A stretch of 64,000 nt of DNA. Source: a bacterium (GTDB lineage: Bacteria > Electryoneota > JAOADG01). The number at the start of each line of letters is the position of its first letter. The first letter of the stretch is position 1. The notes beneath the pieces were generated by a model. It was not told the origin of the DNA. It ran no database searches and saw nothing but the letters and a program-made list of their open reading frames with translations. The DNA lies in the NCBI GenBank assembly GCA_963681965.1, contig OY820579.1, forward strand, positions 3,520,001 to 3,584,000. Reading direction: 5' to 3'. A program made the position numbers and the translations under genes. Of this stretch, positions 1 through 64,000 are shown piece after piece.

Positions 1-183
1 GCTAGAAATGATAATACGGATCGCTCCTTGACCGAATACGTGGCTTTTTGCTCCGTCCTTTGTACCGGAAGCAATTCGGCTGAAGCCCATTTTATCGTAG
101 GATGCGTCGATTGCAGTCGAATCTTGAACTGTGAAGTGGATGTAGTCGAAGTCGATGATTCCAAGCGGATTAACCGGTGCCAT
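1..183 (-). CDS. Partial CDS (5' end), VOC-fold protein, probably 4-hydroxyphenylpyruvate dioxygenase
   Basis: Manual translation from ATG at 183 gives MAPVNPLGIIDFDYIHFTVQDSTAIDASYDKMGFSRIASGTKDGAKSHVFGQGAIRIIIS, open to the window edge. GGGGAGG RBS upstream. Resembles the HPPD N-terminus (NPLG..FDY/F..F, QG.IR). Confidence 0.6.
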   Translation of the reverse strand, partial: MAPVNPLGIIDFDYIHFTVQDSTAIDASYDKMGFSRIASGTKDGAKSHVFGQGAIRIIISS

Positions 184-420
184 ATCCCTCCCCATGAATG
201 GTGTGAATTGTGCAGATTTACCTATTAAAGATGGTACGAAATCACTGCTCGGGTGGCAAGAAAAAAACACGTCTATCCAAGAAATCGCCATTGGTTGACA
301 AATAGACCCGGTTCGTAAAGCATTGTACCCACAACAGAAATATTGAAAATCGGGAAATAGTCTTCCAATTATGCGATCCTGAGTGTATACTTTTACTCTA
401 AGCCAGAAACAGGAGTCAAG

Positions 421-2994
421 ATGACTGCAGCAGATCGTCACACCTTAATGACTTTCAATGTGATACCTCGATTGCCCGAAAAAATCGCCGGTCTCAGGGA
501 ACTTGCGCTGAATCTGCGTTGGACTTGGCACCATGAAACGATCGATTTGTTCCGCCGTCTCGATCGGAACTTGTGGGACGACGTGGGTCGTAACCCAATC
601 CGGATGTTGGGTGAATTGTCGCAGGGTCGGCTCAACGAATTTGCCTCCGACGAAGGGTATTTACTGCTCTATCAGCGGATGGTCAACGATCTGCACCACT
701 ACCTGAATGAAAATAGTTGGTATCCCAAGCGCTACGGCACAACGCCACAACCGGTGTATGCTTATTTTTCGGCGGAATTCGGTATTACCGAATCGCTACC
801 GATCTATTCCGGCGGTTTGGGAATTCTCGCTGGCGATCATCTGAAGAGCGCTTCCGATCTGGGCATTCCACTAGTCGCAGTCGGACTGATGTATCAGCAG
901 GGATACTTTATTCAGTATTTGAATCCCGATGGCTGGCAACAGGAAACCTACCCCAACAACGACTTTTATCAATTACCGGTCGAACCGTTGCACGGTAGCG
1001 ACAACCGGTGGTTGAAGATCGAAGTGGAATATCCCGGTCGAATGGTTACCGCGCGCGTGATGAAAGCTAAAATCGGTCGCATCCCGCTGCTGTTGCTAGA
1101 CACCAACATCCCGGAAAACAGTCTGGAAGACCGCAGGATCACTGATCAATTGTACGGTGGCGACAAGGAGATGCGGGTCAAGCAGGAGATTCTACTCGGA
1201 ATGGGCGGTATGCGTGCATTGAAAGCGGCAGGCTACAGCCCATCGGTCTTCCACATGAACGAGGGACACAGCGGATTTCTCGCCATTGAACGAATCCTAA
1301 CGTTACGAAAACTCGGTCTCACCTTCGCCGATGCGCGCGAGGCGGTTCGTCAGAGCTGCATTTTCACAACTCACACTCCAGTTCCGGCGGGTATCGATGA
1401 ATTCCCGGAAGCGATGATGGATTTTTATTTCCAGCATCTATTCGGACCACTTGGCGTAACGAAACAGGAATTCATGGCTCTCGGACGCTGGGATGGACAG
1501 AACGAAGGGGACTTCAACATGGCGCTGCTCTGCCTGCGAATGTCGGCACGAGCAAACGGCGTCAGCAAGTTACACGGCGAAGTATCGCGGAAAATGTTCC
1601 GCTCGGTCTGGCCCGAAGTACCGGAATGCGAGATTCCGATCGGTCATGTCACCAACGGTGTTCATGCACAGACATGGATCAGCCGCGATATGCAGGATTT
1701 ATACAACCGGTATCTTGGACTCGATTGGAACAACAAGCAGGACGATCCGGAATGCTGGTCGGCAGTAAAAGATATTCCCGACGAAGAGTTGTGGCGCACC
1801 CACGAACGTCGACGCGAACGGCTGGTGTCTTATGCGCGACGACGATTACGGCAACAGCTCGAACACCGCGGCGCACCGACATCGGAAATCGACGCAGCAC
1901 GCGAAATTCTCGATGGATCGATTTTAACGATCGGTTTTGCACGACGATTTGCAACTTACAAACGCGGCGATATGTTGCTGCACGATCTTGAACGACTGAA
2001 GAAATTGATCACCAACAGCGACCGTCCGGTACAATTCATCTTTGCCGGAAAGGCGCACCCCGCCGATGTGCAGGGGAAAGAGATCATTCGCAGGATCGTA
2101 CACTTTGCCCGCGATCCGGAGATTCGCCGCCGCTTTATGTTCATCGAAAATTACGATATGGGGGTTGCACGCTATCTGGTGCAAGGGGTCGATGTTTGGT
2201 TGAATAATCCGCGACGACCGTATGAAGCTTCCGGTACTAGTGGCATGAAAGTCGTATTCAACGGCGGTGTGAATCTCTCGGTGCTTGATGGCTGGTGGGT
2301 TGAGGGGTATACCCCCGATACCGGCTGGGCAATTGGTGCCGGTGAAGATTACACCGATTTGCAGTATCAGGATTATGTCGAATCTCATGCGCTGTACGAT
2401 GTACTCGAAAAGGAAGTCATCCCGATGTTCTATACCCGCGGGATTGATAAATTGCCGCGGGCATGGATCGCGAAGATGAAAAACTCGATCGAGATGCTCG
2501 GTCAGCAATTCAATACCCACCGGATGGTGCAGAATTATGTCGAGGGGTACTATCAACCGGCGTACCAGAGCTTTGAACAATTGACATCCAACAATTGGTC
2601 GGATCTGCGCAAGTATTCGCAATGGAAACAACGACTGCAAAAAATGTGGAGTGGAATCAACGTTCTGAAGGTGGAAACCGATCAAAAATCGGAATGCCAG
2701 GTAGACGACCAGATCAATGTCCGTGCCCGGGTAAATCTCAGTGGATTATCGCCGGACGATGTGACGGTAGAAGTATATTTCGGAGAAGTGGATACTGAAG
2801 GGAATCTATTCCATGAAGCGACGTATCCGATGGATATGGCATCGAAACTTCCCGATGGAACGTTCCAATATGACATTGCGATCACCTGCGACGAGAGTGG
2901 TCGACACGGCTTGGCGGTGCGGGTGTTGCCGAACAATATCTGGCTAACGAACCGACATGACGCCGGATTGATTGAGTGGGCGAAAACGATGTAA
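421..2994 (+). CDS. glgP: Alpha-glucan (glycogen) phosphorylase, GT35
   Basis: YSGGLGILAGDHLKSASDLG, HMNEGH, FARRFATYKR and the PLP-lysine motif EASGTSGMK. AGGAG RBS. Confidence 0.96.
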   Translation: MTAADRHTLMTFNVIPRLPEKIAGLRELALNLRWTWHHETIDLFRRLDRNLWDDVGRNPIRMLGELSQGRLNEFASDEGYLLLYQRMVNDLHHYLNENSWYPKRYGTTPQPVYAYFSAEFGITESLPIYSGGLGILAGDHLKSASDLGIPLVAVGLMYQQGYFIQYLNPDGWQQETYPNNDFYQLPVEPLHGSDNRWLKIEVEYPGRMVTARVMKAKIGRIPLLLLDTNIPENSLEDRRITDQLYGGDKEMRVKQEILLGMGGMRALKAAGYSPSVFHMNEGHSGFLAIERILTLRKLGLTFADAREAVRQSCIFTTHTPVPAGIDEFPEAMMDFYFQHLFGPLGVTKQEFMALGRWDGQNEGDFNMALLCLRMSARANGVSKLHGEVSRKMFRSVWPEVPECEIPIGHVTNGVHAQTWISRDMQDLYNRYLGLDWNNKQDDPECWSAVKDIPDEELWRTHERRRERLVSYARRRLRQQLEHRGAPTSEIDAAREILDGSILTIGFARRFATYKRGDMLLHDLERLKKLITNSDRPVQFIFAGKAHPADVQGKEIIRRIVHFARDPEIRRRFMFIENYDMGVARYLVQGVDVWLNNPRRPYEASGTSGMKVVFNGGVNLSVLDGWWVEGYTPDTGWAIGAGEDYTDLQYQDYVESHALYDVLEKEVIPMFYTRGIDKLPRAWIAKMKNSIEMLGQQFNTHRMVQNYVEGYYQPAYQSFEQLTSNNWSDLRKYSQWKQRLQKMWSGINVLKVETDQKSECQVDDQINVRARVNLSGLSPDDVTVEVYFGEVDTEGNLFHEATYPMDMASKLPDGTFQYDIAITCDESGRHGLAVRVLPNNIWLTNRHDAGLIEWAKTM

Positions 2995-3003
2995 TGATCG
3001 ATC

Positions 3004-3034
3004 GGGTGGGTTTCATAACCCACCCTTTTTTTTT
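3004..3034 (+). terminator. Rho-independent terminator of glgP
   Basis: GGGTGGGTT-tcat-AACCCACCC hairpin followed by T9. Confidence 0.85.
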
Positions 3035-3036
3035 AT

Positions 3037-3230
3037 GGAGGTCAGGCTTCAGCCTGACTCAGTGTTTTTGTTTGGAATTTTTTCCGACCCACAGAAATAC
3101 ATTTGCAGACATAAGAGGTGGTCAGAACAAGTTCTGACCTACGGAAAAGAAGATTCACGCAGGTTTCAGGCTAAGCTCTTTTTCTAGAATCTTGTATCCT
3201 GTAGTAGGGGCGAGTCACCGCGCCCGCCCG
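3037..3230. repeat. REP (GTAG-hairpin) cluster 1
   Basis: GTCAGGCT-TC-AGCCTGAC (3041-3058), GTCAGAAC-AA-GTTCTGAC-CTAC (3121-3142) and GTAGGGGCGAGTCACCGCGCCCGCCC (3204-3229). Related copies occur elsewhere in the window. Confidence 0.75.
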
Positions 3231-3256
3231 TTTTTTTATGTCGGCAGGAATTTCGC

Positions 3257-3285
3257 TTGGATCTGTTTTGATCCTACTGTATCAT
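3257..3285 (+). promoter_or_regulatory. Putative sigma70 promoter of the LVIVD gene
   Basis: TTGGAT-17 bp-TATCAT, about 65 bp upstream of the ATG. Confidence 0.4.
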
Positions 3286-3350
3286 ATTACTAAACCGATA
3301 ATCAAAAATCGAAACCGATTGCACTGCTATCATCGAGAAAGGAACCACCC

Positions 3351-4730
3351 ATGAAACCGCTCCGACACCTGTTGTTTTGTTTCCTCTTCGTATTGCTCTC
3401 GACGAATTTTGCGTTCGCACAGGACAGCTCCGGCGTGACCTGTCTTGGTCGATTCTGGCACACGAACTCGCAAGATGTAGCGGTTCAAGGTAATTATGCC
3501 TATGTAGCCGACGGGTATTCCGGTTTGCGAATCATCAGCATCTCCAATCCGGCAAACCCACAACAAGTAGCCATTTGCAATTTACCCGATTATGCATATG
3601 GTGTCACCGTTTCCGGCAACTATGCCTATGTCGCCGATGAAGGATCCGGTTTACGCATCATCAATATCAGCAATCCGGAAAATCCGCAACAAGTTGGGTT
3701 CTACGATACTCCCGGTTTTGCATATGGTGTCACCGTTTCCGGCAACTATGCCTATGTTGCCGATTATCATTACGGACTGCGGATTATCAATATCAGCAAT
3801 CCGGCAAATCCGCAACAAGTTGGTTTCTACGATACCCCCGGGTATGCATGTGGTGTCACAGTTTCCGGCAACTATGCCTATGTAGCCGATGGAGGATCCG
3901 GTTTGCGAATCATCAATATCAGTAATCCGGAAAATCCGCATCAAGTCGGATTCCTTGATACGCCCGGGTTTGCACGTGGTGTCACAGTTTCCGGCAACTA
4001 TGCCTATGTTGCCGATGATTACTCTGGTTTGCGAATCATCAATATCAGCAATCCGGAAAATCCACAACAAATTGGTTTCTACGATACCCCCGGTTATGCA
4101 TATGGTGTCACCGTTTCCGGCAATTATGCCTATGTTGCCGATAGAGAATCCGGTTTACGAATCATCGATGTCAGCAATCCGGCAAGCCCGCAGGAAGTCG
4201 GTTCCTACGATACCCCCGGGTATGCATTTGGAGTAACAGTTTCCGGCAACTATGCCTATGTCGCCGACGGGGATCATGGATTGCGAATCATCAACATCGC
4301 AAGTCGGGAACATCCGTATGAGGTCGGATTCTACAATACACCCAGTTACGCATACGATTGTGCTGTGGTGGGCGATACGGTTTATCTGGCAGATGGATCA
4401 AATCTCGGCATCTACGACTGCTCGCAGGCACTCGGTGTGGTCGATCGCGTCAGCGAAACGGTTCCCACTAACTTCTCGTTGAAACCGAATTATCCGAATC
4501 CATTCAATGCGACCACTGCCATCCGCTATGCGATTGCGAAGAGCGGGAAGGTCGATCTCCGTGTATTCGATGTGGCTGGCAAAGAAGTCGCGAAACTCGT
4601 GAATTTCGAGCAGGATCCCGGTGAATACACGTTTACATTCGATGGCAAGAGTCTCGCCACCGGTACCTATTTCGTCCGCCTCACCGCCGGCAAGTTCACC
4701 CAAACCCAGAAGATCGTACTGTTAAAGTAG
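3351..4730 (+). CDS. Secreted LVIVD-repeat beta-propeller protein with T9SS type A/FlgD-like C-terminal domain
   Basis: Signal peptide ending AFA-QD, eight ~42-aa repeats GVTVSGNYAYVAD...GLRIINISNP, C-terminal YPNPFN...GTYFVRL...KIVLLK. Confidence 0.9.
   Translation: MKPLRHLLFCFLFVLLSTNFAFAQDSSGVTCLGRFWHTNSQDVAVQGNYAYVADGYSGLRIISISNPANPQQVAICNLPDYAYGVTVSGNYAYVADEGSGLRIINISNPENPQQVGFYDTPGFAYGVTVSGNYAYVADYHYGLRIINISNPANPQQVGFYDTPGYACGVTVSGNYAYVADGGSGLRIINISNPENPHQVGFLDTPGFARGVTVSGNYAYVADDYSGLRIINISNPENPQQIGFYDTPGYAYGVTVSGNYAYVADRESGLRIIDVSNPASPQEVGSYDTPGYAFGVTVSGNYAYVADGDHGLRIINIASREHPYEVGFYNTPSYAYDCAVVGDTVYLADGSNLGIYDCSQALGVVDRVSETVPTNFSLKPNYPNPFNATTAIRYAIAKSGKVDLRVFDVAGKEVAKLVNFEQDPGEYTFTFDGKSLATGTYFVRLTAGKFTQTQKIVLLK
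3474..4400 (+). repeat. Intragenic 126-bp tandem repeats (8 units)
   Basis: GGTGTCAC(C/A)GTTTCCGGCAA(C/T)TATGCCTATGT recurs at 3600, 3726, 3852, 3978 and 4104, with a variant at 4230 and diverged first and last units. Confidence 0.95.
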
Positions 4731-4757
4731 TGCCGATCTCCGAATCGGCGCTTTTTT
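4730..4757 (+). terminator. Terminator after LVIVD gene
   Basis: GCCGAT-ctccga-ATCGGC stem followed by a T6 tract. Confidence 0.6.
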
Positions 4758-4758
4758 G

Positions 4759-5136
4759 GTAGCGGCGGACTTTAGTCCGCTTTCTTTTTCTTCTTTGTAG
4801 CCGCAGGCTTCAGCCTGCGTTTTTTGAATCATGTTTCCTATGGTAGGGGCGGTTCGCGAACCGCCCGATACGGGCGCGGATGCGCCCGCGGGACGTTACA
4901 ATACGCCATTACTTGAAAAGAAAAGAGTCGGAATAAATTCCGACATACGGAAAAGATGGGTGGTGGGGAAAATATATTATAAAGATACAAGATCGGGCGG
5001 GCGCGGGGACCCGCCCCTACTTCAGGATGCAAGAAAATAAATAGATAAGAACGGGAGTGCTCATGCGCCCTCCTCTACTTGGAATGTGATGAGCCGGAAT
5101 AAATTCCGACCTACTGAAAAGAAGATGCTCGCAGGC
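4759..5136. repeat. REP (GTAG-hairpin) cluster 2
   Basis: GTAGCGGCGGACTTTAGTCCGC (4759), GTAGCCGCAGGCTTCAGCCTGCG (4797), GTAGGGGCGGTTCGCGAACCGCCC (4843), GTCGGAATAAATTCCGAC (4927, variant at 5093) and GGGCGGGCGCGGGGACCCGCCCCTAC (4995). Confidence 0.85.
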
Positions 5137-5183
5137 ACAAGTCGTCATGCGGCAGATACATGATGAATACAAATAGGATTAGA

Positions 5184-6188
5184 TCACTTGCGATAGATGG
5201 TACGCGTCGCATCGAGAGCATCAATCACCTGTTCGCGCAGCGATGTCGGAGCCAGCACTTCGCAGAAGCGCTGCCACCGCAAAACCCATGCGACCAACTC
5301 TTTCGTAACTGCAACCTGAAATCGGAGGATGATCGCACCATTTCCCTCATCGGAAATAGTCTGTGATGGGTGCCAGATTCGCTCGCGAATCGTGTCGGAA
5401 ACCGGCAATGTAAATTTCAATTCGATCTGTTCCGGTTTATGTTCGGGACCGCCGATCAAACCGATCCGATTGGCAAGCAAGCTGTCTGAGCGAAAGTCGG
5501 GATCGCGTTTGAACCGTTCTTCGAGTAGTTCCAACGACAGCATCCGGTGGAAGGGGAGCGTGAGAAATTTCTGATGCCGTTCCGAAAACGCAACGGCATA
5601 TAATGCTTCGGCAAACAGCAGTACGAGATACGGATTCAATGTCATCGTTGAAGCCTTCTCGCTAGCCGGTTTGCGATACTTGATTAGTACGCGCTGGGTT
5701 TTCGAGATGGCTGTCAGAAATGTGTCGATTTTAGTAGTATGGGTTCGGTAATCGATCGAACCATTTTGCAACAAGAGAAAAGTACTGTGGTCGCGATCGT
5801 GCCACTGCTGGATCGCATCGACTGGAAGCGATGTCCGCAACCGCTCCTGCAACCGCTTGACACCATTGGCAAACGGAGTATGTTGTACCGTTTTGGACAA
5901 TTCATCGAGTAGCAGAACTGCCGTAATCTCTTCGGCACCGAGTAACGACGGAACGGCGGATTTGAGCGGTTCCTGAAGCATCCAAATCCGCTCGTTACCA
6001 CTGCCGGGACGATCAATCAGCGGGACATTCGCCGCGGAAAGTCTCTGTAGGTCACGTTCCAGCGTCCGGCGCGAGACCTTGCGTTCGAACAACGTATACA
6101 ATTCCGAGACCCGCACTTCGCGGGATGCGATGAGTCGGGTCAAGATCTTCAGACAACGTTCCAGAACCTGTGTTTCGGTGCGTTCCAA
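5184..6188 (-). CDS. WYL-domain transcriptional regulator (wHTH-WYL-WCX, PafBC/YafY-like)
   Basis: N-terminal HTH (VSRRTLERDLQRL), WYL core (IKYRK..LNPY.V...ALYAVA...LTLPFHRM) and WCX tail (ELVAWVLRWQRFCEVLAPTSLR). Confidence 0.9.
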   Translation of the reverse strand: MERTETQVLERCLKILTRLIASREVRVSELYTLFERKVSRRTLERDLQRLSAANVPLIDRPGSGNERIWMLQEPLKSAVPSLLGAEEITAVLLLDELSKTVQHTPFANGVKRLQERLRTSLPVDAIQQWHDRDHSTFLLLQNGSIDYRTHTTKIDTFLTAISKTQRVLIKYRKPASEKASTMTLNPYLVLLFAEALYAVAFSERHQKFLTLPFHRMLSLELLEERFKRDPDFRSDSLLANRIGLIGGPEHKPEQIELKFTLPVSDTIRERIWHPSQTISDEGNGAIILRFQVAVTKELVAWVLRWQRFCEVLAPTSLREQVIDALDATRTIYRK

Positions 6189-6246
6189 CGACGATCCTCG
6201 CAGTGAATAGTGACTTGCCGATTACATAATAAGCACAAAAATGAAA

Positions 6247-6270
6247 AAAGCGCAGATGACTCTGCGCTTT
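6247..6270 (-). terminator. Terminator of the response regulator gene
   Basis: AAAGCGCAGA-tgac-TCTGCGCTTT palindrome with an A-run on its left (T-run on the minus strand). Confidence 0.7.
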
Positions 6271-6290
6271 CAAAAATCTATCGAACAATA

Positions 6291-6683
6291 TCAATCGCGA
6301 ATGATACCACGCCAGCGTTCCATTTTCTCGAAAGCGTCACCGACGTTCTTCAGCAAGGTTTTCAGTTGGAACGGTTTGGCAAAGAAATCGTTGAATCCGG
6401 CTTCGAGTGCATCGACCAAATGGAACATCGAGGCATATCCGGAGATTGCGTAGATGGTCGCTGTCGGGTTCTTCTTGCGGATAATCCGGCACAACTCCAA
6501 GCCATTCATACCGGGTAAATTCAGATCGAGAATAAACAGTGGATAAGACTCTTCTTCCAATACTTCCAGAGCTGCTTCGGCAGATTCCACGGCACGAATA
6601 GCATATCCCGACAAGCGAAATGCTTCGATCAATAATTCTCGAATATTCAGCTCATCGTCTACGACTAAAACTTTGCGTTCCAT
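6291..6683 (-). CDS. Single-domain response regulator (receiver only)
   Basis: VLVVDDE, phospho-Asp in ILDLNLPGMNG, ISG and FAKPF motifs. Confidence 0.92.
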   Translation of the reverse strand: MERKVLVVDDELNIRELLIEAFRLSGYAIRAVESAEAALEVLEEESYPLFILDLNLPGMNGLELCRIIRKKNPTATIYAISGYASMFHLVDALEAGFNDFFAKPFQLKTLLKNVGDAFEKMERWRGIIRD

Positions 6684-7163
6684 TCACGAAACCTTTTTTA
6701 AAAAGTGTCCTGCAATCACCGAATTCTCGAAGTCTGCTCTTCTCTATTCGGCAGCTCGCATCACAAGCTTAACCAAGAATCGAGAATAAAGTGATTTTTC
6801 AATATTAAGCAAAACAAACAAAGATCAATCGCTAAAGCACACAGCATCGCTTTCTAAGCTTATAACTTTGAAAGCTAATCGATTTTATCACCGAATCCAA
6901 ACGTAATGCTCGATTTTTAGCCAGATATCGCGAATTTATCGTGTTCATGAACACATGAAGAAATCGGATCCGGCTGGTAAACGATTTAGATAATAATAAT
7001 CAAGCTCGAGCACAATTACTCAAAAATTGCTATTTTCATCATGGATGAACTATTTGCCTATGCTCCCGATATCGGATATACTACTTTCGATCGCAATTTG
7101 TTTCCCATTATTGGAAGAATGACAAGATTTCGTAACATTCAAAAAACATGAAAGGATCTTCCG

Positions 7164-7808
7164 ATGAAATTGAATGACCAATCGACCGGTAGAATATTGT
7201 TAGGAAGCTTGTTACTGGCTGTTTTATCGGTTTTTCCGATTACCGTATTTGCCGGCGAACAAACTGCGGGTAAAACCGATCAGCTAATTTCGGCGAAAAT
7301 GAATAAAGAGATGATGGATCGGTGGCAAAAGTACGCCACACCCGGTGCCGAACATGACCGATTGGCAAAAACCGCGGGGAAATGGAAGACCGAAATCAAG
7401 ATGTGGATGGATCCCAGTGCACCTCCTTCGATCAGCAAAGGAACGAGTGATCGAACGATGGTACTTGACGGGCATTATCTGGAAATCACTTATTCCGCAA
7501 TCATGGGCGGTATGGATTTCAAAGGGATGGGTATTCTAGGGTTCGATAAATTCAAAGAAATGTACACCATGACATGGATGGACAATATGGGCACAGCCAT
7601 TGGTATTTCTTATGGGAAAGCCGACCCGAAGACGAATGAAATTATCCTCCGTGGGAAAGCCGACGAACCAATGACCGGTGAAAAAGATAAAGATATCCAA
7701 TACATTATCCGATCGATCGACGAAGACCATTTTGTCTTCGAAATGTACGACACGATCCAAGGGAAACTAGAAAAAGTCGGAGAAATTGCCCACGAGCGGA
7801 TCAAATAG
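7164..7808 (+). CDS. Exported DUF1579-family protein
   Basis: Signal peptide, YATPGAEHDRLAKTAGKW and WMDNMGT motifs typical of DUF1579. Confidence 0.8.
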   Translation: MKLNDQSTGRILLGSLLLAVLSVFPITVFAGEQTAGKTDQLISAKMNKEMMDRWQKYATPGAEHDRLAKTAGKWKTEIKMWMDPSAPPSISKGTSDRTMVLDGHYLEITYSAIMGGMDFKGMGILGFDKFKEMYTMTWMDNMGTAIGISYGKADPKTNEIILRGKADEPMTGEKDKDIQYIIRSIDEDHFVFEMYDTIQGKLEKVGEIAHERIK

Positions 7809-7827
7809 CCTGATTATTATCTAAGCG

Positions 7828-7857
7828 AAGCCGGGACATTGTTTCCGGCTTTTTTTT
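7828..7857 (+). terminator. Terminator
   Basis: AAGCCGG-gacattgttt-CCGGCTT followed by a T-run. Confidence 0.75.
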
Positions 7858-8078
7858 ATTGAATCCTTATTCCCAATCCCTAACACCCTATCCCCAATCC
7901 CTGATTTTCGGTGTATAATCCTGTAACATCGGGCTTTCCGAGGGAGTTGTGGATCGCAAATTTCTAGCCGATATTGATAGGTTTCCATTCTACACGGGTT
8001 TTGTGCCCATCCCCCGGTTTGGTCGCATCTCCCGCCTAATCTCCGCAATCTTCAATTTCGGTAAGGTAGATTTGAACA

Positions 8079-9218
8079 ATGAAAGATATTCGCAACGAAA
8101 TTCTCGCCAAACAGTTAATCGATTATTCGATCGCAATGCAGCCCGGTGAAATCCTCTATTTAGAAATGAAGGGGAAAGAGACACTGGAACTGGGTAAAGA
8201 AATCATCCGCCACGCTACCGCCAAAGGGGTCACGCCAGTCTGGTTCTACAACGACGAATCGATTCTCCGTAATTTCCTCGGGGCGGCATCGGAAGCGCAA
8301 TTCAAGCAAGCTGCCGATATGCATCTGCACTGGATGCAGAAAGCGCACGGCTACATCGGTCTGCGCGGTTCCGACAATCCATTCGATCTCGCCGATATCG
8401 ACAGCAAACAACGAGTAATGTGGAACAAGTTGTTCGTTCATCCGGTACATATGGAAGAGCGCGTCAAACGCACCAAATGGGTAGTATTACGCTATCCGAA
8501 CAACGCTATGGCGCAATTGGCGGAAACGTCACAAGAGAAATTCGAAAAGTTCTATTTCGAAGTTTGCTGTGCCGACTATGCTAAGATGTCGAAAGCGGAA
8601 GACAAGTTGAAGGCATTGATGGATGCCACCGACAAAGTACGGTTGGTCGCACCCGGCACCGATCTTCGATTTTCCATCAAAGGTATCAATAGCATCAAGT
8701 GCGACGGCAAGTGCAATATTCCCGACGGTGAAGTATACACGGCACCGGTTCGCGATTCGGTCAATGGCACGATTGCATACAACACCCCATCGCTGCATGA
8801 AGGTACTGTTTACAACGATATCTCGTTGACTTTCGAAAACGGGAAAATTATCAAAGCTACTTGCTCCGGCGACAACGAGAAGTTGAATAAAGTATTCGAT
8901 ACCGATGAAGGCGCACGCTATGTTGGCGAATTCGCAGTCGGCGTCAATCCGTTCATTCTCCATCCGATGAAAGATACGTTATTCGACGAGAAGATTGCCG
9001 GATCAATTCACTTCACACCGGGTCAGTGTTACGATGAAGCACCGAACGGCAATTCATCGGCGATCCACTGGGATCTTGTGTTGATACAACGTTCCGATTA
9101 CGGCGGCGGCGAGATCTGGTTCGACGACAAATTGATTCGCAAAGACGGTGTGTTTACCGATCCGGATCTGGAAAATGAATTTTCAAAAGAGAATTTAAAA
9201 AGTTCCATTCAGTTTTAA
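8079..9218 (+). CDS. Aminopeptidase, M29 family (aminopeptidase II/AmpS-like)
   Basis: NIPDGEVYTAP, GARYVGEFAVG, TLFDEKIAGSIHFTPG and SAIHWD metal-ligand motifs. Confidence 0.93.
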   Translation: MKDIRNEILAKQLIDYSIAMQPGEILYLEMKGKETLELGKEIIRHATAKGVTPVWFYNDESILRNFLGAASEAQFKQAADMHLHWMQKAHGYIGLRGSDNPFDLADIDSKQRVMWNKLFVHPVHMEERVKRTKWVVLRYPNNAMAQLAETSQEKFEKFYFEVCCADYAKMSKAEDKLKALMDATDKVRLVAPGTDLRFSIKGINSIKCDGKCNIPDGEVYTAPVRDSVNGTIAYNTPSLHEGTVYNDISLTFENGKIIKATCSGDNEKLNKVFDTDEGARYVGEFAVGVNPFILHPMKDTLFDEKIAGSIHFTPGQCYDEAPNGNSSAIHWDLVLIQRSDYGGGEIWFDDKLIRKDGVFTDPDLENEFSKENLKSSIQF

Positions 9219-9322
9219 GATTGTACTGCCGGTTTGATTGACTTAAGCCGGCAATTTTATTAGCAGCAGACATCGTTTCTGCTCAAACATCGATTACACC
9301 AGTGGGTTACTTCGAGGTTGTC

Positions 9323-10666
9323 ATGTTAACGGAAAAAGAACTCAAAACGATCGCGGAAAAAGCGCTCTCGCTTTGCGGTAAGCTGGATGCGGAGGTCATG
9401 GTCTCATCCGGCGATAGCGCGCTTACCCGGTTCAGCGATAATATCATCACTCAGAATGTTTCGGCTGAGACAGTTGGATTGACCATTCGACTTATTGCCG
9501 ACGGAAAAGTTGGCAAATCGTCCACCGGTTATCTGACCGACGACGGTATTCGCAACTGCATCGATACCGCGAAATTAGTACTGAAAGTCAATTCACCCGA
9601 CCCGGTGCTGATGCCACTTTCCGGACCACATACCTATGTGGATCAGGAGAATTTCTCACAAAACACGCTTGATGCGACTCCGGAATTTCGTGCCGACAGC
9701 GTGGTGAAAGCGATCGAGCGGTTCAAGCGCGACAATCTGAAGGGTGCTGGCATTTTCTCGTCCGGCGGCAGCACGTTTTATATGGCGAATAGCGCGGGAA
9801 TGCGAGCATTCAATCGTTCGACTCAAGCATCGTTTTCTATTTCCGCAATGACTGAAGATTCTTCAGGTTGGTCGGAAGCATTCGGACCGAATATCGACGA
9901 AATCGATACCGTGAAAGTCGCCGATATCGCAGCTCAAAAAGCGATTCTTGGCAAGAACCCGAGCGAAGTCGAACCGGGTCCATGGACGGTTGTTTTAGAA
10001 CCGTCGGCGGTATCCGATTTCATTATGTTCCTCGCATGGGAAGGTTTCAACGGTTTGGCACTGGCGGAAGAGCGCAGTTGCTTCGCCGGTAAGATCGGTG
10101 AAAAAGTAGTCGGCGATAACATCACTTTCACCGACGACTGCTTCCATCCGCTATCGAAGGGTATCACTTTCGACTTCGAAGGGTTCCCGCGACAGCGCGT
10201 ACCATTGATCGAAAAGGGTGTCTTCAAAGGTGCTGTCCACGATCGACGCACTGCGAAGAAGTGCAATTCGGAGAATACCGGTCATGCGTTGCCGCAACCC
10301 GATTCCTTCGGTCCCGTGCCGGTCAACGTGATTGTCTCGAACGGCGATTCGTCACTGGAAAAAATGATTGCGTCGACCGAACGAGGTCTGTTGGTGACGC
10401 GATTGCACTACTGCAATCTGTTGAATCCGATGACAGTGTTAATCACCGGTATGAGCCGCGACGGTTTGTTCCTGATCGAAAACGGTAAGGTGACCAAGGG
10501 TGTGAAGAACATGCGGTTCACCGAATCGGTACTGCAGGCATTGAACAATGTCGAAGCGTTGAGCAGCGATCTGCACAAGACCGAAACGTTCTGGGGCGGT
10601 GGCGGAACTGTGGTTCCGGCAATGAAGATCCGCGATTTCCATTTCACCAGCAAGACCGAGAATTAA
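9323..10666 (+). CDS. pmbA: TldE/PmbA family protein
   Basis: TldD/PmbA fold (FDFEGFP, NMRFTES) lacking HExxxH, directly upstream of tldD. Start set at ATG 9323 after GAGG. Confidence 0.85.
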   Translation: MLTEKELKTIAEKALSLCGKLDAEVMVSSGDSALTRFSDNIITQNVSAETVGLTIRLIADGKVGKSSTGYLTDDGIRNCIDTAKLVLKVNSPDPVLMPLSGPHTYVDQENFSQNTLDATPEFRADSVVKAIERFKRDNLKGAGIFSSGGSTFYMANSAGMRAFNRSTQASFSISAMTEDSSGWSEAFGPNIDEIDTVKVADIAAQKAILGKNPSEVEPGPWTVVLEPSAVSDFIMFLAWEGFNGLALAEERSCFAGKIGEKVVGDNITFTDDCFHPLSKGITFDFEGFPRQRVPLIEKGVFKGAVHDRRTAKKCNSENTGHALPQPDSFGPVPVNVIVSNGDSSLEKMIASTERGLLVTRLHYCNLLNPMTVLITGMSRDGLFLIENGKVTKGVKNMRFTESVLQALNNVEALSSDLHKTETFWGGGGTVVPAMKIRDFHFTSKTEN

Positions 10667-10689
10667 CGGCAAAGGAAAGCGAGAATACT

Positions 10690-12138
10690 ATGAGAAAACT
10701 AGCCGAACGCGCGGTGGAAACCGCTAAAGTTAGAGGGGCGAGTTACGCCGATTGCCGGATAATTTTCACCCGCGAACAAGAAATTACCGTTCAAAATGGC
10801 AAAGTGACCGATCTCGGTTTCGGTGAAGATATTGGTTTCGGAGTACGCGTCCTTGCCGACGGAGCCTGGGGTTTTGCCTGTGCACCAGCCGTAACGGCGG
10901 AAGAGATGGATCGTGTTGCCGCGATTGCCGTACGGATCGCCAAAGCCTCTGCGCGACTGAAAGACAAAGACGTTCGTCTTGCACCGGAACCAGTCTGGGA
11001 TGAACGCTGGCAGACTCCGATCGTCGAAGATCCGTTTGGCGTCTCGATCGAAGAGAAGCTCGGATTGCTGTTCCAGATCGACGAAATCTTGCGTAAGGAT
11101 CCCCGGATCAAATCCGCCGAGGGCACCCTTTCATTCAAGACCGAGCATCAGTGGATGGCGACAAGTGAAGGGTCGTTCATCGACCAATTGTTGATTCGCA
11201 GTGGTGGTGGCTATTCCGCGACTGCGGTCGGCGACGGTGAAGTGCAGACACGCAGCTATCCGAATGCGGCGCGGGGACAATTCATGACCAAGGGGTACGA
11301 ATTGATTCGCGGACTGCATTTGGTCGATCATGCCGAGCGAGTGCGGGAAGAAGCGATTGCGTTATTAACGGCTCCGACTTGTCCGACCGGAAAGCGCGAC
11401 ATCATCATCGACGGTACGCAGTTGTGTCTGCAGATTCACGAATCGGTCGGACACGCTACCGAATTGGATCGCGTGCTGGGTATGGAAGCGAATTACGCCG
11501 GAATGAGTTTCGCGACCACCGAAAAATTGGGCAATTTCATGTACGGCTCGCCGCTAGTCAATTTGGTCTGCGACTCGACCGTACCGGGCGGCTTGGCAAC
11601 GATCGGTTGGGACGACGACGGTGTTCGCGCACAACGATATCATCTGGTGAAGAATGGTAAATTCGTCGGTTATCAGTACAATCGCGAATTGGCTCATACG
11701 ATTGGTTCCGAGCGATCCAGCGGTAACAGTCGTGCCGAAGGGTGGTCGAATATTCCGATCGTGCGCATCACGAATTTGTCGCTGATGCCGGGCGATTGGG
11801 AATACAATGACCTGCTTGCCGATACCGAAGGCGGTATTGTTATGGAAACCAATCGGTGCTGGTCGATCGATCAATGGCGCTTGAATTTCCAATTCGGCGT
11901 CGAAGCTGCTTGGGAAATCAAGGGCGGTCAGAAGGGTCAATTGTACAAGAATGCCAACTATCAAGGCATCACCCCGCAATTCTGGGGTAGTTGCGATGCG
12001 ATCTGCAACGATAAATACTGGCAGTTGTGGGGCGTTCGAAATTGCGGTAAGGGTCAACCGGGTCAAACGGCAGAAATGTCGCATGGATCGGCTCCCACGC
12101 GGTTCCGTGGAGTTGAGATCGGTGTCGGTAATAGCTGA
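10690..12138 (+). CDS. tldD: TldD metalloprotease
   Basis: IHESVGHATELD (HExxxH) and C-terminal NCGKGQP motifs. Confidence 0.92.
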   Translation: MRKLAERAVETAKVRGASYADCRIIFTREQEITVQNGKVTDLGFGEDIGFGVRVLADGAWGFACAPAVTAEEMDRVAAIAVRIAKASARLKDKDVRLAPEPVWDERWQTPIVEDPFGVSIEEKLGLLFQIDEILRKDPRIKSAEGTLSFKTEHQWMATSEGSFIDQLLIRSGGGYSATAVGDGEVQTRSYPNAARGQFMTKGYELIRGLHLVDHAERVREEAIALLTAPTCPTGKRDIIIDGTQLCLQIHESVGHATELDRVLGMEANYAGMSFATTEKLGNFMYGSPLVNLVCDSTVPGGLATIGWDDDGVRAQRYHLVKNGKFVGYQYNRELAHTIGSERSSGNSRAEGWSNIPIVRITNLSLMPGDWEYNDLLADTEGGIVMETNRCWSIDQWRLNFQFGVEAAWEIKGGQKGQLYKNANYQGITPQFWGSCDAICNDKYWQLWGVRNCGKGQPGQTAEMSHGSAPTRFRGVEIGVGNS

Positions 12139-12160
12139 TTTAGTATCTCTTTGATTTTTT

Positions 12161-12194
12161 ACAGGCGGGGCAAACGTTCCGCCTGTTTTTTTTT
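12161..12194 (+). terminator. Terminator of the ampS-pmbA-tldD region
   Basis: ACAGGCGG...CCGCCTGT stem followed by a long T-run. Confidence 0.8.
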
Positions 12195-12411
12195 AATCCA
12201 ACTGCGATTAAGTTTGGAAAGTGACTTATTCGTTTTATTTAATTGGATTGTTCATTCTCGTATTATCTATTACTTAGCTTCGAAATACACGATTCCGGTA
12301 ATATTCGCATTTTTATTCCATATTTTCTTATGAGTAGAATTATACATATTTTGAGGTTATCTTACGGAAGCTATTCTTTAGCGTTTCATTCACACATCAC
12401 AGGAGAAATCA

Positions 12412-13059
12412 ATGAAAAAAATCATCATCTTCACCCTTCTTGCGCTGTCCGCATTGACTATTTTTGGTTGCACCAAGAGCGACGACGACAATCCGGCGGC
12501 TCCGGTAACAAATTACTTGACCCTTCAATCGCGCCCAGATACTTCCTACGGCGATTGGTTCTATATTGCCGGTCAGACCACCGATTCCGATTCCGCAATT
12601 TATGCCGAATTTACTTCCAGCCAAGCTGGTAAACTAGACAAAATTAAAATTATGTTTGGTCACTGGGATAGTGGTACTTCGACATTGGTTCCCGTCGATG
12701 TGAAGATCTTCAGCAAGAGTGGAACGTCAGTTGGAACACAACGCGGTACCACCGTAAATATTCCGATCAACAGCATTATCGACAATACTACCAATCAATA
12801 TCGCTGGACTGAAGTTTCATTCGCCGGTCAGAATCTTTCGGTTGCGAATGGTGAACACTTCTACGTATCGGTTACCCCCCGATTTACTTATCCGCTTGCA
12901 GCGAACAGCCTCGAAAAAATGTATTTGAGCATCGACTCGCGAGTGTTGAATTCGAATGGCGTCATTTTCAATGTATTGCAGGATGACGGCACGTTCCGTG
13001 CATTTGTTCCGGCAGACAGCGAAGGCGATTGCGGTATTGCAGCGGTGATTTCTTACTAA
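12412..13059 (+). CDS. Hypothetical lipoprotein
   Basis: MKK + hydrophobic stretch + IFGC lipobox, AGGAG RBS, beta-rich mature region. Confidence 0.75.
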   Translation: MKKIIIFTLLALSALTIFGCTKSDDDNPAAPVTNYLTLQSRPDTSYGDWFYIAGQTTDSDSAIYAEFTSSQAGKLDKIKIMFGHWDSGTSTLVPVDVKIFSKSGTSVGTQRGTTVNIPINSIIDNTTNQYRWTEVSFAGQNLSVANGEHFYVSVTPRFTYPLAANSLEKMYLSIDSRVLNSNGVIFNVLQDDGTFRAFVPADSEGDCGIAAVISY

Positions 13060-13081
13060 TCCCGATTTCATTTCGAGTATG

Positions 13082-13111
13082 AAAACGCTCCACGATGTGG
13101 AGCGTTTTTTT
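13082..13111 (+). terminator. Terminator
   Basis: AAAACGCTCCAC-gat-GTGGAGCGTTTT plus additional Ts. Confidence 0.85.
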
Positions 13112-13362
13112 CTTATCAAATGCGACTCATGGATCAAGGAAACAGTTTTACCTCTTTTTCCCCACACCCAACGCCTACCAAACAGCCCCGATCTTGAACG
13201 TAGAGCACCACAATCGAAGCACTATTTTCCCTCGCAGTCATATTGCTTACATTCATACGGAAAATAGATCCTTCCTCGAGATTGCATTTCGACATGACAA
13301 CATCGTAAAAGCAAATACCGAGGAATTGCGTTTCGTTAATCTATAAAGAGAACAACAGATCT

Positions 13363-14181
13363 GTGCCAACCTTTGGGAAAAGTTTTTGGCGACGTCACTT
13401 CGATAGCTGGCTTGCCTTGTCACTGTGGATCGTCACGATATTCCTGGCGATCCTGACTGGTGGTCCAACCGGTTCCGCACTCAGTGCGTCGATTTCAACC
13501 GGGGTCGCTTGGATCACCTCGCCATTGCTATGGATTCCGCGAACGATCGCACTTTGGTCGGATAATGCCACCCTTCGTCATGATCTGATGCTCGCTCAAG
13601 GCGAATTATCGTTTTTGCGCGAGGCACTCGCGGAGAACGAGCGTCTCCGCACCATGATCGGATTCACACCTCCCACCAACTGGACCTTTAAGAGTGCCGA
13701 AGTGATCGGTCGATATCGCCGAATCGGCAATCGCCGGATTGTGATTAATGCCGGTGCCAATCACGGCGTCTTCCCGCCAATGCCGGTGATGACCACGTCC
13801 GGGCTTGTAGGACGGGTATTGAAATCGCAAATGTTCTCGTCCGAAGTACAGATCATGGGCGACCCGATGATGGGTGTCGCGGTACGCGATCGCCGCAGCC
13901 GTGTCGAAGGTATTCTCCGAGCTGATCACAGCGGACGTATGCAAGTCGAAGGCATTCCTCTTACCTCCGATGTGAAAGCCGGCGATTACTGGGTGACAGC
14001 CGGGGTCGGTGCGATTTATCCGAAAGGGATTCCCGTAGCGAAACAGTTACCGATGCCCGCGCCCAGCAGTCACTTCCAAAACCTCCCGGTGCAAACCGTT
14101 CAGGATCTTGATGCTGTCGAAGATGTCTTCATCCTGACCAATTATGCACAGGTGGGTAAGGAAGGGGATGTCGATCAATGA
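13363..14181 (+). CDS. mreC: Rod shape-determining protein MreC
   Basis: TM helix, coiled coil (ENERLR), AEVIGR, GLVGRV and TAG.G.IYPKGIPV motifs. First gene of mreCD-mrdA-rodA. Confidence 0.9.
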   Translation: MPTFGKSFWRRHFDSWLALSLWIVTIFLAILTGGPTGSALSASISTGVAWITSPLLWIPRTIALWSDNATLRHDLMLAQGELSFLREALAENERLRTMIGFTPPTNWTFKSAEVIGRYRRIGNRRIVINAGANHGVFPPMPVMTTSGLVGRVLKSQMFSSEVQIMGDPMMGVAVRDRRSRVEGILRADHSGRMQVEGIPLTSDVKAGDYWVTAGVGAIYPKGIPVAKQLPMPAPSSHFQNLPVQTVQDLDAVEDVFILTNYAQVGKEGDVDQ

Positions 14182-14648
14182 GACTGCTGTTACGCTTCCC
14201 CCGCTTTCTGTTTATTCTCGTGCCGTTACAGCTCGTTTATGGTAACCGTATCGCACTTGGCAATGCCGTACCCGATCTGATCTGGCTCGGGTTGCTCTGG
14301 GGTGCGCTGACCGTATCTCCCCGAACAGCCTATATTGCAGCATTTATTATCAGCCCGATTGCCGATTCGATGGCGGGGTTACCGCTCGGACTAACTGCCA
14401 TCGGCTGGCTCCCGGGTTTGTGGTTAGCCACCCGCGGTCGCGAACCGACAATGCCGTTACCGCGCATTCGCTGGATTGGAAGTGTTTTGATTGGTGGAAT
14501 CCTGTGTGAAGTCTTGATTCAATTTGTCGAATCGCTCACCGGTGGAAATTTCACACAGCAATTGCTGCAAGTCGGACTTCCCTCGCTTGGATACACCGTT
14601 GTATTCGCCGTTGTGCGCTCCATGTTTCCCCCATTCGGTCAAAAATGA
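14178..14648 (+). CDS. mreD: Rod shape-determining protein MreD
   Basis: Hydrophobic 156-aa protein with VPDL and D..G.PLG motifs, ATGA overlaps with mreC and mrdA. Confidence 0.8.
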   Translation: MRLLLRFPRFLFILVPLQLVYGNRIALGNAVPDLIWLGLLWGALTVSPRTAYIAAFIISPIADSMAGLPLGLTAIGWLPGLWLATRGREPTMPLPRIRWIGSVLIGGILCEVLIQFVESLTGGNFTQQLLQVGLPSLGYTVVFAVVRSMFPPFGQK

Positions 14649-16447
14649 TTCAGCCCGAGAACAACGCGAATCGCCTGATTGTCGCACGGGTCCTATCGCT
14701 GTGTATACTGTTGATTCTATTCGGTCGCATCTTCTATATGCAGATTATTGACCGCAATTTCTATTCGAAACGGGCACTGGCGAATTCAATCCGGATCATC
14801 GATATTCCCGGTCTACGCGGCGTACTAACCGATCGAAACGGCAAAACCATCGCCGAGAATACAGTATCCTACTCGTTATTTATCACACCGAAAGAATTCG
14901 GCAAGGACTTTTTCCGACTCCGCAAATTGTGTGAATTGTTGTCGATGGATTCGATTGTCGTACACCAGAAACTGTTTGGACCCAGTGTTCCGAAAAACCG
15001 ATCCGTGCGTGTGTTACGCGACATTTCTTTTTCCGACATTGCAAAGCTAGAAGAGATGCGTACCGAATTTCCCGGTATTTCGATCGAACAAGAAGCAAAG
15101 CGTCATTACACCGCCGGAGTCGGATCGCATTTCCTTGGGTACGTCAGTGAACCGAATGAAGAGGAAGTTACTAAGAATCCCGCGTTTCACTCTGGTACGA
15201 TGATCGGACGCAGAGGAATCGAGAAAACCTACGATTCGCTGCTGCGTGGTGTTCCGGGTGCGCGTTATCGTCTGGTCGATGTTTCAGGACGTGAGTTGGG
15301 TGCACTGGAAGAGATGCCGGATTTACCCCCGGGACCGGGTATCCCGCTCCGATTGGGGATCGATTTACGGGTTCAGGCGAAAGCCGAATCGCTGTTAGCA
15401 GGTAAAAGTGGCGCAGTCGTTGCCATCGAACCGAAGACCGGCGAAATTATCTGCCTCGCCTCTGCTCCAACATTTCCCCCGCAATTGTTCGATGGAGCGA
15501 TTTCCGGGAAAGTCTGGTCGGCACTTTCGGAAGATCCCGAAAAACCGTTATTCAATCGAGCAATGCAAGCTGCCTATCCCCCCGGTTCGACCTTCAAGAT
15601 GACCACTTTAACCGCGGGTCTTGAAAACGACGTGATCGATACGAACGCTACGATCTTTTGCGGTGGTGCAATTGCGATCGGCAACCGCGTTTTCAAGGAT
15701 TCCTACCGAAAAGGGCACGGTTCCGTGAAAGCCCAGTTGTCGATTGCCGCATCCTGCGACGTCTACTATTATGTATTGGGACAACGCGTCGGTTTGGGTC
15801 GGTTGTACGCGACCATGAATCGGCTCGGTTTTGGGAAGAAGACTGGAGTTGATCTCGATGCCGAATCGGCGGGTCTTGCTCCATCAGCAGCATGGTATGA
15901 GAAACGCGGCTACCCATGGGGTGCCGGTACGATGGCGAACCTAGGTATCGGGCAGGGTGAAATTTTGGTTACTCCGATGCAGCAAGCGTGTTATGCCTCG
16001 ATGTGGGCGAACGGTGGCTGGTATATGGTGCCGCATATCGTAGCCGCGATTGGCGACACTGCCCGAAAAGGGGAATGGAAATCGTTCCAACCGAAACGAG
16101 TTGATGTTCAATTACAACCATGGGTGGCAAGCTTTGTTCGGCGTGCAATGCGGCAAGTAGTCGAAGCGCCGAACGGCACGGCACACCGGTTTGAATCGTT
16201 GGGTTACGATGCCGCCGGTAAAACCGGTACCGCACAAAACCCGCATGGCAAGGATCACGCTTGGTTTATCTGTTTTGCACCATTCGACGATCCGAAAATT
16301 GCGATAGCCGTCTTGGTTGAAAATGCCGGTTGGGGTAGTGTGAATGCGGCGCCAATCGCGTTCGATCTGATTGGTACCTATCTTGGAAAATCGACTGCCG
16401 GTCTGGACATTGGCAATGCCGAGCAATCAAGTGGATTTGGCGAATGA
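14645..16447 (+). CDS. mrdA: Penicillin-binding protein 2
   Basis: RG.LTDRNG, SxxK (GSTFK), SCDVY and KTGTAQ motifs. Confidence 0.95.
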   Translation: MIQPENNANRLIVARVLSLCILLILFGRIFYMQIIDRNFYSKRALANSIRIIDIPGLRGVLTDRNGKTIAENTVSYSLFITPKEFGKDFFRLRKLCELLSMDSIVVHQKLFGPSVPKNRSVRVLRDISFSDIAKLEEMRTEFPGISIEQEAKRHYTAGVGSHFLGYVSEPNEEEVTKNPAFHSGTMIGRRGIEKTYDSLLRGVPGARYRLVDVSGRELGALEEMPDLPPGPGIPLRLGIDLRVQAKAESLLAGKSGAVVAIEPKTGEIICLASAPTFPPQLFDGAISGKVWSALSEDPEKPLFNRAMQAAYPPGSTFKMTTLTAGLENDVIDTNATIFCGGAIAIGNRVFKDSYRKGHGSVKAQLSIAASCDVYYYVLGQRVGLGRLYATMNRLGFGKKTGVDLDAESAGLAPSAAWYEKRGYPWGAGTMANLGIGQGEILVTPMQQACYASMWANGGWYMVPHIVAAIGDTARKGEWKSFQPKRVDVQLQPWVASFVRRAMRQVVEAPNGTAHRFESLGYDAAGKTGTAQNPHGKDHAWFICFAPFDDPKIAIAVLVENAGWGSVNAAPIAFDLIGTYLGKSTAGLDIGNAEQSSGFGE

Positions 16448-17670
16448 GAGAATTCAACGTTAAAGAGTTCGACTGGGTATCATTTGGCTGTTGGCTAGGT
16501 CTGATGGTGCTCGGTGGTCTCTGCGTCTATTCAGCCAGCCACCCCCCGATCGGCGGGATATCCGCTATCGGCAAGAGTCATTTAATCAATATTTTCCTCG
16601 GAATTGTCGTCGCTGCCATCGCCTATTTCACTCCCGTCAACCGGATCTACGATTCGGCGTATATCGCTTGGTTGGGTGCCTGTCTACTGTTAATCGGAGT
16701 CGAGATCTCAGGTAAGATGGGTCTCGGTGCGGTCCGGTGGATCGAAATCGGTGGTCTCCGCTTTCAACCGTCGGAGGTCATGAAGTTGGGCGTGATCGTT
16801 GCACTGGCGCGCTGGTTGGGTGACCGTACCGGTGAAACGACGCGAATGTCGACGATCCTGGGAGTCAGTTTAATTGCGGTATTTCCATTACTTATGGTCG
16901 CTGCACAACCGGATCTTGCCACCTCTACGATCTACCTCGCACCAGCCATCGCGATTCTGTACTGGGCAGGGTATCCCGTCTCGGGTTTCCTCGCTTTCGG
17001 TTTACCGGTTGTTTCGCTAGCATTCGGATTTAAGCCTATCTTTCTCATTATTGTCTTAATCATCGGCGCCATCGTCATTCGCTATGCCGGTGGATCGATT
17101 AAATCGATCTTTTTCAGTTTAATTGCAGGACTGACCACCGGATTTTTCGCACCTTGGTTATGGGAGAACAAGCTCCACGAATATCAGCGGAACCGGATTC
17201 TGACTTTTATCAATCCCGATTTCGATCCTTTGGGAAAAGGGTATCAGAGCATTCAGTCGAAAATCGCGATCGGAAGCGGCGGTTTCACTGGCAAAGGGTT
17301 CTTGAATGGTTCCCAAACCCAACTCGATTTCTTACCGATTCAGCATACTGATTTTGTTTTTTCGGTTCTCGCTGAAGAGTGGGGGTTTATAGGTGCTCTC
17401 TTTTTATTGATTTTGGTGGGAGTTCTATTTCTGCGGCTCTGGGGGCGGGCACATCGGTCGAAAAATCGCTTTGCCGGGCTACTTCTCGCAGGGATTCTGG
17501 GAGTGTGGGTTTATCAGATCTTTATTAATATTGCAATGACAGTAGGGATCATGCCGGTAGCGGGTATTCCGCTTCCATTTCTCTCCTATGGCGGTACATC
17601 CATGCTGATCAACTGTATGTTAATGGGATTTGCGATCAATATTTCGTCGCATTGGCGATCCTATGGATAA
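16444..17670 (+). CDS. rodA: SEDS glycosyltransferase RodA
   Basis: FQPSE, QPDL, GYQSIQSKIAIGSGG, HTDFVFS and SYGGTS motifs. Confidence 0.95.
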   Translation: MREFNVKEFDWVSFGCWLGLMVLGGLCVYSASHPPIGGISAIGKSHLINIFLGIVVAAIAYFTPVNRIYDSAYIAWLGACLLLIGVEISGKMGLGAVRWIEIGGLRFQPSEVMKLGVIVALARWLGDRTGETTRMSTILGVSLIAVFPLLMVAAQPDLATSTIYLAPAIAILYWAGYPVSGFLAFGLPVVSLAFGFKPIFLIIVLIIGAIVIRYAGGSIKSIFFSLIAGLTTGFFAPWLWENKLHEYQRNRILTFINPDFDPLGKGYQSIQSKIAIGSGGFTGKGFLNGSQTQLDFLPIQHTDFVFSVLAEEWGFIGALFLLILVGVLFLRLWGRAHRSKNRFAGLLLAGILGVWVYQIFINIAMTVGIMPVAGIPLPFLSYGGTSMLINCMLMGFAINISSHWRSYG

Positions 17671-18011
17671 TCGATATTTTTTATTATCGATTTAACGTCG
17701 TTATCTTTTCAGATCCACTTGCTACGGAATATCAATCTGATTATCTTTTCGACGGTTCCAAATTTATTCGTCGAAGAAGCTCTGCCTTGCAAACAGATTG
17801 GGAACTGCATCCCTCCTATTTGCTGATTCGGCGGTTCTGCGACGGTCGCAGGTTGGATCGATTCGTACGGTAAGTATTTTGTTGAAGTGCGATCGTTCTT
17901 GATCGACGGTCTGACCGCCCGAAGACCAGTCTCCGGCGGTTCTCCTACGGTTATTCGATCGTTGCGGCTGATAACGTCTTAATTAATTGTATTGGAAGTG
18001 AGATTCGATCG

Positions 18012-19208
18012 GTGCTTGCTGTCTGCCTACTTCTAATCATACTTCTGGCGTGGTGGATTTTCGAATTCATCCAGCACCAGAAACGCATCCTCTCAATCCC
18101 GGTTCGGGTACACGTCAATGGTACGCGCGGGAAATCCTCGGTCGTTCGACTGATTGCGGCTGGCTTGCGTGCCGGCGGCAAGAAGACGCTTGCTAAAACC
18201 ACTGGAACTCTTCCCCGCATTATCGATGAAAACGGACTTGAAATCGCCATCAATCGTCGAGCCGGTGCGAACATTCTGGAACAACTCAAGATTATCAAAT
18301 TTATTTCGAAACGGAAACCCGATGCGCTGGTGATCGAGTGCATGGCGGTGCAACCGGAATATCAATGGATTTGCGAACACCGCATTGTTCACGCCACTCA
18401 CGGCGTTTGCACGAATGCGCGCCCCGACCACCTCAATGAAATGGGTCCGTCGGTTGAAAATGTCGCACGTTCGCTTTCCAATACTGTTCCGGTGAAAGCT
18501 AAATTTTTCACTGCCGAATCGAAGCTTGCGCATATCTTCGAAAATGTTGCTAAAAAACGGCAGACTGATATTACAATTACTATTCCGAGCCGATGCGTAA
18601 TTGCCGATGGCGTGACGCAAGAGGATATCGCCGGTTTCAGTTATGTCGAACATCCCGATAACGTCGCATTGGCACTCACAGTTTGCGATTCATTGGGCAT
18701 TTCGAAAAAAGTAGCCCTGAAGGGAATGCATGAATGTTTTCCCGATTCCGGCGCGCTAAAGATTTACCGTTGCGAGCATAAAGGGAAGTGGTGTCGGTTC
18801 GTCAATGCGATGGCAGCAAACGATCCGGAATCAACTTTAATGATTTGGCAGAAGGCGATGGAGCGGTACGACAACAACATGGGTACCCGCGTCGTTATGC
18901 TCAATACCCGCGCCGACCGGTTCGACCGTTCGTTACAACTGGTTCAGATGACCGGTGAAGGGATCGAACACGATTGGTTTTTCTCGATCGGTGAGCGCAC
19001 GGATCGATTATTGGTACATTTTGCGAAATACGGGATTCCGGTAGAGCGAGTCGTCACATTGGGGATTACAAAGCCGGAAACGATTTACGAAGCGATCTTC
19101 GAGAAAATCGGTCCCGATGGTGGTACGATCATCGGTATTGGCAATGTCGGTGCCGGTGGATTGGCAGTCGCGAATCTTTTCCGAGATCGGAGGGTTGGCA
19201 TTGATTGA
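18012..19208 (+). CDS. pgsB: Poly-gamma-glutamate synthase PgsB/CapB
   Basis: RVHVNGTRGKSS, AKTTGT, ECMAVQP, DHL.EMGP and NAMAANDPEST motifs. Confidence 0.93.
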   Translation: MLAVCLLLIILLAWWIFEFIQHQKRILSIPVRVHVNGTRGKSSVVRLIAAGLRAGGKKTLAKTTGTLPRIIDENGLEIAINRRAGANILEQLKIIKFISKRKPDALVIECMAVQPEYQWICEHRIVHATHGVCTNARPDHLNEMGPSVENVARSLSNTVPVKAKFFTAESKLAHIFENVAKKRQTDITITIPSRCVIADGVTQEDIAGFSYVEHPDNVALALTVCDSLGISKKVALKGMHECFPDSGALKIYRCEHKGKWCRFVNAMAANDPESTLMIWQKAMERYDNNMGTRVVMLNTRADRFDRSLQLVQMTGEGIEHDWFFSIGERTDRLLVHFAKYGIPVERVVTLGITKPETIYEAIFEKIGPDGGTIIGIGNVGAGGLAVANLFRDRRVGID

Positions 19209-19656
19209 GGCAACAGTAGGCTTGGGCGTGGTGCTCTCGCTCTTGTTTCAGGAATCGTTGGGAGTCGCAGCCGGTGGTATCGTCGTGCCCGGTTACGTTG
19301 CGTTGCAATTGAATCAACCGCTAGCGATTATTGCGACATTCGTCGTCAGTTTTCTGGTCTGGGGTATGCTCCGGATCCTGTCGAAATTCATCTTTTTGTT
19401 TGGACGCCGACGACTAGTATTGTCGATCTTGTTGGGTTTCATTTTCGGGTATCTCTCACGACAGTTGGTGCTCTCGCATTCGTTACCGATCGACCCCGGT
19501 CTGCAAGCGATCGGATTTGTCGTACCCGGTTTGATTGCAAACTGGATGGAACGACAAGGCATATTGAAGACGATTTCCGCGGTATTGATTTGTGCAGTAA
19601 CAACACGATTGCTGGTAATGGTTGCTTCGGGTGGGAGGTTCTTCCCCCATGTCTAG
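19201..19656 (+). CDS. pgsC: Poly-gamma-glutamate biosynthesis protein PgsC/CapC
   Basis: AGGIVVPGYVAL, LFGRRR and IGFVVPGLIANW..RQG motifs. TTG start after GGAGG, overlapping pgsB. Confidence 0.92.
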   Translation: MIEATVGLGVVLSLLFQESLGVAAGGIVVPGYVALQLNQPLAIIATFVVSFLVWGMLRILSKFIFLFGRRRLVLSILLGFIFGYLSRQLVLSHSLPIDPGLQAIGFVVPGLIANWMERQGILKTISAVLICAVTTRLLVMVASGGRFFPHV

Positions 19657-20797
19657 CAAACCCGATACCTCGATGTTTAAACCGTCGTTACGCAGTCCCA
19701 AATGGTTGGTATTCCTGGCAACGATCGCTGTCGGTTTGTTTCTGTTGGCTGAATTCTCGCGCCGACCGGTGCAACTCCCCGATTACGAAGTCAAATTGGA
19801 TGCTGCGAAGCGGATGAATGCCGCCATTGCCGAATTACGCAATTCTCGACTTGGTACCGAATTCAAGACCGATAATATCAACGATCCGAATCGCTCGACA
19901 TTAGTCGGACGCCAGGAATCGAGCATCACTACCGAAGATGGCGCATTGGAATCGGTGCTGACTTCGATCAATCCAAATATGGCTAGTGCGGTCGTCAGCT
20001 ATCTAAAAGAAGCCCATCTTAATACCGGTGACAAAGTCGCTGTCACTCTGAACGGTTCTTATCCCGGACTGAACATTGCCACTATTTGCGCGTTAGAAGC
20101 AATGCAATTGGATCCGGTGATCATTTCCAGTGTCGGTTCCGCACAATGGGGTGCGAACGATCCGAATTTTACCTGGCTCGATATGGAAACGGTGCTGTTC
20201 CGCACCGGCAAGATTTCGCACCACTCGTTGATGGCATCGATCGGTGGCGGCGGCGACTACGGTCGTGGTCTTTCGGATCGCGGTCGGCAATTGTTGCGCG
20301 ATGCGATTACCCGAAACAACATCGAGAAGCTGGAAGTATCGACGCTCGACTCTTCGATCAGTATGCGTGTCGCCCGATTCGATCGTGAGTGCGGCGGTCA
20401 GCCAAAACTCTTTATCGCAGTTGGTGGTGGTGCAGCAGCAATCGGACATACCGAAAATACCTGGTTAATTCCAACCGGTTTCTATGCCAATCTGCCGGCA
20501 CGCAATTATCCCAATATCGGTGTATTGCATATTTTTGCCGAAAAAGGGGTACCGTTTATTCATCTCTACGATACCCGTACGATCGCAACCGAATTTGAAT
20601 TACCGAAGTCTCCCGTACCACTTCCGGAACCCGGACAGGGGGGTGTCTTTGAAACGATGCGGTACGACGTTCGCGTCGCCGCTGGTGCGTTGGTTTTATT
20701 CCTGATCATTATCGGATTCGTGATCAATCACGACCGGAAACAGTATGTCTTGAAAGAAGAAGGCGCCGATCCCGATACTTTGCCGATTGCGAAGTAA
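19649..20797 (+). CDS. pgsW: Poly-gamma-glutamate system protein PgsW
   Basis: DPNRSTLVG...ITT..G.LE...TS.NPN, GSYPGLNIA, SSVGSAQWGANDP.FTWLDME motifs, N- and C-terminal TM helices. Confidence 0.85.
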   Translation: MSSKPDTSMFKPSLRSPKWLVFLATIAVGLFLLAEFSRRPVQLPDYEVKLDAAKRMNAAIAELRNSRLGTEFKTDNINDPNRSTLVGRQESSITTEDGALESVLTSINPNMASAVVSYLKEAHLNTGDKVAVTLNGSYPGLNIATICALEAMQLDPVIISSVGSAQWGANDPNFTWLDMETVLFRTGKISHHSLMASIGGGGDYGRGLSDRGRQLLRDAITRNNIEKLEVSTLDSSISMRVARFDRECGGQPKLFIAVGGGAAAIGHTENTWLIPTGFYANLPARNYPNIGVLHIFAEKGVPFIHLYDTRTIATEFELPKSPVPLPEPGQGGVFETMRYDVRVAAGALVLFLIIIGFVINHDRKQYVLKEEGADPDTLPIAK

Positions 20798-20925
20798 TCG
20801 ACCGTTTGCATTTTGATTTTGACGGATTGCGAAATCATCAATAATCGCAATTCATCGCTGGTGTATCGGCAGGATTTTATCGTACAATTTAGTAGGTACA
20901 TGCTTTGCCTCAGGAGGATTTTAGT

Positions 20926-21822
20926 ATGAAACGAACCGCCGCCGCGTTGCTTATAACTGCGATTTTGACCGGCGCCGTTTTTGCAGCGCAATGGCAGGTG
21001 ATCGAACCGGCAGCCAATTCGAAAACCGGGTTGCCAGTTACCACCGGTGGTAAATTACTGCGATATTCGATTTCGAATTTGAGCAAACCGTTGACAATTA
21101 TGGTTGATGGACCGACCGTAGTACGCGCGAAGGTGCGTGTACCCGCAACGACTGCAGTCCGCGAATTCAAAGTCGTCGCAGTTCTGGACGGCAGCGTACC
21201 TGCTGAATTTACGCAGGCAGCCATGGCTTCCAAGGATATGGAAGGTCCGAACGGCATGAAGCTTTCGATGTCGAAGGATATCGATTTCAAGATTCCCGAC
21301 GGAAAACATTCATTAACTCTTCGACCTGCGAGCAACGATACTTCGACGCTCTGTTTCCGCGTGTATAAACGAGTGCTTGCGGCAGGGGAACCGTCGCAGT
21401 GGCAAGCGATCGCACCGCGTGGTTTTGCAGCGTTAGTCGGCGTTGTAGTGCGGGAAAAAGAGACGACGTATTACCGTCAAACCAGCGCAAATGCACAGGA
21501 ACTGCGCTTGGTCGGACCGACTGCAGTACGAATTCTGTCGCGTGCCGAAGTACCCGGCGGCGATATGGAACGTGTCATCAAATGGCGTGTGGAAGTGAAA
21601 GCCGATGGCAAATCGCTGGGCGTGTTCCCTTGCGAACAGCAGGTTAGTAGCATTGCCGGACACTCGACTCAGAGCGAATCCGTGCTTACTGCTGCAGCAC
21701 CAATTAATGTTACAATCCCGGAAGGGAAACACACGGTCACAATCCATCTGCTTGATTCCGATTTAAACGTGGTCAACCGGGTTTTGATTCCGTCGAAGGC
21801 ACTTAAAAACACTGCCAAGTAG
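20926..21822 (+). CDS. Secreted hypothetical protein with two homologous beta-sandwich halves
   Basis: AGGAGG RBS, signal peptide, internal duplication (GPTVVRAKVR..IPDGKHSL / GPTAVRILSR..IPEGKHTV). Confidence 0.75.
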   Translation: MKRTAAALLITAILTGAVFAAQWQVIEPAANSKTGLPVTTGGKLLRYSISNLSKPLTIMVDGPTVVRAKVRVPATTAVREFKVVAVLDGSVPAEFTQAAMASKDMEGPNGMKLSMSKDIDFKIPDGKHSLTLRPASNDTSTLCFRVYKRVLAAGEPSQWQAIAPRGFAALVGVVVREKETTYYRQTSANAQELRLVGPTAVRILSRAEVPGGDMERVIKWRVEVKADGKSLGVFPCEQQVSSIAGHSTQSESVLTAAAPINVTIPEGKHTVTIHLLDSDLNVVNRVLIPSKALKNTAK

Positions 21823-21884
21823 AGGGGTTGTCGGATGCCCTCCGGTTGCTGTGATCCGCTTACCTGTAGTGAGGAGGAACAACA

Positions 21885-23003
21885 ATGAAAATTCGCATTT
21901 ACTGGATTCCGGTTTTCTTGGCGATTGCGTTTGTTGGTTCTGCGTTTGCTGCCAAGAAACAGACTGGTCCTTATGATTTCAGTCATCCACGTGGTAGTGA
22001 TCGAAGTCGATTAAGACTCTATTTCGAATATTCGCCGGAGTACAATTCCAATGTACTCCGGTACTCGTCTTACGACGAGAACCGCTTCGACGATGGTGTC
22101 GAACCGCACCCGTCGCCGGTCGCATCGCTTAGCCAATGGCGTCAGCAGTTGGCGTTTCGCGGCAGTTACTCGAAGAAACTATTCCTCAATCGAACCACAA
22201 TCTTTAGCGGTTCCTATCGCGTGAATATGTTCCCACAAGCTAGCGTACTGAATTATCAAAGCCTGTATTTTCAGGTCGAGCAATCGATTCTTCCGCGGCT
22301 CGGCGTGAAAGTCGCTTACAACTATCTCAACGATTTCATGCTCCGCAATTTTGTCGATCGCGACACGAAATTGTGGGAATCAGCGCGCTTCGATCAGAAC
22401 GAATATTCGTTCAAATTCCCGATTACCGTCACTCCACAACTTGAAATTGAACCGTATGCACAGTGGCGAGTACTCTATTACAACAAGTACTTCACTGAGT
22501 TCGATATGTCCGGTAGGAGCTGGGGCGCGGGAGCGACCTATAAATTCGATAAGTTTGCCGAAGTAACTTCAGCTTACGAATATGGCATCATGGACAATAA
22601 CGGTGCCGAGCGGGAATTCGATATCGCTCCGATCGATCCAATTTCACTCGATAGCGAATACGGCGACGGCAGCTACAAGGAAGATGAATTCCGGCTGGGT
22701 GCATCGGTCAATCCCGAAATGGGCGTAATGGGCAAAGTGAAAGTCGGCGTCGATTATTGTTACCGACATCGGGTTTATACCTCTTCTTATAGTCTGATCG
22801 ACGATCCATTCCACGCCGGACGCAAACACAATTACAACCGGTATGGCTTTGAAATTGGTGGCGATCCGATGCAATCGACGACGCTGACGTTCCGTTTGGA
22901 AACCGAACAGCGCAGCTCAACTTCACCGGAACCGAAAGTACCACTTTACAAGGATTACAAGGCGACCAAGGTCGGCGTGACACTATCGTATCGGCTCAAA
23001 TAG
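21885..23003 (+). CDS. Putative outer-membrane beta-barrel protein
   Basis: Signal peptide, Tyr/Phe-rich amphipathic beta-strands, C-terminal strand VGVTLSYRLK resembling a BAM signal. Confidence 0.7.
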   Translation: MKIRIYWIPVFLAIAFVGSAFAAKKQTGPYDFSHPRGSDRSRLRLYFEYSPEYNSNVLRYSSYDENRFDDGVEPHPSPVASLSQWRQQLAFRGSYSKKLFLNRTTIFSGSYRVNMFPQASVLNYQSLYFQVEQSILPRLGVKVAYNYLNDFMLRNFVDRDTKLWESARFDQNEYSFKFPITVTPQLEIEPYAQWRVLYYNKYFTEFDMSGRSWGAGATYKFDKFAEVTSAYEYGIMDNNGAEREFDIAPIDPISLDSEYGDGSYKEDEFRLGASVNPEMGVMGKVKVGVDYCYRHRVYTSSYSLIDDPFHAGRKHNYNRYGFEIGGDPMQSTTLTFRLETEQRSSTSPEPKVPLYKDYKATKVGVTLSYRLK

Positions 23004-23026
23004 AAGTATTCATTTTTCTAATTTAA

Positions 23027-23056
23027 ACGGGACGTAGCGCTACGTCCCGTATTTTT
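23027..23056. terminator. Bidirectional terminator between convergent genes
   Basis: ACGGGACGTAG-cg-CTACGTCCCGT palindrome flanked by A and T tracts. Confidence 0.8.
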
Positions 23057-23082
23057 CATCTACATAGTCAGTCGATTTCACT

Positions 23083-23646
23083 TTAGCGAACTAGATGTTC
23101 GCGATCATAGTGCGTTGTATCGGTTTTCCGAACATACGGCACGAAGAAATTCATCTGAATCATTGCATCGATAGGTTCGGTTAGATTGTCCGGTAACATG
23201 AATTGCCATTCGGAGATTTGATCGCAGATACACTCTTCTACCGATTTACCTATCACCGCATCTGTCCATTTACTATCTTCGAGTCGGATCGAAGCGACTT
23301 TACCCGTTGGCTTGATGTTCACCCGAAGTGTGATATCTCCTGCTAGATTGGGATCCTGTTTAATCTGATCGAGGTAGCACTGCTTGATTTTTTTGTATCG
23401 AATTCCTCGCGAGACCGATTGGATTGTATTCGAATCGATCACTTCGGAATTCGATAATGACTTTACCTTCACGATTTTAATATCAATCTTCGATATCTTA
23501 TTCAAGGAATCGATTTGGTGCGGTGTGGGAAAACCTCGCTTGTTTCGCAGAATATCTTCTTCCGCTTGACAATATCTGGAGTTAACCAATGTAAAAAGTA
23601 GTAATCCGGATGAGATAATTAAGAACTGCTTGAAATGTTTTTTCAT
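23083..23646 (-). CDS. Exported TonB C-terminal-like (AgmX/PglI-type) domain protein
   Basis: IKQCY...KQDPNLAGDITL...I.PTGKV...VEECI...WQF pattern, signal peptide. Confidence 0.75.
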   Translation of the reverse strand: MKKHFKQFLIISSGLLLFTLVNSRYCQAEEDILRNKRGFPTPHQIDSLNKISKIDIKIVKVKSLSNSEVIDSNTIQSVSRGIRYKKIKQCYLDQIKQDPNLAGDITLRVNIKPTGKVASIRLEDSKWTDAVIGKSVEECICDQISEWQFMLPDNLTEPIDAMIQMNFFVPYVRKTDTTHYDREHLVR

Positions 23647-24148
23647 GGATGCTCCAGTTTGAAAGAGTGGAGAGTGTTTTTTGGATATCTTATCTTGTAG
23701 TAACCATATAGTATAGATGTTAACTCGTATCGAGCAAAATCTTCTGGCGAAACTGTAACAACAACCGATCGATCATCAGTATGATAGTCAGTTGCGTTCG
23801 GTCACCTGTTCATTAATTCAATTTTCCAATCCCAATTACAATTACTGACTATATCGAAAGCATTTTTTAACTCTCTAGTAAGCATAAACATAACAATCGT
23901 ATCGATATTTAAAACATAATTCTGCAGATTTAATTATTAAAACAAATTATTCGTATATCTAGTAAATCCACCTAAAAAGAAAAATACCCAAGAGGTTTTT
24001 ACTACATTTCCTGCTCTACTATTTGCGAAATTCAATTTCCCATTTTATCGACAACTGGAGTTAAATCTTGTATCAATGACAGTTTGTAGGTTATAATAGA
24101 ACGTTGAAGTCGGATCTGAATTCCGATTCAGTCATCGCAGGAGCAGTA

Positions 24149-24553
24149 ATGTCGCTTATCGAATGGGACGACAGCTTATCAGTCGGCTTTGAGTATCTGG
24201 ATATGCAACACCAGCGCTGGATCGTGATCATGAACGATCTGGTCGACGCCGTCAAACAAGATGAGGAAGCGACTTCCATCGGCAATATTGTCACGGAATT
24301 GAGCCGATACACAATTACCCATTTCAATACCGAAGAGCAGTTGATGGAGTCGTATGGTTTTCCGCTATTCGATGAGCATGTACTGGAACATGATGAAATC
24401 AAACAGACCATTTCGCGGATCAAATTTCAATACGATCAGGGTGAAACGGTTGACGCGATCGAGTTAATGATTTTCTTAAAGCAGTGGTTGGCAAATCATT
24501 TTCTGCAAACCGACAAATTGTTAGGCAGTTATTTAGCCGAACACCAAGAGTAG
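24149..24553 (+). CDS. Bacteriohemerythrin
   Basis: IEWDDSLSVG, D.QH, HF..EE, H...H and WL..H....D di-iron ligands all present. Start after AGGAG. Confidence 0.92.
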   Translation: MSLIEWDDSLSVGFEYLDMQHQRWIVIMNDLVDAVKQDEEATSIGNIVTELSRYTITHFNTEEQLMESYGFPLFDEHVLEHDEIKQTISRIKFQYDQGETVDAIELMIFLKQWLANHFLQTDKLLGSYLAEHQE

Positions 24554-24581
24554 CAGTACTTCCCACCGGGTCGACCACATT

Positions 24582-25601
24582 ATGAAATTCTTACGTACTG
24601 TTTGCATCCTGCCAATTCTTTTGATACAGTTGCTCCTTAGCGGCTGTCCCGCTGAACATAGTTCAGGACATACGCAAGGGGATCGCAATCAATTTTTTGA
24701 CGATCTAGCAAACAGCGGTTACGATCTCCAGATCATCGATTATAGTCAGAATGGTGACGATGGTTCCGCCTATACTCGCGGTGAAGTCGATTTGATGAAA
24801 TACCGCGGCAACTGTCTGGTCGTTGCGACTCTTTCTCTCGGAGTGGCAGAATCAAACCGGTTCTACTGGCGAGCGGAATGGGATGCCAATCGCGACGGTA
24901 TACCCGACTCTGCAGCGCCTTCGTGGTTAGTCCGTGAGTTTTCACCGGGACGCTGGTTGGTTCGGTACTGGGATCCTGCTTGGAAAGCTTTGATCTACGG
25001 TCACACCGATTCTTACCTATCCCGAATTTTGCAAGCAGGTTACTCCGGGGTGTATCTTACCGGGTTAGATACTTCGCGACAGCAGATTGGCGTAGCAAAT
25101 GCCAATACTTTGCTGAAACAGGCGATTGTAGAATTGTGCGATAGTGTGCATACCTGGCAACCCGGGATGTTCGTCATCGGTCAAAACATGGGCAACCTGA
25201 CGACATTTCCCGATTTAGTCGAGCGAATCGACGGTGCGGCACAGGATGCGATGTTTTACGGTTACAATAACGGCGATGGAATTGCAGTACCGGATCAGAT
25301 CCGGTCGCAGAATTATGCGTCGCTATCGCTATTCACAAGTCCGACCAAGATTATGATCGCAATCGATTACCCGTTTCAGGGATCGCGCGATCGGGCATTT
25401 TACGATACGTACTCGATGCCGATCATTTCGGATGGACGCAATCTGGCGCGAAGTTTGGGGCTGAAATATTATCCCGGGGTTCGGAATCTCGACGATGTAA
25501 CGATCATACCCGGCGCGGAACCGACAGCGAATGCATCGCCGATTTATTTGCTGAGTCAGGTGAATGAAGTTTGCGTAATGCTACATCCCGGACCGCGATA
25601 A
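24582..25601 (+). CDS. GH114/TM1410-like TIM-barrel lipoprotein (atypical)
   Basis: LSGC lipobox; YDLQIIDYS, LSLG.AE..RFYW, VRYWDPAW, YL.RI..AGY.GVYL and IGQN motifs. Confidence 0.8.
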   Translation: MKFLRTVCILPILLIQLLLSGCPAEHSSGHTQGDRNQFFDDLANSGYDLQIIDYSQNGDDGSAYTRGEVDLMKYRGNCLVVATLSLGVAESNRFYWRAEWDANRDGIPDSAAPSWLVREFSPGRWLVRYWDPAWKALIYGHTDSYLSRILQAGYSGVYLTGLDTSRQQIGVANANTLLKQAIVELCDSVHTWQPGMFVIGQNMGNLTTFPDLVERIDGAAQDAMFYGYNNGDGIAVPDQIRSQNYASLSLFTSPTKIMIAIDYPFQGSRDRAFYDTYSMPIISDGRNLARSLGLKYYPGVRNLDDVTIIPGAEPTANASPIYLLSQVNEVCVMLHPGPR

Positions 25602-25661
25602 CCAAGTTTCACTGCGGCTGTTGCCGCGACCGAAAAAAACTTTTTTATACCGAGAAAATAA

Positions 25662-26681
<1,020 letters not shown>

Positions 26682-26719
26682 ACTTTACTAGATCATCATG
26701 AATCAACCTTATATTTACG

Positions 26720-26746
26720 AGGGCGTAGGCATACGCCCTTTTTTTT
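26720..26746 (+). terminator. Terminator of mreB
   Basis: AGGGCGTA-ggca-TACGCCCT stem followed by a T-run. Confidence 0.8.
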
Positions 26747-27002
26747 GTAGCCGCAGGCTTCAGCCTGCGGTTCGTTTTTTGTTTTTTGTTTGTTGAATCT
26801 TGTATCTCTTATCCTGTATCCTTTGTCCTGTAGTAGGAGCGGCTCCTCGCATCCGCTCATCGTTAATTGGGACACAAGAGGAGTCGGAATAAATTCCGAC
26901 CTACTGAAGTGGATCGCAGGATCGGAAGCCTTCGTCACCAAAGACAGATACAAGAAATGGTCAGAACAAGTTCTGACCTACGGAAAAGAAGATGCACGCA
27001 GA
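26747..27002. repeat. REP (GTAG-hairpin) cluster 3
   Basis: GTAGCCGCAGGCTTCAGCCTGCG (26747), GTAGGAGCGG..CCGCTC (26833), GTCGGAATAAATTCCGACCTAC (26883) and GTCAGAACAAGTTCTGACCTAC (26960). Confidence 0.85.
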
Positions 27003-27236
27003 CTTTTAACTGCGATTTTCATTAATTTTATCTTTCCTAACCCGACCCTCCACTACCTACCAACCAGATGGTTTCCCATTCAGCAGCATTCTTACTCCGG
27101 TTAATCCTTCGATACTTATCTATTCAATCTTGCGAAAAATAATCGCTCTTTCATTTTTTCATTAACCAAGCGAATAACGGTTTGCTATATTGATACATTG
27201 AATTGACTCAATTTCATCCATTATTCGGGAGCGAAA

Positions 27237-27692
27237 ATGTTAAAAGAATTCAAAGAATTCGCAATGCGCGGCAATGTCGTCGATATGGCAATCGGTTTGG
27301 TGCTCGGTGCCGCATTTGGCACGATCGTCTCGTCGCTGGTCTCCGATGTGCTGATGCCGCCGCTCGGGTTGCTGGTCGGCAGCCTCGACTTCTCCAGCCT
27401 GTTCATGGTATTGAAGGATGGCGTGAAAGATGCCGGACCGTATGTCACCATTGAAGCTGCGAAAAACGCCGGTGCCGTCACTCTGAACTATGGTATGTTT
27501 GTCAACCGGATTATCAATTTCATCATCGTCGCCTTCCCGATTTTCCTGCTCGTTCGAACGATGAACAATATGAAGCGAAAAGAAGCGGCAAAAATCGGCG
27601 AACCGACGACCAAAGAGTGCCCGCACTGCCTGTCGAGCATTCCAATTAAAGCGACAAAATGCGGTTTTTGCACGTCCGAACTGAAGGGTTGA
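27237..27692 (+). CDS. mscL: Large-conductance mechanosensitive channel with C-terminal CxxC-CxxC extension
   Basis: MLKEFKEFAMRGNVVDMAIG..., tail ECPHCLS...KCGFCTS. Confidence 0.95.
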   Translation: MLKEFKEFAMRGNVVDMAIGLVLGAAFGTIVSSLVSDVLMPPLGLLVGSLDFSSLFMVLKDGVKDAGPYVTIEAAKNAGAVTLNYGMFVNRIINFIIVAFPIFLLVRTMNNMKRKEAAKIGEPTTKECPHCLSSIPIKATKCGFCTSELKG

Positions 27693-27911
27693 TCCGGCAT
27701 CAAAGCGAGATTATTTACAATTCCTTGATTAATCAATAAATACCAGTAAATCAACAAGGAACCCTCGGTTCATTTACCCAACCCATCGGTTGGGTTCCGA
27801 GTTGCCTAACTTCACTTAGTTTTCGTATTATACGAGGCTAATTGGATCTCACCGAAAACTGGTTTCGCGACCACCGGTCTGCGACGATTTACTGTTTTGT
27901 TTGGAGTTGGA

Positions 27912-28643
27912 ATGTCCGGTCACTCGAAATGGGCAACCATTAAACGGAAGAAGGCTGCAATTGACGCGGCACGTGGACAAACGTTCACTCGCGCCATCCG
28001 GGAATTGACGATCGCCGCTCGCGAAGGTGGCAGCGCTCCCGAAAACAACCCCCGGCTGCGTCGCGCAATCGATACTGCCAAAGCCTCCAACATGCCTGCC
28101 GACAATATCACCCGCGCGATCAAGAAGGGCGCTGGTGAATTGGAAGGGGTACGCTACGAGGAAATCTGTTATGAAGGGTATGCTCCGGGTGGCACTGCGG
28201 TGTTGGTAGAAGTTCTGACCGACAATCGCAATCGCACCGTCAGCGAAATCCGTCATATCTTCACCAAGCGGAATGGTAATTTGGCGGAAAGTAACGCCGT
28301 AGCGTGGATGTTCGAACGCAAAGGCATCATCATGATCGAAAGTAGCGTCGACGAAGACAAATTGATGGAAGTGGCGCTGGAAGCTGGTGCGGAAGATGTC
28401 CAAGGGGAAGACGGCGAATTCGAAGTCACTACAGCACCGTCGGATTTGGAAACCGTTGTAGCAGCATTGGAAAAAGCCGGCATCAAATTCGAATCGGCGG
28501 AATCGCAACGTGTCGCCGCAAATAAAGTGACGGTACAGGGCAACGAAGCGAAATCCTTGATCGGTCTGCTCGATACCTTGGAAGAACACGACGACGTCCA
28601 GAAAGTCTGGAGCAACGCCGATATCGTGTACGACGAAGACTAA
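27912..28643 (+). CDS. yebC: YebC/PmpR family protein
   Basis: MSGHSKWATIKRKK, YEGYAPGG, TDNRNRT and DDVQKVWSN motifs. Confidence 0.96.
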   Translation: MSGHSKWATIKRKKAAIDAARGQTFTRAIRELTIAAREGGSAPENNPRLRRAIDTAKASNMPADNITRAIKKGAGELEGVRYEEICYEGYAPGGTAVLVEVLTDNRNRTVSEIRHIFTKRNGNLAESNAVAWMFERKGIIMIESSVDEDKLMEVALEAGAEDVQGEDGEFEVTTAPSDLETVVAALEKAGIKFESAESQRVAANKVTVQGNEAKSLIGLLDTLEEHDDVQKVWSNADIVYDED

Positions 28644-28873
28644 TTCATTCGATCAGTATTCTAATTTTGTAGGGGCGATGATTCGCCCCCTTTTTTTCGC
28701 TTATTTCTTCATCCACCACGCGATGCCGGATCGGCAGTACACGCACCTGTCTGTATTCTCAAGCACCAATTCCCATTCTCCAATTTCCAATCCGATGCAG
28801 ACTGCAGATTTCCGCTATATATTAAGTGACCATAGAAAAATCGATGGGTCGGAATAATGCTGGAGGAACATAC

Positions 28874-29899
28874 GTGCGTATCGTCGTATTAATGGGTGGC
28901 GAATCGGTAGAGCGACGAGTGTCGCTGGCTTCGGGTGAAGCTGTAGTGGCGGGTCTCGAACGATTGGGACATCAAGTATATAAAATGGATCCAGTCTATC
29001 CCGAACAGTGGGTTACTGCAGACCGTCCGTTATTGACTGGTGTCGTCGGTGAAACCCCGCCGGAGAATCTCGCGGACCTTCCACCGGCAACTCCGCAGCG
29101 ATTGGGTCGCTTACTCGAAACGATTGCCTCGCTCGCGCCGGATGTGGTATTTCCCATTTTACACGGTGGAACCGGCGAAGACGGTACATTGCAGGGGCTC
29201 TTGGAGTGGGCGAAAATTCCTTTTGTCGGATCATCATCGACAACGTGCAAGATTGCGATGAACAAAGCAGTTTCGAAGCGATTGTTTGCCGAAGCGGGAA
29301 TTCCCACACCGGAATGGTTGTTCTACAAGTATCATGAGATCGTTTCACCGAAACAGATCGACGAAGATATCGTCGAGACCTTCGGATACCCATGTGTGGT
29401 GAAACCGAATTGCGGCGGGTCGACCGTGGGAATGAGTATTGTCAAATCGATGAATGAATTGCCGGAAGCAATCAAACAGGTGCGATTGCAAAACGACGAT
29501 ATTCTGATTGAACAATTCATCGAGGGTCGCGAATTGACGGTTGCACTGGTTGCCGATCAAGTACTGCCGGTCGTAGAGATCTGTCCGAAGGGGGGATTCT
29601 ACGATTATCGCTCGAAGTACACTGCCGGAAATACCGAGTACCTTTGCCCGGCACCGATCGATGAAGCGACGACCGAAGCGGCGCAGCAACTGGGGTGGGA
29701 TGTGTGGGAATGCCTGATGGCACACGGCTTCGGACGTTCCGATTTCCGACTCGCACCCGACGGCGAATTGTACTGTCTGGAGTTAAATACCCTGCCCGGT
29801 ATGACCGCGCTATCGCTCGTACCGAAAGCAGCGGCGGCAATCGGGATGGATTTCGATGCATTAATGACCAAGATTTTAGAGACGGTCAAGCATCCGTAA
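28874..29899 (+). CDS. ddl: D-alanine--D-alanine ligase
   Basis: GG.S.ER.VSL.SG, HGGTGEDG, FYDYRSKY and LELNTLPGMT motifs. GTG start after GGAGG. Confidence 0.95.
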   Translation: MRIVVLMGGESVERRVSLASGEAVVAGLERLGHQVYKMDPVYPEQWVTADRPLLTGVVGETPPENLADLPPATPQRLGRLLETIASLAPDVVFPILHGGTGEDGTLQGLLEWAKIPFVGSSSTTCKIAMNKAVSKRLFAEAGIPTPEWLFYKYHEIVSPKQIDEDIVETFGYPCVVKPNCGGSTVGMSIVKSMNELPEAIKQVRLQNDDILIEQFIEGRELTVALVADQVLPVVEICPKGGFYDYRSKYTAGNTEYLCPAPIDEATTEAAQQLGWDVWECLMAHGFGRSDFRLAPDGELYCLELNTLPGMTALSLVPKAAAAIGMDFDALMTKILETVKHP

Positions 29900-29927
29900 T
29901 ATAATATACATTATGAACTATATGCTG

Positions 29928-30410
29928 CGGGCGATTCATCGAGTCGCCCGTTTCGATAATTAATTTTGCCAGAATTTTGTAATCAATATCTGTTCATCAA
30001 TGGTAGCGGCGGACTTTAGTCCGCTCTCATTTATTATCGAAGTTGTTAAAGGTATCGCCCAAAGAATCGTTCCCAAACCAACCCAATAAAAATAATTGCG
30101 GACTAAAGTCCGCCGCTACCCCTTCTTTTCCCACCACCAACCACCAAAATACCTCTTCCAATCTTGTATTCAGCGTATGTTTCCTAGCCTGCGAGAATCT
30201 TCTTTTCAGTAGGTCGGAATTTTTTCCGACTCCTTTTAATTTAATAGGGGCGCGAACGCCCGTATCCATTGATGATGCGCTAATAGTTCCGAACTCACGA
30301 TTTCAATATTTGCAATAAATCACAAGATTCAAGAAAAAAAACGCAGGCTGAAGCCTGCGGCTACAGAAAATAAACCCGTAAAAAAAGTCGGACAAAAGCG
30401 TCCGACCTAT
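29928..30410. repeat. REP cluster 4 including an inverted REP pair (REPIN-like, 30003-30119)
   Basis: GTAGCGGCGGACTTTAGTCCGC (30003,+) with inverted copy (30098-30119), GTAGGTCGGAATTTTTTCCGAC (30209) and CGCAGGCTGAAGCCTGCGGCTAC (30342). Confidence 0.85.
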
Positions 30411-30436
30411 AACATTAAACATCACCCATATATAAA

Positions 30437-31903
30437 TTAAATCGAAGGTCGCAGTAACTTCTCATAGATATTGCGGAGATAAGACTCTGCCGAATCGGAC
30501 CAGCGGAAACGCGCATTGAAGCCATTCCACTGCAGCTTCGAATAGACGTCCTGCTGATTGTTCCAAAGATCGCGCGCTGTCATTACCGCATTGATCAGAT
30601 TCTTTAACACTTCGTGTTTCGTCGAACCATCGAACCCAAATCCGGTACCGCCGTGGTGAGTATAAGACTTGACTGTATCGACCAGACCACCGCTCCACCG
30701 CACCAGCGGCGGTGTCGCATAACTGAGCGATTCGAGTTGCGTAATTCCGCACGGTTCATACAGACTTGGCATCAGGAAAAGATCGCAACCCAAACTGATC
30801 CGACGCGCTTTCGCGGAATCGAACGCCAGCGTTATCGAGACATTTCCTCGATCGGCATAGCGGGTCAGAAATTGTTCATATTCCGGTAATCCGGTTGTCA
30901 GGATGGCAACGTTCACACCGGGAAGATTGACAATGCGATCGAATACCGTTTTTCCATCGTAGGATTCTACCAGCAGTTTAAATTTCTGCTCGACCGCACG
31001 ACCGACAAAACCAATCAAAAAATTATTGGGATTGATAAATTCATTCGAGAGTGCAAGCTTCATATCGGCTTTTTGTTTAATCGTCTCGTTGAAGGACGAT
31101 TCGCTCGGTTCGGATTTATAGTCGAATCCATTCAGAATACCAAGAAACGCGCCTTCTTTCTGTCTGCGAACCGCCACTTCCTCAAGACCTTTCCCCCCTT
31201 CGAAGTATCGACTCTGGTCTTCGGGAAGCAACAATTCATCGGCATAATGCGGTGAAACCGTATTGACGATATCGGCGAGTTCCATTCCCAACCGAAGCGG
31301 ATTGACACTGTTCCAATTTAGCCGGGGATCGATGAAGTTGTTACCGATAATCGGATCATTTAAAATTTGTTCAATCTTCCAATTGACAATATTGTCCCGC
31401 CAAATATTCCCTTGATAGCCGATATTGTGAATGGTCAATACCCGTTTCTGCGGGAAATTCAGCATCGCCATGCGACCGAATAAGAAACATAACGCCCAAT
31501 CGTTGATATGAACGATGTCGGGATTGATCTCGCGGATGAGCAGTAAGCACGCTTCGCAAAAAAACGAGAAGCGGATGATATCGTCGTAGAATGGAATATC
31601 TTCGCTATGAATATACGGTTCGGGTGAGCTGAAGTAGTGCTGATTTCCCAGCAGATGTACCGGAACCCCTTTTAATTCGGTTCTGTACCGTGTGATCTTT
31701 TCATTGCGTTCGTGAAACTGGAGGAGGTAGTCGCGTACAATCGTCAATTTGAATTCAGATCGTTCCTGCCCATACAGCGGTGTCAGGATTTCGATCTCAA
31801 TCCCTTTTTGTCTTAGTGCCGCTGGTAATTCACTCGCGACATCACCAACACCACCAGCTTTGGAGAACGGTTTACATTCGGCAGAGATGTATAGCACTTT
31901 CAT
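30437..31903 (-). CDS. glgA: Glycogen/starch synthase (GT5)
   Basis: PFSKAGGVGDV (KxGG), HINDW, TIHNIGYQG, TVSPHYA and PSLYEPCG motifs. Confidence 0.88.
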   Translation of the reverse strand: MKVLYISAECKPFSKAGGVGDVASELPAALRQKGIEIEILTPLYGQERSEFKLTIVRDYLLQFHERNEKITRYRTELKGVPVHLLGNQHYFSSPEPYIHSEDIPFYDDIIRFSFFCEACLLLIREINPDIVHINDWALCFLFGRMAMLNFPQKRVLTIHNIGYQGNIWRDNIVNWKIEQILNDPIIGNNFIDPRLNWNSVNPLRLGMELADIVNTVSPHYADELLLPEDQSRYFEGGKGLEEVAVRRQKEGAFLGILNGFDYKSEPSESSFNETIKQKADMKLALSNEFINPNNFLIGFVGRAVEQKFKLLVESYDGKTVFDRIVNLPGVNVAILTTGLPEYEQFLTRYADRGNVSITLAFDSAKARRISLGCDLFLMPSLYEPCGITQLESLSYATPPLVRWSGGLVDTVKSYTHHGGTGFGFDGSTKHEVLKNLINAVMTARDLWNNQQDVYSKLQWNGFNARFRWSDSAESYLRNIYEKLLRPSI

Positions 31904-32089
31904 GGCTTGTCTCCGTTTCTGCGCTGGTTGAACAAACAAGTTCTATTGAATAGTACGAGACAAAACGAAATTGTGAGTTGATTTGCACCACATATTTATA
32001 AAAGAATCGACTGACGACGATCACATTTGAATTTGTTATCAATCTGCCAACAATTTTATTACGCTGCGACCTCCCGATCAGTTTCAAAG

Positions 32090-33850
32090 TTACGCAGCCA
32101 AATCGAATTGCAGACGGTACAGGCGGGAATAGATACCGTTGAGCCGGACAAGTTCTTGATGGGTGCCTTGTTCGCGAAGTTTCCCTTTGTGGAAGACCAT
32201 AATCCGGTCGGCATGTTGTATCGTTGACAGCCGGTGTGCCACGACGATCGCGGTACGACCCGTCATGATGCGTTCCAAGCCGTGTTGCAGCAGATATTCA
32301 GTTTCGCTATCTACGGAACTGGTCGCTTCATCGAGCAACAGCACTGCGGGATCGGTGACTAGTGCCCGAGCCAGTGACAACAACTGTTTTTGTCCGACCG
32401 ATAAATTGACGCCACGTTCGAGTAACATCGTGTCGTAACCCTGCGGTAATTCGCGGATGAAACTATCAGCGCCAACTTCCCGGGCTGCCCACTCAATGCG
32501 CTCTCGCGAAACCGAAGTGTCGGAAAGTGCCAGATTTTCTGCAACTGTTCCCGCAAAAAGATACACATCTTGCAATACAACAGCCATTTGACCGCGTAAC
32601 TCGCGAGGATCGACGGTGCGCAATTCTTTCCCGTCGATCAGGATTTGCCCTTCCTGTATGTCGTAATGACGCCCGAGTAGTTGCAGTACTGTCGATTTTC
32701 CGGCACCGGTTGCTCCAACCAATGCCACAGTTTCGCCGGGATTGATTTTGAACGATAAGTCGCGTAGAACCGGCACTCCGTCGACATAGCTGAAGTTGAC
32801 ATCTTTAAATTCGATGTCGCCGCTCACTCTTCCGAGAGCTTTCGGTTGAGCCGGCGGTTCGATCGCTAACGGTTCGTCGAGAATATTGAATACTCGTTCG
32901 GCTCCGGCGAATGCCGATTGCAGGACGTTATACTTTTCACTCAAATCACGGATCGGTCGGAAGAAACGTTCACCGTACTGCAGAAATGCAACCAGCGCAC
33001 CGATCGTAACCGCACCGTGTAGAATCTGCCAGCCTCCGACGACCATCACAGCCGCGATGGCGGTGGTGCTGATCATATCGACAATCGGGAAGAATAGCGC
33101 AAAAAAGAATATCGTGCGGAGCTGCGCATGCTTCAGGCTCTGCGAAATATCGCCAAACTGTTCGGCATTGCGCTGTTCGCGTAAAAACAGTTTTACGACC
33201 TTAATTCCGGTAATCGATTCCTGTAAATAAGTATTCGTTCGGGTAATTTCGGCTCGCATGGCTCGATAAGCATCGCGCATATATTTGCGGAGCATGATTG
33301 TGATCGTGACAAGGATCGGCATCACGATCACAGTCACGATCGCGAGTTTCCAATTGATGTAAACCAAAATTCCGAGAATTCCCAGAAGACTGAGCACATC
33401 CCCGATCAGACCGACGAAACTGGCACCGAATAACTCCGCCATCGCCGCCACATCGGATGTGACACGGGTCATCAATTTTCCGACCGGATTTCGATCGAAA
33501 AACGCTAACGATTGATATTGAAATCGGCTAAACACTTTTTTCCGCAGATCCCAGACAATGCGGTTGCCGAACCATCCCGAAATCAGCGTTTCGGAATATC
33601 GAAACAGGTGTCCAGTAGCGTTAATGACGACATACCCAATCACTAACCAGAAAAGAGTGTGAAAGTCGTGCTGGGGAATTGCCTGATCGATTGCTCGCTT
33701 GGTCAGTAGCGGACCAACCAACTCCAACGACGTGCCGATCAACATACAGACAACGCTGATGGAGAAACCGCGCCGATAAGGTTTCGCGTACGGGAGAATG
33801 CGCTTGAACAGTGCCCAATCGAAAGTTTTACCCATGACGGATTCAGCCAT
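32090..33850 (-). CDS. ABC exporter, fused TMD-NBD, subunit 2
   Basis: GATGAGKS, LSVGQKQ, LLLDEATS. True start MAESVMGK overlaps the upstream stop (TAATG). Confidence 0.92.
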   Translation of the reverse strand: MAESVMGKTFDWALFKRILPYAKPYRRGFSISVVCMLIGTSLELVGPLLTKRAIDQAIPQHDFHTLFWLVIGYVVINATGHLFRYSETLISGWFGNRIVWDLRKKVFSRFQYQSLAFFDRNPVGKLMTRVTSDVAAMAELFGASFVGLIGDVLSLLGILGILVYINWKLAIVTVIVMPILVTITIMLRKYMRDAYRAMRAEITRTNTYLQESITGIKVVKLFLREQRNAEQFGDISQSLKHAQLRTIFFFALFFPIVDMISTTAIAAVMVVGGWQILHGAVTIGALVAFLQYGERFFRPIRDLSEKYNVLQSAFAGAERVFNILDEPLAIEPPAQPKALGRVSGDIEFKDVNFSYVDGVPVLRDLSFKINPGETVALVGATGAGKSTVLQLLGRHYDIQEGQILIDGKELRTVDPRELRGQMAVVLQDVYLFAGTVAENLALSDTSVSRERIEWAAREVGADSFIRELPQGYDTMLLERGVNLSVGQKQLLSLARALVTDPAVLLLDEATSSVDSETEYLLQHGLERIMTGRTAIVVAHRLSTIQHADRIMVFHKGKLREQGTHQELVRLNGIYSRLYRLQFDLAA

Positions 33851-35595
33851 TATGCCACCTCCGCCAATTCTTCGGTTAGCCGTTGCCGTTCTACCAATTC
33901 GGCAAACGGTCCCGCTTCCTGCGCCAGCAACCGGGGATCGCCGTATTGCACAATTTGACCGCGATCCAGTACCAGCACTGCATCGCAATTCATTACAGTC
34001 GAAGTTCGGTGTGCGATAATGACGGTTGTCCGTCCCTTCATGTACTCTTCAAGTGAATTCAAGATGGCACGTTCCGTAGCAGTATCGACGTTGGCAAGCG
34101 GATCGTCCAGCACCAATATTCGCGGATCGATCAAGAGCGCCCGGGCAATTGCGACTCGTTGTTTTTGTCCACCGGAAAGTGTCACTCCCCGCTCCCCAAC
34201 CAGCGATTTATAGCCGTCGGACAATTGATCGATGTCCTTACTCAGTGCTGCTAGATGGGATGACGATTCGATACGATCGGGTGCGGCATCGATCTTTCCA
34301 AACGCGATATTCTCGGCAACCGAGGCACTGAACAAGAATGCTTCCTGCGGTACGAAACCGATTTGGCTGCGTAACAGTGGAAGCGGATAATTACCCAATT
34401 CAACACCATCGCACCGGATTGAACCAGCCGATGGTTCGTAGAGGCGCGCAATCAGAGACGCAATCGTTGATTTGCCACTTCCGGTACGTCCAACGATACC
34501 CAGTGATCCACCTGATGGTATCGTGAAACTGACATCTTGGATCGCTGCCGTACGGTCTTCGGTGTATTGCAAAGTGACATGATCGAATTGCAATTCACCT
34601 ACGATGTCTTTCCGGACAACACCAGTATCAATTTCCGGTTCTTCCAGGAGAATTCGGTAAATCCGTGCCCACGATGCCAATCCGCGCTGGATGAGATTGG
34701 CAGTCCAGCCAATGGCAATGATCGGCCAAGCCAACAGACCGAGATAGGAAACAAATGCGACAAAGGTACCGAGTGAGATTACATCTTGTGCAAGCAGATG
34801 ACCGCCATACCAAAGGATTGCCACGAAACCGAATGAGAACAACACACCCATTACCGGACCGTACATCGCATCGACTTTCAATAACCGGTAGGATCGGCGG
34901 AAAAACTCTTTATTATGTACTTCCATCCGTTCGACTTCGCGCTCTTCCTGGGCATAGGCGCGAATGACGCGGGCACCAGCAAGATTGTCTTGCACCGCGG
35001 CGGATAGTTCGCTGTACTTTTCCTGTTGTTCGTCAGTCCGTTGAAATTCGGCTTGTCCAAGAAACCAGATTGCCACCGCACCGATCGGTATGAGCACAAT
35101 TACCGCCAGTGTTAACGAATGGGATAGCATCACCATAACCGTGAACCCGACGATCATGGTGACAAAAGTATTGGCTAAGTACATCAACGCCGGACCGGTC
35201 ATCATCCGGATATTTTCGATATCTGAGGTAGCTCGGGACATCAGATCGCCAGTCCGGTTCTTATCGAAGAATTTGGCAGGTAGCGATAGCAAACGCTGGA
35301 AGTAACTGGTGCGAAGATCGAATTCGACATCGCGGGAAACACCGACGACTGTCATCCGCATATAGTACCGCAGGACGCCTCGGGCTGAGGCGAGGAAAAC
35401 CAGAATACCACCGTAAAACCAGATTGTTTTCCAAATGAAGGGGTGCTGGAACGTGTCAAAGGCTGTTTTCAGGACGTAAGGGGCGATCGCATCGAAGCTG
35501 TTGGCAACTAAAGCAAACCCCAAACCGAGGAAGAGGTTTTTACGGTGAGGTTTGATTAAATTGAGTAGTGCTTTTTTTTCCGAAATGGTCGTCAA
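33850..35595 (-). CDS. ABC exporter, fused TMD-NBD, subunit 1 (degenerate site)
   Basis: GRTGSGKS, LSGGQKQR and Walker B LVLDD (E-to-D), typical of heterodimeric MdlAB/TM287-288-type pairs. Confidence 0.92.
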   Translation of the reverse strand: MTTISEKKALLNLIKPHRKNLFLGLGFALVANSFDAIAPYVLKTAFDTFQHPFIWKTIWFYGGILVFLASARGVLRYYMRMTVVGVSRDVEFDLRTSYFQRLLSLPAKFFDKNRTGDLMSRATSDIENIRMMTGPALMYLANTFVTMIVGFTVMVMLSHSLTLAVIVLIPIGAVAIWFLGQAEFQRTDEQQEKYSELSAAVQDNLAGARVIRAYAQEEREVERMEVHNKEFFRRSYRLLKVDAMYGPVMGVLFSFGFVAILWYGGHLLAQDVISLGTFVAFVSYLGLLAWPIIAIGWTANLIQRGLASWARIYRILLEEPEIDTGVVRKDIVGELQFDHVTLQYTEDRTAAIQDVSFTIPSGGSLGIVGRTGSGKSTIASLIARLYEPSAGSIRCDGVELGNYPLPLLRSQIGFVPQEAFLFSASVAENIAFGKIDAAPDRIESSSHLAALSKDIDQLSDGYKSLVGERGVTLSGGQKQRVAIARALLIDPRILVLDDPLANVDTATERAILNSLEEYMKGRTTVIIAHRTSTVMNCDAVLVLDRGQIVQYGDPRLLAQEAGPFAELVERQRLTEELAEVA

Positions 35596-35732
35596 CGGGA
35601 ATTCCTTCGATAGCGAGCTAGATTAATAATACGCAGATCGACTCCGGTTTTGAAATTTACTCTGAGTTATCTCCGGTAAGAACGATCATTCATCTGAACA
35701 ACCGATTAATAAATTGGATAATAGGACCAAGA

Positions 35733-36839
35733 TTGCTGGAAATATTCGCGATTCTTCTGGTTTTTACGCTCCTGGGTCTCATTTGGCTGGCTCAGGGGTA
35801 TTTCCGCTTCGATCGACACGATCCGGGGAAGTACCCATCGTTGGAAATTCTGTTGACCTGTCACAATGAGGCAGAAGTCCTTCCGGAATTACTCGAGGCA
35901 GTTGCCGAATTGAATTGGAGTTCGCTTCAACCGCTTCGGATCGCTGTGATCGACGATCGATCGACCGACAGTACCCGGGAGTTAATGCTGGCATTTGTCG
36001 AACAGGATCCCGAACACCGCCGCTTGGTCGCAGTCGAGCAAGACGAAGCACCGGAGGTGGAAGCGCGGAAGAAGTATGCTTTATCGAAAGCAATCGAATC
36101 GACCACTGCTGACTGGGTCTTGACGCTGGATGCCGACAGCCGCCCGTATTCCGAATGGTTACTGGCGCTATTTTGCGGGTGGAACAAGGAGTGGATTGCC
36201 ATCGTTCCCGGCTTCCGATTCACTGAAGGAACTGGCTTCTGGGGTGGCTTCCGGCGATTGGAAGCGGTGGTTCAAAGTTTCCTGATGCGATCGGCAATAC
36301 AGCGAGGATGGCCACTCTCTGCAATCGGTGCCGGATTTGCCTACCGAGTATCGGCGTTTCGCGAAGTCGGCGGTTTTACTGGCAAGATCGGCGAACGGAT
36401 CTCCGGCGACGACGATCTGCTACTGCACAAATTCGCTACCATTCGGGGCAAGATCATCTCAAAGGTGGGCAACGATGTCGCGTTGGCAGTCTTGGATCGG
36501 GATCCCGGCAAGTACTGGCGGGCACGTACCCGGCACTATTCGGTCGCACCGGATTACCCATTGTTCTGGAAGGTTTTTGGGTTGTTGGTAGTTCCCGGTG
36601 CCCTAATTGCACCCATCCATTTTATTTTAACAATCAACGCAGCATTCAAGGAAATTAATCTCTTTTTACTCCCATCCATATTATTGCTACTTTTTGAGTA
36701 TATTGTCGTTCGAGAAGTCTCCCGGCATACTGCAACTTCCCTCGAGTGGTGGCATCCCGCGGTGTTGTTTTTTGGTTTCCCGCTATGGGCGTTGACGCTA
36801 GTTTGGCACTCGTTTCGACGTAAACCCGGTTGGTCATGA
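35733..36839 (+). CDS. Glycosyltransferase family 2, membrane-bound
   Basis: CHNE, IDDRSTD, LDAD and SGDD motifs, N- and C-terminal TM helices. Confidence 0.85.
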   Translation: MLEIFAILLVFTLLGLIWLAQGYFRFDRHDPGKYPSLEILLTCHNEAEVLPELLEAVAELNWSSLQPLRIAVIDDRSTDSTRELMLAFVEQDPEHRRLVAVEQDEAPEVEARKKYALSKAIESTTADWVLTLDADSRPYSEWLLALFCGWNKEWIAIVPGFRFTEGTGFWGGFRRLEAVVQSFLMRSAIQRGWPLSAIGAGFAYRVSAFREVGGFTGKIGERISGDDDLLLHKFATIRGKIISKVGNDVALAVLDRDPGKYWRARTRHYSVAPDYPLFWKVFGLLVVPGALIAPIHFILTINAAFKEINLFLLPSILLLLFEYIVVREVSRHTATSLEWWHPAVLFFGFPLWALTLVWHSFRRKPGWS

Positions 36840-37777
36840 AAGTTTTACACAAGATTCAAAGCAAACTCCACTGGTTTACCTTTCCGCTCGCGATCGGTTT
36901 GGTCTATATCGTCGTCACCAAAGTCGGTTGGCAGATCTTCTTTCAGGCATTGCATAACTTCTCGCCGTTTATCTGGATTCTCACAATCTGTTGCACCTTC
37001 CTTGAACTCTATGTTCAATTACTTCGAAGCTGGGTGATGCTGAAGGTCGATATCCCTGGTTTAACCTTCAAAACAGTCGCCAAAGCAGGACTAGCAGCCT
37101 TCAGCGCTGGATCATTCACTCCCGGTCGGGTGGGGGATGGCGCCTTAATACTGTTAATTCCCGGTGCGACCGCGCGAGCGGTTGGCATTGCGCTGGTCGA
37201 CCGAATGATGTTCTGGCCGCCGATGCATATGCTGGGAACGATTGCCTTGGGCATCTTGTTCTATCCGAGTTTCGGCATCAATATTGTCTGGCTATCGATC
37301 ATCATCGCAGTCGGTTACTTCATCGTAATGGAAATCGTTTTCCATATCACCCGTACCCACCACGAAACCCATTCCTCGAAAAAGTTCATCCGCGAGTTGT
37401 ATATGGGCTTCACCTCTTTACCACGAAAAACCTATCGGCTCGGGTTATTGCTTGGATTTGCACAGTACTTTGTGATTTTAATCCAATTTCAAATTGGATT
37501 GGTTGCGATTGGTCGCGATGTCAGTTTCATGCAAGCCGGAATCATGTTCGGCAGTCTGCAATTACTCCGAAGTTTCTTCGCATTTACCCCCGGGAACCTT
37601 GGTATCAGCGAAGTGGTCGGAATGAAATTGGGTGAATTTGCCGGAATGGCACCGGACACGCTCCCGATGGTCACTTTTCCGTTTTTCCTGACGAACACCG
37701 TCATTCCCGCTTTGATCGGCTTCCCGTTGTGGGTTTCGATGAGCCGTAATCTGAAGAATCAGCACAAACATGATTGA
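36836..37777 (+). CDS. Lysylphosphatidylglycerol synthase TM-like (flippase-like) membrane protein
   Basis: Polytopic, TPGRVGD and TPGNLGISE motifs typical of UPF0104/LPG_synthase_TM. Confidence 0.8.
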   Translation: MKVLHKIQSKLHWFTFPLAIGLVYIVVTKVGWQIFFQALHNFSPFIWILTICCTFLELYVQLLRSWVMLKVDIPGLTFKTVAKAGLAAFSAGSFTPGRVGDGALILLIPGATARAVGIALVDRMMFWPPMHMLGTIALGILFYPSFGINIVWLSIIIAVGYFIVMEIVFHITRTHHETHSSKKFIRELYMGFTSLPRKTYRLGLLLGFAQYFVILIQFQIGLVAIGRDVSFMQAGIMFGSLQLLRSFFAFTPGNLGISEVVGMKLGEFAGMAPDTLPMVTFPFFLTNTVIPALIGFPLWVSMSRNLKNQHKHD

Positions 37778-38876
37778 GGGATGGGCACTTTGGCTACTTG
37801 GGTCGGTCGGTGCCTATCTATTAATCGCGATTACCTCGTTAATCGGCTGGTTTCGCAATACCGTTCCCCGACACCCGGCAGCACTCCCGATTCACATTTT
37901 AATTCCAGCCCATAACGAAGCTGATTGCATCGGCTGTTTATTAGAAGATTTGACCAAACAAGAACTTCCCCCCAATTTTCCGTACCGCATTATCGTTGTA
38001 GACGATCGATCGACCGATAGCACTACTCAGATCGTGGAAAAGTACTTGCATCGTCTCCCGATCGAGTTATTACGCATTGAGAAGCTACCAGACGGAATTC
38101 ATGGCAAGCTCCATGCAATGATGAAGGCAACGGAAAACCTCACCGAGGGGAGTGTCTTGATGGTAGACGCCGATTGCCGGGTCGGTCCGCGATGGATCAC
38201 TGCGATCACGCAAGAGGCAGGTGTCGGTGGTGCGGTAGGTCCGGTATTCGAAATCGGACGCAATCGGAACTTGATCAAAGAGATTCTTACCGATGATCAG
38301 GGCGGGATCACGTTCGCAGCAATGGGCTTGATCGCCAGTGGTTATCCACTGACAGCATCGACGGCGAATATGTTAATTCCAGTTAGTGCCATCCGCGATG
38401 GACTGTGGGATCGCGTTGGCGTCGATGGTACCGGCGAAGATGGACGAATTCTGCAAGATCAGTTTTTTCGTGGTCTGCCGATGCGGGCAGTGATTCATCC
38501 CGATGCTGGCGTCGTTACCTATCTGGCACCGACCTACCGCCACACGGCAGCGAGCCGCCGACGCTGGTATCAGGATGCACTTACTTACCGCCGATCGGTG
38601 CAATTTACCCATATTATCATTGGATTGACGCTGCTCGGTCTGGCATCGGCAATTCCAGCACTATTTGTTCCGGTGGTATGGAAATACGGTTTGGCTGTTG
38701 TACTCTTAAAATTACTGAACGATTTTATTGTGTGGTGCGTCGTCAATCCGAAATTTCCCTATTTCACCTTGCGTTCGGTTTTTCTCTGGTCGCCGATCGA
38801 AGCTTGGATTTTAATTTCCTACGCACTCATACCCGCTCCACCAAAAACCCAACATAGCCGGGGGTTCAGCGATTAA
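37770..38876 (+). CDS. Glycosyltransferase family 2
   Basis: IPAHNE, VDDRSTD, VDADC, GED and RRRW motifs. Confidence 0.85.
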   Translation: MIEGWALWLLGSVGAYLLIAITSLIGWFRNTVPRHPAALPIHILIPAHNEADCIGCLLEDLTKQELPPNFPYRIIVVDDRSTDSTTQIVEKYLHRLPIELLRIEKLPDGIHGKLHAMMKATENLTEGSVLMVDADCRVGPRWITAITQEAGVGGAVGPVFEIGRNRNLIKEILTDDQGGITFAAMGLIASGYPLTASTANMLIPVSAIRDGLWDRVGVDGTGEDGRILQDQFFRGLPMRAVIHPDAGVVTYLAPTYRHTAASRRRWYQDALTYRRSVQFTHIIIGLTLLGLASAIPALFVPVVWKYGLAVVLLKLLNDFIVWCVVNPKFPYFTLRSVFLWSPIEAWILISYALIPAPPKTQHSRGFSD

Positions 38877-39529
38877 TGGAGTTCACTTATCCGCTTAAGT
38901 TCAGTCGTTGGTACCGGTTACTGCCATCACTGGTACTGAACTTCACTACATCGGAAAGAGAACTATGGCTGACATTCGACGACGGTCCGGTCAGTCGAGA
39001 CACCGGTTGGACACTATCCGAACTAGCACGCCATTCGATTAAAAGTACGTTCTTTGTTCTGACTGATCGCGCAATCGGGAATAAGTCGCTGCTGACCGAT
39101 GCGCTTGCGGCAGGACATGAAATCGGTCTTCATGGCTGGCATCATCGTCGGCAATTATTATCAAATCCCACTAAAACCTATGCCGAATGGTGCGATTCGC
39201 GCAATCGTATCGAACAAATGCTGGGCTGTCCCATTCATCGGATCCGTCCTCCCTATGCCGTACCGCCTCTAGCGATTTGGTCGCAACTGATTCAAGCCGG
39301 GATGCGTCCGATATATCTCACTTGGATGTTGGGGGATTTTATCGCGACATTACCGGTATCGGCGACTGTCGACAATTTGATGCCGAAGTTGCGACCCGGA
39401 GATATTTTATTAATGCACGATGGTGGACCGGCACCTGAGACATTTCGAAAAATGCTGCCGCTTTTACTGGAACAAGCTGTGGATAGTGGTTGGCGGTTTA
39501 CCATACCCGACGAACGACTTTTACAATGA
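38876..39529 (+). CDS. Polysaccharide deacetylase (CE4/NodB)
   Basis: LTFDDGP, HGWHH, RPPY and ILLMHD motifs. Confidence 0.9.
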   Translation: MEFTYPLKFSRWYRLLPSLVLNFTTSERELWLTFDDGPVSRDTGWTLSELARHSIKSTFFVLTDRAIGNKSLLTDALAAGHEIGLHGWHHRRQLLSNPTKTYAEWCDSRNRIEQMLGCPIHRIRPPYAVPPLAIWSQLIQAGMRPIYLTWMLGDFIATLPVSATVDNLMPKLRPGDILLMHDGGPAPETFRKMLPLLLEQAVDSGWRFTIPDERLLQ

Positions 39530-40662
39530 CTGTTTTTTTTCTGTTGCTACTCTCAATCTTCGCTATCGTTTATTCGTTAGCGTTTTTGCTCGGTTTCTTC
39601 GCTACGCTGCTCGATCCGTGGCGACCGCACAAGCGCGAGGAACCGGTGAGTGTGGTGTTATGTGCCCGCGACGAGGAACACAATCTCCCAGCGACACTGC
39701 TAGCGCTGGAACAACAGGATTACCCCACCGATTTAATCGAATTTATTCTGATCGACCACAACTCCAGCGATCGAACTTATCAACTATTCAGTGAATTTGT
39801 CGCACGCGATCCGGCTCATCGGAAAGTGATCAAGATCGCCGACGAGATCGAAGGATTGCGCGGAAAGGCAGCGCCGTGGCATGCCGGAATGCTGGAAGCG
39901 AGTCATTCGATTGTCTTGACGACCGGTGCCGATTGTATCGTTCCTCAGCAATGGATTAGCCGAACGGTAGCACTATTCGACGAGAAGACGCAAATCGTCA
40001 GCGGTGCGGCTTTGCTGATCCACAGCGACCGGATGAACGGTCTCTATGCTCGCACCCAAAATCTCGATATGATGTTGATTCAAGGAATGGGCTACTGTTT
40101 GTCGGTGCTGGGATTTGGTGGTGCAGGTTTATCGAACAACTACGCTTTGCGCCGGGAAGCCTATCTGAAGACGGGTGGATTTCCAGCGATCGGGTTTTCG
40201 ATTTGTGAAGATGTCCGGCTCTCGAATGCCATTTTAAAAATCTACGGCACTAAATCGCTGCGCTATCATCTCGACCGCAATGCAACCCCGACCACCGATC
40301 CGGAACCGATCCGAAGGTTGGCTAATATGAAAATACGGTGGTCGATGGGAACGCGTCGATTGGGTGCCGGCGGCTTATCGATGATCGGCGTCGCGTTCTT
40401 TGCTCACTTGCTGGTGCCACTATTTGCGATCTTCGGTTCGGGCGCAGTTCGCGAGAGTGCGCTATTTACCATCATTGCCGGATGGTGTTTCAATGCATTA
40501 TTTGTTCTCGGAATTTCAGTACGTATGAAACGCACCACGGACCTGATCGCCCTCCCCATCTTCCTGCCCTATTTCTGGATTTATACTTCACTGCTACTGA
40601 TCCCGGTCTGGCTCAGATTACCGGTCCGCTGGAAAGGATTGTGGGTGCGGGAACCTAAGTGA
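39526..40662 (+). CDS. Glycosyltransferase family 2
   Basis: CARDE, IDHNSSD, TGADC (DxD altered), CED and RW motifs. ATGA overlap with the deacetylase gene. Confidence 0.82.
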   Translation: MTVFFLLLLSIFAIVYSLAFLLGFFATLLDPWRPHKREEPVSVVLCARDEEHNLPATLLALEQQDYPTDLIEFILIDHNSSDRTYQLFSEFVARDPAHRKVIKIADEIEGLRGKAAPWHAGMLEASHSIVLTTGADCIVPQQWISRTVALFDEKTQIVSGAALLIHSDRMNGLYARTQNLDMMLIQGMGYCLSVLGFGGAGLSNNYALRREAYLKTGGFPAIGFSICEDVRLSNAILKIYGTKSLRYHLDRNATPTTDPEPIRRLANMKIRWSMGTRRLGAGGLSMIGVAFFAHLLVPLFAIFGSGAVRESALFTIIAGWCFNALFVLGISVRMKRTTDLIALPIFLPYFWIYTSLLLIPVWLRLPVRWKGLWVREPK

Positions 40663-40741
40663 TTTATTGTGAGATTTGTTCCTGATAGAGTAGAAACGCA
40701 GAACGGAACCAATTGGTAGATTATCTCAAATCGAAGAATAT

Positions 40742-40770
40742 AAAAACAAGGGTACCATCGGTACCCTTGT
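40742..40770. terminator. Terminator between the convergent GT2 and V4R operons
   Basis: AACAAGGGTACC-atc-GGTACCCTTGTT palindrome with an A-run on the left. Confidence 0.8.
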
Positions 40771-40797
40771 TCAGTTTCTTACTGATTTAATTTTTCT

Positions 40798-41403
40798 CTA
40801 CGCCTTCGTTACGACAAATTCGCCATATTCATCGCCGCATTCAATCCCTTTGGTCTGAACGCACTGGAATGTACGCAAACCCGATTTTCCGTCGGGATCG
40901 TAGGCACCACCATACGCCAGATCCATAAAAGCGGCTGCGACACCACGGATCATGTAGGCATTCATCTTGGACGAAGTACCATAACTTACGGTATCGGATT
41001 CATAATAGTCGTAAGCACGAACCACCATCTTTTCACCCGGGATCAATTCGACAATTTCGCTCTTTGCCCAACCCCAAGCGGTGAATACGGCAAACGCACC
41101 ATGTAGAATATCTTCCGGAACTTTCTCAATCATCGGTGCGACAACTGATTTCCACTCATCGGACGTTATGATACCGTACCCAGTATGATACCCGCATTCA
41201 TGTGCAGCGTTTTCCAATAGAAATTCCGCAGCCGGTAACATTTCGGTTCCAACTTTGCGCGTCAGACGGTCGGCAAACCCATTCCAGAATGTCGCGGGAA
41301 GTCGATTGACAAATACATTAAATCCGGGGATCAAACCGTCTGAGTTTTCCTGTACTTGAATTTTCGACAAGGCTTCAATTACTCTTTTACGATCGATAGC
41401 CAT
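40798..41403 (-). CDS. V4R (4-vinyl reductase)/H-NOX-TRAPP-fold domain protein
   Basis: GLIP.FNV, AWGWAKSEI, MIRGVAAA and CVQTKGIECGDEYGEFVV tail, matching V4R layout. AGGAG RBS. Confidence 0.7.
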   Translation of the reverse strand: MAIDRKRVIEALSKIQVQENSDGLIPGFNVFVNRLPATFWNGFADRLTRKVGTEMLPAAEFLLENAAHECGYHTGYGIITSDEWKSVVAPMIEKVPEDILHGAFAVFTAWGWAKSEIVELIPGEKMVVRAYDYYESDTVSYGTSSKMNAYMIRGVAAAFMDLAYGGAYDPDGKSGLRTFQCVQTKGIECGDEYGEFVVTKA

Positions 41404-41415
41404 CGGAATCTCCTT

Positions 41416-41952
41416 TCAAATTGCCGCTACTTCGAATTTGGATGAAGGGGCACCGCAGACAATACTTGCGGATTCCACGGAATTGTAGGAGCGAGCAGGC
41501 TTATCGAAAATTGCCGCGAACATCGCATTGATAAAGCCCTGTCCGATAAAATTTATCGGTCGATCGTGTTTGCCCCACTTCTTGATCCATCCTTCGTCGA
41601 CATGTGAATGAATCAGTTCGATCTCTCCGGAATCGGTACCGGCATAAGACACATTCATCTTACCCAAACCGAAAAATGCAAAGAATTGTTCCGCAATTGA
41701 AATGCGATCGGCAATTGCTTCAATTCCCTCGTCATCGAAATAATCGACGAAAATGGGATAAAAGGAATCCTCGGCAACCTCAGCCAATAGTTTTTTGGCA
41801 TCGAGCAATGAGCAATCTTCTGCCAACTGCGAGTAGAGTGACATATAGTGATGACAATGCAACACGGTCGTCACACCATTGAACGATTGACGACACCGTT
41901 TCGGATCGAATTCGGGATTGATTGTCAATGCGACTTTTTTGATAACTGCCAT
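41416..41952 (-). CDS. Second V4R-like protein with N-terminal HCHHY motif
   Basis: FGLGKM, HS.VDEGW, PINFIGQGFINA and VESASIVCGAPSSKFEV tail. AGGAG RBS. Confidence 0.65.
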   Translation of the reverse strand: MAVIKKVALTINPEFDPKRCRQSFNGVTTVLHCHHYMSLYSQLAEDCSLLDAKKLLAEVAEDSFYPIFVDYFDDEGIEAIADRISIAEQFFAFFGLGKMNVSYAGTDSGEIELIHSHVDEGWIKKWGKHDRPINFIGQGFINAMFAAIFDKPARSYNSVESASIVCGAPSSKFEVAAI

Positions 41953-41963
41953 CGTCAATCTCC

Positions 41964-42155
41964 TTACACTTCCGGCGCATCTTTGCCGGTAATTTCTTTG
42001 AACGCATTCTTAAACTTCGTGATAGTTACGGGATCGTCGGGCACCAATGGCGCTTTATTCGACGGTATTCCAGTTTTCATCGCAAGTCGAACAGTAAAAA
42101 CTACACCGCCGGCACTTTCGATTTCTTTGAAATACTTCTCCAGTTTAACTCCCAT
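41964..42155 (-). CDS. Small (63 aa) helical hypothetical protein
   Basis: Strong GGAGG RBS, fills the gap in the operon, sequence GG..FTVRLAMKTGIPS.KA...PD.P. Confidence 0.75.
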   Translation of the reverse strand: MGVKLEKYFKEIESAGGVVFTVRLAMKTGIPSNKAPLVPDDPVTITKFKNAFKEITGKDAPEV

Positions 42156-42187
42156 GTTACCTCCTATCTCACCTCTCGTAGAATAAA

Positions 42188-42475
42188 TTAATCGACCGAA
42201 TTGAGAAACTCGATCAGTTGTAAATCAATTTCTTGGCGATTCGACTGAGGAAGAAAGATTCGCAGATATGCTTCACCTTCGATCCCCTTGATTTCAAAAC
42301 CAGTTTCACTGCGTACACGAAAGAAAGGACGGGGAAAATCCGTGAAATACTCCAAGATCCCCAGCTCTTTTAATCGCTCGATCCGGATTGTCGTCCAAAT
42401 AGTGTCGAGATGCCAAATCACTATGGCGCTACCATCGGTGCACTGGTCTACAATTTCAATCGTTGTTCGCTTCAT
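42188..42475 (-). CDS. Small (95 aa) hypothetical protein with a single Cys (QCTDGS)
   Basis: ATGA-coupled to the cysteine desulfurase stop codon. Confidence 0.7.
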   Translation of the reverse strand: MKRTTIEIVDQCTDGSAIVIWHLDTIWTTIRIERLKELGILEYFTDFPRPFFRVRSETGFEIKGIEGEAYLRIFLPQSNRQEIDLQLIEFLNSVD

Positions 42476-43611
42476 CGTTTCAATTTCGCTACAGCAGCTA
42501 CAGTATATTCGATTTCATCGACAGTATTAAACGACGAGAGACTAAACCGGATCGTGCCATCCGGAGAACTTCCCAAAGAGGGATTAATCAACGGAGCACA
42601 ATGCAATCCTGCTCGACACTCAATTCCGAAACTTTCCTGCAGCACCATCGCAGCATCGTCGCAATTCCAACCGCTAAGATTGAAAGAAACGATTCCGACA
42701 GCAGGTGCATCCGTTGCTCCGTAAATTGTTACCCCTTTGATTTGACGAAGTCCATCGATCAAATATTTTCGCAACCTCGCAATTTCTTGATGAATTGTTG
42801 CAGCATTCGATCGATACCACTCAACGGCACGAGACATTCCTGCTATTGCAGGAATATTCATCGTTCCGGCTTCGTGGCGCATCGGTAACTCGGGTGGATG
42901 GAATTCCAGAGTACTCCGTACACCTGTTCCACCGACGATCAGTTGACTCAATTCTAAATCGGTTGCACAAAGCATTCCGGCGATTCCGGAAGGTCCATGC
43001 AATCCTTTATATCCCGTGAATGCGATGATATCTGCCGACAATTTGTTCGCATCCAAATCGATCGCTCCGACCGTTTGTGCGGCATCGAGCAAAGTAATCG
43101 ACCCGGCAGATTTCGCAGCGGCGAACAGTCGCTGAATCGGAAAAATCAAGCCCGTAACATTCGAGGCGTGCGTCATTACGACTAATTTCGGTCTCCGAGC
43201 CAGTGCAAGCTGATATTGCATTTCATTTAACGATCCATCCGGCAACAAATCGACTAGTATCAGCTCGAACGGAATCCGCTGTTGAAGATGACGTAACGGT
43301 CGCAATACCGAATTGTGTTCTGCAAGGGTTGTCACAACACAATCGGACGGTTGAAGATCGATTCCGAAAATCGATAAATTTAACGCATAAGTAAGATTGG
43401 GGGTGAAGATGATTCGCTCGGGTAGATTCCAATGAAACATTTCCGCAAGCGTTGTTCGAGTCGGATTCACCCAATCGTATCGAAGAACCGATCCCCGTCC
43501 AGCATGTGCGGGCGGCTCATTCATAACATCACAGACAGTCTCCGTAACATTCGGTGCTACCGGAAATCCACCTGCGGCATTATTCAAATAAATTTTCTTT
43601 GCATCGACCAT
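42472..43611 (-). CDS. Cysteine desulfurase family protein (class V PLP enzyme, SufS/CsdA-like)
   Basis: EHNS, HASNVTG, DAAQ, PLP-Lys in TGYKG, EAGT and catalytic Cys in RAGLHCA. Confidence 0.9.
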   Translation of the reverse strand: MVDAKKIYLNNAAGGFPVAPNVTETVCDVMNEPPAHAGRGSVLRYDWVNPTRTTLAEMFHWNLPERIIFTPNLTYALNLSIFGIDLQPSDCVVTTLAEHNSVLRPLRHLQQRIPFELILVDLLPDGSLNEMQYQLALARRPKLVVMTHASNVTGLIFPIQRLFAAAKSAGSITLLDAAQTVGAIDLDANKLSADIIAFTGYKGLHGPSGIAGMLCATDLELSQLIVGGTGVRSTLEFHPPELPMRHEAGTMNIPAIAGMSRAVEWYRSNAATIHQEIARLRKYLIDGLRQIKGVTIYGATDAPAVGIVSFNLSGWNCDDAAMVLQESFGIECRAGLHCAPLINPSLGSSPDGTIRFSLSSFNTVDEIEYTVAAVAKLKR

Positions 43612-43874
43612 TAGTAGTAATAAACTATGTCAATTTCTTCTTGACAATATGCGATCGTAATTGGTTAAAAATTTATCGGTTCATATTGAAACCGACTGTA
43701 ACGTAACGATTTTCGACAATAGAATTAACGGTTTGAATTGTTATCGGGTGAATCCCGCAATCGTGCGTCTTTGTTGTTTTTGATTGGATCTAAACAGAAT
43801 TTTTAGTAACTTATCGGGATTATTATTTCTAATTAATAATTACAACTTCAAATTATCCATCAGCGGTGGTTGAT

Positions 43875-45881
43875 ATGCGACTGAAAAATATTTTTTTCTT
43901 ACTTCTACTCTTCATATTCATCGGAGTAACAATTTGCGCTGCAGAAGTGAAGAAAGATCCTTTAGATCGCGCACTCTCCGATCTGCAATTGACACGAGCA
44001 AGCTTACAAGTAGATCCAACATTTATGACCCTTCGCAGTACTGCAACCCGATGGCAATTACCGATTTTTGATGTCTGGTTCAATCACCCGTCGGAAATTC
44101 CGTTCTGGGAAAGTCAAATTCGAACCGGGCTACATAATTCGGAGGGTAGATTGCACAATCTCCAGCTCAATTCGGCTTCATTACTGGGTTGGGGCACTCG
44201 TCGCGAATTAATTCCACCCTCTCCCGCTCAGCGAATTTGGGCACTCGCGCAAGAGCCGAATGCATTGGAGAACGCGATTCACTCACTCGATAGTTCTGCA
44301 ATTATTCCAGATGTTTCACAATTACCAATCTCACTTCAGCACTCGATTGCCGCGATATTGTTCGGTGCAAACAACGCGTTACAATGGCGGAATGAAGCGT
44401 TACGTAAGCTCTCTGCCGTGGAACGCGATTCCTTGTATCATACGCTTGCTCAACCCTCGGAGTTGCCGAAGAGTATTACCGATACAATGCAAACTTCCAC
44501 TCCCCAATTTGAAGTCAGCGGATATCATTGGTTGATCGATCATCTCGATGAAATCGATTACCGCTCGATGATGGCAGGTGCCGACGATTTTACTGCTACC
44601 ATCGATATGGTTCTCGATTCGTTGCCGATATCAACTACTAAGCAATCATTTCAGTTCAGTTGCAAGACTCGTTACGGTTGGATCGAAGTTAATGGATCGA
44701 ACTCTGACAATTATATCGCAAATCGACACTATCTACTCATTTTCGATACCGGTGGAGACGACATTTACGAAACAGGTGGTTGTACCAGCAGTGCAGAACT
44801 TCCCATCGGTATAACGATCAATCTAGCGGGAAATGACACGTATCGAAATTCGACCCGGAAACCGGCATTCGGCGCTGGAATTCTCGGTTACGGTTTTCTA
44901 ATCGATGCGGAAGGAAACGACCATTATATTTCGGATTACTATTCACTAGGATCCGGTGTTGCTGGTAGCGGGATTTTATGCGATTATTCCGGCGACGATT
45001 CGTATCGCTCGATCAGCTCGGCTCAGGGATTTGGTTTTTGCGGAACCGGAGTATTGGCTGATAAATCCGGCAACGACCGCTACGAAGCCTTTGTTCAAAG
45101 TCAAGCCTGTGGGTTGCCGCAAGGAACTGGTTTACTGATCGATCTAGCAGGTGACGATCATTACATCGCGAATGATAGTTTGATTGAATTTCCCAGTGCC
45201 CAAACCAAAGAGCACAATTCCAGTATGTGCCAAGGGGCTGGTTTCGGTTTTCGACGCGACTTCATCGATGGTCAATCGGTCGCGGGTGGATTCGCTTTTC
45301 TTTACGATGCCGCCGGAAACGACGAATACTTTGGCGGCGTTTTCGCTCAAGCAGTTGGCTATTGGTATGGAATCGGCGTTGTTGACGACAACGATGGCAA
45401 CGATTCCTACCGAGGTGTCTGGTACAATCAATCGGCAACTGCACACTTCGGCGTTAGTTATATCCACGATCGCGCTGGTGACGATCGCTACAAATCGTTG
45501 ATGACGATGGCAATGGGCGCAGCTCATGATTTCTCAGTTAGTCTGCTGTTCGATGAGCACGGAAACGACCGGTACGACGCTGCTTCGAATGCGGTTGGAC
45601 GCTCGCTGAATAGTAGTGTCGCACTGTTTGTCGATCAATCCGGTGACGATTGGTATAGTGTCAGTGCGAATCTCGGTGAATGTCTTAATGAATCATCCAT
45701 TGGTATCCGGGCAGCAATGGCGAGCATTGCGATCTTTCTCGACCTTGATGGAAACGATAAGTATCTGAACACAAAATTCTTGAATGGAAAGTCGAGGATC
45801 CAAACAGTTTCAGCTCCGTTACCTAAACTTTACGGAATCGGTGCCGATATCAATCAAAGTTCACCGCTTCGCTGGCGCTAG
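43875..45881 (+). CDS. Secreted hypothetical protein with repeated L.D..G.D.Y motifs
   Basis: Signal peptide, about 12 Gly-rich repeats such as DTGGDDIY, DAEGNDHY, DYSGDDSY, DKSGNDRY and DLDGNDKY. Confidence 0.8.
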   Translation: MRLKNIFFLLLLFIFIGVTICAAEVKKDPLDRALSDLQLTRASLQVDPTFMTLRSTATRWQLPIFDVWFNHPSEIPFWESQIRTGLHNSEGRLHNLQLNSASLLGWGTRRELIPPSPAQRIWALAQEPNALENAIHSLDSSAIIPDVSQLPISLQHSIAAILFGANNALQWRNEALRKLSAVERDSLYHTLAQPSELPKSITDTMQTSTPQFEVSGYHWLIDHLDEIDYRSMMAGADDFTATIDMVLDSLPISTTKQSFQFSCKTRYGWIEVNGSNSDNYIANRHYLLIFDTGGDDIYETGGCTSSAELPIGITINLAGNDTYRNSTRKPAFGAGILGYGFLIDAEGNDHYISDYYSLGSGVAGSGILCDYSGDDSYRSISSAQGFGFCGTGVLADKSGNDRYEAFVQSQACGLPQGTGLLIDLAGDDHYIANDSLIEFPSAQTKEHNSSMCQGAGFGFRRDFIDGQSVAGGFAFLYDAAGNDEYFGGVFAQAVGYWYGIGVVDDNDGNDSYRGVWYNQSATAHFGVSYIHDRAGDDRYKSLMTMAMGAAHDFSVSLLFDEHGNDRYDAASNAVGRSLNSSVALFVDQSGDDWYSVSANLGECLNESSIGIRAAMASIAIFLDLDGNDKYLNTKFLNGKSRIQTVSAPLPKLYGIGADINQSSPLRWR

Positions 45882-46024
45882 ACTAGTCATACAGTAGATG
45901 TGATCAAAGCACATCTTAATCGTGACAAATTCATTATATCGATTGCGAGCGAGCCATTCGGTTGATATTTTCGAAATATTCGTAACACTTGTAACAATTC
46001 ATTTAACCGAGAAAATACCAGGAA

Positions 46025-47914
46025 ATGACAGAATCGCTTTCACCAGTATTATTAAAACAGGCACTTGACTTTGCGATAGCTGTCGCACTAGATGCTGGCA
46101 AAAAACTTCGTGATGAATGGCACCGCCCATCGGGACCTAGAGGAATGGGCAGTCAAGCCGAGATCGATGTAATTATCGAGACTTCAATTCGCGCGAAATT
46201 GCTGGATGAATTTCCCGAGTGGGGATTTCAGGGAGAAGAAACCCGCCCACATTTATTCCCCGATGGTCAACCGTACTGGTGTGTCGATCCGAACGATGGT
46301 ACAATCGAATATGTAAAAGGTACCCGCGGATCAACCGTATCGATCGGTCTTATCTACAATCATCAACCTGTTCTCGGTGTTGTTTTTTCACCGATGTCTC
46401 CGGATGATGATGGTGATTTATTCACTTGGTGCGAAGGTGAACCTGCGTGCCGAAATGGCAATTTATTGCCGATGTTATCGTCCGATGTAATGGTCGAAGA
46501 TCAGGTGATGCTCGCGGCGATGAATGCCGACAAGAAATTTCATGTCAACTTAATGCTGATCGCTCCGGCTCGATTCCGGATTGCCAACAGTATTGCCCAC
46601 CGTCTCGCATTGACCGCAGCCGGCGAAGCCGACATCGGTGTGTCGATCAACAATCCGAAGAGTTGGGATATCGCCGCTGGTCATGCAATTTTGCGTGGTG
46701 TCGGTGGAATAGTCTGTAGCGAATTGGAACAGCCAATCGAGTATACTGCCCATGGCGAATTGACACATCACGGAAAATGGCTCTACGGCGGACATCCATC
46801 GATTATCTCGATGTACGCCGACAACAGTTGGGAAGAGATTTTTAAAGTTAAACCCGATATCACTGGATTAGACGAACCACCGTATCCAACGCGATTGATA
46901 CCGGGTCTGCATTTCCGCGGTGAATCTGCGATTCTGCGACGGGCACATGGTTGCCTGATCGGTCAGTTGGCGGGCGATGCGCTAGGAACCACAGTCGCGT
47001 ATCGCATGACTGATGAAATTTCGAGCCGTTATCCCGAAGGACAACCCTTGACGATGCAAGGGGAAGGTGCTTGGGATACTCTGGCAGGTCAACTTTCCGA
47101 TGCGTCGGAATTGGCGCTAATGCTGGCACGATCGATCGTCTCCGGACGCTGTTACGATGCCGAAACGGCAGCTCGGTATTACACCTGGTGGTTTCGCAGC
47201 GACCCGTTCGATGTCGGAAATACGTTACGAAATGCATTGGAAGCGGCAACTGAGGCTCGCTTTGCCGTTGCGGTAACCGCCATTGCTGCCGCCAGTCGCT
47301 ACCGGATGAGCGAAGCGAGTGGTGCTTTGATGCGCGTTGCACCGTTGGGGATCTACGGGTGGCAGATGAATCCCGACACCCTTGCCGAAGATGCAATGCT
47401 CGATGCACAGCTAACTCATGCTTCACCGGTCTGTTTAGGAGCCAATGCCGTATTTGCGATAGCGATTGCTTCGGCGATTCGCACTGGCGACCGCAATGAA
47501 ACCTATCAGACGGTTTTGCGCTGGGCAAAAATTCATGCGATCCCGGCAGTAACCGATGCGATCACTGCAGCACAATCCGACCTACCCGTCGACTACCTCT
47601 CCAACAAAGGATGGGTTCTGGTCGCACTGCAGAATGCCTTCTACCACTTTCTCCGTGATGACAAGATCGAACCGGCAATCGAGGCTACTATTCGACGCGG
47701 TGGCGATGCCGATACCAATGCCGCGATCTGCGGTGCGTTGCTGGGAGCATTACTCGGGCGCGAGGCAATTCCGCTATTATGGCGTAAAATGTTATTGAGC
47801 TGTCATCCGGCGGATGGCTTTGCCCACATTCAACAACCCCGTCCCCCGGCGGCGTGGGGTACTGATGCAGAAACTCTCGCAGAATTATTGCTCGTATCAG
47901 GGTTGGATAAATAG
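46025..47914 (+). CDS. Inositol monophosphatase-family / ADP-ribosylglycohydrolase fusion protein
   Basis: N-terminal GEE, WCVDPNDGT and WDIAAG (IMPase); C-terminal GDALG, GQLSD, GALMR and GGDADTNAAICGAL (ARH/DraG). Confidence 0.88.
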   Translation: MTESLSPVLLKQALDFAIAVALDAGKKLRDEWHRPSGPRGMGSQAEIDVIIETSIRAKLLDEFPEWGFQGEETRPHLFPDGQPYWCVDPNDGTIEYVKGTRGSTVSIGLIYNHQPVLGVVFSPMSPDDDGDLFTWCEGEPACRNGNLLPMLSSDVMVEDQVMLAAMNADKKFHVNLMLIAPARFRIANSIAHRLALTAAGEADIGVSINNPKSWDIAAGHAILRGVGGIVCSELEQPIEYTAHGELTHHGKWLYGGHPSIISMYADNSWEEIFKVKPDITGLDEPPYPTRLIPGLHFRGESAILRRAHGCLIGQLAGDALGTTVAYRMTDEISSRYPEGQPLTMQGEGAWDTLAGQLSDASELALMLARSIVSGRCYDAETAARYYTWWFRSDPFDVGNTLRNALEAATEARFAVAVTAIAAASRYRMSEASGALMRVAPLGIYGWQMNPDTLAEDAMLDAQLTHASPVCLGANAVFAIAIASAIRTGDRNETYQTVLRWAKIHAIPAVTDAITAAQSDLPVDYLSNKGWVLVALQNAFYHFLRDDKIEPAIEATIRRGGDADTNAAICGALLGALLGREAIPLLWRKMLLSCHPADGFAHIQQPRPPAAWGTDAETLAELLLVSGLDK

Positions 47915-48081
47915 TATCATCAACTAATTTTTTGTCTTGATGATCGACCGTATTTTTACTTATCAATGCATGCCATTAAAGACTTCTTTCGATTTGATCG
48001 TATTATCGTAAATCGCAATCGAATCCCAATCCGATCGATGCATCCGATTCAATTTTCAAAGCAAAATAGTAGAGTGACAGA

Positions 48082-49233
48082 TTGAAACCTACGATACAAA
48101 AGATGGAAGAATTACTCGAGCAGATTAATCAATTTCGAAAACAGGGTCGGAATGCCGCACAGCACGAGCAGCTTGACGAGGCACTAAATCTTTTCGAACA
48201 AGCATTGACAATCGCTAGAACACTGGGAGATAATAAAATCATCGCTGGCGTGGTTTCCGATTTAGCAATTGTGAGGATGCGACGAAATGAGTTCGAAGAA
48301 TTCTATTTTCTCAACGATGAGGCGATTCGACTTTATGAAGAGATCTGCGATAGCTATCAGATTGCGCGAGTAAAATTAAATCTGTCGCATTTTCACATGA
48401 ACCAAGGGCGTTTAGACCTCGCAGTCGATCTAATCAACCAATCGTTGCCAATAGCGATCGAATTGGGTGATCGAAGAATGCAAGGCGTTGCCTATCACAA
48501 TCTAGGTGCGATCGCCGTATCGAAAGGGCAGTTGGATCATGCCGCCGACATGTTGAAACTTGCGGTCGAGATCGAAAATGAGTTTATGATCAATGATCCA
48601 TCGGCGCGGCTAAGCTATGCTCGAATATTACTTGAATTGAACCGAGGCGATGATGCTCAGAACATCATGGATCAGGTATTCGAACTCTTATCAAAGAATC
48701 CGCAACAACGTCAAGCGGGAATTGCTTATGAGGTGCTCGGTAATCTTCAGGCAAATCGCGGTGAATACGACAACGCAATCGCATCGTTTCAAACGGCATT
48801 GACATTCTCGCGCGAGGTTCGCAATATCCGTTACGAAGTAGCTGCACTCGTGGGACTGGGAAATGTCCAAACACAGATGGGCAATTACGAAGAAACGATT
48901 CGATTGATGGAACTGGCAATTCCTTTGTGTCAGGAAATTGAGGATCTTCGAAGTGAAAGTAGTACGTTACTGATGTTGGCGCGCGCGAGTTGTATAACTG
49001 GTCGATCGGAAGAAGCTTATCATCAGGCACATCGAGCGCTTGAACTGGCACGAAATCTTAGCGACAAAAGAACCGAAGCGGAAGCATTGGTCGAACTTGG
49101 ACATATCGAATTTGCCCTATCTGAAATAGACGGGGCACGAGATTGTTTTCAAATGGCGCTTGAATTATATCGTAATATTGGCGATCCGACACACATCGCA
49201 TCAACTCAGGCTGCACTCGACCGCATTAAATAA
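48082..49233 (+). CDS. Cytoplasmic tetratricopeptide repeat protein
   Basis: About 40-aa MalT-like TPR repeats (e.g. AYHNLGAI, ALVGLGNV), no signal peptide. Confidence 0.85.
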   Translation: MKPTIQKMEELLEQINQFRKQGRNAAQHEQLDEALNLFEQALTIARTLGDNKIIAGVVSDLAIVRMRRNEFEEFYFLNDEAIRLYEEICDSYQIARVKLNLSHFHMNQGRLDLAVDLINQSLPIAIELGDRRMQGVAYHNLGAIAVSKGQLDHAADMLKLAVEIENEFMINDPSARLSYARILLELNRGDDAQNIMDQVFELLSKNPQQRQAGIAYEVLGNLQANRGEYDNAIASFQTALTFSREVRNIRYEVAALVGLGNVQTQMGNYEETIRLMELAIPLCQEIEDLRSESSTLLMLARASCITGRSEEAYHQAHRALELARNLSDKRTEAEALVELGHIEFALSEIDGARDCFQMALELYRNIGDPTHIASTQAALDRIK

Positions 49234-49463
49234 TTTCACAGTGAGAACACAAAGATGATTCTTCTTTTGCCTCAAGAGCCAGCTTGAGGCTTATTTATTT
49301 GTGGTTCACATAAGTAAGTTGTTTTCGGTTGTACAACATCTCCCCACCATCCGCTTGAAAGTCAGACTAAGCCTGACACCGAATTGTTCCAACTGATATT
49401 TGACAATTAATAATTAAATCATTCACATTCTTAAAGTTCCACTTCTGAATTATCAATATGATA

Positions 49464-49524
49464 GACAAGTTTCTTTGACATTATGACAAGTCTACTTGAC
49501 ATCATTAATAATTGCGACTATCTT
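49464..49524 (+). promoter_or_regulatory. Sigma70 promoter overlapped by tandem operator-like repeats
   Basis: GACAAGTTTCTTTGACA (49464) and GACAAGTCTACTTGACA (49485), 21 bp apart; TTGACA(49496)-17 bp-TATCTT(49519). Confidence 0.7.
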
Positions 49525-49638
49525 CTACCAACGATCGAACGAGAGGGGAAAATCGTGACGATCTTTTTTCTAAGCAGCTCAGTTCGACAGAATACAGATC
49601 ACGATCATCAAGAAGAACAATCGACGACACCCGAGACG

Positions 49639-49848
49639 ATGAAAACTAATCTTCGCAAAATTCGCTTCGAGCACGGTGAACTTAGCCAACAGCAGTTAGC
49701 GGATTTGGTTGGAGTCTCGCGTCAAACGATTGTATCGATCGAACACGGCGATTACGCCCCTTCGGTGAAACTCGCCTTGATTATCGCCGAACAATTGAAT
49801 GTCACTATCGAGCAGCTCTTCACACTGGAAACGAAAGATTATACTTAG
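49639..49848 (+). CDS. XRE-family HTH transcriptional regulator
   Basis: MKTNLRKIR...LSQQQLADLVGVSRQTIVSIE.G.Y.PS..LA. Start reassigned to ATG 49639. Confidence 0.9.
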   Translation: MKTNLRKIRFEHGELSQQQLADLVGVSRQTIVSIEHGDYAPSVKLALIIAEQLNVTIEQLFTLETKDYT

Positions 49849-50005
49849 TGTTCTAGAAACATGATCCGGTGTATGGCGTGCTTCAGTGGTGTGTCTTGAA
49901 GCTTTTGTATTCCTTCAATACACAATAAAAATGATTTTAACACTGACTTTGTCGAAGTAATTTCGTTGGAAAGAGTTCCTTGGGGGGAACGGAAAGGAAG
50001 TTAAA

Positions 50006-50974
50006 ATGTACCGTATTATCGTTATTCTGATCGTTTGTTCGCTTGTGAGTATCAGTGCGCTTGCCGCAACCAATGCCGATTCATCGAAATATTATTTGCA
50101 ACAGGGGCGCGAGCAATTCAAGTCGAATAAGCTTACCGATGCGCTGGAATCGATGAACAAAGCGATTGGTTTCGATTCTAAAAATGAAGAAGCATGGCGA
50201 GGCAAGGGCGTTGTGCTGTGGCGGATGGATAAACAGGATGAATCGATTGAGGCGACTGAGAAAGCTTTGGAATTGAAACCAACCGACGATATCGCATGGA
50301 TCAATAAAGGTCGCGCTTACATGCGCAAGGGTGATTCCGAAAAAGCGCTGAAATCGTTCGAAAATGCCGGCGATTTGAATCCCAAGAGCGAGGAAGCATT
50401 GATGGGTCAGTTTGCGATGTTACGCGAATTGAATCGTCCGAAGGAGATGCTGCAACCCTTAAATAAGATGATTGCGGCAGATCCGAAGGATCCAATGCGC
50501 TGGATGCGTAAAGCAATGGAAGCTGCCGAATCCGGAATGCCGGATACCGCGCTAGCGACATTCAATACCTTAGGCGATATGCTTCCCGATAGTGCCTGGG
50601 TCTGGATTGGCAAAGGACAGTGTTTAGCCGGGATGAAGAAATACGACGACGCGCTGAAAGCACTCGATGTAGCCACCAAAAAGAATCCCAATGCCTTAGA
50701 TGGTTGGAATGTTAAGGGGTCGATTTTGTCAACCTTGAAACGATACGACGAAGCGATCGACTGCTACAATAAAGCAATCGCAATTGATTCGAAAGTAATC
50801 GAACCGGTATACAATCGTGCGTGCGCAAACGCCCTCAAAGGGGACAAGAAAAAAGCACTCATCGATTTGAAAGCGTGTATCGATCAGTCGGGTGAATGGA
50901 AGAAATCGGCGCAACATGACGACGATTTTAAATCGCTACGCGATGATCCCGAATTCAAGAAATTGACTGAATAA
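50006..50974 (+). CDS. Exported TPR protein with C-terminal capping motif
   Basis: Signal peptide, 34-aa TPRs (AW..KG), tail YNRAC...DDDFKSLRDDPEF. Confidence 0.88.
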   Translation: MYRIIVILIVCSLVSISALAATNADSSKYYLQQGREQFKSNKLTDALESMNKAIGFDSKNEEAWRGKGVVLWRMDKQDESIEATEKALELKPTDDIAWINKGRAYMRKGDSEKALKSFENAGDLNPKSEEALMGQFAMLRELNRPKEMLQPLNKMIAADPKDPMRWMRKAMEAAESGMPDTALATFNTLGDMLPDSAWVWIGKGQCLAGMKKYDDALKALDVATKKNPNALDGWNVKGSILSTLKRYDEAIDCYNKAIAIDSKVIEPVYNRACANALKGDKKKALIDLKACIDQSGEWKKSAQHDDDFKSLRDDPEFKKLTE

Positions 50975-51133
50975 TTCGTATTCACAGCAGTAAATTGCCT
51001 TTTGTAGTGTGGGCGGACTACACCTCCGCGCGTAACTCAGTGACACCGTCTCGTGACAACTTATGATACATGGAAACTAAATGAATTTCAATCGGTACTT
51101 TATAGTAAGTGAAACATTAATTTTGGAAGTTTT

Positions 51134-51814
51134 ATGAAAGCAGTTCGATTCATTATCGCAGTTGGTTTTGTTGTTGCATTGATGTTGACGGGATGTGTTT
51201 CAACGCGATCGAATCTCCGTGGTGCCTACGTCGATACGGGTGTGAAGAAAAATCCCGAACCATCGGTGAGTGTGTTGTTTTATTTTACCCACACGAAACA
51301 ATCGCTTGGACTCGATGCGATTCCGAAAATCGTTCGCAAAGGAGCGATGATCGACAGTTTCGACGAAGTCTTCGGAAACTCATTGCGTGAAATAAGCAAT
51401 TTGGGAAAGTATGCAACCTTTACTGCAGAAGCTGGAGATGTCAATCAACCGGAACGACGCGCGAAACGCGACAGTTTAATGAGTCAATACGATTATACTA
51501 TCAAGTTGCGGGTAATCGAAGAGAAGAAGTTTACTTCCTATTTCTTTGCTGGATTTGTCACTACTGTTGGACTTTCGATTTTACCTGCACCCTACTATCA
51601 GTCATACCGATTGGAGACTGAAGTCTATACGCGCGATGGCAAACGGATTGCGACATATCAGCGGGATATGGATCTTGCCAAGTGGGTCGAGACATTTCTG
51701 ATTTTTGCTTATCCATTTTATCCCGAGACCCAAAAACGGGAAGAGATTTTTCTCGCGCTATTTCATGACACCTTTAAGCAGATTGATGCCGAACGGGTGT
51801 TGGCAAAACGATAA
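51134..51814 (+). CDS. Hypothetical lipoprotein
   Basis: LTGC lipobox and an internal hydrophobic segment (VTTVGLSILPAPY). Confidence 0.75.
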   Translation: MKAVRFIIAVGFVVALMLTGCVSTRSNLRGAYVDTGVKKNPEPSVSVLFYFTHTKQSLGLDAIPKIVRKGAMIDSFDEVFGNSLREISNLGKYATFTAEAGDVNQPERRAKRDSLMSQYDYTIKLRVIEEKKFTSYFFAGFVTTVGLSILPAPYYQSYRLETEVYTRDGKRIATYQRDMDLAKWVETFLIFAYPFYPETQKREEIFLALFHDTFKQIDAERVLAKR

Positions 51815-51850
51815 CGATCGCTGCGAAATCGTATGTTATCTTCAATAAAA

Positions 51851-51874
51851 GGGGCGGACAACCATGTCCGCCCC
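51851..51874. terminator. Terminator between convergent genes
   Basis: GGGGCGGACA-acca-TGTCCGCCCC with an A-run on the left. Confidence 0.75.
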
Positions 51875-51937
51875 ATTATTCTTCATTTCATCTTTTCCCA
51901 ATTCCCAACACCTATTACCTAATCCCCATCTTTTCAG

Positions 51938-51961
51938 GTAGGGGCGGTTCGCGAACCGCCC
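51938..51961 (+). repeat. REP element GTAGGGGCGGTTCGCGAACCGCCC
   Basis: Identical to 4843-4866, one mismatch to 58812-58835. Confidence 0.85.
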
Positions 51962-52056
51962 GTGTCCATGGATAATGCGCAAATATTTCCGAATTTGCGA
52001 TCTAATATTTCAGCGAATATCGCGCGAGAATATTTTTTTGATAACGATGTCATCTC

Positions 52057-54255
52057 CTAGCGCAGCAAGATTAATTTCTGTGTCTTGGTCACCGATCCCG
52101 CTTGCAATCTCAAAAAGTAGGTTCCGGATGCGAGTGTTTTTCCATCGAAATGGACGCGATATGTACCGGGATGCTGCGAGAAATTGACTAGCGTACCAAT
52201 CTCTCGCCCCTGCAGATCGAATACCTTAAGATCGACATGAGTCGTTGCAGGTAATGTGTACTCGATCGTAGTCGTGGCATTGAACGGATTGGGATAATTT
52301 GGTTTTAGTGTGATGGATTGCGGGAGTGCAGTCGATACCCGGTCGACAATCCCGAGTGCTTGCGCGACATCGTATACCGCGAACAACGTCTGTCCGACAG
52401 TAAATATTCGGTTGCCGCCATAGACCATCTTATTGGTATAAAAAGCGTTTTCGTCGTACCCGATTTCGCGGAGGTGCAATGGATCGGCAATATTCAGGAC
52501 ACGCAGCCCACCGGAACCGTAGCCAAATAAATAATTCCCCGAAACAAGAATCGAATTGAAAAAGGCGATATCACCATTCGCGTAAGCCGATACTTGAATA
52601 ACTAAATCAGGTATTGCGAAACGATAAATACGGAGCGAATCGGAAAAGGCGACGTACAGATAATTTCCTTGGAATGCCAAATCGGAAAAATAGTCGAGCG
52701 AATCCATCACGATGAGATCCGGAAAACCGATTCGACCCATATTCTGCAGCTCAATGCAAGAATTCGATGAAAAGATGGCAATACTGTCGGAAATTTGAAT
52801 CTTCGTGTAATTTCGATCTGGTTGATCAAAGTCGGCACCCCAAGCCGAAACAGGACTTGCCGGATCAGAGATATCGTACGCTTTCAAAGAATCGTCTGAT
52901 ACATATTCGATTGTATAGGCATAGTTTCCGCGAATATCAAAATCGAATATTATATGATTACCAAATTCTGCAATCTGGCGTGGCTGTGCTGGATTACTGA
53001 TATTGAATACACGGATACTGTCCCACCCCATCAAGTAGGCATAATTGCCGGAAATTTTCACTTTTTGCGCATACGTATGCGTTGGCACACGGCTGATTTG
53101 TACCGGGGTCGCGCCTGCAATATTGTAAACTCGTAACCCCGAATTACCATCGGCGAGATAGCAATAATTTCCTGAAACGGCAATATCTTCGGCAAAGCCG
53201 TCGAGATAAAATCCTCCAAGCGTTGAAATTTGGCGGGGAAGTGTGACGCGATTGATCCAGAGACCTTGCGCCAAATCCACGATATACATCGTGTCGTTTT
53301 GAAAAACGACATTGTAGGGTGATCCAACTGTGCGAAGAGAATTCCCATAGTAGCTTTCGATGTACTGCGGTGTTTGCGGAGTGGAAATATCGATAAGGTG
53401 AATGGCGTTAGTATTACCGAACCAGTAAAGTGTATTCCCGTATTTAACGATGTTTCCCAACGAAGAATTCAGGTTACCATTACTTCCGGTTAATACCGGT
53501 GCAGCGGGATTGGCGATATTCACGGCATCGACCAGCGTCGAATCATTCGGAATGTACGCATAATTACCCGAGATCAGCGGTTTGTTTCTTCCGGTGTACT
53601 CCCCGTGATGAAGAATACAAGCACCGAGCCAGCGCGGTGCTAGAATATTGGCGAAACTGTAGATATTCAAACGCAGAGTATCATTCACGATATTTGTGAC
53701 AAAGGCGAGCGAGTCGGATAACGTGAGATTGCATAAACCGGGAACGGCATGTGTCGTCACCAAGCTCGGTTGAGCATGATTCGCGATATTAAAGATGAAT
53801 ATCGAATCACCGGGAATGACAACCGCCATCAAACTGTCGCGCACAATGATATCGCTCGGCATCCCACTCAGAGTCATGAAACCAAGACTGCTGGGATGCG
53901 CCGGATCGGTTATATTGAATGTGTAGATTCCTTGATAATCCTGATCATCATTGTATTGATAACCGGTAATCAAAGCGTAGTTACCGGATAATGCGATTTT
54001 ACTGTCGTAACCGATGTTCGCGGCTAAGTGGCTCACTTCGCTGGTCGCAGCGGGATTCGATACATTCACCACAACCAATTCGCCATTCGTCGCCAGGTAG
54101 GCTAAGTTGCCGCGAATCGCCACATCGAAGACATATCCGACGTGGAGACGTTGCTCGAAAGTGCACGAGACACCGGAACTGTCTTGCGCAAAAGCAGTCA
54201 GAGAAATTAAACTACCGATGAATACAAAGACAGTGAATAGATTCTTCGATCTCAT
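52057..54255 (-). CDS. Secreted LVIVD-repeat protein with T9SS/FlgD-like C-terminal domain
   Basis: Signal peptide then AQDSSGVSC, diverged LVIVD repeats, YPNPFN...KLILLR. Confidence 0.88.
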   Translation of the reverse strand: MRSKNLFTVFVFIGSLISLTAFAQDSSGVSCTFEQRLHVGYVFDVAIRGNLAYLATNGELVVVNVSNPAATSEVSHLAANIGYDSKIALSGNYALITGYQYNDDQDYQGIYTFNITDPAHPSSLGFMTLSGMPSDIIVRDSLMAVVIPGDSIFIFNIANHAQPSLVTTHAVPGLCNLTLSDSLAFVTNIVNDTLRLNIYSFANILAPRWLGACILHHGEYTGRNKPLISGNYAYIPNDSTLVDAVNIANPAAPVLTGSNGNLNSSLGNIVKYGNTLYWFGNTNAIHLIDISTPQTPQYIESYYGNSLRTVGSPYNVVFQNDTMYIVDLAQGLWINRVTLPRQISTLGGFYLDGFAEDIAVSGNYCYLADGNSGLRVYNIAGATPVQISRVPTHTYAQKVKISGNYAYLMGWDSIRVFNISNPAQPRQIAEFGNHIIFDFDIRGNYAYTIEYVSDDSLKAYDISDPASPVSAWGADFDQPDRNYTKIQISDSIAIFSSNSCIELQNMGRIGFPDLIVMDSLDYFSDLAFQGNYLYVAFSDSLRIYRFAIPDLVIQVSAYANGDIAFFNSILVSGNYLFGYGSGGLRVLNIADPLHLREIGYDENAFYTNKMVYGGNRIFTVGQTLFAVYDVAQALGIVDRVSTALPQSITLKPNYPNPFNATTTIEYTLPATTHVDLKVFDLQGREIGTLVNFSQHPGTYRVHFDGKTLASGTYFLRLQAGSVTKTQKLILLR

Positions 54256-54509
54256 AGTAAACTCGATTTAAATGGATTGGGTAGCGGAAAAACAATAGTT
54301 ATTACTACAATCTAGTACTTCAATATTACTGTATTTTTCTATTTAAGTAAATAGTCGATGGCAATTTATCGTTATTCGACCTCTTGATCGACAAGTACGA
54401 ACACAAAGGCGTCAAGTCTATTGTATATTATTATTAATGTTAATACTTCGAAACGGGTAAACTCATTCTTAGGTGGGAAGAATAGTATTATTGTCGCAAT
54501 CCAGAGTTA

Positions 54510-55599
54510 TACCGTTTCTCATAAATAGTGTCGCATTGTTTCTTATCTTTATTTCATGCGACCTTTATCTCCTAATCCTGCGAATGGTACTTTGGACGAG
54601 ATCGAAGAAGCCCTTCGTTGTTCGGTTGACCATGACGAGCACTGTCGCTTTCAAGGGATTAAAATGCTCTTGTTAGGGTTACCGGACAATCAAGTTTGTC
54701 AAGTGTTGTCGGTTGTACCGCGATCTTTACAGCGGTGGGTTCAGCATTGGAACGCCGGTGGCATTGACCGTTTGAAACGGATACCGCGACCGGGACGACC
54801 GCGCAAAGCTAACAAAGAACAACGGTTTCTGGTTGTCGATTGGCTTACCCATCCCGAGCAGCACGGACAGACACACTGGACACTACGCAAGTTGCATGGC
54901 GTATTGCGTAGCGAACTACGCATCGAATTGGGCTATTCCACGCTCGCCCGTCTTGTTCGCGATGAACGATTTGCCTTGAATATGCCGCGATCCTGGCCGG
55001 CAAAACAGGATGCCGAGGCCCGGTTGGCTTTCACAGAACTGCTGTCGTCGCTGCTTGCCAGCGATCCCAATCGGATTTGGTTCTACGACGAAAGCGGCAT
55101 TACCGGCGATCCACGCCCGCGCCGACGCTGGATGCGGAAAGGAGAACGACAAACGGTTCCCTTTACCGGCACCCATTTGCGGGAAAACATTTTGGGCGCG
55201 GTACAACCCTTATCCGGTCGGTTGTTTTCGCTGCAAATGCCGGAAGTGGATCGGGAACTGTTCCAGATTTTCCTTGACCACTTCGCCGAATATACCAAGG
55301 GCGAAAGGGTAACAATGGTGCTGGACAATGCCAGTTGGCACAAGGTTAAATCGTTAAACTGGCATCATATTCAACCAATATTCTTGCCACCCTATTCACC
55401 CGATCTCAACCCGATAGAACGATTGTGGTTGTATATCAAAGAGCATTACTTCAACCATTGGTACAGCAAGTCCAGAGAAGAACTAAGAGATCGGGTAACA
55501 TGGGCAATACAACAGCTACTCAATCAACCAGAAATTGTAAAATCTGTAACACGAGTGTGAGAGTAAATCACAATGCGACACGATTTTCAAGAAATGGTA
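54510..55599 (+). mobile_element. IS630-family insertion sequence
   Basis: Terminal inverted repeats (TA)TACCGTTTCTCATAAATAGTGTCGCATTGT and reverse-complemented (TA)TACCATTTCTTGAAAATCGTGTCGCATTGT, 27/32 identical including TA. TA duplication at 54508-54509 and 55600-55601. Confidence 0.92.
54556..55560 (+). CDS. IS630 transposase
   Basis: HTH with GRPRK, DDE triad FYDES / VLDNA / LPPYSPDLNPIERLW, uninterrupted ORF. Confidence 0.95.
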   Translation: MRPLSPNPANGTLDEIEEALRCSVDHDEHCRFQGIKMLLLGLPDNQVCQVLSVVPRSLQRWVQHWNAGGIDRLKRIPRPGRPRKANKEQRFLVVDWLTHPEQHGQTHWTLRKLHGVLRSELRIELGYSTLARLVRDERFALNMPRSWPAKQDAEARLAFTELLSSLLASDPNRIWFYDESGITGDPRPRRRWMRKGERQTVPFTGTHLRENILGAVQPLSGRLFSLQMPEVDRELFQIFLDHFAEYTKGERVTMVLDNASWHKVKSLNWHHIQPIFLPPYSPDLNPIERLWLYIKEHYFNHWYSKSREELRDRVTWAIQQLLNQPEIVKSVTRV

Positions 55600-55762
55600 T
55601 AAATCAGATTCCAATCTCATAAATATTTACTTAGTCATCATTTTCATTTGCGTAGCTAATTTGAACGATTTATTATATACTCCATTCATCTACACATTTC
55701 AGCCATTACTATTTACAATTTTTTTCACCGACGACTCAAACCCATTTTCGTAAGGATCCACA

Positions 55763-56842
55763 ATGCGACAAAAGAAATGTTTCTTCATTTGCGAATTTGG
55801 TAAAGAAAGAACTCCAACTCGAAAGAAAGCAGATCGAATTCTTCTCGATTTCATTAAACCGGTACTCAGCGAACTTAAGTACATCGTTCACAGAGGAGAT
55901 GTTCCAGACTCCAATAAACCGATTCCTGATGCGATATCCGACCACCTATTTCACGATGACCTCGTTATTGCCGACATATCTACTTGTAATCCCAATGTTT
56001 TTTTCGAATTGGGAAATCGTCACGCTTGGGGAAAACGGTGTTTGTTGATTACTCAGAATATTAAGAAACTACCATTCAATGTAAACCATCTAAGAGTCAT
56101 CGAATACAGCCTGACAAAAACCGAATTTGAGAAAAGTAAGATCAAGTTACGGACTGCAGTTCAAGCTGCAGAAAAAGCACCTGCTGAACTACCAAAATCC
56201 CTCGATCTCGAAATAATGTCAAATTGGATCAATGATAAAGTGGGAAATACTTTTATCGTGGATCGGAAACGTGGACATTTGGAACACTATCAACTCGCTA
56301 CCGAATTAGCCAAGGAAGAGTGTAAACGGATCTTTTTAATGCAACGCAGCAGCACTTTGATCTTTGGATCCGACGCCAATAACAAAGACGAAAAGCCCTT
56401 CTACAATACACTTCTGGAAAAGATTCAACAAGGTGTGGAATTTTATCATATCGTCAGTCTGGAAGGTATTAAGCGGTATTTACAGCAAGTAACCGATCAT
56501 AAGGAGATCCTTAAATCACTGAAGAAATTGAGTGCAGACGATAGAAAAAACGTCGTGATAAAAGGAAAGGATCGGATCTCGGTATTTAAAATTATGCGTG
56601 ATCAATCCAAGAAAAATGCCCTAAGCCCCGATCGACAAGCGCGTGCATTTATTGTTGAGTTGACAAATGGCGTTACGGAAGGGGTGTTAGTGGTGGATAT
56701 CGGTGGTTTGCAGTCAAGTTTTCGCATTCGCGGACCGATTGTTCAAGAATTTCTGAAAGACTGTTTGGAGTTTTATAAATCTGGATGCAAGAATTTAAGT
56801 TGGAAAACACTGAATAGCGTGTTAAATATTCCACCGAAATAA
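55763..56842 (+). CDS. Nucleoside 2-deoxyribosyltransferase/TIR-like domain protein with unknown C-terminal domain
   Basis: CFFI..F, RGD, DLVIADIS..NPNVFFELG.RHA and LPFNV..LRVIEY motifs. Low-GC sequence. Confidence 0.75.
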   Translation: MRQKKCFFICEFGKERTPTRKKADRILLDFIKPVLSELKYIVHRGDVPDSNKPIPDAISDHLFHDDLVIADISTCNPNVFFELGNRHAWGKRCLLITQNIKKLPFNVNHLRVIEYSLTKTEFEKSKIKLRTAVQAAEKAPAELPKSLDLEIMSNWINDKVGNTFIVDRKRGHLEHYQLATELAKEECKRIFLMQRSSTLIFGSDANNKDEKPFYNTLLEKIQQGVEFYHIVSLEGIKRYLQQVTDHKEILKSLKKLSADDRKNVVIKGKDRISVFKIMRDQSKKNALSPDRQARAFIVELTNGVTEGVLVVDIGGLQSSFRIRGPIVQEFLKDCLEFYKSGCKNLSWKTLNSVLNIPPK

Positions 56843-57045
56843 GTATTGCGAGAGCTGTCTACGATATTTCCTTCAGTTCGTGAATTCTAGCTGAATGTCG
56901 ATATTCTCAAATCGATTCAATGATTTTGTGATCGTTATTATTTCTTAACTAATTCCTTAACCTTATCATAGTGCGTATGCAGATCGGCACATCACTCACT
57001 TACCCACAAAATCAAATTTGATCACAGACATCTGCAAAATATCCC

Positions 57046-58529
57046 TCAAACAAAATATTGCTGGATCGTCTTGCGGAAATGATAGCCGTAAATCGCCAGT
57101 GTGATTGCGTGTGGAAACAGCCGCGGATGCAGGAACAGCGACCAGAAAAAGATTTTCCAGTACTGAAATCGTTCTTTCCCGATGACCCCGAGTTCGATGA
57201 TCGAGCGCGCCAAGGCGTGCAATTCGGGAATCTTGATTCGAAATCCATCGTGTGAGATCGATTTGTATTCGCGCAAATAGTGCTTCACCCGCGCATAATA
57301 ATTCTTCGGTGCATAGATTTTTTCAGGATGTCGCGATACCCTTCCAATAATGTATCGACATTCATTTTCGGGATAAAGTTCAGTGAAAAATCAGTATTGT
57401 TTCCGCTCATATTTTTCAACAATCGACCTTCGGAACGCAACCGTTCGTAGAGTTTCGTACCGATCGGCGCATTCAGCAGTCCGACCATCGCCGTAACGAT
57501 TCCGGTCTCCTGGATGAAATTGGAGAGTAAATCGAAGATCCTCGGTGAATCGTTATCGAAACCAAGAATGAAACCCGCTTCGACTTGCAATCCCGCCGAT
57601 TGGATTTTATGGATACTGTCGACCAGATCGCGATTCTTGTTGGTGACTTTGCCACATTCGATGAGGCTTGCTTCATTGGGCGACTCGATTCCAACGAAGA
57701 CTGTATTGAAACCCGCTTTGACCATCATCACCATCAGCTCTTCATCGTCTGCCATGTTGATCGTTCCTTCGGTGGATAATTTGAACGGATGCTTGTTTGT
57801 TTCCATCCAAGTGATCATTTGCGGCAGGATTTCGGCTTTTATTTTGCCCTTATTGCCGATGAAATTATCGTCGACCAGAAACACACCATTATCCCAGCCA
57901 AACTGTCTCAAGCTGTCGAATTCGGCGATCAATTGCGGACCGGACTTCGTGCGCGGCTTGTGACCATACAACACGGTGATATCACAGAAATGGCAATCGT
58001 AGGGACAGCCGCGCGAATATTGGATATTCATCGTAGCGTAATGCCGGGGTTTGATCAGACTCCATTTCGGGATCGGCGTAGTGGAGATATCGGCAAATTC
58101 GGTACTGGTGTAAATATGCTTCGGGATGTTTTGTTCTAGATCTTGGAGAAACAGTGGAAGGGTTAATTCGGCTTCGTTCAGGATCAGGTGATCGACTTCG
58201 GGAAATTCATCGCGATGCGCGGTAAAAAGTGGACCTCCGGCAACGATTTTCGTGTTCCACTTCCGACACCGGGCGATCACTTCATTCACCGATTCGCGTT
58301 GCACAGTCATGGCGCTGATAAAAACGTAATCTGCCCATTGAATATCTTTGTCCCGCAATTTCCCGACATTCAGATCGACCATTCGTTGTTCCCAACTGTC
58401 CGGCAGCATCGCCGCGACGGTCAGCAATCCCAGCGGGGGACCACTTGCCTTTTTCATGACGAATTTTAGCGCGTGTCGGAAGCTCCAGAAGGTATCTGGA
58501 CACCGTGGATAAATCAGCAATATCTTCAT
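57046..58529 (-). pseudogene. B12-binding radical SAM protein (DUF4070-type), split by a 1-bp frameshift
   Basis: PPLGLLTVAA B12 domain and SRGCPYDCHFC. The frame breaks at an A6 run (T6 at 57318-57323); adding one A gives LKKIYAPKNYYARVKHYLREY continuous with ORF 57046..57288. Confidence 0.85.
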
Positions 58530-58811
58530 AACCCCTTCTTACGGATCGTCGGTTGCGAGTGAAGTGCGGATGCAGGATAGAACCATCGATAGAGCATTCG
58601 ACAGTGAATGAAGCAAGGCGCTGGTAAGTGATCCCTCTTATAAAAAAATACGAGTGTATTTCCGGATTGGATATGGATTTTTCTGGTGGTTACAACTTTT
58701 TCGTAAGTATCGCATCTTCGTCGAATCAGTTCACAAAACATGTTATCACTGAAAGTTGGGGCGACCCACTGCGGTCGCCCGCATTCTTTATACCTGATCT
58801 TGTATTCCTAG

Positions 58812-58835
58812 GTAGGGGCGGTTCGAGAACCGCCC
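58812..58835 (+). repeat. REP element GTAGGGGCGGTTCGAGAACCGCCC
   Basis: Same family as 4843 and 51938; shares the 3' flank GTGTCCA with 51938. Confidence 0.85.
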
Positions 58836-58924
58836 GTGTCCAAACATGATATTCGAATATAAACTGACTAACGATCCTAATTACTATCAAAATCGCACGT
58901 GATACTAATAATTTTTATCTACAG

Positions 58925-61141
58925 TTACTTGAGCAACATTAATTTCTGCGTCTTCATCGTGGAACCTGCTTGCAATCGCAAAAAGTAGGTGCCGGATGCG
59001 AGCGATCGTCCATCGAATTGAACGCGATACGTCCCGGGATGCTGCAGGAAATTGACCAGTGTGCCGATCTCTCGCCCCTGCACATCGAATACCTTGAGAT
59101 TAACGTGACTCGTCGTCGGTAGTGAATATTCGATAGTAGTGCTGTTGTTAAAGGGATTCGGATAATTTTGCTTTAGTTCGAAATTCTGTGGCAATTCGGT
59201 TGAGATGCGATCGACAACGCCGAGGGCTTGGGAAACGTCGTAGATATTGAAATAGGTACCGCAAGCGGAATATAAGTGCGAACGATCGATCAGGTAGTTC
59301 ATTGGACTCACGGCTTGTTCGAAAAAGCCGACTTCATGTGGGTGTACGGGATCGGAAACATTTAATACTCTTAGTCCTGCTCCCCAGCCGAACAAATAAT
59401 CGGAATTCGTAAGAAAATTATAATAAATCTCACTTCCCTCATTGTGATAGTACCCCGTCACCGTGATGGTATCGGGATTGGCAATGTCATACATCCACAA
59501 CGTATCGTATGTTCCACAATAGAGGGTGTTACCGTGAATGGAAAAATCGTAACATTCACCGTTCGTGTAAATATGATGATGAGTTAGACGATCGGGGTGA
59601 CTTATGTTGATAGTCTCTAATCCATTATCTGTAGCCAAGTAAATAGTACTGTCTTTCAGAAGTAATCTGGTATTAAAATAGGGCAAACTTCCAATACTGA
59701 TCGATCCTAGTAAAATCGGATAAGCTGGATTTGCCACATCGAATGTCTTCAAATAATCATCGCCGGCATATCTGATATAGGCATAATGCGATGAAACAGC
59801 CATATCTATCGGAACACAATCTTGAAATGCGAGACCACCCGACCGTACCGGTGAAGTTAGATTGCTGATATCATAAATTAAAATAGAGTCTGCACAAAAG
59901 ATATAAGCATAATGACCAACGGTATCGATTCGCGTGACCGGTGAATTGAATTGCATTTGACTAATAGAAACGGGCATTGTTCCACTGACATCATAAATAC
60001 GCAATCCTGCCGTACCATCGGCGAGATAACAATGATTATTCGAGATCGCGACACCACAAGCATCGCCGTTGTCAAAATACCCACCCAATTCTGAAATCTG
60101 GGAGCCATTCTGAATGCGATTGATCCATAGTCCGCGACTATAATCTACGATAAACATCGTATCATGGCTGAAAAAAAGATTGTATACACATCCTAAACTA
60201 TTGGTCGAATCGCCACAATACGATTCCGAATGCAATAAGACTGGCGCACTTGGGTTGGATACATCGACAATATGGATTTCCTGTTGATCGCCGTACAAAT
60301 ATAAGTAGTTTCCAAGTTTCGCGATTCCGGGAAATCCATGCGATACGAAATGAGTCGTACTGATAACTGTCGGAGCATCGGGATTGGCGATATCGATCAC
60401 ATCGACCAGCGAAGTGTCGCTTGGTACATAGGCGTAATGTCCATCGATCACCATTTGATTGATATACTGATAATGATCGCGTTGATGCAGATTGCAGGAT
60501 CCGCGCCATTGCATCGAATCCGGTGAGATAAAGCGATATGTCAAAAATTGCATCGTGTCGTTTACCAGCGAAGTCGCGTTCAAATTTGAATCGGCAATTG
60601 CGAGGTAGCGAAAACCCGGAATGACGTAATCCCGAAGTCGCACGGGATGATGCAAGCTGGATAATCGATAAAATGTGACCGTATCGGCTGAGCAATTGAA
60701 CGAGAAGATACTGTCGTTCAGAGCGAAGATCTTCGGTTGGTGGTTGTAGTCGAACGATAATCGCGCAGTATCGATTAGAATTGGATGAACAGGATTACTG
60801 ATGTCAAAAACATATACTACGCGAAGAAATTGAGGAACATATACACATCCTGTAATCAAGGCATAGTTACCCATTAGTGCGATCTGCGCAGTAACCCCGC
60901 CTTTTAATGGAGTATAGAACTGCTCTTGCGGCGAAGCGGGATTGGTAATGTCTACAACGATAAATTCATCATTTGTTCTTACGAAAGCATAATGATCGCG
61001 CACAACGGAATCGTAGATTCGACCGGGATGTAATCGTTCGCGATAGTTACAACTGACACCGGAACTGTCTTGAGCGAATGCTGAAAGAGAAGTGAGAAAA
61101 ACCGCAAGAAAGAAAACAGGAGTAGCATATTTCCGAAGCAT
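58925..61141 (-). CDS. Secreted LVIVD-repeat protein with T9SS/FlgD-like C-terminal domain (paralog)
   Basis: AFAQDSSGVSC start, LVIVD repeats, YPNPFN...KLMLLK. Colinear with 52057..54255. Confidence 0.88.
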   Translation of the reverse strand: MLRKYATPVFFLAVFLTSLSAFAQDSSGVSCNYRERLHPGRIYDSVVRDHYAFVRTNDEFIVVDITNPASPQEQFYTPLKGGVTAQIALMGNYALITGCVYVPQFLRVVYVFDISNPVHPILIDTARLSFDYNHQPKIFALNDSIFSFNCSADTVTFYRLSSLHHPVRLRDYVIPGFRYLAIADSNLNATSLVNDTMQFLTYRFISPDSMQWRGSCNLHQRDHYQYINQMVIDGHYAYVPSDTSLVDVIDIANPDAPTVISTTHFVSHGFPGIAKLGNYLYLYGDQQEIHIVDVSNPSAPVLLHSESYCGDSTNSLGCVYNLFFSHDTMFIVDYSRGLWINRIQNGSQISELGGYFDNGDACGVAISNNHCYLADGTAGLRIYDVSGTMPVSISQMQFNSPVTRIDTVGHYAYIFCADSILIYDISNLTSPVRSGGLAFQDCVPIDMAVSSHYAYIRYAGDDYLKTFDVANPAYPILLGSISIGSLPYFNTRLLLKDSTIYLATDNGLETINISHPDRLTHHHIYTNGECYDFSIHGNTLYCGTYDTLWMYDIANPDTITVTGYYHNEGSEIYYNFLTNSDYLFGWGAGLRVLNVSDPVHPHEVGFFEQAVSPMNYLIDRSHLYSACGTYFNIYDVSQALGVVDRISTELPQNFELKQNYPNPFNNSTTIEYSLPTTSHVNLKVFDVQGREIGTLVNFLQHPGTYRVQFDGRSLASGTYFLRLQAGSTMKTQKLMLLK

Positions 61142-61241
61142 AGTTACCTCGCTAAGATATAATCATCACACACATACCTAACCATCAACACATAACAATA
61201 TAACGTATTTGACACACAAATTGAATAGTCGATCGATAAAA

Positions 61242-62417
61242 TTACCTTATTCCCAACACCTGATCGTTGTGTGCATTCAACCCGATACTCTTTTCCCCTT
61301 TCGCAATCGCCGCGAGATCTTTTCCGAGAAATTCCCAGCGCCACCCTTTCGTGAGCCGAACCGGTGGCATCGGATGTTCCGGATTCTCCACTCCCCACCG
61401 CGCAAATGCATCGAGTTCACTCCGGACAGCGAGCAGCGATCCCGCAATCATCGTTCGCTGCGAAATCACCTTCACCCACGATGCCAAGAGATCCGCCATG
61501 GCGACGGCTTCCCAACTCGGCGCGCGCGAACCTTCGTCGGGTGCGATAAAATCGGTACGGGTGAGACCCACCCGAATCGCATCGAGAATCTGCGCCACCA
61601 AATCCTGCGAAGCCCCTTTCCAACTGCGAACCCGGCTCAGTTCCGCTTCATTGCGAGGGATCGACCGGGCAAGCTGCACAATCATCCGATCGGAGATAAT
61701 ATATTCCCGGGGCTTGTTGTAGTGCCGTGCCACCCGTTCGCGAAGTGCCGATAATTCGCGCAACACGATGAGTTCCTTGCGCCGCAAACCACGCTTGTCG
61801 CCGACCCGCTGCCATGCGTCGTCGTCATTGCGTATGTAGACTTCCGTGCGGTGGGCGATTTGCGATTCTTCGAAAAACCAATCGCAGCGATTCGCAGTAA
61901 CTAACTGATCGTAGAGCCGATTGCGCAGCGACAACAAATCCAACACATCCATCGCCGCATACCGGCACTGCGCCTCGCTGAGCGGTCGAGCCGACCAATC
62001 GGTGTAGCGCTCCATCTTTTCGTGGGTTTTATCCAATTCATCGCGGAGCAATCGCGCAAGGGCGGGTTGATCGCCGTAACCCAGAAACGATGCGGCAAGT
62101 TGCGTGTCGAATACCGGTTTGAGGGTGATACCGTAGGTCTGATAAAAGACTTCCAGATCTTGTCGAGGCGAGTGAATGATCTTTTCGATCGAATCGTCCT
62201 GCAGCAGATTTTTCAGCGGAGTTATATCCAAATTAGCGAGCGGATCCAGTAACACCGGAGCTTCCAGCGTCTCGGCAAAGAGCTGCACCAAGCAGAGTTT
62301 GGGAAAATAAACCCCTTCACCGATAAACTCGGTGTCCAATCCGATATACTTCACTGTGCTGATCCGGTCGACCACTGACCGGAGCCCGGCATCGGTATCA
62401 ATCCAAAGGTAATTCAT
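61242..62417 (-). CDS. rnd: Ribonuclease D
   Basis: GLDTEF, HSPRQDL, FDTQLAA, TDWSARPL, YAAMD, HRDC domain and GWR tail. Confidence 0.93.
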   Translation of the reverse strand: MNYLWIDTDAGLRSVVDRISTVKYIGLDTEFIGEGVYFPKLCLVQLFAETLEAPVLLDPLANLDITPLKNLLQDDSIEKIIHSPRQDLEVFYQTYGITLKPVFDTQLAASFLGYGDQPALARLLRDELDKTHEKMERYTDWSARPLSEAQCRYAAMDVLDLLSLRNRLYDQLVTANRCDWFFEESQIAHRTEVYIRNDDDAWQRVGDKRGLRRKELIVLRELSALRERVARHYNKPREYIISDRMIVQLARSIPRNEAELSRVRSWKGASQDLVAQILDAIRVGLTRTDFIAPDEGSRAPSWEAVAMADLLASWVKVISQRTMIAGSLLAVRSELDAFARWGVENPEHPMPPVRLTKGWRWEFLGKDLAAIAKGEKSIGLNAHNDQVLGIR

Positions 62418-62620
62418 TGATCTTTAGTCCAAATCAAAATTCGGCTTGTAGAGCCGGTTAAATCTGTTTACTTTACCCGCTACTTGGCGAGATACTAAAA
62501 TGTATCGTTCGCGACAATGGTTTCCAATTGTTTCAGGTCGTATCATTCAGCGAATTGTAGAAATTTAGACCGATTCTACGATTTGTGCTAGTTCTCTAAC
62601 GTTCCTTCTCAAGGCAATCT

Positions 62621-63619
62621 ATGTTCCAACGCACTTTGAGTAAAAATATCTTCAGAAAAATCCACCTCCACTGGTTACTTCCGGTTCTTCCGGTGCTATT
62701 CCTGTTCACAATCGTCGGTTTTTGCTTTGCCGAAACTGCCCCGGCTGTTGCCGATACAGCCAATGTAACGGCACCCGCTGTTGCCGATACAGCCAAGGCA
62801 GCAGCACCTGCTGCCACTGAAGCAGCCAAGGCAGCGGCACCTACGACTTGGTTCAAAATGGAACGGCTCAACGTGGCGGTTTTTCTGATTATCATCTCAG
62901 TCCTCGTGCTTTCATTCCTGTTTATCGCGCGTAGCGGCAAACCACTGCATCTGCGGCGCATTGCCGGTCTGGACGCACTCGACGAAGCGATCGGTCGCTC
63001 GGCAGAACTTGGTAAACCGGTTCTGTTTGTGCCGGGTATCGGCGATGTCAGCAGTATTCAGACGATCGCGGCACTGGCAATTCTCGAGCGGGTCGCCAAA
63101 GAAACGGCAACCTACGACGTCGAACTCAATGTTATGACCAATTACCCGTTGGTCATGTCCACTGCACAGGAAACTGTCAAGCAAAGCTATACGGCAGCCG
63201 GACGCCCCGATCTGTTCAATCCGAACAACATCCGTTATGTCACCGACAATCAGTTCGCATTCGCTTCGGCAGTCGCCGGACACATGGTTCGCGAACAGAC
63301 GGCGGCGAATTTCCTGCTGGGTGAATTTTACGCCGAATCGCTGATCATATCCGAAGCGGGTAACTCGACGGGTGCCATTCAGATTGCCGGAACCGCGCAA
63401 CCGCACCAACTACCATTCTTTCTGGCATCGTGCGACTATACCCTGATGAGTGAAGAGCTGTTCGCTGCCAGTGCGTATCTGACCCGCGAACCGATCCTGC
63501 TCGGTACAATTCTCGGTCAGGACTGGTCGAAAGCGGTGTTTGCGGCGATCATGATCGGTGGTATCATCGCGGCTGTGATGGGCTACGAGGGCTATGTACA
63601 CTGGTTTGACGTCCAGTAA
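62621..63619 (+). CDS. DUF6754-like membrane protein
   Basis: Ala/Pro-rich linker (APAVADTA repeats), TM helix, LRRIAGLDALDEAIGR..E.G.P, FYAESL..EAG...GAIQIAGT, QLPFF...CDYTL..EELFAASAYL. Confidence 0.7.
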   Translation: MFQRTLSKNIFRKIHLHWLLPVLPVLFLFTIVGFCFAETAPAVADTANVTAPAVADTAKAAAPAATEAAKAAAPTTWFKMERLNVAVFLIIISVLVLSFLFIARSGKPLHLRRIAGLDALDEAIGRSAELGKPVLFVPGIGDVSSIQTIAALAILERVAKETATYDVELNVMTNYPLVMSTAQETVKQSYTAAGRPDLFNPNNIRYVTDNQFAFASAVAGHMVREQTAANFLLGEFYAESLIISEAGNSTGAIQIAGTAQPHQLPFFLASCDYTLMSEELFAASAYLTREPILLGTILGQDWSKAVFAAIMIGGIIAAVMGYEGYVHWFDVQ

Positions 63620-63684
63620 CGCGATCAATCGCTCGGTAATTCGTTTCCGATTCCTAATCTAACAGATAAAAATTACTGGTTCTT

Positions 63685-64000
63685 ATGAGAGATCTAATCG
63701 CTTTTGTTATATGCGGCATCACGGGTTTGATCACGCTGTTCGCATTTTTCATCAACTCACCCACTGCGACTGCGGTACAGGATGGTCTCGATAACTGGAT
63801 CATCATTATTAGCAGCTTCAGCTTTCTGATGGGTGGTCTCAGTGTGCTGTTCAATCATATCAGCCGCGTCAGCCAACGCTCGGAAGGGTGGGGTTTCAGT
63901 ATCGTACTGATCGTCTGCATGCTGAGTATGGCAGTCCTTGGGATCATCGACTATAGCCAATCCGGCATCTTCATGTGGCTGTTCAAGAATGTCCAGAACC
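63685..64000 (+). CDS. Partial polytopic membrane protein (runs off the window)
   Basis: Manual translation MRDLIAFVICGITGLITLFAFFINSP...W..II.SF..LMG..S...NH..R...WGFS is open to the end of the window. Confidence 0.75.
   Translation, partial: MRDLIAFVICGITGLITLFAFFINSPTATAVQDGLDNWIIIISSFSFLMGGLSVLFNHISRVSQRSEGWGFSIVLIVCMLSMAVLGIIDYSQSGIFMWLFKNVQN

Follow-up and report, generated by a model that had tools for sequence, protein, structure and literature searches.

The locus considered here places a cysteine desulfurase-like gene in tandem with four genes for small proteins of 95, 63, 180 and 201 residues (p95, p63, p180 and p201), and it raises the question of whether the five genes form a functional unit and, if so, what a desulfurase would do beside two proteins that resemble sensor domains. 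The window, the whole stretch of 64,000 nucleotides that was analyzed, comes from a bacterium of the phylum Electryoneota. By computation, the analysis covered the structure of the genes and their co-conservation, the fold, paralogy and natural fusion of the encoded proteins, the predicted binding of p63, and the linkage to chemoreceptors. The answer that we favor, with a probability of roughly one half, is that the five genes specify a cytoplasmic sensor complex and a sulfur maturation module that serves it. A literature search found no description of such a cassette, and p95, p63, p180 and p201 had no match in Pfam or NCBIfam.

Table 1. Genes and flanking elements of the cassette (positions refer to the window).
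Feature	Position	Strand	Description
Desulfurase gene	42472..43611	-	379 aa; class-V PLP cysteine desulfurase-like enzyme; Pfam Aminotran_5
p95 gene	42188..42475	-	95 aa; one invariant cysteine (C12); likely acceptor/delivery partner of the desulfurase
p63 gene	41964..42155	-	63 aa; helical; predicted clamp on p180 and p201
p180 gene	41416..41952 (ATG, 178 aa) or 41416..41958 (TTG, 180 aa)	-	stand-alone protein, predicted XylR_N+V4R fold; H32-C33-H34-H35
p201 gene	40798..41403	-	201 aa; stand-alone protein, predicted XylR_N+V4R fold; C70, C181, C189
Terminator-like hairpin, intrinsic	40744..40772	-	13-pair stem, 6 G-C pairs, then T-run
Intergenic region, presumed promoter	43612..43865	.	separates the cassette from a divergent 671-aa gene

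The original prediction described five coupled genes on the minus strand with a terminator behind the last of them, and this was borne out by the ORFs, the junctions and the 13-pair hairpin (Table 1). All motifs that it quoted were found in the ORFs (RAGLHCA, QCTDGS, RLAMKTGIPS, INFIGQG, MIRGV, HCHHY and HECGYH). As read from the sequence, the desulfurase and p95 genes share an ATGA stop/start overlap (42472-42475). The other junctions are gaps of 32 bp with GGAGG (p95/p63), 11 bp with GGAG (p63/p180, measured to the ATG at 41952) and 12 bp with AAGGAG (p180/p201). For p180 the ATG at 41952 suited the homolog alignments, as compared with the TTG at 41958. The hairpin begins 26 bases past the last stop of the operon and runs from 40772 to 40744. 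The sole sigma-70-like match in the presumed promoter region was weak (9/12, at 43851-43822), and sigma-70-like sites were no commoner there than in shuffled sequence. A Pfam scan of the 46 other ORFs of the window detected no suf/isc, thiolation, Moco or sel genes adjoining the cassette, as had been stated, and no adjoining signalling gene.

Homologs of all five genes stay together in other genomes, therefore the five-gene grouping is not due to chance. Among 80 related loci, the desulfurase was present in 57 and p95 in 62, which agrees with the proposal that the genes accompanying the p180-p201 pair belong to one conserved unit. The p63 gene was detected in 74 of the loci, in every case directly upstream of p180, and all 74 loci having p63, p180 and p201 displayed them in this order. 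Of the 74 loci that gave an informative verdict, 65 had the desulfurase or p95 beside this trio. Relative to the trio, their placement was upstream in 42 cases, downstream in 12 and inverted in three, and these three arrangements argue for selection on the linkage. One clade carries the trio without the desulfurase and p95. A search set with a single genome for each species yielded 184 cassette relatives, distributed in many bacterial phyla and some archaea. The distribution is patchy: five of the 79 genomes from the own phylum carry the cassette, as do five of the 401 Acidobacteriota genomes that were sampled. The cassette tree also conflicts with taxonomy, so that the spread looks like horizontal transfer. 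Besides MCP/Che genes, the immediate neighbours were mutually unrelated (92 proteins scanned); DUF3034 recurred in only four of the 80 loci.

Neither p180 nor p201 matched the Pfam V4R profile (PF02830), even at E<=1, and profiles of p180, p201 and p63 retrieved nothing usable from PDB sequences. Two hits obtained when the profiles of these proteins and of p95 were compared with solved structures, to a His-tag and to SOS1, were judged chance matches. The AlphaFold models (pLDDT 93.7 for p180 and about 87, 87.1, for p201) were compared by Foldseek. The p180 model matched the sensor domains of PoxR, MopR and DmpR (TM 0.76-0.78, E 8e-9 to 6e-8) and that of p201 those of MopR, PoxR and DmpR (TM 0.67-0.70, E 7e-7 to 2e-5), while MJ1460 and Bet3 were weaker matches and H-NOX structures were weak ones. 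In the ESM Atlas, p201 was closest to V4R-named clusters, and its neighbours included DUF5943/V4R clusters. By these models, p180 and p201 have the XylR_N+V4R sensor fold. The label V4R, given to both proteins earlier, failed at the level of the Pfam profile and stood at the level of the predicted fold, and the comparison with H-NOX and Bet3 that had been suggested favored the V4R/XylR_N fold.

In PoxR, MopR and DmpR the same fold forms the A domain (XylR_N plus V4R) of sigma-54 activators. For p180 and p201, no likeness to these proteins could be detected in sequence (neither Pfam nor the PDB sequences gave a hit). The two also stand alone without an AAA+ or DNA-binding domain, and are tied to a desulfurase and chemoreceptors, not to aromatic catabolism. 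The cassette would also provide a putative heterodimer of two paralogs with a 63-aa third subunit. No fusion of p180 or p201 to AAA+ or DNA-binding domains was found, the longer forms being p180-p201 fusions and one chimera. This chimera, a 433-aa form of p180 preceded by a truncated desulfurase and a p63 remnant on a single 3.9-kb contig, looks like a deletion or an assembly artifact and was rejected.

The cysteine and histidine motifs singled out from the sequence proved to be conserved. The HCHH motif of p180 (H32-C33-H34-H35) was invariant in 56/56 sequences and C70 of p201, in the HECGYH motif, in 50/50, and both are new with respect to PoxR, MopR and DmpR. In p201, C181 was nearly invariant, E188 invariant and C189 variable. 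The DmpR zinc site is Cys-Glu-Cys-Cys (C151, E172, C177 and C185); in a comparison of spacing only, C181 and C189 of p201 are eight residues apart, as are Cys177 and Cys185 of DmpR. Judged by sequence, p201 would have only part of this site and p180 none of it, p180 having no conserved cysteine in the region. The complex as a whole has only three or four conserved cysteines, few for a classic Fe-S cluster, a point that weighs against the favored reading. For p201, 1558 homologs were retrieved, the best 120 of which were 73-100% identical and included the protein of the window; those of near length were all about 200 aa. The mean column identity of p201 was 75% across phyla, above expectation for a sensor.

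Profile comparison indicated that p180 and p201 are distant paralogs (hhalign probability 91%, E 1e-6), and natural p180-p201 fusions of 387-405 aa formed seven protein clusters, one of which was checked. These fusions fit the heterodimer of the original prediction. Sensor domains of the PoxR/MopR/DmpR type are tightly intertwined dimers held via an N-terminal segment (PMC7264223), and a p180-p201 pair, also naturally fused, would match such dimers. The complex prediction placed p63 with p180 and p201 at an ipSAE of 0.92 (three runs, 0.91-0.93; best control 0.00), where the ipSAE mark was reached by 116/157 solved complexes and by 2/215 mismatched pairs. Custom alignments were used; the partners had pLDDT values of 88 or more, and contact agreement among the runs was at least 100%. 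The predicted contacts join residues 18-34 of p63 with residues 42-49 of p180 and 54-65 of p201. Thus, p63 is predicted to clamp the two paralogs, bridging them as expected of the adaptor it had been proposed to be.

Genes for chemoreceptors (MCPs) were found in 29 of the 80 loci, and the figure rises to 35 when CheA/CheW/receiver genes are counted as well. In 24 loci the MCP gene was located within 400 bp and was co-directional, and these loci were spread over many separate branches of the tree. The adjacency of MCP/Che genes therefore recurs across lineages, though none adjoins the cassette in the window; MCPs are encoded elsewhere in the own genome, and the same held for all five cassette genomes that were tested among those having no MCP beside the cassette. 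Several of the adjoining MCPs possess a two-helix membrane hairpin only, without a periplasmic domain. They share no N-terminal domain, bearing PAS, CZB, dCache, HAMP or nothing. H-NOX and other soluble sensors are encoded beside chemoreceptors or kinases. The cassette is similar to H-NOX-type sensors in providing small stand-alone cytoplasmic sensing proteins next to a separate transducer, and differs in that the trio is a predicted three-subunit complex and brings its own sulfur-mobilising pair. The recurrent chemoreceptor/Che linkage, which the original prediction did not mention, points to a sensor rather than to a biosynthetic sulfur relay.

We consider it unlikely that the trio is instead a small enzyme or substrate-handling complex, with the PLP enzyme and p95 making or modifying a sulfur metabolite and the MCP linkage reflecting taxis related to that metabolite. 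Other V4R proteins do act in such roles, for example BchJ and the V4R subunit of dimethylamine monooxygenase. The enzyme-like conservation of p201, the DUF5943/V4R clusters in the Atlas and the patchy, transfer-like distribution, typical of accessory metabolic cassettes, would all suit such a complex, as would the 45 of 80 loci without an MCP/Che-type gene within 6 kb. However, no co-conserved transporter, redox partner or further enzyme was found among the 92 neighbours scanned, the top structural matches are ligand-sensing domains, and the directly adjacent, co-directional MCP genes would be harder to accommodate.

In the favored reading, the first two genes of the operon would make up the maturation module. 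The desulfurase matched Pfam Aminotran_5 (PF00266, E 1e-64), and its PLP lysine (K202), catalytic cysteine (C338) and RxGxHC loop were conserved in all 57 desulfurase sequences. By profile match, PLP lysine and catalytic cysteine it is a class-V enzyme. Its scores fell below the curated NCBIfam cut-offs of the named equivalogs TIGR01977 (335 bits, cut-off 377), SclA (260, cut-off 525), SufS (192, cut-off 475), CsdA (122, cut-off 494), NifS and IscS. The same genome holds no fewer than four further strong class-V aminotransferase genes, so that the cassette desulfurase is an extra copy. The RxGxHC motif is the mark of type II desulfurases, which require a dedicated acceptor. Like the pairs SufS-SufE, CsdA-CsdE and SufS-SufU, the cassette combines a class-V PLP enzyme having this loop and an invariant PLP lysine with a coupled small protein having one invariant cysteine. 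Unlike in these pairs, the enzyme is under the cut-offs of SufS, CsdA, TIGR01977 and SclA, no scaffold or Suf/Isc genes are nearby, and the presumed target is a complex of sensor fold.

The small partner p95 had been described as a 95-aa protein with a single cysteine, and this cysteine turned out to be invariant and the gene translationally coupled to the desulfurase. C12 and G64 were invariant in 42/42 sequences, the p95 and desulfurase genes overlapped or abutted in 46 of 54 same-strand pairs, and in one locus (L028) the two are read as one 468-aa frame. The p95 family comprised 499 representatives, and each of the best 150 stands alone at a length of 82-134 aa. At E<=1 neither Pfam nor NCBIfam offered a family for p95, the p95 profile found nothing among PDB sequences, and the ESM Atlas returned unnamed clusters only, with a recognition score under the usual mark. 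The Pfam and NCBIfam profiles also gave no likeness to the known sulfur acceptors SufE/CsdE, SufU, TusA and rhodanese. Overall, p95 is likely the dedicated sulfur acceptor or delivery partner of the desulfurase.

A candidate link between this pair and the trio was detected at C189 of p201. This position was Cys in 60 of 65 loci with the desulfurase or p95 nearby and in 3 of 9 loci without both (with adequate flanks). C189 was lost in the one clade without the desulfurase and p95, and was the only p201 column at least 85% conserved elsewhere yet lost in that clade. A p95 profile had no match in the whole genomes of this clade (0/6), whereas a p95 copy was found elsewhere in two of the four genomes that keep C189 without the adjacent pair. 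The exceptions were five loci with the desulfurase and/or p95 but without C189, and four loci with C189 but without the adjacent pair. The pair-less, C189-less loci comprise one clade of nine plus one other row, with two changes on the tree, and the C189 link therefore amounts to about one evolutionary event.

These patterns bear on whether the trio could be a conventional MopR-type sensor of small molecules without any sulfur-derived site, the desulfurase and p95 merely travelling along and serving, for example, general Fe-S or thiolation supply. The strong fold match to phenol sensors, the clade that has the trio without the pair and the apparent lack of the zinc-site cysteines in p180 agree with it. 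We nevertheless regard it as quite improbable, given that the pair is kept beside the trio in most informative loci and in three arrangements, that the genome already holds other class-V desulfurase-like genes, that C189 shows the pattern described above, and that the invariant His/Cys motifs are missing from phenol sensors.

The original prediction left open selenium as an alternative to sulfur. SelD, with an in-frame TGA, is encoded in the own genome, and SelD was found in four of the five other cassette genomes tested first; with 73 of the 79 genomes from the own phylum also having SelD, it is near-universal there, and its presence in the own genome is therefore uninformative. In Acidobacteriota the cassette did not co-occur with SelD as a selenium utilisation trait, since SelD turned up in 6 of the 11 genomes with the cassette, compared with 301 of 401 sampled from the phylum (a background count that takes in three unpublished genomes, G116, G141 and G239). 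Three loci with the desulfurase and p95 (L011, L020 and L033) come from genomes in which no SelD was detected, which counts against the selenium option, although these are metagenome bins in which absence is not proof. A role of the PLP enzyme as selenocysteine lyase, with selenium as the element that the cassette handles, is thus very improbable, even with SclA as the second-best named NCBIfam match, a score far under its cut-off.

For the sensor complex with its own sulfur maturation module, we infer the route of the sulfur, its acceptor site, the cofactor and the sensed signal as follows. p180 and p201 would pair as a heterodimer, like the intertwined homodimers of PoxR, MopR and DmpR, and p63 would clamp them, making the trio the functional core. 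The desulfurase would transfer sulfur from cysteine to its Cys338 and on to Cys12 of p95, and p95 would hand it over to the complex, with Cys189 of p201 or its vicinity as the most likely point of delivery. The delivered sulfur might form or renew a site that contains sulfur, in the shape of a persulfide or of a small metal-sulfur centre, for which HCHH of p180 and C70, H73 and C181 of p201 are the likely candidate ligands. The state of this site, set by redox conditions, oxygen, NO or sulfide, would then be reported to separate transducers, namely the adjoining chemoreceptor in many genomes and, in the own genome, one encoded elsewhere. Tentatively, the cassette could represent a new class of cytoplasmic sensor, a V4R-fold heterotrimer whose sulfur-derived sensing group (persulfide/polysulfide or a small metal-sulfide centre on His/Cys) is installed at Cys189 of p201 by a private desulfurase-carrier pair, and which reports sulfide, redox or gas to chemoreceptors and other transducers in more than 12 bacterial phyla and some archaea; in this full form we hold it to be possible rather than probable.

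The cassette is widespread, yet a family name is lacking for four of the five proteins, and p201 is among the most conserved unnamed proteins likely to be met. Cys12 of p95, Cys338 of the desulfurase, the HCHH motif of p180 and Cys70, Cys181 and Cys189 of p201 are offered as experimental handles. If the proposed reading is true, the cassette would be a new input device for bacterial and archaeal chemotaxis and signalling, and the first sensor having its own sulfur-delivery line.

The five minus-strand genes of the cassette encode a cysteine desulfurase and four proteins designated p95, p63, p180 and p201 after their lengths; p63-p180-p201 is called the trio here, and the desulfurase with p95 the pair. 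All five ORFs were found where the original prediction had placed them, and all the motifs that it quoted were present in the translated ORFs. The tight coupling that it described was also confirmed in the window sequence, which displayed an ATGA overlap followed by gaps of 32, 11 and 12 bases, with GGAGG, GGAG or AAGGAG ahead of the gene downstream of each gap, and the proposed closing terminator corresponds to a hairpin with a T-run.

Positions in the window of the cassette genes, the terminator and other features
Feature	Position	Strand	Source
Desulfurase, 379 aa	42472-43611	-	ORF listing
p95	42188-42475	-	ORF listing
p63	41964-42155	-	ORF listing
p180, 178 aa from ATG (listed ORF begins at TTG 41958)	41416-41952	-	ORF listing
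p201	40798-41403	-	ORF listing
13-pair hairpin and T-run	40772-40744	-	
671-aa protein	43866-45881	+	
629-aa fusion protein	46025-47914	+	Pfam scan
LVIVD-repeat proteins (three)	3351-4727, 52060-54255, 58928-61141		
DDE_3 transposase with HTH domains	54556-55557	+	
Hemerythrin-domain protein	24104-24550	+	

A Pfam scan of 46 other window ORFs identified no suf/isc, thiolation, Moco or sel genes adjacent to the cassette, in agreement with the original prediction, and no adjoining signalling gene. One flank contained glycosyltransferases and a polysaccharide deacetylase. On the other flank, a divergently transcribed 671-aa protein without a Pfam family, with a hydrophobic N-terminus and many short G-x-D-x-Y-like motif repeats, was followed by a protein joining an inositol-monophosphatase-family domain to an ADP-ribosylglycohydrolase domain. 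Elsewhere in the window were three LVIVD-repeat proteins with a Por_Secre_tail (type IX secretion) sorting domain, a transposase about 11 kb away from the cassette, and a stand-alone hemerythrin-domain protein among cell-wall and shape genes. The sorting domain of the LVIVD-repeat proteins suggests that the organism belongs to the Bacteroidota-related group.

A total of 1558 p201 homologs were detected at E<=1e-3. The best 120 of these were 73-100% identical (the window's own protein included), and all those named by their source were labelled hypothetical. In a collection with one genome per species, 184 stretches encoded a relative, and the best 80 of them were used for all locus analyses. 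Their bacterial hosts were distributed in Planctomycetota, Acidobacteriota, Armatimonadota, Myxococcota, Thermodesulfobacteriota, Verrucomicrobiota, Bacillota, Spirochaetota, Pseudomonadota, Ignavibacteriota and others, and the archaeal hosts in Thermoplasmatales and Woesearchaeota. By tblastn, p201 was detected in all 80 loci, p180 in 78 and p63 in 74, whereas p95 was detected in 62 and the desulfurase in 57; contig ends account for a number of the absences. Co-conservation of the desulfurase with the two V4R proteins, which the original prediction had set as a test, was thus observed. The gene order p63-p180-p201 was the same in all 74 loci having the three genes. Relative to the trio, the desulfurase gene was upstream with the same orientation in 42 loci, on the downstream side in 12, and upstream but inverted in three, and a linkage that outlasts such rearrangement argues for function.

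The cassette was identified in five of the 79 genomes of its own phylum and in five of 401 sampled Acidobacteriota, and was absent from a same-genus genome that is 96% complete. The phylogeny of p180 and p201 conflicted with taxonomy: for example, an archaeal clade was nested among bacteria, and Treponema clustered with Peptococcaceae. The distribution is patchy, and horizontal spread of the cassette is the simplest reading.

None of p95, p63, p180 and p201 gave a Pfam or NCBIfam match at E<=1 beyond chance level. AlphaFold models built on alignments taken from the related loci reached a pLDDT of 93.7 for p180 and 87.1 for p201. Foldseek placed both beside the domains with which PoxR, MopR and DmpR sense phenol (p180, TM 0.76-0.78, E 8e-9 to 6e-8; p201, TM 0.67-0.70), with weaker matches to Bet3/TRAPP, the V4R protein MJ1460, BcsD, YslB and H-NOX. 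The V4R fold originally assigned to the two proteins therefore holds for the predicted structures, but not at the level of sequence profiles. The proteins are distant paralogs of each other (hhalign probability 91%, E 1e-6, 117 columns). Their Cys/His motifs, also singled out in the original prediction, were conserved: H32, C33, H34 and H35 of p180 were invariant in 56 of 56 sequences, with H22 and H117 nearly so, and C70 of p201 was invariant in 50 of 50, with E69, H73 and C181 nearly invariant and C189 variable. The constraint on p201 is extreme, with a mean column identity of 75% (57% for p63 and 54% for p180).

Seven protein clusters of 387-405 aa matched p201 across nearly its full length. 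The single cluster that was checked proved to fuse p180 with p201: its residues 8-167 share 40% identity with p180, and its residues 202-394 share 65% with p201. In DmpR, the sensor domains interlock via residues 18-45, zinc is bound by Cys151, Glu172, Cys177 and Cys185, and phenol sits between His100 and Trp128, according to PMC7264223. C181 and C189 of p201 are eight residues apart, as are the zinc ligands Cys177 and Cys185, a comparison of spacing only. The natural reading is that p180 and p201 form a heterodimer of the interlocked DmpR type. When complexes were predicted and p63 was scored as the partner, the ipSAE values were 0.91, 0.92 and 0.93 (best control 0.00). Of the solved complexes, 116 of 157 reached the mark, as did two of 215 mismatches. 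The pLDDT of the partner was 88 or higher, and 100% of contacts were shared between runs. The predicted contacts join p63 residues 18-34 to residues 42-49 of p180 and 54-65 of p201. The modelling supports the putative binding of p63 to p180 and p201.

The desulfurase matched Aminotran_5 (E 1e-64). In NCBIfam, TIGR01977 and SclA came nearest, with 335 and 260 bits for cut-offs of 377 and 525, respectively; the enzyme is a relative of these families and a member of no named equivalog. The catalytic Cys described as intact in the original prediction, C338, was invariant, as was K202, in a set of 57 made up of the window copy and 56 cassette homologs >300 aa; the RxGxHC loop was present in 57 of 57. 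Since at least four further strong class-V aminotransferase genes are present in the genome, the cassette desulfurase is an extra copy. In p95, C12 was invariant in 42 of 42 sequences, at a mean column identity of 35%. The desulfurase and p95 genes overlapped or abutted in 46 of the 54 loci with both on one strand, by a 4-base overlap in 26 of the 46, and in locus L028 they form a single 468-aa frame. In several loci p95 adjoined the trio without the desulfurase; of the pair, p95 therefore has the closer tie to the complex. At 50% identity, 499 representatives made up the p95 family, and each of the best 150 was a stand-alone protein. A 433-aa metagenome protein, P0278, combines a truncated desulfurase, a p63 remnant and most of p180 in one frame; it comes from one 3.9-kb contig and is probably a chimera of the cassette produced by a deletion or by assembly.

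C189 of p201 was Cys in 60 of the 65 loci with the desulfurase or p95 nearby and in three of the nine that have neither gene although their flanks reach 1.8 kb or more, six short-flank loci being left out of the count. In the p180 and p201 tree, the rows without the pair and without C189 formed one clade of nine (support 98) plus one other row. The pattern therefore needs only two changes, and the association amounts to about one evolutionary event, not a statistic. C189 was the sole p201 column at least 85% conserved outside the pair-less clade and lost within it. Searches with a p95 profile detected no p95 copy in six whole genomes of this clade, and a copy elsewhere in two of the four genomes keeping C189 without an adjacent pair. 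However, five loci have the desulfurase and/or p95 but lack C189.

The original prediction had sulfur or selenium passing from the desulfurase through p95 as carrier to a V4R heterodimer, with p63 as adaptor. The genome encodes a SelD outside the window (G000:C1:4177383-4178309) with one in-frame TGA. A single in-frame TGA was common to SelD in most genomes of the phylum, as would be expected if SelD contained selenocysteine. As SelD was found in 73 of the 79 genomes of the phylum, its presence here carries no weight for selenium. Among 11 cassette-bearing Acidobacteriota genomes, SelD was found in six (G085, G334, G347, G494, G495 and G497) and not in five (G084, G186, G232, G496 and G498), against 301 of 401 sampled Acidobacteriota genomes, a count that includes the unpublished G116, G141 and G239. 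Three SelD-negative genomes, metagenome bins in which absence is unproven, carry loci with both desulfurase and p95 (L011, L020 and L033). Nothing points to selenium.

When all neighbour ORFs of the 80 loci were clustered, just two further families recurred: chemoreceptors (MCPs, PF00015), present in 29 loci, and CheA/CheW/receiver-type proteins, present in 16. One or both of these families occurred in 35 loci. A co-directional MCP gene was located within 400 bp of the cassette in 24 of the 80 loci, spread over many separate branches of the tree. The adjacent MCPs were diverse, and several have only a two-helix hairpin and lack a periplasmic domain, which is the layout of transducers fed by a partner. 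MCP genes are present in the genome under study, none of them inside the window, and were found elsewhere in five of five other cassette genomes tested that lack an adjacent MCP. The remaining immediate neighbours (92 proteins scanned) were mutually unrelated, a few being signalling proteins (SpoIIE phosphatase, Ser/Thr kinases, receiver-DUF4388 and CheC). Receiver-DUF4388 proteins were encoded immediately upstream of the trio in two loci (L077:3933-5246 and L078:513-1607). A DUF3034 protein was encoded within or next to the cassette in four of the 80 loci (L002:4218-5177, L003:4213-5193, L065:6456-7412 and L009:3883-4797), in L002 and L003 between p95 and p63.

In the literature searched, which excluded subscription journals, we found no description combining V4R with a cysteine desulfurase, or 4-vinyl reductase with methyl-accepting proteins. 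Papers on vinyl reductase and desulfurase concerned other topics, judging by their listings. The V4R and chemotaxis literature includes work on PYP-V4R fusions and on ParA-linked V4R immunity systems, neither of which describes the cassette.

The main rival explanation is that the trio has an enzymatic role. In the best-supported reading, the cassette encodes a cytoplasmic sensor complex made of the trio and, in the desulfurase and p95, a private pair that delivers sulfur; how the sulfur flows, where it is accepted, what kind of group does the sensing and which signal it responds to are all inferred. The desulfurase and p95 would supply sulfur to the sensor complex, which would signal via separate transducers, often an adjacent chemoreceptor.
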